Source: the human T2T-CHM13v2.0 reference genome, Homo sapiens. Taken from it: 64,000 bases of DNA. The stretch lies in contig CP068257.2 in the NCBI GenBank assembly GCA_009914755.4, positions 28,480,001-28,544,000 of the forward strand. The letters are read 5' to 3'. Positions within the stretch are counted from its first letter, which is position 1, and every line of letters starts with the position of its first letter. Shown here piece by piece: positions 1-64,000 of the stretch. A program made the position numbers and the translations under genes. The notes below the pieces were generated by a model. That model had not been told where the DNA came from and did no database searches. It saw only the letters and a program-made list of their open reading frames with translations.

Positions 1-1200
1 CTGCCATCTAGGCTTCGTTGTTCCATTTATAGAGGACAGGCAGAACAGATTTAGCATAATTCTTAAGAGTCTTTGGATTTTCAGACTGGTAGAAGAGCAT
101 TGGCTTAAAGTCATTGTATGCATTAGCCCCAAACAAGAGAGTCAGCCTGTCCTTTGAAGTATTGAAGCCAAGAACTGACGTATCTCTAGCAATGTCTTGG
201 ATGGCAGTTTATTCCAATAGCAGCCCTTTTTGTCTACATTGAAACCTATTGTTTAGTGTAGTCCTCCTTCATCAATTACCCTAGGTAGTTCTAGATAACT
301 TGCTGCAGCTTCTACGTCAGCACTTGTTGCTTCATCTCGCATTTCTATGTTATGGAGATGGTTTCTTTCCTTAAACCTCATTAACCAAACTTGCTAGCTT
401 CCAACTTTTTTTCTGCAGCTTCCTCAAGTTTTTCAGCATTTGTAGAATTTATAAAAGAGTTAGGATTTTGCTCTAGATTAGCCTTGGCTTAGGAGAAAAC
501 CGTGGCTTGTTTAATCTTCTATACAGATCATTAAAAATTTCTACACATCAGCAGTAAGACGGTTTCCCTTTATTATCATTTGTGTGTTCACTGGAGGATT
601 TAAATTTTCTTCAAAAACTTTTCTTTTGCATTTACAATTTGGCTAACTTGTACAAGAGGCCTACCTTTTGGTCTGTCTTGGCTTTTAATATCCTCACTAA
701 ACTTAATTATTTCTAACTTTTGATTTAAAATGAGACTTGCAACTCTTCCTTTTACTTGAATATGTAGAGGCCATTGAAGGGTTATTATTGACCTATTTTT
801 AATATTATTGTGTCTCTGGGGATAAGGAGGCCCCAGGAGAGGAATAAAGGAGGAAATGGCTGGTCAGTGGAGCTGTCAGAACACAACATTCATCAATTGA
901 GGCTGTCATCTTATATGGGCATGGTTTGTGGTGCCGCAAAACAATTGCAATGTCAATATCAATGATCACTGATTACAGCTCACCATACAGATATAATAAT
1001 AATGAAAAAGTCTGAAATACTGTGAGAATTACCTGAATGTGACACAGAGACACAACTTGAGCACATGCTGTTGGAAAACTGGCACCTGTCGACTTGCTCA
1101 TCACAGGGTTGCCACAAACTTTCAATTTTTAAAAAATGCAATTTTGTGAAGCACGTTGAAGTGAAGTGCCATGAAGCAATGTGTGCCTGTATTTGGTGTT
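1..1200. mobile_element. Probable TcMar-Tigger (Tigger1-like) DNA transposon fragment, cut by the window start
   Basis: The 3'-terminal region resembles the Tigger end ('gttgccacaaactttcaatttttaaaaaatgcaattttgtgaagcacgttgaagtgaagtgccatgaagcaatgtgtgcctgta'). No ORF is conserved. This is recognition from memory only. Confidence 0.35.
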
Positions 1201-3267
1201 TTAATCAGAATCTTTAATGTTTTTCTTAAAATTCAGATGGTTTGGAAATGCATCCTGAGGACACAAACATACAGCAAACCGAAGCATCTATTGTACCCCC
1301 CAACTATGCATCTCTCATAGTGCCTTACAAGAGGGAAACATAATTTGAGAAAATAGAGTCTATTAAGCCCCTCAGATATTTCACAGTGTACATTTTTGTG
1401 TTGCTACAACTTTGTGCATTCCTCTTTCTGTTCCATAAAAAAAGGAACTGCTAGAAACTCGGCTCTTTTCCAAATTGCTATGGGTCCCATTTACTTTTGT
1501 TTTATGTGGAGCTACTCTGCAATATAAACACTATTTTTGTTCTGAAATAGAATTATTATGTTTTAGGTCACATTGGAAAACTTGTGCATGTCTGGGATAA
1601 GCACTGCTTTCTGATTTTCCCAAGAAGCAATCTTTATCTTAAATAAATGGCCTGGCTCTTTCTTAAGCCATTTTAATTTGAAAAGTACCAAAGGAATAGC
1701 AAATTTCAAAGTCTTTATACTGCTGCACCTGTGTGTGTGTATATATGTGCTTCTTATCAAGATAATTCTGTTGCTTTGAGCTCTCTGACACTGGGAAGAA
1801 AACATCCCACTTCATATATTTCTGGCCAGGTTTCTATGATTAATTTTATGCTACAAGAGAAAATTCCAAAGACCTGTAGTGTCAAAGATCACGTTGAACA
1901 GCCTAGCTTTTGATGTTCTTTCTCTTTTTAAGAAATCACATACATGTCTCCGCATAGTCTACTCAGTTCCAGAATTATGAATGATGATCAGCTCTTGTGA
2001 CACTATCTTAATAAATTCTTCGATTTCATACTACTTTTTTCAACAAGTGTTTATTAGATAACTATGTTATTTTCTGAAATATCCTAGGTAGTGACAGAAG
2101 TATGTGAAATAATCAATCTTTAAATTCCTTACATTTTAAAAAGGTAACAAGATATGCTAAATTGTAAAAACAAGTAGTGTAATCATAGGAAATGTATATA
2201 AAGAAAGACTAAACATAATATACATTTAAATATCCAGATCAATGGACAAATAATGAGAAATTTTAGTTTTACTGAAGTTTTCTAAATACACTCCAAAGAA
2301 GATGTAGGATTTGAGACAGGTGAAGAATTCTGAAAGAGGAAAAATAAGATCAATGGCTTAGCAACAAGGGTGCTTGTGACTCATATGTCTTGTGGAGACC
2401 AGCTAGTCTGAAGTGAGGCCAAAAGTTGAGAGTTGTGAAGAGTCTAGACTAGCAAAATGGAACTAAACTGCCCCATGGAGCTTGGCACATCATATAAGGG
2501 ATAGAGGCGCAGACTTGGTCCAATAAGTAATGAAGGTGTTGATAAAGGAAATGGCGTGGTAAAAACCTACTTTGTGAAATGTAAATTTGCTGACTGTGCA
2601 AGACGACATGACTTTGGGGACACTATAGTTAAGAAATCTTGTCACTTTCCATATGTGAGTTCATTAGAGCTGGGGCTAGGGTGAAAGCAGAGAAAATGAG
2701 AAGAAAATGTCAAACAGGGGAGACATTAATGCAATGAATTTGGTGGTAACTTACATAATAAAAAAGAAAGACACTACAGTCCATTGTAGCATTCCATATT
2801 TGGTGCCTGGCATCTGATGTTTCCAGTAACAGAACTGGAGAAACTAGGGAAAGTATTACTAAGTGGGAAAGACAAGGAAGTCAGTGCCTGGACTAATAAG
2901 ATAAACTTGGGGGTCCTCTGAGGGATAAATATCATAAAGGTGATAGTAATTATCAATCAGAACGAAGTTAGGATGGTGATATTGATTTGGAAAAGGGGGC
3001 ATTAAAATGGCAATTGTAAAGTCTAAGTAAGTAGGCTCACCAAGAAAAACACAGCAGAGAGAGAAAAGTAGAGGACAATTGATAAATGGTTTAGTCATGT
3101 TCACCATTAGGAGATGGAGGCTTCCCTCCATCCATGTGATGAGGATGTCACATCAAAGAGGGGGGAATAGTTGGAGAGGTAGGGAGTTTTCCTAAGTAAT
3201 GTCATGGAAGTCAAAGGAGGAGGGAGTGTTTGTTTGAAAATATTGGCTTTTTAAGTATAAAGCAGAA

Positions 3268-3295
3268 CAAGAAAGGAAGGAAGGAAGGAAGGGGA
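3268..3295. repeat. (AAGG)n microsatellite
   Basis: Direct reading: 'aaggaaggaaggaaggaagg'. Confidence 0.9.
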
Positions 3296-4814
3296 AGACA
3301 ATTCCTTTAAGTGAGAGAAGAGAGTTATAACTCGACTCTTAATAGAGCTATTTAGTATAATAGCAGGAACAAAATCATAATTGCAGGGTGGAAGGGAAGA
3401 AAGGCAAGGTGAAGTAATGTAGGTAGAAGATAAAACCAACATCATTGAAAGTGCCTATATAAAAGATGTGACAATAATTAGGAGCCAGAGGATAAAGTGG
3501 AGGCTTTCCCATTGCGCCTCCCCAAAAGAAGAGATTTCTTTACATATGTGAAAGTAAAGTATTTAAGTGGAAGTAAAGTATTTAACTTATTTGAGAAGTT
3601 AGGATTTAAAGCATACATGAAGTGGTAAGATGTGTCTCTTCTCCTTCACCAGGTTAACCTCTCTATCTGGATCTTTGTTAGTGCATCTTTTTAAATCTCT
3701 CCCAAAACCTCGTGTCATTAATTCTTTTTTTTTTTTTTTTGAGGTTTTCATTCTCAAGCAGCTGTCTGCACTGGCTTCTTGCCAGTGTCTGCAAACACAC
3801 TCTGGTCTCCCCATCCACAAGATATTTTCTCTTACTTGTGCTATACCTCTCAGCTACAAGCTCTCTCTTTTTCCCTCTTATAGAGTTTTCTTCCCTTACT
3901 TTTACTAGAGCTTCCTTTGTGTTCATAGTTCTGCACGCTCCACAAACACTGCTCTTGTCAAGATTATTAATGCGCCTTCATTACCAGATCAACCTGCTGA
4001 TGTCTTTTTCCTTCTTAAAACACTGTTTCTTTTTGGTTTTATGACACCACACTCCGGGCTTTCTTTTATCTCTCAGTATTCTTTGCTAATTGCCTCACTG
4101 TCCTCTCTTCCTCTCACTTGTTCTGCAATCCACCACGCTGCTCTCGTGGCTCCAGCTGTCATTCTTGTGCACTTGAGTCCCAATTCTGGATAAGGGCCTA
4201 CGTCTCTCCTGACTTGCAGACTGGATACTAGATCCCACACAACCCTCTAACTCAATGTTTCTATGGCTGAAGTCATATAGGATAGATATTCCCAAACCTG
4301 CTTTCCTCCTGGTGTTCTGTATCTCAATAACAGCCCACTCTCCGCTCAGTTATCCAAGCCAGAAATTTTGCTGTTATCCTTGCTCTCTCCTTCTTCCTCT
4401 TCTCTCACATCCCATCTGCGAGTAAGTCTTCTTGGTTTTATTTCCTAAATATCTACTAAATCCATCTATGTCATTTCACCTTGACTGCCACCATACTTAT
4501 TCAGGGCACTATAATTTTGGCCTAAATTGTTGTAGAAAATCCCACAACTGATGTCTTTGCTACTGGTTTTTGTCCTTTTCCACCTGTTTCCTTAACATCT
4601 CTTCTGCAATTCCTAAAGCAGCCCTAAAATATGAGCCAAGTCTTGTTATTTCCCTGGATGGAACACTTCCGCAGCTCTCCACTGGGCTCTTTATAACATA
4701 CAAATCCCTTAACATGCCTATGTATTAGCTTTTTAAAAGTATTAAATACTAAAAATATTAAATATCTGTGTGCCAGACATTGTCTAACATAACCACTGAG
4801 TTCCTCCAATGAAT

Positions 4815-5105
4815 GTTTTTGTTTTGTTTTGTTTTGTTTTTTTAGATGGAGTCTCACCCTGTCGATAGGCTGGAGTGCAGTGATGCAATCTCGGCTCACT
4901 GCAACCTCCACCTCCCAGGTTAAAGCTATTCTCCTGCCTCAACCTCCCGAGTAGCTGGGACTACAGGCCATGCCAGCTATTTTTTTGTATTTTTAGTAGA
5001 GACAGGGTTTCACCATGTTAGCCAGGATGGTCTTGATCTCTTGACCTTGTGATCCGCCTGCCTCGGCCTCCCAAAGTGCTGGGATTATAGGCATTGCGCC
5101 TGGCC
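4815..5105 (-). mobile_element. Alu SINE in antisense orientation (AluS-like), preceded by a (GTTTT)n/poly-T tail
   Basis: The reverse complement of the Alu consensus is visible: 'agatggagtctcaccctgtcgataggctggagtgcagtg...gcctcccaaagtgctgggattataggcattgcgcctggcc'. Confidence 0.9.
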
Positions 5106-8100
5106 CCATCCAATAATGGTTTAAATCAAATCGGAGTTACTGCAGTGCCTCTTTGTAGTCTCTGCTTTCCACGTCCTTCCTAGTAAATCCATGCGGACTT
5201 CTCCGGGAAAATCTCTTATTCCACCTCATGTCTGTGCTTCAGCCAGATTAAATCTTTTCTACATGCTCTCTCTTGTGAACATGCTCTTTTTTATGCCTAC
5301 ACCTAATTTCCATCCCACCTCACTGCCTTTTCTTAGCTAATTCTTACTAAAATTTTAGATCATAACTTGCATGTCACTTACTTCCGGAAGCTGGCACTAA
5401 TATGCTACCAATTCCAGCTTGCACATCAATGCTATGCACTTCCCCACCATTCGATATTTGCCACTCAAGGCATTTATGATATTTTATTATAATCACCTGT
5501 CTACCCCAATAGACGGTAAGCTTTCTGAGATCGTTACTTGTTTTGTCCACCTTTGTATCTGTCAAGGCAGTGGCCTGCAGAGAGTAAGTGCCTGGTGATT
5601 ATCCTTTGAATGAGTGAAGGAATGAATGGTTTTGATGTAGGTTTATGTCTATATAAGGAAGATAAATGAAGAAATTCAGGTTTCAATGCTCTTATGAGGT
5701 AAGAGCGTCTGTTCAGAATGTGAGTTTGGCCACAGGAAAACGTAAACAAATAGAAAGAAACATGGAGTTCTGGAGTAGCCTTAATGATCATCAAGAAGAA
5801 ATAGAATTGTTGAGGTATGTAAGGAAGCCAGAGTAAAATTGGATGGCAAAGACTGAACAATGATTTCTGCACCTTTCTCCAGAGGGAACTGTGCTACAGA
5901 GAAAGAGCTCAGAACTCAGAAGTTGGTTGATAGAAGCCCAAGGCTGAGAATCAATTCAGTGCTTAGAGTGGCATGCACTAGTATGTGTGTGTGTGCCTCT
6001 GTTTGTGTTGGAGATAGAGGTATCTGTGAGGTGGTGTACAGCATAGAAATGATAGTGGTTGTGAAGCCAACATATATATATATAACCAAACCTAAAATTT
6101 GAATGAAAAGAGATCCACTCTGCTGGAATAAATTAGATGATATGTGTGAATGGGAGATTTAGAATGGCTACAGGTTCCACTTCACTTCACTAGTGAAAGG
6201 AAGGTATTGAGAGAAGAGAAGCAGAGCATCAAAGAATTTATCAAATTTAGTATTTACTAATTTATCTCATTGCCTGTAATGACAGAAAACTACTTTTCAC
6301 AAATATAGGTGTTTCTATCCAAGTCAGAACTGGTCAATAAGAAATAGTTGATTCTTCACTGGCAAAATTGTGATCAATAGGATGATTGGAGTTTCTTAAA
6401 AAAAAATGTGAAGTCCCTTTCCATATTTCTTTTCTTGATTTCAATCAGTGTAGAAAACAAACACTGGAAGACTCATTTCCCCAGGGCAACTAATTTATCC
6501 ATTTAATGCACTCATTTTGGGATGAATCAATAAACTCTCCAAGTATTTATTGATCCCCTATTTTTGGCACAAGATGATGCTAAGTACTGAGAGTAAACAA
6601 GAAAAATATAAAGCATGATCTCTACCCTCTCAATCTGCAGTGTGCTCCTGTGTCAGTTAATCTGCCCTGATTTCATTGTCATTTCACTTTTGTATACTAG
6701 GAACAGTGTTGTGATGGTGTTAGTCGTTAACGGTATTAGTGACAAAGACTTTTACTGATAATTTCTTGCTATTTAGCTGGTCTTCCATAATTCTTTTTAG
6801 AGTCATCCATAACTACTGGCTCTTTTATGTAATCAACTGTCTTTTCATTTTTTTAAATAAAATGCTAATTTGATAGCATGTTGTAGGTGATAGTAAGCTT
6901 CTTGTGAATTTTAACATCAATATTCCCTATGCTATTCCGTAAAATGTGCTGTTTCTTACTTAAAGAAAGACCTGAATTATAGTGTTTTCTGAATTTGCAT
7001 TGTGATGTATTATAGCTTTGGTTTTATTAATATTCCAAGTAATAAAACCTCTTTAGTCTAATTAACCTTTTGTTCCTTCTGAAAGTTCTACAATTACATT
7101 ATCATTATTTATCATTAATTTGTACAATTATTCATTAAATCATTTATTTATCTTCCTTCTTAAATATAGCCATTATGTTTATGATTTAGAAATATTTTCC
7201 AAGTCTTACTTGGATTTTCCTATTTATATGTAGCTAAGCTTTATTGAATGAATTTTAATGACTTTTTCTGGAATTTCATAATTTAAACATGAAAGCTACA
7301 GAGCCATGATGCTACCTTTCACTTATGAGCTGAGATTTTGTCTAAATTTAGACTGAGAAGTGCAACTTCTATAACCACTATTGATGTTTATGTGGAAATA
7401 TTTTATTTAAGCCGTGAATCAATGTCACAAACCAAAGAAGATAAATGGCAGATACATTTGTTGCAAGACACCATCAGTGAATCTCATAGCCAGTGATGTG
7501 GTTAATTCATGAAAGAATGAAAATAAGACAAAGTAAGAACACCTATTATTTCTGCATTGATAACATCTTGCACTTTTATTCTAACAGATAATGCTCTGCC
7601 CATCTTTTCTCATAGTCAAAATATTGTCTGTAGGAATGCCTCTTTCTGGATTAAAGCAGTAGGCGCTTCTAGAAATCTTTTGAAACACTGGAGTGACTGG
7701 TCTAAAAAGCCAAGGCTATACTGCCTGAAAGCTATTTACAAGTGGGATAGTTACCCATTTGTGCAGAAATGGTTATATGAACCTTTATTAAGGTTAGTGG
7801 ACTCTGAAAAATCTTCTGGGTTTAAGTTTCTATTATTTGTCTAATATTTTCTTTGACATTTCGAAGAATTCTAACAATAAAAATTCTTAGATTCAAGCCT
7901 TATGTCTTCCCTTTCCATGGACATTCTGCTTTGATGGCTAAGTAAAAGAGACAAATCCCTATGGCTGTTGATGAGCAGTGCAGTAGAAAAATGATTTCTA
8001 ATCCCACTCAAAATTTTGCAAAATGCAAACTGATAAACATATGATCACTTCAGGAGCATTCAAAATGGCCACAATCACAGGCACGTTCTCTGCAGGACCT

Positions 8101-9374
8101 GCCTACTTTTACAATCTGAAGCTATGCAGTCATATAATTGGAAGCATTCCCACCAGTCCCTTTTGAGGCAGGGAACTTAGGCTGAATATTTAATACGAGT
8201 ATCCATAGAGCTATAGTGAAGAATGTGGACATGAAGATAAATAATGGGAACTCTTATAAAATCTGGGCCATACATATATTTTTATATTGTGCAGTAGTAC
8301 ATAGTAGTACATACGTACTTACATCTGCTATGCTTTGTTACTTTTCCTCACTTTACTCTTTTCCCCTTGTGCATAGTACTGAGTTAATATTCAGTATGCA
8401 CAGCTACATAATTATAAATGCTAAGCAAAGTTTCTAGATTTATATGCTCTGCGAACAGAGCAGCATAACAAATTAAAGATTATAAATCAATTTAGCTATC
8501 CCAAGTTGGAAACTTTTAAAAATGTGTTTATTTTTTAATCGTTTTTTTCTCTCCAAACATTTGAATACTTTGCCTTTGATATATGTTTTGTTGTGGTGGT
8601 TGTTTCCCCAGGAAATATATGGAGGTATTCACAGGAAGTCAACATTTATTTGGGATCCAATTGTTTTAGTATTATTTTTTTCCTTAGGGCACTGCCTGGA
8701 AATTCAGTATAAATGTTTTTTAATGCACAAACATTGCTTATCAACCTGTCAATCAAGGAATCTTTGAATAGAAGAATAATGCTAATTTAATTATCATTTG
8801 TACATATTAAAATTTTGTGTAATTTTACCTTCCTGTAACACAAAGGACAGAAATTAAGAACCCAAACCCATGTCTAAAATATGAAACTTGAAATCTTAAT
8901 GTAATTATCTATGATGCAAACTTATAGAAGAATTTCTAATTGTCAAAAGATGTAGAAATCTATTTTAAAAAATAGATTCCTGCTAATTGACACAGTACTT
9001 AGAAGAAAAATATATATATTCAAAAATACGTATTGCTAATACATATTCTAATTGCCATAGTCCTTAGTAGAAAAAATATATGTTGAAATATAATTTTTAA
9101 AGTGCCAGGAATAGCCTTTTAAACACATTTTGGCAAGTTTATGTAAACCTCTTAAGTTAGATCACTTTAAATATTTCTCATTTTCAGAAATAAATTCTGA
9201 ACCCTAACCACATAGATAAATTTTCTAATTAGAATTTGTGGTTTGTGGATATGGAGCAAACCATTTCATGTGTCAAAATAGCCGATTTTAGTCTCACACA
9301 ATAAAGACAGATAATTTGTCCTATATTTAGGTTACATAATTTTGCCATGGATATTAAACTCTTTTTATGTTTTT

Positions 9375-9730
9375 TTATTTTTAATTTTTGTGGGTACATA
9401 GTAGGTGTATATATTTATGGGGTACATGAGATGTTTTGATACAGACATGCAATGTGAAATAAGCACATCATGGAGAATGGGGTATCCATGCCCTCAAGCA
9501 TTTATCCTTTCAGTTACAAACAATTCAATTACACTCTAAGTTATTTTAAAATGTACAATTAATATTAACTATAGTCATCTTGTTGTGCTATCAAATGAAA
9601 GGACTTATTCATTTCTCCTATTTTTTTGTACACATTTACCATCCCTACCTCCCCTCCAGCCTCCCACTACCCTTCTCAGCCTCTGGTAACCATTCTTCTA
9701 CCCTCTATGTCCAATATTAAACTCTTTTAA
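9375..9730 (-). mobile_element. L1 LINE 3'-end fragment (antisense, 5' truncated)
   Basis: Reverse complement of the L1 3' UTR and end: 'tttttgtgggtacatagtaggtgtatatatttatggggtacatgagatgttttgatacag...catccctacctcccctccagcctcccactacccttctcagcctctggtaaccattcttctac'. Confidence 0.75.
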
Positions 9731-10200
9731 AGTTCAATTTTTCAAATTATTAGCTCTCAAAAAATCAGTTTGTTGGGAAACAGATTTAAAATTCAGGTGT
9801 GGACTAGAATATTACAGAATAAAATACAGACTACATTGCAAGGAGTAATATTAGTAAGTGTGTTTTTTGAAACTTTTAGTTGGACTGTGTATGTATGTAG
9901 GTTCTATTTGCAATATAATATATATAGGTAAAATATATACATATAAGTATTCATTTTTAACTGTGAATAAAAGTGATTGACTGCAATTATTCTAAAGTTC
10001 TATCTTTTTAGTATCAATAGCCAACTATAATAGTTGCATATTATTATTAGTTGTACTAATTTAAGTGAACCATTATTTACTGAATAATAACTGTGCACCA
10101 AGTAATGTGTGATGCCCACATTTTTATCTATTACTAGTCCTTATAATTCTGTGAGATGATAGTTAAAATTTTCCTTGTTAAAAATTAAGAAAATAAAACA

Positions 10201-10505
10201 GGCCAGGCTTGGTGGCTTACACTTGTTATCCCAGGACTTTGGGAGGCTGAGGCGGGCAGATCACGAGATCAGGAGTTCGAGACCAGCCTGGCCAACACGG
10301 TGAAACTCCATCTCTATTAAAATTACTAAAATTAGCTGGGCATGGTTGAGGGTGCCTGTAATCCCAGCTACTCAGGAAGCTGAGGCAGGAGAATCGCTTG
10401 AATCCAGGAAGCAAAGTTGCAGTGAGTCGAGATGGTGCCACTGCACTCCAGCCTGGGTGACAGAGCTGGACTCCCATCAAAAAAAAAAGAAAAAGAAAAG
10501 AAAAC
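10201..10505 (+). mobile_element. Alu SINE (sense) with an A-rich tail
   Basis: 'ggccaggcttggtggcttacacttgttatcccaggactttgggaggctgaggcgggcagatcacgag...gcactccagcctgggtgacagagc' followed by a poly-A/(GAAAA) tail. Confidence 0.9.
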
Positions 10506-13500
10506 ATAAAACACAACTGATTAGAACTTGAAAGGTTGCAACGAACACACTGATATAAGATTTTTTTATACTTGAATTTTTCAGGTCTTTAAAAGATATT
10601 ATTTCAAATAACTGACTTCAGTGATTGAGTTCTGGAAATTTTGAGTTAAACCTAGTGTTTTTTATGCAGTAATTATTTGGAAATTTAATATGCTAATTGG
10701 TATGTTGAATCATCAAATAAAAAGAGATGAATACACTATGAATTTCTGAAACTTATTTCACCTTAGAACCATTTAAAAATATTATGTCTTCAGACTATGT
10801 TTACTGGAACACACCCTGAGAAATGCTTAATTTAATCATGTCAATACATGTAACTCAAAAGAGACAAGGCCTTATAAAGCAAATGTGTATAATGTAATAA
10901 TATTTGATAGTGTTTCCTTGAAATCAGACTAAACTCTAATTTTTCTATTAGCAAGACTTTAAAAATAAAAGTTTTTAATATCTTCAAGTTCAAGATTCAA
11001 TTTAAATGATATACTCTGGCCCATTTTCCTAGGGAACACACTTCAGTAAATTTAGAAATAGTAAATGCATAATGTTTACTTTCCCTTCACAAAAATTGCA
11101 ATGTAAATTTATCATTACCATTTATGTTTTTAAAATAGTTTGCAGTGGACAATTATCAGACATTGCCAGCAACCTATGTTTCTTCAAGTCACTTCATGTT
11201 GAAGTTACTCCTTCAGTACACAAGTACATAAACCATTACTATTTATTTTGTTCCATCTCCTTTCACAGATTTTAGGAATAGGAAAGAATTTCAAATCTGT
11301 TTAAGCTAATGTATGGATTTCCTAAGTGAGCTGAACGCAGTGGTCCTTTTGCCTACCACTTTACTTCAAACATTATAGCCTCTTTTCCTCCCACTGATGG
11401 TTTACAATACACAAGAAATCGTGAGAAAAATTAAAAATTAAAAAAAAAAACGGAAAGAAAAAACAAAGAAAACCAAATAAAATACACTAGAAAGCACCAT
11501 CACAAGAGGTTCTGCTTTAATGGTTTGCAGTGTAGCCTTTAAATCTATTTTTTTTTTTAAGAAATGTCCTGTGTGTGCCATAAATGGAGGACCACAGAAG
11601 GGTTTCTAATTTCTGCCGTGGACTAGCGAGGATTGACTCACTGACTAGGCTACTGAGATTCATATTCTTTGCTCCTATCAGCTTTTCTAAGTCTTGTGCG
11701 TTGGGCCCTTTCTTATCTGCTCAAGGTTCCAATGCACTTCCCACCAAGCTTCCATGTGAGCCAGCTTTATCTTCAGTCTCATTTTTCTGTAGAGTTACCA
11801 AAGCTGTCTATATCTGCAGACATATTTAGTCGGGTGGCCTTCTGTTTTCCAGTGTTCCTTCCTAATAAATCTCTCTGCCTAAAGAACTGGCATGACTACA
11901 GGGGGACATAAGGAGATGAGGGTCTCTCATTGTGAACTACTTGTTCTTGTTCCCATGGTAGGAAAACCCTTTTCTTCAGTCAGAGATCAGGAGGCTTCAC
12001 TATCCCTTTCTTGAAGTGTTTTCACTCCTTTACGGCCCACCCTCCTGGGAGGGCCTGGGAGACACGAATGGCTCACCTGTTAGAACTTCCTGGACATGCC
12101 TGCTTCTGTAATTTGCACAGAGATTAGTATGCAGCACTGAAATACTAGAAAAATAGTGTCTGTTATAAATGCAACTATTGCTTCTATTCTCTTTACCACC
12201 ACAGCGACACTGGTAAGCACTTTACATAATTATTACATTTAAGCCTAAACACATACTTTTAAAATTGGCATGTGCATTCTCCTTTTTTAATGAGCCAAAT
12301 GAGTGACAGAGGGGTTAAATCATTTTCTTGGAGTAACTCCAGCAAAATTTGAACCTGAAGCAATGTGATTCTCTGGCAAGGTTAGCCTTGGTATAGAATG
12401 AAGCTCATTTGGTCACTATGAATTGATACTTAGGACAGGGCTCAAACCACATGAGCTAGCCTTATCTGTCTCTTCATTTTACAAGAACAGAATTTTAATG
12501 TCTACTTACCAAGGTTGCAGGGTTTGTCTCTATATATTACACAACAAATTTAAATAGAACCTTTTTCTGCAATGGCAGGTTGTGGACCTGCTCAGAGAAC
12601 AGAATGCCCTCTTGAGGATGGGGAGCAGGGCAAGACTGGCCTGCACAAGTCTAACTGACTAATAATTCATGTTGGGAGTATCAGCAAAGGTGGAGGAAGC
12701 TAAACACAGATCTGAGGGAGAAGGAATTATGGGAGGGTTTGGCATTTTGTGGAGGGATTTAATTCTTATATGAGTCACTGAGTAAAACACAGAGAGGGAG
12801 AGGCTAACTAAAGAGGAAGGGAAATGAATCAATTTGGTGGTGCAGAGAAAAGAATTAGAAGATAAACATGGAAAATCAGAAGGAGAAACAGTAGATGGAA
12901 TTAGATAATCTTTTGATAAGTCCTTGGATTTTTTTTCTAAAATTCTGGAATTCACTTACATTTACAAATATTTCAAATTAATCAAAATAACCATTCTACT
13001 ATTGTCAATGACAGAGAGGCAACACATTTACCCAGCATATATTTTCTGGACACGTATTGAACCACGTGCTAGATCAAACTACACAGGAAAAAAAATCACC
13101 TCAGTTTGCTTAAAGTAAGGAAAAGAGAGAACCCATATACAAACATGTACTCACCATATAACTCTGAGGCAACAAGCAATTTATTTGTCATTGACACTAA
13201 ATGAACTACTATATAAAAAAAATACCCTGACAGGAACTGGCTTGAGAATAACAAACCACATTCTCTGAAAATGCAGTCTACAAACAACTTAGTTTAGTTG
13301 AACTAATTGAAGACGACTAACGGTGTAGTTGCTCTTTATCTTCAAATGAGAATTATGTTTGAGGCCAATGAATATCATGATTTAACCATAAAAATATTAG
13401 CTAGAATTTTTATTAAATGGAAACCCATACCATAAAAACACTCATGAAAAATCTGAAATGGTTCTATTAATATCCAGCAAAGTGAACTTAAAGACAAAGT

Positions 13501-14008
13501 ATTACCAGAAATAAGAGGCATTTTATAATGCTAAAATGGTCAGTTCATCAAGAAGACATGGCTGTCCTAAATGTGTTGGTACCTTTTAATAGAGTATCAA
13601 AATAAATGAAGCAACAACTAACAGAAATACTTTTGATATAAACAAATCCACAAATAAAGTTAGAGATTTTAGCACTCCCCTCTCAGTAATTGATAGGACA
13701 ATACACTAAAAATTGGTGTGGATATAGATACAGATAATATTACCTACCAACTCAGTCTGCTTGAATAATCTTCCTCCTATGTGACAATAAATACAACAAA
13801 TCCAAAATGCACAACCTTCTGAAGAGCACGTGTGCACATCCACCAAGACATATCACATGGCGGGTGTAAGGCAGTGTGGCAAAATTCCTCATCACCTGTC
13901 CTTGCTCCTTGTGAATTCACCTTGTGAATGTCTCAGGTTGCAAGTGTCCTCCACTGTCAAGCTGTCCACATGCGGAACAATGAGAAGGAGAATGGCATGC
14001 AGGGCTAA

Positions 14009-14404
<396 letters not shown>

Positions 14405-14830
14405 TAGTGATTTTCCACCATGATTCCTTTCTTCCTGAATGTCTACTCTTTCCTTTATGACCAAATTTAAGTTTCAGTTTACTTTCCACAATGTCTACAA
14501 TCCACTCTTCTCTCTACTTTGAACATCGTAAGCATATACTACATATTATTGTTTAACTCTTTCCTGCATTTATGCTTTATCTCCTCCACTGAATTAAAAT
14601 TTTTGTGAGAGCAGATGTCACACTTTGCATTTCTTTGGAAATACTGCCTAACTAATTGCTCAATAATTGCTTGTTAAATTAACATGGCAAGTAAAGGTTG
14701 AAAGCTACCTTTTGAAGTTTTATAGCTTCAACTTACTTTTGGAGACATATTTTTAAGGTGTCTTACACATGGCCTACATATTTTACAAAGACACATGTGC
14801 TGCTAAAAGATGAATTGAGCTACTATTTTA

Positions 14831-15203
<373 letters not shown>

Positions 15204-15254
15204 TCAGAGAGATAAGAATTTTAAAATACTCCCAAGGTAAACAGTACTTTGAAA

Positions 15255-15975
15255 TTGAGACGGGAGAGTTCCTTTGACACCTTCGCAGGACTTGCGACAG
15301 GGGTGCAGCTCGCTTACTCTGCCACCACCACGCTCAAACCCCTTGCAGGAAGGGGAGCACACAGGCGAGCGGGTGCCGGGTCCGGGGCGAGCACTTCTGG
15401 GCTCCGGCCCCCTGATAACGTCTAGGCGAGTGTCACAATTAATGTTCTTTTAGCAGTTGCCATCCGTGGACAGCTAAGGGTTCATCAGCTCAGTGGAGAT
15501 TCGGGGTGACAGCCTTTTAAACTCTGCCCTCGTGGTACCCGGGTTCTTGTCCGACATCCAGGAAGATTCAGGTCACATGGACTTAAAGGATGGTGAATGC
15601 GGATATTTTATTAAGAGGTGGAAGTGGCTGTCAGTGGAAGGGAAGATGACGAGCGGATGGTGCGGGAAGAAGGTGATCTTTCCCCGAAGCCTGGCCGTCT
15701 GCGCTGGGCTTCTTTCCGAAGTCGTGTCATCGGAAGTTAAGCCGCATCTATCTGTAGTCTCCGATGCTCAGTTGCTTCTTCTCTTCTCGACATTCAGCTG
15801 CTTGTCTCTTTGCCAGCTGAGGTCTGGGGTTTATATGGGTACAGGACAGGTGGGCAGGGTGAGCCAAAAAAGTAACATTTAGGCGGGAAAACAGGGATAA
15901 CTGTTCTCATTTAGGACCTCGGGTCCAGGCTTGAGGGTGGAGCCCTCGCCAGGGACGCCGCCCTCTTCTACCCAG
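15255..15975. other. CpG-rich block of about 0.7 kb of unknown origin, in an otherwise AT-rich, CpG-depleted region
   Basis: A rough count gives about 40 CpG dinucleotides across the block (e.g. 'ggcgagcgggtgccgggtccggggcgagc', 'gacgagcggatggtgcggg', 'tccgaagtcgtgtcatcggaagttaagccgcatc', 'ctcgccagggacgccgccctc'). I recognise no Alu, L1 or MaLR signature in it. Confidence 0.4.
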
Positions 15976-17832
15976 TATTTTCCTGCCTCCTGTCTGTATC
16001 AAAATGATGCTTCGAATTTAGTTTTAAAATTGGCATTATCATATCTTAAATTAAAAGTTTATCGATATGGGTCACCAACACATGTTTTTTAGGATTATGT
16101 TTCTAGGTGGCTTCCACTCAGTGCCTGCAGAAAAAAACAAAACAAAATAAAAAAAAAACCCAAAAAACAAAAACACTTGACTAGGAGTCTAGGTTTTCAG
16201 TTTTAATATCAAGTCAGTGAATAAAAAATTGTGAGCATTATGTCATCATATTGCTCTGAGATTTTTCTTATTCACCTATAAAATGAGACATTATATTTAT
16301 ATCACTTAAGGTACCTTATAAGTCTAAAGTTCCATCTTAGTTTACATAAGAGCTTCACACTTAAAGTGTCATAGACCAATAGCAATGGTGTCACCTGGGA
16401 GCTTCTTGGAAACACAGAATCTCATGTCAGACCTTAGCTCAGATCTCATCTGTACATTAAAATTAGAAAAGCACTGTTGTAGAGTGTATATGTTAAATTG
16501 CATCACATAACCATAAATTGGATGCATACTTTTTTTATAATAACAGAGTTGGTCATTAATGTGACCTATTATTATTATTTGCCCAGAAAGCTATATATTA
16601 GCAGTCTATTATTTACTGAGTATATAATTCTCATCTTGAATTTTCCCCTCTCCTCTTATACATGGGAGGTATGGCATTTTGGTCCTCCTATTTTCTATCT
16701 GTATTTGCCTGCTTCAGACCTAGGGATTTTGGGGGAAATTTTACACAATAGGACAAAAGCAGTACATGGACACTATTGTCTTTTATGGTTTCATCCCAGG
16801 ACTGTAGTCTCTATCTCTTCTGCACATTCTAAGTGAATAATAGACTAAACTATACTGACATTTCTTTCTGAAATGAACAAAATATTTGGTTTAATTAGTT
16901 TTTCCTGTTGCATTGCTTGACATTAGCTATAATTAATGTGTTAAATGGTACATAAGTTTTCAGAGTTTCTTAATAGACAACAATCTTGGAACTCACCATT
17001 TTTCTTTTCTTCTAGGACAGATGGCTGTGTTAGTTACTTAATGTCATTGGTGATTTTCACTATGTTATGTTAATTCTCTCCTTGTATGGCATTACTCTGT
17101 CTTGCCAATTTCTAAAAAATGTGACTATATGATATTTAAAAAGTAAAATATTCAATCAAATGTTCCCTGATTTTTCTGTTAAAATTAATTATTTTAAATG
17201 AACTACTCATTTCATTGAGTGAAACAGTAAACTGATTGATGGAGTGATTTGACATTATATTAACACAGGCTTGTTAATTTCTCCTTTACCATTCTCACAA
17301 ACTAAACTGAGAAAAGTATACTTCAGCCTGCCTCTATTTCTGTGTTAAAAATCTTCATCAATCTTAAGTAATTGACATCTTCATTATTCTTCAATTATAC
17401 CACTTTGTTCCTGTATATCCAAGTGAGTTTATTTTATCACATTTCTTTCCACTGCTAAGATCTTCCTTTTTCAACAAGTCCCTACTTCCGTCAGTTCAAG
17501 TGCAAGTGAATCTATAACAAGGCACATTATTGTGTCATAGAAAGCTGTAAACATCTTAGTTTAGAAAGCAGAAATATTGATTTAGAATTACTGTTCAGTA
17601 TGCCTTCTCATGAAAATCAAAGGGCTAAAGAAAGTCAATAGGCTACTGTCTTCAAATCATCCACATATATTGCATATTTCTGGATTCAACATGCTTTTTT
17701 TTCCTCCTTGAAAGTAAGTTGTAGTGTTCCCTTTCTATCAGGTACAGAAGGCCAAAGCCTCATTTCTTTGTTATTTCAATAGCTTTTGGGGTACAAGTTG
17801 TTTTTAGTCACATGGATAAATTCTATAGTGGT

Positions 17833-20172
17833 GGGTATTAGTCTGTTTTCACATTGCTATAAAGATACTACCTGAGACTGGGTAATTTATAAACAAAAGT
17901 GCCTTAATTGACTCACAGTTCCATATGGCTGGCGAGGCCTCTGGAAACTAACAATAATGGCAGAAGGTGAAGGGGAAGCAGGCACCTTTTTCACAAGGTG
18001 ACAGGGAGACACAGAGAGAAGGTGGAAGCACCGCTTATCAAACAGCCGTATCTCCTCAGAACTCATTCAGTGTCATGAGAACAGCAAGGGGGAAATCTGC
18101 CCCCATGATCCACTCACCCTCCATCAAGCCCCTCCTTTGACTCGTGGGAATTACAATTCGGGATGAGATTTGGGTGTGGACACAGAGACAAGCCATATAA
18201 TTCCATCCCCCGCCTGGCCCTTCCCAAATTTCATGTCTTTTCACAATTCAAAACCAATCATGTGTTCTTAACAGTGCCCCAAAGTCTTAATTCATTCCAG
18301 CGTTAACTCAAAAGTCCAAGTCCAAAGTCTCATCTGAGACAAGGCAAATCCCTTCTGCCGATAAGCCTGTAAAATCAAAAGCAAGTTAGTTACTTCCAAG
18401 ATACAATGAGGGTGTAGGAATTAGGTAAGTGTTCCCATTACAAATAACCCAACTGGGCAGTCATTAAACCTGAAAGCTTCCAAATCTCCTTTGACTCTAT
18501 GTCTCACATCCAGGTCATGCTGATGCAAGAGGTGGGCTCCCATGCCCTTGGGCAGCTCTGCCCCTGTGGTTCTCCAGGGTACAACCCCTGTGGCTGCTTT
18601 CTCAGGCTGGCATTGAGTGCCTGTGACTTTTCCAGGCATATGGTGCAAGCTATTGGTGGATCTATCTTTCTGGGGCCTGCAGGATAGTGGCCTTCTTCTC
18701 ACAGTCTACTAGGCAGTGCCACAGTGGAGATTATGTGTGGGGCCTCCAACCCTACATTTCCCTTCCACACTGCCCTAACAGAGGCTCTCCATGAGGGTTC
18801 TAACCCTGTGGCAGATTTCTGCCCGGACATCCAGGCATTTCCTGGACATCTTCCTTTTCCAGGAGGTTTGGGAACCTCTACCTAGATTTCATTTCCTCTG
18901 AGATCTAGGCAGAGGTTCCCAAAGCTCAACTCTTGTCTTCTGTGTACCCAAAGGCCCAACACCATGTGGAAGCCCCAAGGCTTGCACTCTCTGAAGTAAC
19001 GGCAAGTGTGGTACTTTGGCCCCTTTTAACCATGGCTGGATTTGGAGCACCTGGGATGCAGGGCACCAACTCCTGAAGCTGCAGAGAGCAGTATGGCTCT
19101 GGGCCCAGCTCATGAATTCATTTTTCCCCCCTGGGCCTTTGGGTCTGGGATGGGAGGGACTGCCTCAGAGAAGACCTCTGACCTGAAATGAAGATATTTT
19201 CTCCATTCTCTTGGCTATTAACATTTGGTTCCTCTTTATTCATGCAAATTTCTGCAGCCCTCTTCAATTCCTCTCCAGAAAATGGGATTTTCTTTTCTAC
19301 TGCAATGTCAGGCTGCAAATTTTTGAAACCTTTATGCTCGGCTTCCCTTTTAAACATAAGCTCCAATTTTAAATCATCTCTTTGTGAATGCATATTACTG
19401 AATGCTTTCAGAATAAGACAGGTCACCTCTTGAATGCTTTGCTGCTTAGAATTTTTTTCTGCCAGATACCCTAAACTATGTCTCTCAAGTCAAAAGTTCC
19501 ACAGATAATTAGGGGTAAAATTTTGCCAGTCTCTTTGCTAAAGCATAGCATGTGTGACTCTTATTCCAGTTCCCAATAAGTTCCTCATCTCCATCTGAGA
19601 CCACCTCAATCTGGACTTCATTGTCTATATCACTATTAGCATTTTGGTCAAAGCCATTTAACAAGTCTCTAGGAAGTTCCAAACTTTCCCACATGGTCTT
19701 ATCTTCTTCTGAGCCCTCCAAACTGATCCAACCTCTGCCTGTTCCAAAGTCCCTTCCACATTTTTATGTTATCTTTATAGCAGTATCCAACTCTTGATAC
19801 TAGTTTTCTGTATTACTCAGTTCTCACACTGCTGTAAACATACTACCTGAGACTTGGTACTTTATAAAGAAAAGAGGTTTAATTAACTCACAGTTTTACA
19901 TCTCTGGTGTTTAAGCCTCAGGAAACTTACAATCATGATGGAAGCAAAAGGAAAGCAAGGTATGTCTTACATGGTGGCAGGAGAGAAAGAGCATGCAGAG
20001 GAAACTGCCACTTTTTAAAACTATCAGATCTTGTAAGAACTCACTCACTATCAGGAGAATAGCAAGGGGGAAAACTGCCCCTGGGATCCAATCACCTCCT
20101 ACCAGATCCCTCCTCAACAATAGGGATTACAATTTGAGATGAGATTTGGGTGGGGACACAGAGCCAAACAAC
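17833..20172 (-). mobile_element. Full-length THE1/MST-class MaLR (ERVL-MaLR) element: LTR 17833-18199, internal region 18200-19808, LTR 19809-20172
   Basis: Both LTRs are the reverse complement of the THE1/MST LTR consensus ('tgtattagtc..ttctcacactgct..aaagatac.acctgagactgggtaatttataaa...ctcacagtt...catggctgg.gaggcctc.ggaaact.acaat.atggcagaagg...gattacaatt.gagatgagatttgggtgtggacacagagccaaaccatat'). The internal part matches THE1-int ('cccaaatttcatgtcttttcacaattcaaaaccaatcatgtgttcttaacagtgccccaaagtcttaattcattccagc...tctcatctgagacaaggcaa'). The flanks share 'tggtg', the expected 5-bp duplication inside the L1 target. Confidence 0.8.
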
Positions 20173-20914
20173 AACATGGTGTATTCTGAGATTCTAGTGC
20201 AACTATTACCTGAGCAATGCACACTTTAGCCAATATGTAGTATTTTTATTCCTCCCTTTGTTGAGCTCCCAAAGTCCACTATATCCTTCTGTATATCTTT
20301 GAGTCCTCATAGCTTAGCTCCCATGTATAAATGACAACTTACAGTGTTTGGTTTTCCATTCCTGAGTTATTTCACTTAGAATGATGGCCTCCAGCTCCAT
20401 CCAAGTTGCTGCAATATTTGTTTCTTTTTATGGCTGGCTAGGTAGTATTTCATGGTGTATATATACCACATTTTCTTTAACTACTTATTGGTCAATGAGC
20501 AGTTAGGTTGAAATTGTGAATTGTGCTGCTATAAACATGTGTGTTCTTGTGTCTTTTTCGTATAATGGCTTTCTTTTCCTTTGAGTAGACAGCCAATAGT
20601 GGGATTGTTAGATCAAATGGTAGATGTACTTTTAGTTCTTTAAATAATCTCCATACTGTTTTCATAGAGGTTACACTAATTTACATTCCCATCAGCATGA
20701 AAGTGTTCCCTTCCCACCACATCCATGCCAACATGAATTGTTCTTCAACTTTTTAATTATGGCCATTCTTGTGAGAGTAAGGTAATATCTTATTGTGGTT
20801 TCAATTTGCATTTCCCTGATGGTTAGTGATGCTGAGCATCTTTTCATATGTTTGTTGGCCATTTGTATGTCTTCTTTTGAGAATTGTCTATTTACGTCCT
20901 TTGCCCACCAAAAG

Positions 20915-21510
20915 AACATGGTACTGATTTACGAAATAGGCAGACAAATGGAACAGAATAGAGAACCTAGAAATAAAGCCACATACTTACAGCCAACTGT
21001 TCTTCAACAAAGCAAACAAAAACATAAATTGGGAAAGGACACTCTATTCAATAAATTGTACTGTGAAAACAGGCAAGCCACATGCAGAAGAATGAAACTG
21101 GATCCCCATCATTCACCTTTTATAAAAATCAACTCAGGATGATTTAATAACCAAATTAACAATTTTTTTCCCAAACTTCTAGCTCAAGTTTGGCATCAAA
21201 GATTTAAAATGAAGGCCTGAAACCATAAAAATTTTCAAAGATAACAGTGGAAAAATTCTGGACATTGGCATGGACAAATAATTCGTGACTAAGACTCCAA
21301 AAGCAAATGCATCAAAAACAATAAACAAATGATTCCTAATTAAACTAAAAGTTTCTGCAGAGCAAAATAAATAATCAGCAGAGTAAACAGGCAACCCACA
21401 GAATGGGAGAAAATATTTGCAAACTATGTATCTGTCAAAAGACTAATATCCAGAATCTACAAAACACTCAAACAAATCAGCAAGAAAAAAACAAGTAATC
21501 CTTTAAAAGA
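20915..21510 (+). mobile_element. L1 ORF2 segment in sense orientation, i.e. inverted relative to the adjacent antisense L1 body (5' inversion)
   Basis: 'gaacatggtactgatttacgaaataggcagacaaatggaacagaatagagaacctagaaataaagccacatacttacagccaactgttcttcaacaaagcaaacaaaaacataaattgggaaaggacactctattcaataaattgtactgtgaaaac...cagaatctacaaaacactcaaacaaatcagcaagaaaaaaacaag' matches L1 ORF2 at approximately L1 positions 5230-5870 in sense. Confidence 0.7.
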
Positions 21511-24500
21511 CTTATTTTTATTACCTAGTCTGTCATTACATAAATTAAATTGCCATCACTTACTCACAGTGTGTTATTTTCACTTGGACTTTAGAGACAA
21601 GATTCCACGTAATGAGAAGTAACAAAAATCCAAGCATAGTCTATACTGAGTGATTATCTATTTCTGCATTCCCAAGTGATACTATAATAAATGGACTTTG
21701 TCTGCATGTTATGAGCTGGCTTATACATAAGCATGGAAGTAAACCCATCCCAACTTATAAGCAAAGATGCAAATTTTACTCTCCAAACTTCCATAAGAGA
21801 GATGCAGAGAGAGAAATTTCTTTATGTGGGTTAATAGCATCATCTTTATCCTTTGTTAAAAGTTAAAAAGCATAACAGATGGATAATAGACGTCAGTGAT
21901 TTCAAATCCTGAAAAGAACCTGCTAGTCAGAGAGGTTCACTCAGCACTCGGAAATTGATGAATGAAGTAATCATTCTAGCAGCAATTGTCTTCAGCTGGT
22001 CCCATTCATAGGTATCCTATTTCTATCCTAATTTAGATTTGCTTCAGTGGCTGGCTAGATTTTTCTTTTGAAGTCACTATATATTCCCATGCGGCTCCAT
22101 TCAAATTCAAAACAATCATTATTAATATCAAATATTGGGCTATAGAAATTCTAGAAGTACTCATCTTATGCTTTATTTGAGGTACTAGACATGTCATAGG
22201 ATAGCATAGGGGAAGAACTAGTTATTCCAACTGATACTTTTTAAGTATATGCAAATTTTAAAAATATCCTGGGGAAGTGTTGAGCTATTTTTAAAAGCAT
22301 AGAAAGATTAGAGGAGCACAGAAATGTATAGAAAAACTTCTGTTGTCTGCATTTTCTAAATCACATGAACACTTTACTGAGATATGCAAATTTGAAGTGT
22401 ATTATTTTGCATGGTGGCTCACAGGGTTGCTCTCTGGAGCAACTCCTGTGATCAAAGTGACCAACATCAATGCTTATGTTAATGGATCTCCCCACCTACA
22501 ACTTGTTAAACTCCATAGAATTCCTCCATTTCAATAACTTCCACCCAGTTTCATTTTATTGTCCTTTACGTGCTGTCATACCTTGGCCCACACCATCACT
22601 TGAACTACTTTCATTCCATATCCTGTACTAGAAAATTATTTTATAACAATATCATGTACTTCATTCATTCTCTTTCCCGCATTGAACCAGATCTTCACTG
22701 TCATTATGACCTTCACTTCTTCTATAAATGTTTTTTCTTATCATCTTTGAGAACTCCCCTAGCTTTATTTCTTCATTTCCTGGTTTTCACCATGAATCAT
22801 TTCAACAATAATTTTACTAAGGACTTAGAATCAATCCCTTGTCTTCTAATAGTTTGCAATATTTTACAAATACACGCACAATCTTGAGTAAACATTATCT
22901 CATATACCTCAGCTATCAAACATTGTTGTGAGTAAAAAAGAACAATAAATGAATCATCAATAAACAACTAACAATGTCAATTCTCATAATTTAAAAAACT
23001 GGCAGCATCTTCACTTTTTCTCAGCATTCCTGTGACAATTAGCTGAGTTGATGTTTGAAAAAGACAGAATAGGCTGTGTTTTCCTTCATGAACAATCTCA
23101 AAATGTTGCTGGCTTAAAATAACAAATGCTATAGATCTCATGCTCGTTCATGTAGGTAGGGGATGGTTTTGCTGACCCAGGGAGATGGACTCTGTGCCCT
23201 TTAATAGTGCGTCTGTCACAACAAGCCTTCACGGTTCTCTACCACAAGTAATGGAAGCATAGCGCTGTGAACTAGAGGGAGAACTGAAACTTTTAGTAAT
23301 CACTAGAAATAGTTTCTACAATATTCTGATCTTTCTCATCTTTTCCAAATCTAAGATCTATTTCCCATTCTTTGCCATCTCAGTAGATAATGTTGCTCCC
23401 TATCTTATTTTGCAAACAGATGCTAAACAACTTATCACCCAATTTCTTTCCACCCCACATTTCCCTGTACATTCATTCATTTTTTTTTCTTGTTTGGCAT
23501 TCCTATAATCGTAAAGAGTTTAGAATCAGAGGCATGCATGGTTGATGTTGAAAAACAGAGAATGGCTGTTAGGAAAATAGAACTAGTTCATGAATCACAA
23601 GAGAATGAAAACTCATATATCGTAATATGATGAGGTCACTAACAAAACTGTTTAGGTGAGATGTGAAATCTGTAATCCAGGGTAGTAGTAAATGTCAGAG
23701 ACATTAAAGTAATTGAAGGCAGGGATATGGGAAGAGTAACAACTATAATTTCACCTTCACAACAGTAATCAGTGGCCCTAAAATTGTGTTTACAGTTGTT
23801 TTGGATTCTCGGATTGGGTCTACCAACACCCATTCCAACCCTTTACAGAGTTGAAAGATAGAAAACCAAATTAACAATTTTTTTCCCACGACTTCTAGCT
23901 CGAGTTTGGCATCTGATTTTGATTTTACCTTTCAGATGCATTCCCATGATACCTGGATTAGGAACTGAATCATAGAGACAGGCTTGGTGGAATGTATCCA
24001 CTTTGTTGGACAAGACCATGGAAGATGTGGCATCATCAGCATCTTTGCATTCATCAGCTCACTGTAGCAGCAGCAGCAGTTTTACCAAACATGGCCCACA
24101 CAGTGTGGTTTAACAGTCAGGAGGAGGAGCAGCAGCTACCTGATTGCCAGCTTTCTAAAGGGGAGATCACTAACTTCAACAGAAAATGAATAATTGATGA
24201 ATGGGGATTGTTTCTAGGAACTCAGTCTAATGCAGTCTCCAGGCTTTCCAACAACTCTGTAAACTCCTAAGTCCTTGTACCAAGTGTGTATTGGGCTAAA
24301 TCAGCTAACATCATTTCTATTGTTAACAACTGAACAATGACCACCATCTTGGTTGATAGAATTGGTTACATGCAACAGACCTTCAGGAAAATGGGAATTT
24401 GGAAAAGTCTACCTCAAGTATTTGGATCTGAAGGCAGTGAGAAGCCAATTAACGTTCGAAGATAGGGCAGGTATGAGATGCCAAATAAAGGCAAGTCGTT

Positions 24501-26857
24501 TATGAACAAGGTAACTACTGAAACAGACCATTATTGGAGTCTCAAGGATTAGAAAGGCTGTAAGCTTCGATGGAGAGCTCAACGTTAGAAAGTGAAAAGT
24601 CAGCATTTAAAATTTTCCACCTAAGGTGTTAGCAGAGAACTTAAAGTTTTCCAAGATCGACTTAAATAATACCTTATATTCTTTAATCTTAAAGCTGATT
24701 TGGCAAAAGTCAACTTCAGAGTCTGATTCTGTTTATTACTCAATTATAACACAAATTGAATTCATTATGTTAGATAAATCATCAGAGAAGAAGGAGACAT
24801 TAGAATTAAAATAGTGATTTGGGAATATTGAGATGACATATTAAATCTTACCAAGCCAGCCGGCAGAAACAGACCATCTTGCCTTCTGTGAAGGGACTGG
24901 GCCTGCATTGCCAAAAGACCTAGTTATAAATCATGTGTAATAGCATCTTGCACTGGGCAGCCATTTCTCTCCATGTTTTACACCTACCAGCTATCATTGC
25001 TCCCAGACCTTTAACCAGGTCATCAGGCTCCAGGGAGCAATTAAAATTCAAGCCTAGAGAGAAAAGTTATTGGCAACAGTAAAATTGCAAATTCTTTCTT
25101 TCCTAGTTTATCTCAGAGAAAAACAAAACTAAACTAAACAAAAAAAGATAGAAAGCTGGAATGTGATATAAGATCAGAAGAGACTGTGTTTTCTAACATG
25201 TTTTTACACTGATGGGAATGATTCAATGAAGAAGGTAAAAATAATAATGTATAGAAAACAGAGGGACATTTCTTGAACCCCTTCCTTAAGTGAGCAAGAA
25301 GGGATAAAATCTGGAATCTAAATACAAGGAACCTGAAACAAATAAATAGTTCATTACAACTACAAAGGAAGGCAGAGTAAGCGGCACATGCAGATGGCAA
25401 TTGTGAGCTGGAGAGTTTGTGATTCTTTTCTGATATCTTACTTTTTTTTTTCCAGTGGAGCAAGGCTCTCAGTGGAGAGTGAAGATGGAAAAGGAAATAG
25501 TGAAAATTTGAAGGCAAAAAAGATATGAACGAGTCATCCAGGAGAGTGAGAGATGAGAAAAATGGACAAGAGAAATATAAGAGACTTTCTGGCAGCAGCA
25601 AGGGTCATGAAAAAGTTAGATGACTCAAAGTACTGATGTGTCTCTCTAGACTTTGCTCAGGTGCATGGGTGCAGGTGCAGAATGGGTGGAGGGTTAGATT
25701 TAATTAGGATGGGACTTTTCCAGTTCATCACAATGAAGCAAGGGATCAGCAAGTTATCTGAGAGTGTGTGTAAGAAAGTGATTATAAAGATGGGTTAGGG
25801 ATAAGCTAGAAAGAGAAACAATGAAAGGAATGAAGTTAGTGAGGACAGGGTGAGCCCAGCTGATTATTTTGGCCCAGCCAAATGATTTTTTTCAATTGGA
25901 ACATCACAAGGAATGGATGAGAAAAATAGAATAAAGTGATTGGAGTATGGGATTCTTGAAATTTAGAGTTTGGAAAGTGTGCAATTAATGACAATGACAA
26001 AGTTTATGCTATGATTAAGAGAGGGAGTGTTAGAGATATAGTAGAAGGCAGGATCATTGGATAGGAGGAGATTTAAACAATGGAGGAACTATGGTATTAT
26101 ATTTATCATCTATGTAAATGTCAAAATCACAGGAGATTATGACAGCAGTGGAGTTCAAAGAGTGACAGTGAATAAGAAGATACAAATTTTCAAAAAATAA
26201 GGTTGAGTGTCTGAGGGGTTTATAAATGATTTTCACAAGGTGAGGGAACAGGTGGTAGAATCTGAAAACATGAGTTTTAACGTGAGGACTTTAGGAGGGA
26301 TGAAAGGATAGCGTGTGGTTGGCAGTCAGGAGTATGGAGAATCTCTACAGAACCTGCAAAGTGGTGTTTTGAGGGATGTGGGAAAGAAAACAACTTTTAC
26401 TCCACAGAACCACATTGAAATCCACGTCTTTCAGGTAGAGCCAGGCGTTAGAGCAGAAAGCCGAGGGAAACTTCAAAGAAAATAAGGAAGGTAGACAGAT
26501 AAAACAACCTGAAGATATGAGGAAGGATAGAAATACGTGTAAACAGAGCTTAGTCAAAACAAGGACATGGGCCTTGGGAGGAAGGGAGAAATTGGAAATT
26601 GTAGGCTTCTGGATATGCATATCAGACAAGGGTAAAGGAAAACAAGTGACACTCCTACCTGGCTTCAAGGTCAATTGTGTTTGTGAGACTTGGGGTGATG
26701 GAAGAAGGAGGTGAGGGTTCTTACCATGGAAGAGTTTTGGATTCCATCTTGATTCCTGCAGAGGAAAGTGTCAAGGCTAAGATGAGAGTGGTATTAATTA
26801 AAGACCATCTCTTTCTTCTTGTTTAGTTTATATTTATTCATACACCAATTTAATTAA

Positions 26858-27143
<286 letters not shown>

Positions 27144-42720: not shown

Positions 42721-43077
42721 TGTATTAGTCCATTCTCACACTGCTATAAGGACATATCCGAGACTGGGTAATTTATAAAGAAAAAGTTTAATGGACTCAG
42801 TTCCACATGGCTGGAGAGGCCTCACAATCATGGCAGAAGGTGAAGAAAGAGCAAAGGTACGTGATACACGGTGGCAGGCAAGAGAGCATGTTCAGGGGAA
42901 CTACTCTGTAAAATCACAAGATTTCATGAGAACTCACTCACTGTCACAAGAACAGCATGGAGGTAACCACCCCCATGATTCAATTACCTCTCACCAGGTC
43001 CCTCTCATGACACGTGGAGGTCACGGGAACTACAATTTAAGATGAGATTTGGGTGGGGACACAGCCAAACCATATCA
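42721..43077 (-). mobile_element. Solitary THE1/MST-class MaLR LTR, antisense
   Basis: 'tgtattagtccattctcacactgctataaggacatatccgagactgggtaatttataaagaaaaagtttaatggactcagttccacatggctggagaggcctcacaatcatggcagaaggtgaag...ggtccctctcatgacacgtggaggtcacgggaactacaatttaagatgagatttgggtggggacacagccaaaccatatca'. Confidence 0.85.
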
Positions 43078-43254
43078 GGCAGCTTAAAAGAATGGGTCTC
43101 TCTTTACCTGACCTCTTATCCTCCATCAGCATAGTCTGGATTAATAACATGGCAGGAGCATTACAAGTTAGAAAGTTTCCTTTGCACTCTGTTGGCTACA
43201 GAAAGCCATGAGGCCAGCCTTGATTCTAGGTCTGGAGCAGTAGACTCCACCTCT

Positions 43255-43354
43255 TTTTTTTTTTTTTTTTTTTTTTTTGAGACGGAGTCTCGCTCTGTCG
43301 CCCAGGCCGGACTGCGGACTGCAGTGGCGCAATCTCGGCTCACTGCAAGCTCCG
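43255..43354 (-). mobile_element. 5'-truncated young Alu (only about 75 bp of Alu 3' end plus a poly-T of about 25 nt) flanked by a perfect 14-bp target-site duplication 'tagactccacctct'
   Basis: 'tagactccacctct' + t(25) + 'gagacggagtctcgctctgtcgcccaggccggactgcggactgcagtggcgcaatctcggctcactgcaagctccg' + 'tagactccacctct'. There is an internal 7-bp duplication 'gactgcg/gactgca'. Confidence 0.85.
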
Positions 43355-46300
43355 TAGACTCCACCTCTTGATGGAAGAAGCTGCAAATGATTAGTAGCTA
43401 ATTGTAGTCTATCAAAATAGAGGAGATAGGGTGATGGAGGGTGGCTTGGAGAAGGCAGGGCTTAGGAAAGCAATGAAGCCACCAAAAGTATGCTTCAGAT
43501 TTCAGGTAAACATGTGTGATTGATGGGACATGAGAAAACTTGAGTACAGTTGTGTATACACGAAGTAGTTATGTATCATTGTAAAGAGAGAGTTGAAGAA
43601 GAAAAAGTAAGAGAGATGAAAGATAATTGAAAGTATATCAAAAAGCCTGTGAGCTCTAATAAAGGAAGTGAAATGATAATAACCACAGCTGGAGGTGAGA
43701 ATCCATGCTTCTGTCTATGAAACATGGAAGAGAGGGATTCACAAGATGAGAAGAGGGGAAAGAGGTCTGTCTCAGTAAGCCAGGCAATTAGCCATTGGGT
43801 TAAAGTTTGTGAGTGTAAATAGGAAAGGGATAGGTGTTCAGTAATGTTTTAGAGCATAATGAGCAAGAATAGAGAAGGTAAGAACCATAGCAGGAGGCAT
43901 CTAAAGAGATGTTAGGTGAACACATGATTTATCATCCAAAATTGGATTTTTGAGAGAAAAAGAGTGCTATTAATTATTGCTCCAGGAAAACAGGAGCTAA
44001 GCCAGTATCTACATACAGTTATCTGTGTCTTAGAAGACCAAATGAATTGTGACACTTACAAAGGTAAAGAAAAATTGGTAAAATTTTAAGCTTAGAAAAA
44101 CATAATGAATATGACTTTTGCTAAAGTTTAAGGCCAAAAGGGCACCCAAGTGAAATGCTCTGTGGGTAGAGAAATCAAGAGAACTATAAAGAGCTTACAA
44201 CCTGGATTGCTGGGAGATAATAATAGTAATTATATTTTACATTTACATAATGCCTTATGATTAAAATACTTTCACAGGCACTGCCTCATTTTATCCTTAC
44301 AGTAGCCCTTCCAGGTAGAGAGACTGGTTACTATCCTCCTTATATGGGGAGAAAGAGTGCTACATAGAAGACAGCACGCTCTTTCAAGATGCCTCATTAT
44401 GGCTGGCAGGTGCAGTGACCTTGCTGTGTATCCCTGGAAAGGTTATATAACCTCTTTGAGCATCAGGTTTTTCTTAACACATAAAAGAAGGGTAATAATG
44501 AGAATTAAATAATCTCTCTCTATATATGTATAGTTTATTTATATGAAATTTAACTTATGTATATATACACACAATGTATATGTCTAGTTACAAGCATGTA
44601 TTGTATATTGGAAAAGTTTATCCCTTTCCACACTCTGTAGATGAGAAAGCTGAAGTTAAGTTTTGTTGAAAGAGCCACATAATGAACTCAAATCTCCCAG
44701 TCCAGGACTCTTTGTGCTAAGCCATTTGCCGATTACTGGCAGTTGAAATAACAGGAATGAATGAGTTCTCAAAGGAAGTAAGCATATATGTGATCTAGGG
44801 AAGGAATAAAAAAAAATACGTCTCCCAACATCCTAAAGAAAAGAATTCTCAATAATAATTTAAGGAAAAAAATTAAGAAAGGTTCGAAAAACAGTTACAA
44901 GTTTATTGAAACAAATATTGACAATCTTAATGAATCTGACTTTTTTAGAGAAGTAAAAATGGAGGACATTTCAGGAGATGCAGAATGCAATATAAATGGC
45001 AGCTCAAAGCTGGAAGGCAATAGGTCTGAGTTCAAGTTGAGGTTGATGGACTAGAGAAGAGGAGTAATCACTGACGCAAGAGAAGGTGAGTGAAAAGCTG
45101 AAGGGCAGGTCTTTCCTGAGATTGGCTGATTTCAGTCTGGATAATGTCCAATGAATGTAGTGAGGTCTAGATTGAGGTGGGGAGGAGTTAGCCAGACAGG
45201 CTTAACTGCTCTTGGCCTCAGTTTACTCCATGATCCTTTTCAGTCTCACAATTGTATGATTCTGACCAAGTTGTCAGTTCTAGGGAAGAGGGAATGGAAA
45301 AAGGGCTTTATACGTGGCAGTTTTGTCTCCAATGCTTCTGACAATATTCATTACCAGTTAAATACCAGTGTTCTAAGAATTATTTTCCGTATGGTGAACC
45401 TGAATGTCCTTTTTTTCCCTCTGTACTCACTGAAATCCTCTCTTTCTATCACTGCAGTCTCTCCTCTCTCCCTTTTTTGTTTGTTTGCCCTGTTTTCTGG
45501 TTGTACCCTCTATTTATACTTTTAATTCTCCCTTATTATATGCCATCTATTTGTATTCTGAGAATCTGTTTGACAAATTTCTTTCCAGAAAACCCATACC
45601 CACAATTAACCTAGTTATTCAGTGTGTATGGGGGTATTTATTCCCTAAGAAAAGCATTCTTTGTCCCTCAAGCAGCGCAACCATGATAAAATGTCAGATA
45701 CATCTTTATGGTAGTAGGAGTGTTAGCCATTTTGCTATAGTCATGTCCATTTCATAATTTACTTTTTACTTAATATTTTGCTAGTCACTTTTACTAGCCA
45801 ATTCCAAGCTTTACTAATTGTAATCTGAATTCAGACCAAAAGATATTTTTTGTATCAGATTTTGTCCTCAACACTTTCTTAACGGGCAGTGTTTGTCCAT
45901 TAGCTATTTTCTTGGAAATAATCCTGCTAAAAGGATACTAAAAACACAAAACTGCTTAGACCCAGTTAGGAATTGAACTTCTGATTTTCCCCAGATAAGG
46001 TGCTTCATATTATGGTTTACTTATTACTTTCTTTCTTCATTGATTCATCTGTCATTCATTTTCTCAGCAAACAGTTGCCATCTCCTATGTGTAGTGTTTT
46101 GACATGCAATTACTAAACATTTTTTAAACACTGAACTTAATTTTTGTTTCAAGCCTACATGTTAGATACACTTCATCTTACTCTCTGAGAATGCAAAATT
46201 TTCCCAGGGTTGAATCTAAGTTCTGTGGGCCCGTGTCAAACCAAGTCATTGATTTGATATTTAAAATCTTCAGTTGTTCACCTTGGATTCTGCTGAGAAG

Positions 46301-47164
46301 CCCCTATTTCAGGATGATTTTCAGTTGTATCTGTCAAATAAAACCAGGAAAACCAAAATTCTTCTAGATATTAAAATTAGTGGAATTTAATAGAGGGATT
46401 TGCTTACACAGGTTACAGGGAGAGTTATGAAACCGAGGAGAGGACTATGGAACTTCCCGTATACTAACAACAGCAGAAAGCTGCAACTTCCCAGATGATG
46501 AAGGAAAAGGGAGTATTGCCAGACCCAGGAATGGGGTTCACTTGGCAAAAGGCAGAACCTGGGCTTCAGTTGGGCCCTTCTGATAGAGCTGGAGGGTGGA
46601 GTGAGGGAAAGTTTATAGTCCTCTCTGCCTCTGTCCTCCAATCTCTCACCTAGCAGGTGGCAGCTGAACACAGGATCTTGGGAAAACCAGCCTCAGTAGC
46701 CCATCTAGTATACTTGACTCTTGGAGCAAATATACCACTCCTCTGTAAGAGAAGATTTTTTCCAGAATAAGCTTCAAGTTAACATGTTTTTATTATCTAT
46801 ACTTTAATAAACATTTTTATAGACATTACTCTGAAGAAATTCCGGTGCATTCATACAGGTTAGAACCACTTGAGCTAGCTAGCATATAATCTATGCCTCC
46901 CATTTCAGTAGCACAGAAATTGCAAAGACATGGAAACAGAACAGAACTCTGTCATTTTATCATGACTTGAGGGTTTTATTTGTTTTTTAAAAAATTAAAA
47001 CAGTAAAACAGTATGGCTGGAGAAAAATTATTTGAAAATCATGCCTTGCTGAATTGGAATCTGGGAGAAAACTCTTTAACTTTGGCAACAGACCCATGAA
47101 GCCAAGTCCATGTGTGTCAGGGCGCATGGTAGTGTAGATGGCATCTTCTGTCTATTCATTTGTA

Positions 47165-47385
47165 GCATAGATGACATCTCTTTATCTATCATCTATGTGT
47201 CTATCTAATCCTCTATTATCTATCAATCACTATCATTATCTTTCATCTATCAATCAATCCATCAACTGTCTAAATATTATCTATTTATCATATATCTGTC
47301 ATCTGTCTATTAATTGTTTGTCTCTCTGTGTACCTACTATCTATTTATCTACCTATCTGCCTATCCATCTATCTTAGTTTGCTAG
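47165..47385. repeat. Degenerate (TATC)n/(ATCT)n-derived low-complexity block
   Basis: 'atctatcatctatgtgtctatctaatcctctattatctatcaatcactatcattatctttcatctatcaatcaatccatc...ctatctatttatctacctatctgcctatccatctatc'. Confidence 0.85.
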
Positions 47386-47770
47386 GGCTCCCATATCACA
47401 AACTGTGTGGCTTAAAGCAACAGAAATTTATAGTCTCACCGGGCTGGAGGTTAGAATTCTGAGATCCAGGTGTCCGCAGGGTTAGTTCCTTCTGAAGGTT
47501 GTGAGGGAAGAAGCTGTTCCAGGCCTCTTTCTCTAGCCTACAGATGACGATCTTCTCCCTATGTGTCTCCACATCACCTTTTCTCTGTACCTGTCTATGT
47601 CCAAATTTCCTCATGTTTTTATAAGAACACCAGTCATATCTAATATCGTACCTTAATAATTTTATTTTAACCTAATTACCTCTATAAAGACCCTATCTCC
47701 AAACACAGTTGCATTTTCATTTATGCAGAGGTGAGATCTTTAACATATAAATGGGGGGAAGGCACAGTTA
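47386..47770 (+). mobile_element. Second copy of the same ancient interspersed repeat family as 36118-36630
   Basis: 'ttagtttgctagggctcccatatcacaaactgtgtggcttaaagcaacagaaatttatagtctcaccgggctggaggttagaattctgagatccaggtgtccgcagggttagttccttctgaaggttgtgagggaagaagctgttccaggcctctttctctagcc...gtccaaatttcctcatgtttttataagaacaccagtcat...cctctataaagaccctatctccaaacacagt'. Confidence 0.5.
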
Positions 47771-50700
47771 AGCCCATAACACTACCTACCTCTCTGAAGA
47801 GTAATCACAATGATTGTTCAGAACTTACATCAAGAAATTACATTTTTTTGTTTGTTTTGATGTGGTGTTTTATCACTAACATTAATTAGAAAGGTAAGCA
47901 TGTGAAGATAATAAAGAACAGACCAATATTTAGTAGGTTTTATTATTGCTTTTCTATTATTTACAGAGAGAGCCCCCTCCTATTGCCTGTACCTGGGGAG
48001 GACTACTCTTACCACAAGCTCTTGGCACACACTGCCCAGCCGTGAGCATCAACCTCCACAGGATACAGATTAGACAGAGGAGTGAAGGAGCGGATCTGAA
48101 GGCATGCAGACATGGATGGGCCAGCTGCTTGTCCATGTGCATGACTGCTGTGTCTCATCTAGTCCCAGCCACTAGACCTTTTTGGGTCTGGCATGCTCTG
48201 TGCCCCTCTCGGATGGGTAGGAAATGTTCTTCTGCTCCCATGGCATTCCAGCTGCGGGGAACGTGGCAAGATTATCTTTTAGGCTGTCAGACTAAATACT
48301 TCACAGAGATGTCACTTATCCTCCAGCACTGTGAGGTCACAGGGAATACTTTGTTGACATCCTCAGCTCCACCTGAGTTAGGACACAGATCATTTCTGCC
48401 CTTGGATTCTCGAACCCATCTGAGAGTTTATTATTCCCCTGGGCCCCAGTCCCCAGGAACTGGACTAGGGAGTGGCCACCAGGCTACTCCCAGGGACACA
48501 CTGATATCTAGACCCTCTAAACTCTGCTCCTTATTATTATACCTTCATCCAAGGAAATCATTTTATACTCTTAATCTTAAAGATAACCATGTTATTCTTG
48601 GCCCATGATCTCCTAAGAATCTGGGCTTTTTATACTTAAAGCCAATAACTTTCTTTACATTTCTGAATTCCTTAGTTTCATCTCTTCTCTGGGGGAAGAG
48701 GGGTTGCATAGCAGTTAAACCCTCAAACCATTGCTCTGTATGTATACTGTTTTTTGATCATTCCTCAAGTTATTATTAAATAACAACTTAGTCCTGTTGT
48801 TGAATTCTTGATTTCTGCATGTTAACTATGTGACTTTGGCCAAGTGAGATAACCTTGTATGTCTCAATTCTTTTACTTGGCATGTTTTGGTAACGATATC
48901 TACACTCTCTACAGCACATGGTGGTTACAAAGATCAAAACAGTTTAACAAAATGCTTTTAAATATAGCAAGATTTTTTACAAATGAAAAAGATTATTGGT
49001 GTGCATTTAATTAAATTTGTAAACTGCAGGAGTATTACTCTCTTAAAACATCTTCAACCATGTGTGATTAAATAATATTTTGTGATGTTAACTATTTTTC
49101 TATTTTCTGATGTCAACTATTTTTCTCTTCTTATATTCTCCCTTTTTCCCTGGTCCGCATTCCAGAAGGTGATTAGCAAAGAATTTCACTGAGTATGTAG
49201 AAAAACGGAAGACAAAAGTACCCTTGAAGAGTTTTAGCCTATGCATTTGCTTCTGAAAACCTCTATGAAATTGCACAAGGTTTTTGACAGTGGGGAAGGA
49301 GAAGAAGGGTTACAGAGGCGACATTAGAAACATTTTATTGGGAAGTAGCCATTTTCTCTACCACTGCTTGTGGATAGCTGGTAACCAGGTCAGCAGGTAA
49401 GGTTCCTGGCTATGACTCTGGATAATGGTACCATAGATCATCTCAACACCAGCTATATTGGTATTTTCCAAAGTTCCCCAAGCAATTCTAATATACAGCC
49501 AGGGTTGAAATCTACCGGTTCAAGCAGCCCAGAACAAGAGTCTCAAAAAAAAAGGCCAAGTATGGCAGAATTGACGGAGCTAAGAAGCCTACAAAGACTC
49601 TGTGGGCAGATAAAATAGACAACTTCTCGGATACCTGCAGTTACTGATGACCATGGACTGACCCCGGAAACCACCATGGAACACTGCTTAGCCCTGCATA
49701 AGATCCTAACAACTGTATAATATGTGGGGAAGTACTCAAGAAGTTGAACTTCAGTTAAATTTTAGAAAATAAAGATAAATTTCATGCACGCCGGGGTTTG
49801 TAGTAAGAAATGTGCATTCTTAATGCATCTTTAAATTCCTGGAAAATTAGTAAAATTTATTTTTGGTGTAATTGGAAAAATACTGCAGCAGAGTGGAGCA
49901 GGGAAAAATAATCTTTCCAAAGCTACACATTGATTAATGGAAGGCCAAGCAACAAAAAACTTAGTTCCTGAAATGTTAACACATATTCAATAGCTAATAT
50001 TATCTTATGATTGCACCAAGTGTTATACCTTTTTACTCTTTGATCCTCTGGCTAGCAGAATAACATACTTCCCCATTTAGGCTGAGGAATCCATTCTTGT
50101 AAAGCTAATTACTTCTAGGTGAGCTAAAAGGTAAGAAAAATGATTCTATGACAACTTATTTGTCTGTAAAAGAAAAATGACTCTTTTCCAACATACCCAA
50201 TATTAGGCCTTTCTGAATCAAGTCTGATTAAAAAAATCAATCTTAGGAAAAATTCACCTTAATCACTATTTTTCTTATTTTTATTGCTAATCTTTGAAGA
50301 TATTTACACTTGTGTGATCTTATCATTTAATATTACCAGTGTTTTAAATACAGTTTTATATTACCAGGGGCTTCACCTACTGACGTCTTGCTGGTGGTTT
50401 GTAGAACGGAGTGAAGGTTGGATATTCACATCCAGGCTTGAGATAGCCCTGATTTAATGTTTCAGAGTTACTAAGTGATCTTGTGAGGACAGAAATTTAT
50501 TCTAATTGACCCTACAGCTAAATATATCAACATCATTGTAATCTATTTTATTTTATTACCATAAGGATGAAGATGCAATAAATTTTTGGTGAGCAAATTC
50601 AAGCTTCTCATTGCAATTATATACTCAAAATTAAATACATTTTTATTACAAAATAAGCACAATATTTGAAGAGTTAAAACTGAACATGTAAGCACTGATT

Positions 50701-51511
50701 GATTCACAAGATCTAAAAGCTATTCAGAAGCAACCCATAGGGGTGATCTTGCCTCATAAACACTCCCCACTCACTCTCACCCCACATGACCCACCACACT
50801 TTTAACCCTGATATTGATATGGGAAATGAAGAACTGAGAAAATCATGTGTGTAATTCAAGCAAAACAAAAAAACCTTCACCATACCTATTTGTTTAGTAG
50901 AGAATACAAAAAAGGTATTTATCTTAGCCTGACTAATTGTCTGAATCATTACCTTGATTCTTCGAATTGCTTAGCATGTTTATACCTGTGCAATGACTAA
51001 AGAATAAAACAAAGAAAAGAAACCATTCCCTTCAATGCCCAAACTGCAATTTTCTATTTGGGACCATATAACCTCTAGATAAGAATTGAGTGTTAATAGC
51101 CTCCCATTGATGTGTCTTATCAAGATAGATGCTTCTGTTTGCTTGACGTGCAGATGGTAGGCTATGAAAAATGTTAGTTTTCATTTATAAATTATTTTCC
51201 TTTAAACAGTAATTCTAGGCAAGTTTAACTGTATAAATTAGAGACCTTAAAATCTGTCTTCTTAATTGTCCTAAGAGAAATCAGAGCTCTCTTTTCACTA
51301 AAGTGTCTAATTTTTATTGTGTGAGTTCCTAAAGGAACAAAGCCTTTCATTAGATGGACATTTTCGTCTAATTCAACTAACGATTATTGTTTGATATCTA
51401 CAATTTTCCATGATAATCTTTTTAAAAAGGTCACCATTTAGTTGTTAGTATGTAGTACAAGAAACAATGTAGAGGAAAAATAATAGGTTACATTTTAGAA
51501 TAGGTATATGT

Positions 51512-51517
51512 TTTATT
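51512..51517 (-). terminator. CLDN17: Candidate CLDN17 polyadenylation signal AATAAA, about 355 nt downstream of the stop codon
   Basis: The plus strand reads 'gttttattgtt' (reverse complement 'aacaataaaac'). It is the first AATAAA hexamer 3' of the TAA on the coding strand. Confidence 0.45.
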
Positions 51518-51870
51518 GTTATAGAATATCAATTTCAACTTTAGATTCTTATCAGATAATACATGATGGTCAAAAAGTAATAAGTAGTCCATCATTGTAC
51601 ACTTGCTAATGATTATGGGTATACTTGAATTTAGAATATGAAAATTGGAGCAGCGATTGGGTCCAACAATAGTCAATGCATTTAATACACCTGAAGTCAG
51701 AATGTCCAAGTAAGTCATTTTCATTCCTACCACCAGTAACAAATTGAAACTTTCGTATCAATGTAAATCTAGACATAAAGCAAGTTCTCCTGCCTCACAT
51801 ACTTACAGTTTCTAGCAGGACTTTATAAAAAACATTGACCATAGTCCATACTTGGAGCCAAAAGGAGGCA

Positions 51871-52545
51871 TTAGACATAACTGGTGGAGGTCTTACTAAG
51901 CATTGTCGTATTTCTTCGCTTATCTGTGTGTGGCACACGGTAGCCAGGCACTGGATATCTGTACCCTTGCTTCTTTCTGTTGCAGCAGCAAAATCCACAA
52001 AGCAGACCCCCTCCAATGAAGAGGACAGCAGCGCTTGCCCAGCCAAGGAAAAGTGCTGCTCCCAGCTCTCGTTTCTGACCTATGTGGATGGCTGGGTTGT
52101 AGAAATCTCTGATGATTATATTGGCTGTCCAGCTCACCGGAATCAGAACGAAGATGCCCGTCAGGATGAAGAGGACTCCTGAAGTTCCCAGAAGGTATGC
52201 TTTGGCCCTCTCGTTAGAGCCTGTGCACTGGACCTGCTTCATGCCACAGATGCCAATAAGCAGGGCGATCAAGGAGAGAGCAACAGCCACACACATGAGG
52301 GCCCGGGCTGTTTCCAGGGCAGGCGGGAGAGCCAACAAGGAGCTATAGAACTTGCATTGCAACCGGACCCTGGCTTGTCGGATGCAATTCATCCAGAGCC
52401 CTTCCCAGAGCCTCTCAAAGACAATAATGTTGCTGCCAACAAAAGCTGATACTCTCCACTGAGGCAGAAGGGTTGTGGCAAGAGTCCCCACCATGCCAAG
52501 GAACCCAAGAACCAGCCCAGCAATTTGCAAGGGATAAAATGCCAT
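51871..52545 (-). CDS. CLDN17: Claudin-17, a tight-junction four-transmembrane protein; intact single-exon ORF of 224 aa
   Basis: The translation 'MAFYPLQIAGLVLGFLGMVGTLATTLLPQWRVSAFVGSNIIVFERLWEGLWMNCIRQARVRLQC...CCCNRKKQGYRYPVPGYRVPHTDKRRNTTMLSKTSTSYV' has the claudin family hallmarks. These are the W-GLW-C-C motif in extracellular loop 1, four hydrophobic transmembrane stretches, the C-terminal CCxN palmitoylation-type cluster and a terminal -YV PDZ-binding motif. I recognise the sequence as human CLDN17; claudin family membership is certain and the exact paralogue is from memory. There is a Kozak-compatible ATG (aaggcaATGg) and a TAA stop. Confidence 0.9.
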   Translation of the reverse strand: MAFYPLQIAGLVLGFLGMVGTLATTLLPQWRVSAFVGSNIIVFERLWEGLWMNCIRQARVRLQCKFYSSLLALPPALETARALMCVAVALSLIALLIGICGMKQVQCTGSNERAKAYLLGTSGVLFILTGIFVLIPVSWTANIIIRDFYNPAIHIGQKRELGAALFLGWASAAVLFIGGGLLCGFCCCNRKKQGYRYPVPGYRVPHTDKRRNTTMLSKTSTSYV

Positions 52546-52781
52546 TGCCTTTACTTTGAAGACTGGTTCAATTCGGAGTGGTAGAAGATGCTCAAGATGT
52601 AGAACGTGGAAGCCTTTTGAGTCTAGAGAAGTCTTTGATGATGTTCTCCTTGGCTGCTGCCCATAACGTTTTAGTCCAAATCAGTAGCTGTGACTGAACT
52701 TGGCCTAACTAGAAGTACCTGTTGTAAATGCATGTTGCCTTTTTTCATACACATTCATTTCAGTATGGATTATTTACTAGT

Positions 52782-52806
52782 CATATATAATTGTTTCCCA
52801 GCCAAT
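52782..52806 (-). promoter_or_regulatory. CLDN17: Candidate CLDN17 core promoter: TATA-like 'catatata' (52782-52789) plus a CCAAT box (52802-52806), about 240 bp upstream of the ATG
   Basis: The plus strand reads 'tcatatataattgtttcccagccaataagaagg'. Read on the minus strand, the order is CCAAT (as its reverse complement ATTGG) followed by 'TTATATATG', then about 210 nt to the ATG. Together with the poly-A signal this gives a transcript of about 1.25 kb. Confidence 0.4.
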
Positions 52807-54519
52807 AAGAAGGTAGCTAGGGGTGTGTCAAGAAATACTGCATTCAAGTTTAGGATTTCTCATATTATTATTGCCTTAGCAATGCTGTAATTAAGTGTCA
52901 AAGTTTCTATTGTGGATTGCTAATTACAGAGCTGAAACTTCCTGTGTAAAAATCACTCTGATATAAAAGTATAAATACATGTGTCAAGACACAGCTGAAG
53001 ACAATGCCAAAATGTTGTAAGTTTATTGGGGAGTAATTAAAAAACATTTTGGACTTTATTACTTTATTCTAGTGTAAGTAAGCCACTTTTCCTTAAGATG
53101 GTAATCAATTCTGGCTTTAATAAAGATGCCTCAATAGGGAGAAATATTTAGGTATTAGTTTCAAGACACACGAAAACTGTTGATACTTAGCAGGAGCCCT
53201 AAGCAAGAAATTAACATTTCATAGTTTATTCTTAAGATCCAGAAAAGAAGAAAATAGAGAAGTACTCCTTATAATTAATTTGAATGAACTGTTAATTATT
53301 ACATTAGCTGTTAAGGAACACCTCTCTCTCTATTGAAGTAATGTTTAATATGGAAACTTTCATTCAATGTTTCTTCAATGGCAGCTTGAAATAGATCACA
53401 TTTATTAAAGCCAAACACATACCTTTCATTTTTATGGAACAATATAAAAGTGGCCCTTGAAATAAGCTATGCAGTCACTTAAAATTTAGACGCTAGAGAA
53501 CAATTTAGTGCTGGAAGTTTATCTTCAAGGCCATCAAACTTAAGACCCTTATTTGCCAGATGAACGGGAGGTGTGCAAAGTGTTTGACTGAGACAAGCCA
53601 TGTGGTAACTGATCCAGGAACAAGCCCAGCCCTGTAACTCACTATGCTTACCTCCTCTGTCTGGTCCGATTCAAAAATAGGAAGGAAAGATGCTTTTTCG
53701 AATCTTTTCATATAAGTGGGACTAAACCCAGTAGAAATTTAACACTATCCTTTCTATAGTTTTTCAAATGGTTTTCAAAGGAAGAAAAATTCAACTGAGA
53801 TTATTTCAAAATTCGAGTCAAGTTGTAGCTTTTGACTGCCGCTTTCTTGCCACTCCCTAGAGGCAGTGGGGGGCTTCATGTGGGAGAAGTGGACCCTTTT
53901 CCTTTTTCTTTTACATCCCACTGGCAAGGGATCTATTCTAAGGATGAAAATGTCTCCAAAGCAAGCACGCCAACCACACTCCAGGTGGGAGGCATTACAA
54001 TTTGCAAAATGTCCTCCATTTCAGTCAATTACCGGCCAAAGATTTAATGGCTGGTCCAATGACATCCAGATTTAAAGAGTCCACTCACTGAATTAATGAA
54101 TGTGAAAATCACTGAGTTTTCAAAATGATTGGTCTGAGAACTCCCTCTCTAAGGAATGTGAATCATTGAGCAAACAGATGACTTCTGTGTCGTTAACAGT
54201 TTCCCAACACCGGATTGGATGAAGGGTTTCTTTGGCCCTTTGTTCATGGTTACTGAGACATAGGCTTAACCATTCCCTCCCTGACAGGATTTTCCAGCAT
54301 TACTCTGATTTGTTACTTCTGGGTCCTCTTCCTTGTTCTAGTTCCTCTTCCTCATTCTACTTCAGTTTTATTCCTATGTTCATTTTGTCCTGGAAGTTTC
54401 CAGTGTTTTTTTCCAATTATTTGCTTTCTCATCAGCTAGAGCATATTATCTGTATTATAAGTGAGAACACATGTTTGTTTAAGATATGGAGATACCTCCT
54501 AAATATAAAAATAATCTGA

Positions 54520-54882
<363 letters not shown>

Positions 54883-55094
54883 TTAAAAACATTTTAACCT
54901 TCTCTCCTTTGTATTTAGGGGAAGATACTGCTTTCCTCTCCAACCTTTCTATGAATCTTATCCCCTTCTACCTCATCAGTGGGACTTGCTCTATTGATCA
55001 TTCCCTCCTTTCATTGTACTGACACCTTCTCCCTCTCTCTGAGGTGTCCCTTAGAAAATAAACATACTCAATTTTCTTCTGTTTTAAAACTCCA

Positions 55095-55590
55095 TCTTGG
55101 TACATATACATCATGGAGTACTATGCAGCCATATACAATAATTACATCCTGTCATTTACAGCAACATGGATGCAGCTGGAGGCCATTATCCTAAGTGAAT
55201 TAATACAGGAACAGAAAACCAAATTTCACATGTTCTCATTTGTAAGTGGGAGCTAAACATCAGGTACATGTAGAGATAAAGATGACAACAACAGACACTG
55301 GGGACTGCTAGAGAGGGAAGGGAAGAGGCAGAAAAGGGTTGAAAAGCCAACGATTGGGTACTATGCGCACTGTCTGGGTGATGGGATCATTCACACCCAG
55401 ATCTCAGCATCAGTAAACGACTTACACATGTGCCACCTCCACCTCCAGGGTTCAAATGATTCTCCTGCCTCAGCCTCCCTGGTAGCTGGGACTACAGGTG
55501 TGTGCCATCTGTAAAATAAAAGTTGAAGTTATAAAAATGTAAGAGAAATGAATAAAAATAATAAAATAAAATAAAATGAAATTTCATCTT
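55095..55590 (+). mobile_element. L1 3'-end fragment (sense) with an embedded Alu-derived piece of about 80 bp and an A-rich tail
   Basis: 'gtactatgcagccatatacaataattacatcctgtcatttacagcaacatggatgcagctggaggccattatcctaagtgaattaatacaggaacagaaaaccaaatttcacatgttctcatttgtaagtgggagctaaacatcaggtacat...ctgtctgggtgatgggatcattcacacccagatctcagcatcagtaaac'. Then 'ccacctccagggttcaaatgattctcctgcctcagcctccctggtagctgggactacaggtgtgtgccatc'. Then '(ataaa/aaaat)n'. Confidence 0.75.
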
Positions 55591-57549
55591 GCCAGATCTG
55601 TATTCCTTGCCATGTATCTCTACACATCTTTTGGTCCTCTCTCACATTTCCCACTGCTATACACATTGAAATCTGCCTTTGGTCATCATGCTACCCACAA
55701 ACACCTTCCTAAAAATGTTATAGACTTCTTGGACATCCTAGCTACTATCTTTACCAAAACGCTTCCATATTTCTGCTTATTGATATTTCGGTAAAGGTCA
55801 CAACAAACCACTGTCTTCTAATGAGAGACAGTGAAGGGCATGTGCTCTGGAGAGAGATTTGGTTCTGTCTTGGCTTGATGCCTTAGCCACCCATCTCAGG
55901 CATGTTTCTGAATCCCCCCAAAAGTGCCTGTTCTACAAAATCAGGATAATAATAACATCAAATTCACAGGGCTGCCTTGAAGATTAAATAGAATGTGTGC
56001 AAAGAACCTGGTCCTGAGCAAACACCCAGGAAAAGTTTTCTGTTAATATTTGTCTCATTTGTTTTTGTTGTATTATGGTCCTTATTACTTCTCCACATAC
56101 GCATTCTCACTTTTCTTCCAGACTTCCTGATATACCTCAGTATTCTTCTCACTTGGCACACTCTCCCTAAGGCACCTCACCTATGTCTTCACAGCATTAC
56201 CTACCTCCTGTCAGGCCGTAAGTTCTGAATCTGTTGTCTTTAGTCCATGCCTGTTTCTGTTTGCCACCCTCAGCTCATTTTTCTCTCTTATTCTTTAATA
56301 AATATGTGCCTAGAGTGGACACTGTGATGTTCCACCCAGATGTCTTTTTCAGCTGCTTAGAGTGCTGTGGGCAGAACACCCTCAGCTCTCAGCCTCATTC
56401 AGGTATTACCTGGAAATAGGCATGTCACTCAAATTATTCCCCATTCATAGATGTAGCCCATATCCAGTGACTCATCAATATGGTCCTGACCGCTAGCCCT
56501 GTTAGCCCCATGGGGTTAACACTCAGGGGCTATTCTAGCTCCACAGCTCACTGTATGGTCAGATAAGGCCTTCATTAGCCCTGTATCCCAACTAAACTCC
56601 ATATGGCCAATCCTCTTCCTTACCTTCTTTTCCTAAGGTGTTGATCTCATAATAAACATAATGCACACTAATCTCTGCCTCAGAGTCTCATGCTCAGGGA
56701 ACCCAACCATTGACTGACACCTTATTCAAATGGATTAAATATGATTTCTGTTCTATGCTGTGTCTTAGTTCAGCCCTTTGACATTCCTCATCTGTACCAT
56801 TTCAAGAATGTCTTACCTAACCTCCTTGCCTCTGCCCTTTCTTACTACTTTCTGATTCATTTTCTATTGAAGAACCACAAAACCTTGTGGAATCAAACTC
56901 TGTACATGCCACCACCTTACTTAAAATTTTTCATTATTTCTCTGTTGCCTGTAAAATCAGATCCAAATTCCTTAGCATGACGCGTGAGACCAATTTTTGA
57001 ATGACCCCTGCCCAACTTTAAAACTTAGCTTCTGACCATGACTCCATTCCATGTCTTCACGGAGCTTACATTTTAGTGAGCATGATAAATACTAAACATG
57101 CAATTGCCAAAATACATATTATTAAAAATTAAGGTATAGCTATGGTTAAAAAATATATGGTATAAACAGAAATGATTTTAGTTTTAACTAAGGATTCTCT
57201 AATGAAGGAAGGGCACTCTGATAAAACAATATTGAAACTGCAACCTGAAGCTTGAGTAGAAATTAGCCAGATAATTCAACAAAGAGTGAGAGAAAGAGAA
57301 TTCTGGGCACAAGAGACCATCTGGGTAAAGGCACTGCAGGCAAAGAGAGTTTGGGTCAAATGCAAGTGGAAGACCAAGCCAGAGGAGGGTGAGAGAATTG
57401 AGATGAGGTTGCAAATGTAGACAAGGTCCAGATATGCAAGCAATGTGAACCATGTAATAATCTTCTAAGAGCAATGCAAAGCCAGTTAAAGATTTTCGGC
57501 ATGGGACTCACACAATCAAGACTCAAGCCTGCTTAAAAACAAAACAAAA

Positions 57550-57853
57550 GGCCACGTGCGGTAGCTCATGCCTATAATCCCAGCACTTTGGGAGGCTGTG
57601 GTGGGCAGATCACGAGGTCAGGAGTTCAAGACCAGCCTGACCAACATGGTGAAACCCTATCTCTACTAAAAATATGAAAATTAGCCGTCTGTGGCGGCAC
57701 ATGCTTGTAATCCTAGCTACTCAGGAGGCTGAGGCAGGAGAATCACTTGAACCCAGGAGGCAGTGGTTGCAGTGAGCCAAGATTGCAGCACTGCACTCCA
57801 GCCTGGGTGACAGCAAGACTCTGTATCAAAAAAAAAAAAAAAAAAAAAAAAAA
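57550..57853 (+). mobile_element. Alu SINE (sense) with a poly-A of about 35 nt
   Basis: 'ggccacgtgcggtagctcatgcctataatcccagcactttgggaggctgtggtgggcagatcacgaggtcaggagttcaagaccagcctgaccaacatggtgaaaccctatctctactaaaaatatgaaaattagccgtctgtggcggcacatg...' followed by a(35). Confidence 0.9.
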
Positions 57854-58656
57854 CCACACAGAAAAAACACCAACCACCAAAACAATATGGCTGTTTGGAG
57901 AAATTAATTAGAAAGAACAAAATTGAACACGAAGAAACCATTTAGAAGGTTATTGCGATAGTCCAAGTGAGAGATGATGAGAGATGATAGAAGCTGGATT
58001 AGAGTAGGGGCAATGTAGGAGTGGATGGCTTTACACTATGTAGAGGAGCTACAGTTGCTGAAGGTGGGTGATGGACTGGAGGTGGGGGAAGGTTTCAGAG
58101 ATGCCTGTTGTACTGTTGACATGAGCATCATTGTACTCGGAGTTGCATTTACCGTGACGTGAGACACTGAAGGTTGAGTGACCTTTTAGAAAAAGATTAA
58201 GAGTTCAATTTTTAGATGTGAAGTCTGAGCTGCCTGTGAGCCATACCAGTAAATAATTTAGGAATTAGATGTTTTGGAGCACTTAGGGATAATCTGGGCT
58301 GTACACATATGCAAGAATCCATAACCTCCATCCTGTCCACAAATTATCTCTGATTAGATCACAATCAGTGAGACAAATCTGCTAATAAGGGCTGCTGACT
58401 AATGGTATTCTTATGTCCTCCTGAGACTTGTACTGAGGTCTTAGGGAATCTAATATATGTTGAGGAGTTTTTTGCTTTCCTCTGAAAAAATGTGTTAGTT
58501 TTACTTTCAGCATCAGCTTGAAATGAATAGAAGTAGAGGTATAACATCCGAATGGAAAAATTAGGACACAAAGCATCCTTCTCTTGCCTTGTCTCCCCTT
58601 TCACGGGTTCCAAACCAGAAAATATTAAAACATTCTCACAACTTACTGTATGTCTA

Positions 58657-58976
<320 letters not shown>

Positions 58977-59113
58977 GTGGGTCTATTTTGAAAGAGAATG
59001 CCCTGTCTCCCACAGTAGCCAGTTCAAATTTTAACAGATACAAATGAGTCAAAAAAGCTTTAACTGGATGCCCATTAAGCTGATTTGAAGTTGTGTTTAA
59101 GTATATTTATGCA

Positions 59114-59142
59114 TACACACACACACACACACACACACACAT
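59114..59142. repeat. (CA)n dinucleotide microsatellite, about 14 units
   Basis: 'acacacacacacacacacacacacacac'. Confidence 0.95.
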
Positions 59143-59509
59143 CCCCACTCTGTTATTGCTCATTGTATTGTTGACTTTCATATATCTGTTCCCCCTACAT
59201 AAAGTACCTTCTCAATTCCCTCTTCATGTCAACACATGCACATTGCCCACTTAATACTTATTCATTCTCCTTTGGATTTTGGTCCAAATTTAGTTACAAG
59301 AGAAACTTGCCCTGAATTCTCAGATCATAACAGCTTTGACAAAATCCCCATCCCTGCCATTTTTTCAGTCTTTCATAGTACTATGCATTTTTCTTCACAG
59401 CATTTTTTCACAAGTTCTATATAAATATACATTTCCATTCATAAAGTCATTTCCCGTCTGGAGTACAGATTCTATAAGAACAGAGACTTGTGTCCATTGT
59501 CTAGTCCTA

Positions 59510-59565
59510 TTCTATTCTATTCTATTCTATCCCATTCTATTACCATTCTATTCCCAGTGCAGATC
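59510..59565. repeat. (TTCTA)n pentanucleotide repeat, degenerate
   Basis: 'tattctattctattctattctatcccattctattaccattctattcc'. Confidence 0.85.
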
Positions 59566-60099
59566 ATGAATTCCCTGATCCATAGTTGATGCCCAAGAAA
59601 TATTGTTTGAATGAATAATGAAGTAATTGATCAAAACAATGTTTGTTTAGCTGGGCCATCCTTTAATTTAAGGTTCTGTGTTTAATTATATTTTCCTAAA
59701 TTATACATTTTCAGTTTGAGTACTTTTCTACATCAGTAAAGACTGGATTTATATAATGAAATATTATCTTATTTGTTCTTTTTTAAAAAACAACAACAGT
59801 TTTGTATTCCAGAAATGCATTCAGGGGTGACCTAAAACCATCTAAATAAAGTTTAATACCACCACCCACTCAATCAAATTTATCCCATTAACTCACATTT
59901 GTGACCTCAAATTTCAACTATTTTAAGTCTACTTGCAAATCAGCATTGCAAATACACTTTTCTGTGAAACCAATCCGCAAAATCCAGAGTTCGCTCCAGG
60001 CAAAGCAAATGTATTAATTGTATGTGTTTTTATTTCTGTGCACAGATTTGAGTATATACTATAGAAATCTTTGAATTTATCCTTCTCCTTTTCTTCTTC

Positions 60100-60124
60100 C
60101 CTTTTTTTTTTTTTTTTTTTTTTT
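60100..60124. repeat. Poly-T homopolymer of about 25 nt
   Basis: Direct reading: 'ccc' + t(25) + 'gc'. Confidence 0.95.
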
Positions 60125-60546
60125 GCATTTCAAATAGCTGCCAAAATAATTTAAGAAGACTAGTAAAAAAAAAAAGACAGCTTGTGATTCATGAAAAAAA
60201 ATGAGGATTTTGGTGACAGGGTAAAACAAAGCTAGGCAATAAAAGATAAAAATGGCATGAGGTTTGTCCACAAAATAAATGCCACATTTGCTAAACATTA
60301 GCCATGAATTTGCCTGTAAAGATTTTAGGAGCAAGGCAGAGTGTCTGTGCAACAAAAACCCATTTTTTTTTTCAGGAGTTGTATAACTCTTCATGTCTCT
60401 GATACTAGAAAGAAATTTCTTTCATTGTGGAATACAATGAGCAACATTTTTATAGTAAATAAAGTTGCCACATTTGCCCTGGTGTTCCTTATTTTACTGG
60501 AGCGCAAAGAATGTGGTCCAGGTGTTCAGGTCTTAAACATTTATAT

Positions 60547-60680
60547 CAGTGGTTCTCAGCCCTGACTTCATATTGGAATCACCTTTGGGACCTTTGAAAC
60601 AATAGCAATGCCTGGGCCCCACCCCAGATCTATTAAAGCAGAACCTGGAGGTGGGGCTCTGGAATCAGCATTTTTATTTT
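60547..60680 (+). mobile_element. MER5-like hAT-Charlie non-autonomous DNA transposon fragment
   Basis: The terminal inverted repeat begins 'cagtggttctcagccctgacttcatattggaatcacctttgggacctttgaaacaatagcaatgcctgggccccaccccagatctattaaagcagaacctggaggtggggctctggaatcagcatttt', which fits the MER5A pattern ('cagtggttctcaaa...ggccccaccccagacctactgaatcagaa.ctctgggggtggggcccag'). Confidence 0.55.
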
Positions 60681-60785
60681 TGTTTTTGTTTTATTTTGTT
60701 ATAGTTGCATCAGTATTTTCAAAGCACCCCTTGCAATACTAACATGCAGACTGGAATCAGAAGCACTCCTTTGAGTTTCTGTTCC

Positions 60786-60830
60786 AGTGGTTCTCAGTTT
60801 TGATTTTTAATTGGAATTATATAGAGAGGC
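60786..60830 (+). mobile_element. Second short hAT-type terminus ('cagtggttctcag...') about 240 bp downstream of the first
   Basis: 'ccagtggttctcagttttgatttttaattggaattatatagagaggcttattaaaac'. Confidence 0.35.
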
Positions 60831-62631
60831 TTATTAAAACTTATCAGGTTCCACATCAAACCAATGAAATCAAAATAGCTAAAGATGGGAGGAGGCACCA
60901 GGTTTTTTTTTTTTTTTTTAAGTGTCTTAGATGATTCTAGTGGGCAGCTGGGGTTGAGACCCCTGACCTATAGTGAATAGATGGATTGTATATCCTTAAG
61001 GCAATTCTGCATTACTATGGTTTGTTATGGTTTGTCCCAGTAAAACTTTTAAGGCTTAAGGGTAACTTTGAAGTTATACCCCTTGAGAAGAACCTAGAGT
61101 GTAAAGATGGTAAATTTAATCATTAATGGTTAAATTCAGTTTTATGTGAGTAGGTGGTAAAAAAGCTCTGAAATAAAAGAATTCTATTGAATTCTATAGA
61201 ATTCATTGCTCTTATGTTATTTTTAAAAAATGGGGAGGGCATGATATTTATCAATTATAATTAAAAACACTTTAACTGGGGCATTAGCAAAGTGCTTCTC
61301 AACTGTGAATGATGTTCAAATAGCTTAGAAAAACAAGTTTTTTAGCAACATATTTATGATATATTACTTCAACTATTTTCAGATAAAAACATGGTATAAA
61401 CTTTCAAAAACCATAAAACCAAAACAATTATAAATACTAACAAACGGTACATGCAATAATATTTAAATTATTAATGTTACTTCTATTTGGTAGATAATCC
61501 TGAGCTTTTTAAAATTAAATTCTGGATGTTAGATTTACTAGAAGAAAGATGTCTTTTCATAATTTGTCCTCTACTTCTCATTTTTTATTTATTAGATTTC
61601 AAGTATGGTATGCCATTGCTTGAGGCAATCATTTATTACTGCCATTTTTTTTTCTTTTTAACAATGAGATTGTCCTTAATGTGATTCAGTATTCTGATGA
61701 GCCAAAGCATTTGAGTCATGCCTCTAAGTAAAATACAAGCAAATTAAAAAATACTGTTCTTTATTGCATATTTACTTCTACACTTACTACTAATGAGCTG
61801 CACAAAGGTCAGATGTGCTCCTTATATTTGATCCAAATATGAGAAAAGTGCAGAAAGATTTTTTTTTTCATTTTGTATTGTCTATTTCTGTATATTGTAA
61901 AGACTCAACACCTTACTAACTGGCTTTGTGAGTAACTCTACATATGTACAGGATCACATGAGCATATTTGACCTTTATTTTATTACATAACTTAATAAAG
62001 ATTAATTTTAAATATATTGCAAGTTCTCACCGCAAAAAATCATATTGTGTAAATAACAAAAATAATGTAACAAGTAACCACGTTATGCAGACCAAATGTA
62101 CTTATTTTAAAATTTAGACAGGTCAACCTGAAAGAAATCAGATGCATATCAAGAACATTCAATGTGCAACATTTTTATTTCAGTGAATAACTTGGGTCAA
62201 TGTGATTATTAACACACTACTAAATCCAGAACATGGATTCATATAGCAGTAGGAAGTATAGTTGTTATTCAGATAATCCAAAGTAACTAAAAACTCTAAT
62301 TGAGTAGATATGTCTCTCTAAATATTTTGGAGACTTCCAGGTTCCTATAGATATCAGTATAAAAGATGCCAAGTTATCTTTCTAACCCTCTGGTCCTGCT
62401 TTTGCATAAATGAATTAAATGAGATAAATAACATAAGTAAGTTAACTAGGTGAAAACAATAAATATATTTTCCATATACTAATTTTATAGTCAAAAATTG
62501 ATCAAAATATATTTGTTTAATAATTGTTTTTATGACATTCCTTTAAGATAACCTGAATAGTCAATTTTATTATACTTTAATACTTTATACAGACTTTATT
62601 TTTAGAATGGCTTTAGTTTTGCAAAAATTAA

Positions 62632-62942
<311 letters not shown>

Positions 62943-63713
62943 TGCCTCGTACAGAGTGTTCTTATACCCCACACTCACTTTCCCTTATTACTCACTGTAG
63001 ATTGAAATAGGGCATTTCTCACAATAAATAAACCAATATTCATACTTTGTTATTAACTGAAGCTCATAATTTATTCAGATTTTTTAGTTTTTAGCTAATG
63101 TCCTTTGTTTATTGCAGGATCCTATCCAGGGTGCCAAATTACCTTTGTCATGTCTCCTTCCTTAGGTTTCTCTTGTCTGTGACGGTTTCTCGGATTTTCC
63201 ATTTTTGATGACCTTGACAGTTGAGGAGTACTACCCAGTTATTTTGTAGGGTGACCTTCTACTGGAATCTGTTTGATGTTTCTCTCATAATTAGACTAAG
63301 AGTACGAATTTGGGGAAAGAAGATCACAGAGATAAAGTACCATTTTCATCACATCGTATCGAGTACATACTATCAATATGATTCATGACTGTTGGTGCTG
63401 ACCTCGTTCATCTGGCTGAGGTAGGGTTTGTCAGATTTCTCCACTGTTAAGTTACTCTCTTCCACTTTCCATACTGTACTCTTCAAAAAGAACTTACTAT
63501 ACACAGCACACACTTAATGAGTGGAGTATAACTGTTTGGAATTTTTTTGCATATGAGATCCTTTATCCCCCATTTATTAATTTATTCAATCACTTAATTA
63601 CATCAGAATGGATTCATGACCTATGTTTTATTCTTTGAGTTGTAATCCCAAACCACTTTGTTTTCTTGCTCAAATTGTTCTAGCTTTGGCCACTGGAAGT
63701 TCTTTCAGTTGTT

Positions 63714-64000
63714 TTCTTTTTTATTTTTGGAGACAGGGTCTCACTTTGTCACGCAGGCTGGAGTGCAGTGGCAGGAACACAGCTCACTGCAGCCTTGACC
63801 TCCCAGGCTCAAGTGATCCTCTCGCCTCAGCCCCCAAGTAGGTGGGCCTACAGGCACCCTCCACCACACCTGGCTGATTTTTGTATTTTTTGTAGGCACA
63901 GGGTTTTGCCATGTTGCCCAGGCTGGTGTCGAACTCCTGCGCTCAATCAGTTCTCCTGCCTTGGCCTCCCGAGATGCTGGGATTATTAGGCGTGAGCTAC
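63714..64000 (-). mobile_element. Old Alu (AluJ-like), antisense, cut by the window end
   Basis: 'ggagacagggtctcactttgtcacgcaggctggagtgcagtggcaggaacacagctcactgcagccttgacctcccaggctcaagtgatcctctcgcctcagcccccaagtaggtgggcctacaggcaccctccaccacacctggctgatttttgtattttttgtaggcacagggttttgccatgttgcccaggctggtgtcgaactcctg'. Confidence 0.85.

What the first reader, a model, noticed from the sequence alone, without database searches (positions are those of the whole stretch)
17776..21510. Three-layer nested retroelement: antisense L1 with 5' inversion (twin priming) carrying a full-length THE1/MST MaLR provirus with a 5-bp target-site duplication
The L1 3' end (17776-17832) is interrupted by a complete LTR-internal-LTR MaLR element (17833-20172). 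Both LTRs are about 365 bp, the THE1-int-like internal region is about 1.6 kb, and the flanks share 'tggtg'. The L1 then resumes exactly where it left off, at L1 sequence '..ctatagtggtg|aattctgag..'. At 20915 the antisense L1 body (L1 positions about 5885 to the 3' end) abuts a sense-oriented L1 segment (about 5230-5870). The outer end of the inverted segment (about 5870) and the start of the direct segment (about 5885) are almost contiguous in L1 coordinates. That is the signature expected from twin-priming inversion with a deletion of about 15 bp. This gives a clean relative chronology: L1 insertion with inversion came first, then MaLR retrotransposition into the L1 3' UTR.
Basis: partly seen in the sequence, partly recalled or inferred. 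Interest (0 to 1): 0.6.

Follow-up and report, generated by a model that had tools for sequence, protein, structure and literature searches.

The report
Inverted L1 fragment split by MaLR
This is an ordinary piece of primate "junk DNA" history: a truncated LINE-1 copy that was inserted with its front part flipped, and later had a small 2.3-kb LTR retroelement (MaLR) jump into its tail.

Summary

- **Two L1 pieces:** window 17771-21510 holds two pieces of one old L1, a direct piece on the minus strand and an inverted piece on the plus strand.
  - Direct piece: 17771-17833 plus 20182-20908. It covers ORF2 residues 1072-1275, the stop codon and about 195 nt of 3' UTR.
  - Inverted piece: 20909-21510, covering ORF2 residues 884-1071.
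- **Contiguity:** against an intact human L1, the outer end of the inverted piece and the start of the direct piece are consecutive bases. Nothing is lost, or at most 5 nt if the shared AAAG belongs to the target.
- **Junction and flanks:** the inner junction is at 20908/20909, not 20915, with a 2-nt overlap. A decayed 14-nt target duplication (11/14) ending in TTTTT/A flanks the whole L1.
- **MaLR:** it occupies 17834-20176, with LTRs of 367 and 368 bp (73% identical) and a 1608-bp internal part. A perfect TGGTG duplication of L1 sequence flanks it.
- **Exact resumption:** uninterrupted L1 copies from elsewhere show the L1 resumes exactly where it left off.
- **Independent assembly:** a separately assembled contig is 100% identical across 20128-21637.

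The order is L1 twin-priming insertion first, MaLR second. This is ordinary and already understood.

The parts
17754..17767 (.). Candidate L1 target-site duplication, left copy (AAAGCCTCATTTCT)
   Evidence: It matches 21506-21519 at 11/14 positions, and this is the best ungapped match between the two 40-nt flanks. About 5% of shuffles and 3.75% (75 of 2000) of random window pairs reach that score. It lies exactly where a duplication should lie.
17768..17770 (-). Remnant of the L1 poly(A) tail; its boundaries with the target duplication and with the L1 end are ambiguous
   Evidence: The minus strand reads ...ATTGAAATAA-CAA-AGAAATGAGGCTTT. External L1 copies end at ...TTGAAATAA followed by A/T-rich tails.
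17771..17833 (-). Last 63 nt of the L1 3' UTR (direct segment, part 1); its final 5 nt on the plus strand, TGGTG (17829-17833), are copy 1 of the MaLR target duplication
   Evidence: It aligns with the 3' ends of L001-L004 up to reconstruction position 788-790, which is window 17771-17773.
17834..18200 (-). MaLR 3' LTR in element orientation, 367 bp
   Evidence: It is 73% identical to 19809-20176. It is also about 70% identical to a third LTR at 42721-43075. Its terminal dinucleotides have decayed, TG to TT and CA to CC.
18201..19808 (-). MaLR internal region, 1608 bp. It has a polypurine tract at 18201-18225 (sense GGGAAGGGCCAGGCGGGGGATGGAA) and a primer-binding-site-like sequence at 19785-19802 (sense TAGTATCAAGAGTTGGAT)
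   Evidence: Direct reading. No Pfam domain is found in any sense frame. No long ORF is present.
19809..20176 (-). MaLR 5' LTR in element orientation, 368 bp, with TG...CA termini intact
20177..20181 (.). MaLR target-site duplication, copy 2 (TGGTG). This is L1 sequence that occurs once in uninterrupted L1 copies
20182..20908 (-). L1 direct segment, part 2: 3' UTR 20182-20313, ORF2 stop codon TAA 20314-20316, and ORF2 residues 1275 down to 1072 at 20317-20907 (plus the third base of codon 1071 at 20908)
   Evidence: tblastn against human ORF2p, E = 9e-40. blastn against L007 bases 2226-2855.
20907..20908 (.). Inner inversion junction. The 2 nt AC are compatible with both L1 pieces (microhomology)
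   Evidence: L007 base 1663 aligns to window 20907 and L007 base 2226 aligns to window 20908. The reference codon for T884 is ACC.
20909..21510 (+). Inverted L1 segment, sense on the plus strand: ORF2 residues 884-1071, which is L007 bases 1663-2225
   Evidence: It has no 3' UTR or poly(A) of its own.
21149..21197 (+). 49-nt insertion inside the inverted L1 segment. It is absent from L1 references and copied from 23864-23913
   Evidence: 47/50 identical, same orientation. It shows as a 52-nt gap against L007.
21506..21519 (.). Candidate L1 target-site duplication, right copy (AAAGACTTATTTTT). It ends in TTTTT followed by A, an L1 endonuclease-type site. Its first 4-5 nt overlap L1 sequence (AAAAG), giving primer-template microhomology

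Best explanation
Two successive retrotransposition events in a primate genome explain the region.

**Event 1: L1 insertion by target-primed reverse transcription with twin priming.**
- The plus strand was nicked at ...TTTTT/A, and its T-run primed on the L1 poly(A). This produced the direct cDNA: the 3' UTR and ORF2 back to codon 1072.
- After second-strand cleavage 14 nt away, the other target 3' end annealed inside the same L1 RNA at ...AAAAG (codons 1070-1071). It primed a second cDNA that ran about 560 nt further upstream, to codon 884.
- The first reverse transcriptase stopped where the second primer sat. That is why the two pieces are consecutive in L1 coordinates.
- The two cDNA ends were joined at a 2-nt microhomology, which leaves the 5' part inverted.
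- The result was an insert of about 1.34 kb flanked by a 14-nt target duplication.

**Event 2: MaLR integration.**
- Later, a non-autonomous ERVL-MaLR element (LTR, 1.6-kb internal part, LTR; 2343 bp) was integrated by a retroviral-type integrase.
- The site is 58 nt from the L1 3' end, on the same strand, and 5 nt of L1 sequence (TGGTG) were duplicated.
- Both elements then decayed neutrally.

**Shown versus inferred.**
- Shown: the anatomy, the L1 coordinates, the colinearity and the duplications.
- Inferred: the priming steps, from the established twin-priming model.
For: - **ORF2 assignment and orientation:**
- **Consecutive reference bases:** the pieces meet at L007 bases 2225 and 2226.
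- **Colinearity:** the virtually un-inverted L1 aligns as a single colinear match of about 1200 nt to more than 25 intact L1 copies.
- **No separate 3' end:** the inverted piece has no 3' UTR or poly(A) of its own. No further L1 homology lies left of 17771 or right of 21510.
- **Similar divergence:** K2P to the same L1 references is 0.28-0.30 for the inverted piece and 0.33-0.37 for the direct piece.
- **L1 target duplication:** an 11/14 match lies at the expected positions and ends in a TTTTT/A endonuclease-type site.
- **MaLR structure:**
  - LTR pair E = 3e-53.
  - Perfect 5-bp duplication and TG...CA termini on one LTR.
  - Polypurine tract next to the 3' LTR.
  - L1 exactly colinear with uninterrupted copies once the MaLR and one TGGTG are removed.
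- **Ages agree:** the LTR-LTR raw difference is 0.267, about 0.13 per LTR. The L1 3' UTR differs by about 0.16 from a crude consensus.
- **Independent assembly:** a second contig is identical across the junction.
- **Frequency:** twin priming occurs in 18-22% of human L1 insertions, and 46% of inverted insertions have the two cDNA ends within 20 bp of each other (PMC12016303).
Against: - The L1 target duplication is decayed (3 mismatches in 14) and only marginally better than chance on its own (about 5%).
- The poly(A) tail is almost gone.
- The LTRs are only 73% identical. That is high divergence for one provirus, though it fits an age of roughly 50-80 million years.
- L1 and MaLR subfamilies could not be assigned, because no Dfam or Repbase library is available here. 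The 'same subfamily' test therefore rests on divergence to young L1 references only.
- The direct piece is slightly more diverged than the inverted one, by about 1-2 standard errors.
Confidence: 0.9

Rival explanations
1. Two independent L1 insertions landed head to head: one antisense 5'-truncated copy, and one sense fragment that later lost its 3' end.
For: Both pieces are ordinary L1 fragments. The divergence estimates differ slightly, K2P 0.29 against 0.33-0.37.
Against: - The sense piece stops inside ORF2, with no 3' UTR or poly(A).
- Its end and the start of the other piece are consecutive bases of the L1 reference. By chance, adjacency within a few nt on a 6-kb element is of the order of 1 in 1000.
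- One candidate target duplication flanks the whole composite.
Confidence: 0.03
2. A normally inserted 5'-truncated L1 (ORF2 codon 884 to the 3' end) later suffered a local DNA inversion of its first 560 nt through breakage and rejoining, unrelated to retrotransposition.
For: The final sequence would look the same. The 2-nt microhomology at 20907-20908 also fits end joining.
Against: - One breakpoint would have to fall exactly at the L1/target-duplication boundary, with no loss of flanking or L1 bases.
- No inverted repeats are present that could mediate it: 0 inverted pairs in 17000-22500.
- Twin priming gives this structure in about one fifth of L1 insertions (PMC12016303).
Confidence: 0.04
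3. The LTR-internal-LTR unit is not one integration. It would be a recombinant or composite of two different MaLR copies, which would explain the low LTR identity.
For: LTR-LTR identity is only 73%, K2P 0.34.
Against: - A perfect 5-bp duplication of L1 sequence sits at the two outer LTR ends.
- The L1 is exactly colinear once the unit is removed.
- Both LTRs share the same insertion and deletion pattern relative to the third LTR in the window.
- The polypurine tract and the primer-binding-site-like sequence sit in the right places.
- The total length of 2343 bp matches the classical 2.3-kb THE1/MST unit (my own knowledge).
Confidence: 0.03

Closest known systems
5'-inverted L1 insertions made by twin priming (Ostertag and Kazazian 2001; surveyed in PMC12016303 and PMC2837659)
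   Same: - The inverted 5' piece lies next to a direct 3' piece that carries the 3' end.
- The L1 coordinates are adjacent at the outer end and at the start of the direct piece.
- There is short microhomology at the junction.
- A target duplication flanks the composite, and an endonuclease-type TTTT/A site is present.
   Different: Nothing is different in kind. Here the two cDNAs are exactly contiguous (0 nt gap or overlap), whereas published sets show a spread of gaps and overlaps with a median overlap of 12 bp. The copy is old and decayed, so the poly(A) and the target duplication are eroded.
ERVL-MaLR elements with internal sequence (MST-int/THE1-int type; PMC10735291, PMC5753468)
   Same: - LTRs of about 365 bp in direct orientation.
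- An internal part of about 1.6 kb without a recognisable pol or env.
- TG...CA termini, a 5-bp target duplication, and a polypurine tract before the 3' LTR.
- A total length of 2.3 kb.
   Different: The subfamily was not assigned with a curated library. From my memory of the consensus sequences, both LTRs carry the ...CTCAGGAAACTTACAATCATGG... stretch typical of MST rather than THE1. The LTR at 42721-43075 lacks it and looks THE1-like.
Nested transposon insertions used for relative dating ('transposition in transposition', TinT; used in PMC10735291)
   Same: A younger element interrupts an older one, which gives an unambiguous order of events.
   Different: This is a single locus, not a genome-wide statistic.

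Membership tests
LINE-1 insertion with 5' inversion (twin priming) | Both pieces are L1 sequence | tested here: met
   - PDB ORF2p match, E = 3e-28.
- tblastn places residues 1072-1275 on the minus strand and 884-1071 on the plus strand.
- blastn to intact L1 contigs.
LINE-1 insertion with 5' inversion (twin priming) | The pieces have opposite orientation, and the inverted piece lies on the 5' side of the direct piece that carries the 3' UTR | tested here: met
LINE-1 insertion with 5' inversion (twin priming) | The outer end of the inverted piece and the start of the direct piece are adjacent in L1 coordinates, allowing a small gap or overlap | tested here: met
   They fall on consecutive reference bases, L007 2225 and 2226. 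An external old L1 (L004) also spans the virtual junction colinearly.
LINE-1 insertion with 5' inversion (twin priming) | One target-site duplication flanks the whole composite | tested here: inconclusive
   The match is 11/14 at 17754-17767 and 21506-21519. About 5% of shuffles reach it. The position is as expected.
LINE-1 insertion with 5' inversion (twin priming) | L1 endonuclease-type cleavage site (TTTT/A) at the first-strand nick | tested here: met
   The reconstructed target reads ...ACTTATTTTT/ATTACC on the priming strand. PMC12016303 lists TTTT/A as the consensus.
LINE-1 insertion with 5' inversion (twin priming) | Both pieces derive from one source RNA (same subfamily and same age) | tested here: inconclusive
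   K2P to the same L1PA references is 0.28-0.30 against 0.33-0.37. The values are similar, but no subfamily library is available.
LINE-1 insertion with 5' inversion (twin priming) | Poly(A) tail at the 3' end of the direct piece | tested here: inconclusive
   Only an A-rich remnant is left (AACAAAGAAA on the minus strand). This is expected for an old copy.
ERVL-MaLR (MST/THE1 group) element with internal sequence | Two LTRs of about 350-370 bp in direct orientation | tested here: met
   LTRs of 367 and 368 bp, 73% identical, E = 3e-53.
ERVL-MaLR (MST/THE1 group) element with internal sequence | LTR termini TG...CA | tested here: met
   The 5' LTR has TG...CA intact. The 3' LTR reads TT...CC, one substitution at each end.
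ERVL-MaLR (MST/THE1 group) element with internal sequence | 5-bp target-site duplication (class III ERV integrase; my own knowledge) | tested here: met
   TGGTG on both sides, 5/5. The same 5 nt occur once in uninterrupted L1 copies.
ERVL-MaLR (MST/THE1 group) element with internal sequence | Internal part of about 1.6 kb without pol or env, with a primer binding site after the 5' LTR and a polypurine tract before the 3' LTR | tested here: met
   - The internal part is 1608 bp, with no Pfam domain.
- The polypurine tract is read directly.
- The sequence TAGTATCAAGAGTTGGAT resembles a tRNA-Leu primer binding site only by my recollection, not by a test.
ERVL-MaLR (MST/THE1 group) element with internal sequence | Sequence similarity to the curated MST/THE1 LTR and internal consensus sequences | not testable with these tools
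   - No Dfam or Repbase library is available.
- Literature text searches for LTR strings found nothing.
- The only indirect support is a third related LTR in the window, about 70% identical.
- The rest is my memory of the consensus sequences.

The most novel reading that the evidence does not exclude
The only thing here that routine repeat annotation would miss is the 49-nt patch at 21149-21197 inside the inverted L1 piece.
- It is a near-exact copy (47/50) in the same orientation of unique-looking sequence 2.7 kb downstream (23864-23913).
- It is much younger than the L1.
- I read it as a germline templated insertion, made by microhomology-mediated repair or replication template switching.

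The evidence does not exclude that this is a recent, possibly lineage-specific event. If so, it could serve as a natural example of short-range templated insertion. The exact (0-nt) contiguity of the two L1 cDNAs, with 4-5 nt of target/L1 microhomology, is a clean textbook instance of the twin-priming model rather than anything new.
Probability: 0.5. Interest if true: 0.25.

Novelty: already known. Interest (0 to 1): 0.1.

Why it matters
It matters little beyond annotation.
- The locus is a tidy worked example of two well-understood processes: L1 twin priming, and LTR-element integration into an older repeat.
- The base-exact contiguity of the two L1 cDNAs, and the AAAG shared between the target duplication and L1, fit the model in which the first reverse transcriptase halts at the internally annealed second primer.
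- Nested insertions like this one are the raw data for relative dating of repeat families.
- No new mechanism, gene or regulatory function is indicated.

Tried and rejected
- **Second copy in the window:** I searched for another copy of the L1 sequence across the MaLR site, allowing 3 mismatches. None was found.
- **Viral contig scans:** scans for the L1 junction string and for a conserved MaLR LTR string found nothing.
- **Literature sequence search:** a full-text search for MaLR LTR strings, to obtain a named consensus, gave no hits. The supplement of PMC10735291 holds no sequences.
- **Twin-priming paper:** the original paper (PMC311219) is not held.
- **Pfam:** the three sense frames of the MaLR internal part gave no domain. 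The only hit was a noise match to DUF3994, E = 0.17.
- **Rfam and tandem repeats:** Rfam at the gathering threshold on the whole window gave 0 matches. Tandem Repeats Finder on 16-25 kb gave 0 arrays.
- **MaLR in fetched contigs:** a search of the 84 fetched loci gave only one weak 95-nt hit.
- **Exact-ORF look-ups:** the 115-aa ORF across the junction is not on record. The 75-aa ORF was found once and gave the confirming contig.
- **Rejected readings:** an assembly artefact, two independent L1 insertions, a post-insertional inversion, and a composite of two MaLRs. See the rival explanations.

Full report
**What is there**

The window is AT-rich DNA (62% A+T) that carries primate-type interspersed repeats. 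Between 17.75 and 21.52 kb the sequence resolves into the parts below. All coordinates are on the plus strand.

| Coordinates | Part |
|---|---|
| 17754-17767 | Candidate L1 target duplication, left copy |
| 17771-17833 | Last 63 nt of an L1 3' UTR, antisense |
| 17834-20176 | A 2343-bp LTR element, antisense |
| 20177-20181 | Repeat of the 5 nt TGGTG |
| 20182-20908 | Rest of the L1 3' UTR and the C-terminal 204 codons of ORF2, antisense |
| 20909-21510 | An L1 ORF2 piece in sense orientation |
| 21506-21519 | Candidate L1 target duplication, right copy |

**The LTR element**

- The repeat finder and BLAST show two direct repeats, 17834-18200 and 19809-20176. They share 265/363 positions (73%), E = 3e-53.
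- A global alignment gives a raw difference of 0.267 and K2P of 0.336.
- In element orientation (minus strand), the 5' LTR keeps TG...CA. The 3' LTR reads TT...CC.
- The internal part is 1608 bp.
  - It ends in a polypurine tract, GGGAAGGGCCAGGCGGGGGATGGAA, directly before the 3' LTR.
  - It starts 6 nt after the 5' LTR with TAGTATCAAGAGTTGGAT. From memory this resembles a tRNA-Leu primer binding site. That is a lead, not a test.
  - It has no long ORF and no Pfam domain.
- A third related LTR lies at 42721-43075, about 70% identical. This shows the LTR is a dispersed repeat.
- TGGTG flanks the element on both sides.
- Size, LTR length, missing pol/env and the 5-bp duplication fit an ERVL-MaLR unit of the MST/THE1 group (family outline in PMC10735291 and PMC5753468).
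- I could not compare it with curated consensus sequences. From memory, both LTRs look MST-like rather than THE1-like.

**The L1 resumes exactly**

- A scan of metagenome contigs for CTATAGTGGTGNATTCTGAG returned four contigs (L001-L004). All carry L1 3' ends homologous to the window copy.
- In the multiple alignment, the window sequence with the MaLR and one TGGTG removed reads CTCAGAATACACCACTATAGAAT. The four uninterrupted copies read CTCAGAATTCACCACTATAGAA(T/C).
- There is no gap and no extra base, and CACCA (the complement of TGGTG) occurs once in those copies.
- So the MaLR integrated into a pre-existing L1, 58 nt from its 3' end, and duplicated 5 nt of L1 sequence. This fixes the order of events without any molecular clock.

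**The L1 inversion**

- I verified the C-terminal 446 residues of human ORF2p against PDB chains 8uw3 and 9k6g and used them in tblastn.
  - The minus-strand piece 20907->20317 is residues 1072-1275, E = 9e-40.
  - The plus-strand piece is residues 884-1017 and 1017-1070.
- A scan of GTDB genome contigs with the same protein returned 80 loci of human L1 contamination in 'bacterial' assemblies. These served as intact L1 DNA references.
- Flipping the plus-strand piece back and joining it to the direct piece gives a sequence that aligns as one colinear match of about 1200 nt to more than 25 of these references.
- Against L007, the inverted piece covers reference bases 1663-2225 and the direct piece starts at 2226. 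The two pieces are consecutive, with nothing lost or duplicated.
- If the first four bases of the right target duplication (AAAG, identical to L1 ...AAAAG) came from the target, the gap is at most 5 nt.
- The inner junction is at 20908/20909, with a 2-nt AC overlap.
- In L1.3 numbering (ORF2 start at 1991, from my own knowledge), the pieces are about 4640-5203 and 5204-end.
- The inverted piece has no 3' UTR or poly(A). No other L1 homology adjoins the composite.

**Same element?**

- K2P distances to three intact L1 references are 0.28-0.30 for the inverted piece (n = 550). For the ORF2 part of the direct piece they are 0.33-0.37 (n = 598).
- These are similar, within about 1-2 standard errors, and different parts of ORF2 need not evolve at equal rates.

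**Target site**

- The best ungapped match between the two 40-nt flanks is AAAGCCTCATTTCT (17754-17767) against AAAGACTTATTTTT (21506-21519), 11/14.
- 100 of 2000 shuffles and 75 of 2000 random window pairs reach that score. This is weak on its own, but the match sits exactly at the expected boundaries.
- The right copy ends in TTTTT followed by A, the L1 endonuclease consensus (TTTT/A in PMC12016303).
- The poly(A) is reduced to a short A-rich remnant.

**Mechanism**

- The anatomy is what the twin-priming model predicts.
  - One cDNA is primed on the poly(A).
  - A second cDNA is primed by the other target end annealed inside the RNA, here at AAAAG with 4-5 nt of complementarity.
  - The first reverse transcriptase stops at that primer, which explains the base-exact contiguity.
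  - The two cDNAs are joined at a 2-nt microhomology.
- Twin priming accounts for 18-22% of human L1 insertions. In 46% of those, the two cDNA ends lie within 20 bp of each other (PMC12016303).

**Ages**

- The LTR-LTR K2P of 0.336 gives about 0.17 substitutions per site per lineage since integration. At 2.2e-9 per site per year (my assumption) that is roughly 75 million years, with a wide error. This fits MST-type elements.
- The L1 3' UTR differs by about 0.16 (raw) from a crude leave-one-out consensus of the four external copies. This is comparable to or slightly above the per-LTR value of 0.13.
- The clock agrees with the structural order but does not resolve it independently.

**Not an artefact**

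An exact-ORF look-up found a JGI metagenome contig (L085, 1510 bp). It is 100% identical to window 20128-21637. That stretch covers the MaLR LTR end, the TGGTG, the direct L1 piece, the inversion junction, the inverted piece with its patch, and the right flank.

**Extra event**

- Inside the inverted piece, 49 nt (21149-21197) are absent from all L1 references.
- They are 47/50 identical, in the same orientation, to 23864-23913.
- Two of the three differences fall at CpG sites of the downstream copy.
- This looks like a much younger short templated insertion copied from 2.7 kb away.

**Verdict**

It is an ordinary, already understood arrangement of nested repeats.

Noticed in passing
window 21149-21197 and 23864-23913: A 49-nt insertion inside the inverted L1 piece is absent from all L1 references. 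It is 47/50 identical, in the same orientation, to sequence 2.7 kb downstream. Two of the three differences are at CpG sites of the downstream copy. It is probably a young templated insertion (repair or template switching) with at most 2 nt of junction microhomology.
   Followed up: partly
window 42721-43075: A third MaLR LTR is about 70% identical to both LTRs of the studied element. It lacks the 9-nt AGGAAACTT stretch that both of those carry. From memory that makes it THE1-like, while the studied element looks MST-like. I saw no obvious 5-bp duplication at its ends.
   Followed up: partly
window 41149-41526 (minus strand) and 55098-55306 (plus strand): Two further L1 ORF2 fragments are present. 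One covers residues about 1012-1141, and the other covers residues 1224-1275 plus the start of a 3' UTR. Neither is connected with the studied element.
   Followed up: no
loci L005-L084 (GTDB genome contigs): At least 107 contigs filed under bacterial or archaeal species genomes (Streptomyces, Mycobacterium, Psychrobacter and others) encode L1 ORF2. Most are 92-100% identical to the human protein, and some are 57-65% identical in mouse-associated isolates. This is host or laboratory DNA contamination of public assemblies, a known problem. Here it was useful as a source of reference L1 DNA.
   Followed up: partly
window 18863-18927: The MaLR internal region contains a short imperfect inverted repeat: GGGAACCTCTACCTAGAT ... 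ATCTAGGCAGAGGTTCCC, about 80% over 65 nt in a self-comparison. Its significance is unknown, and it may be a feature of the MST-int family.
   Followed up: no
loci L001 and L004: Two metagenome contigs carry L1 3' ends that share a 15-nt deletion and near-identical flanks, with 9% difference between them. They are probably orthologous or paralogous copies from related host genomes.
   Followed up: no
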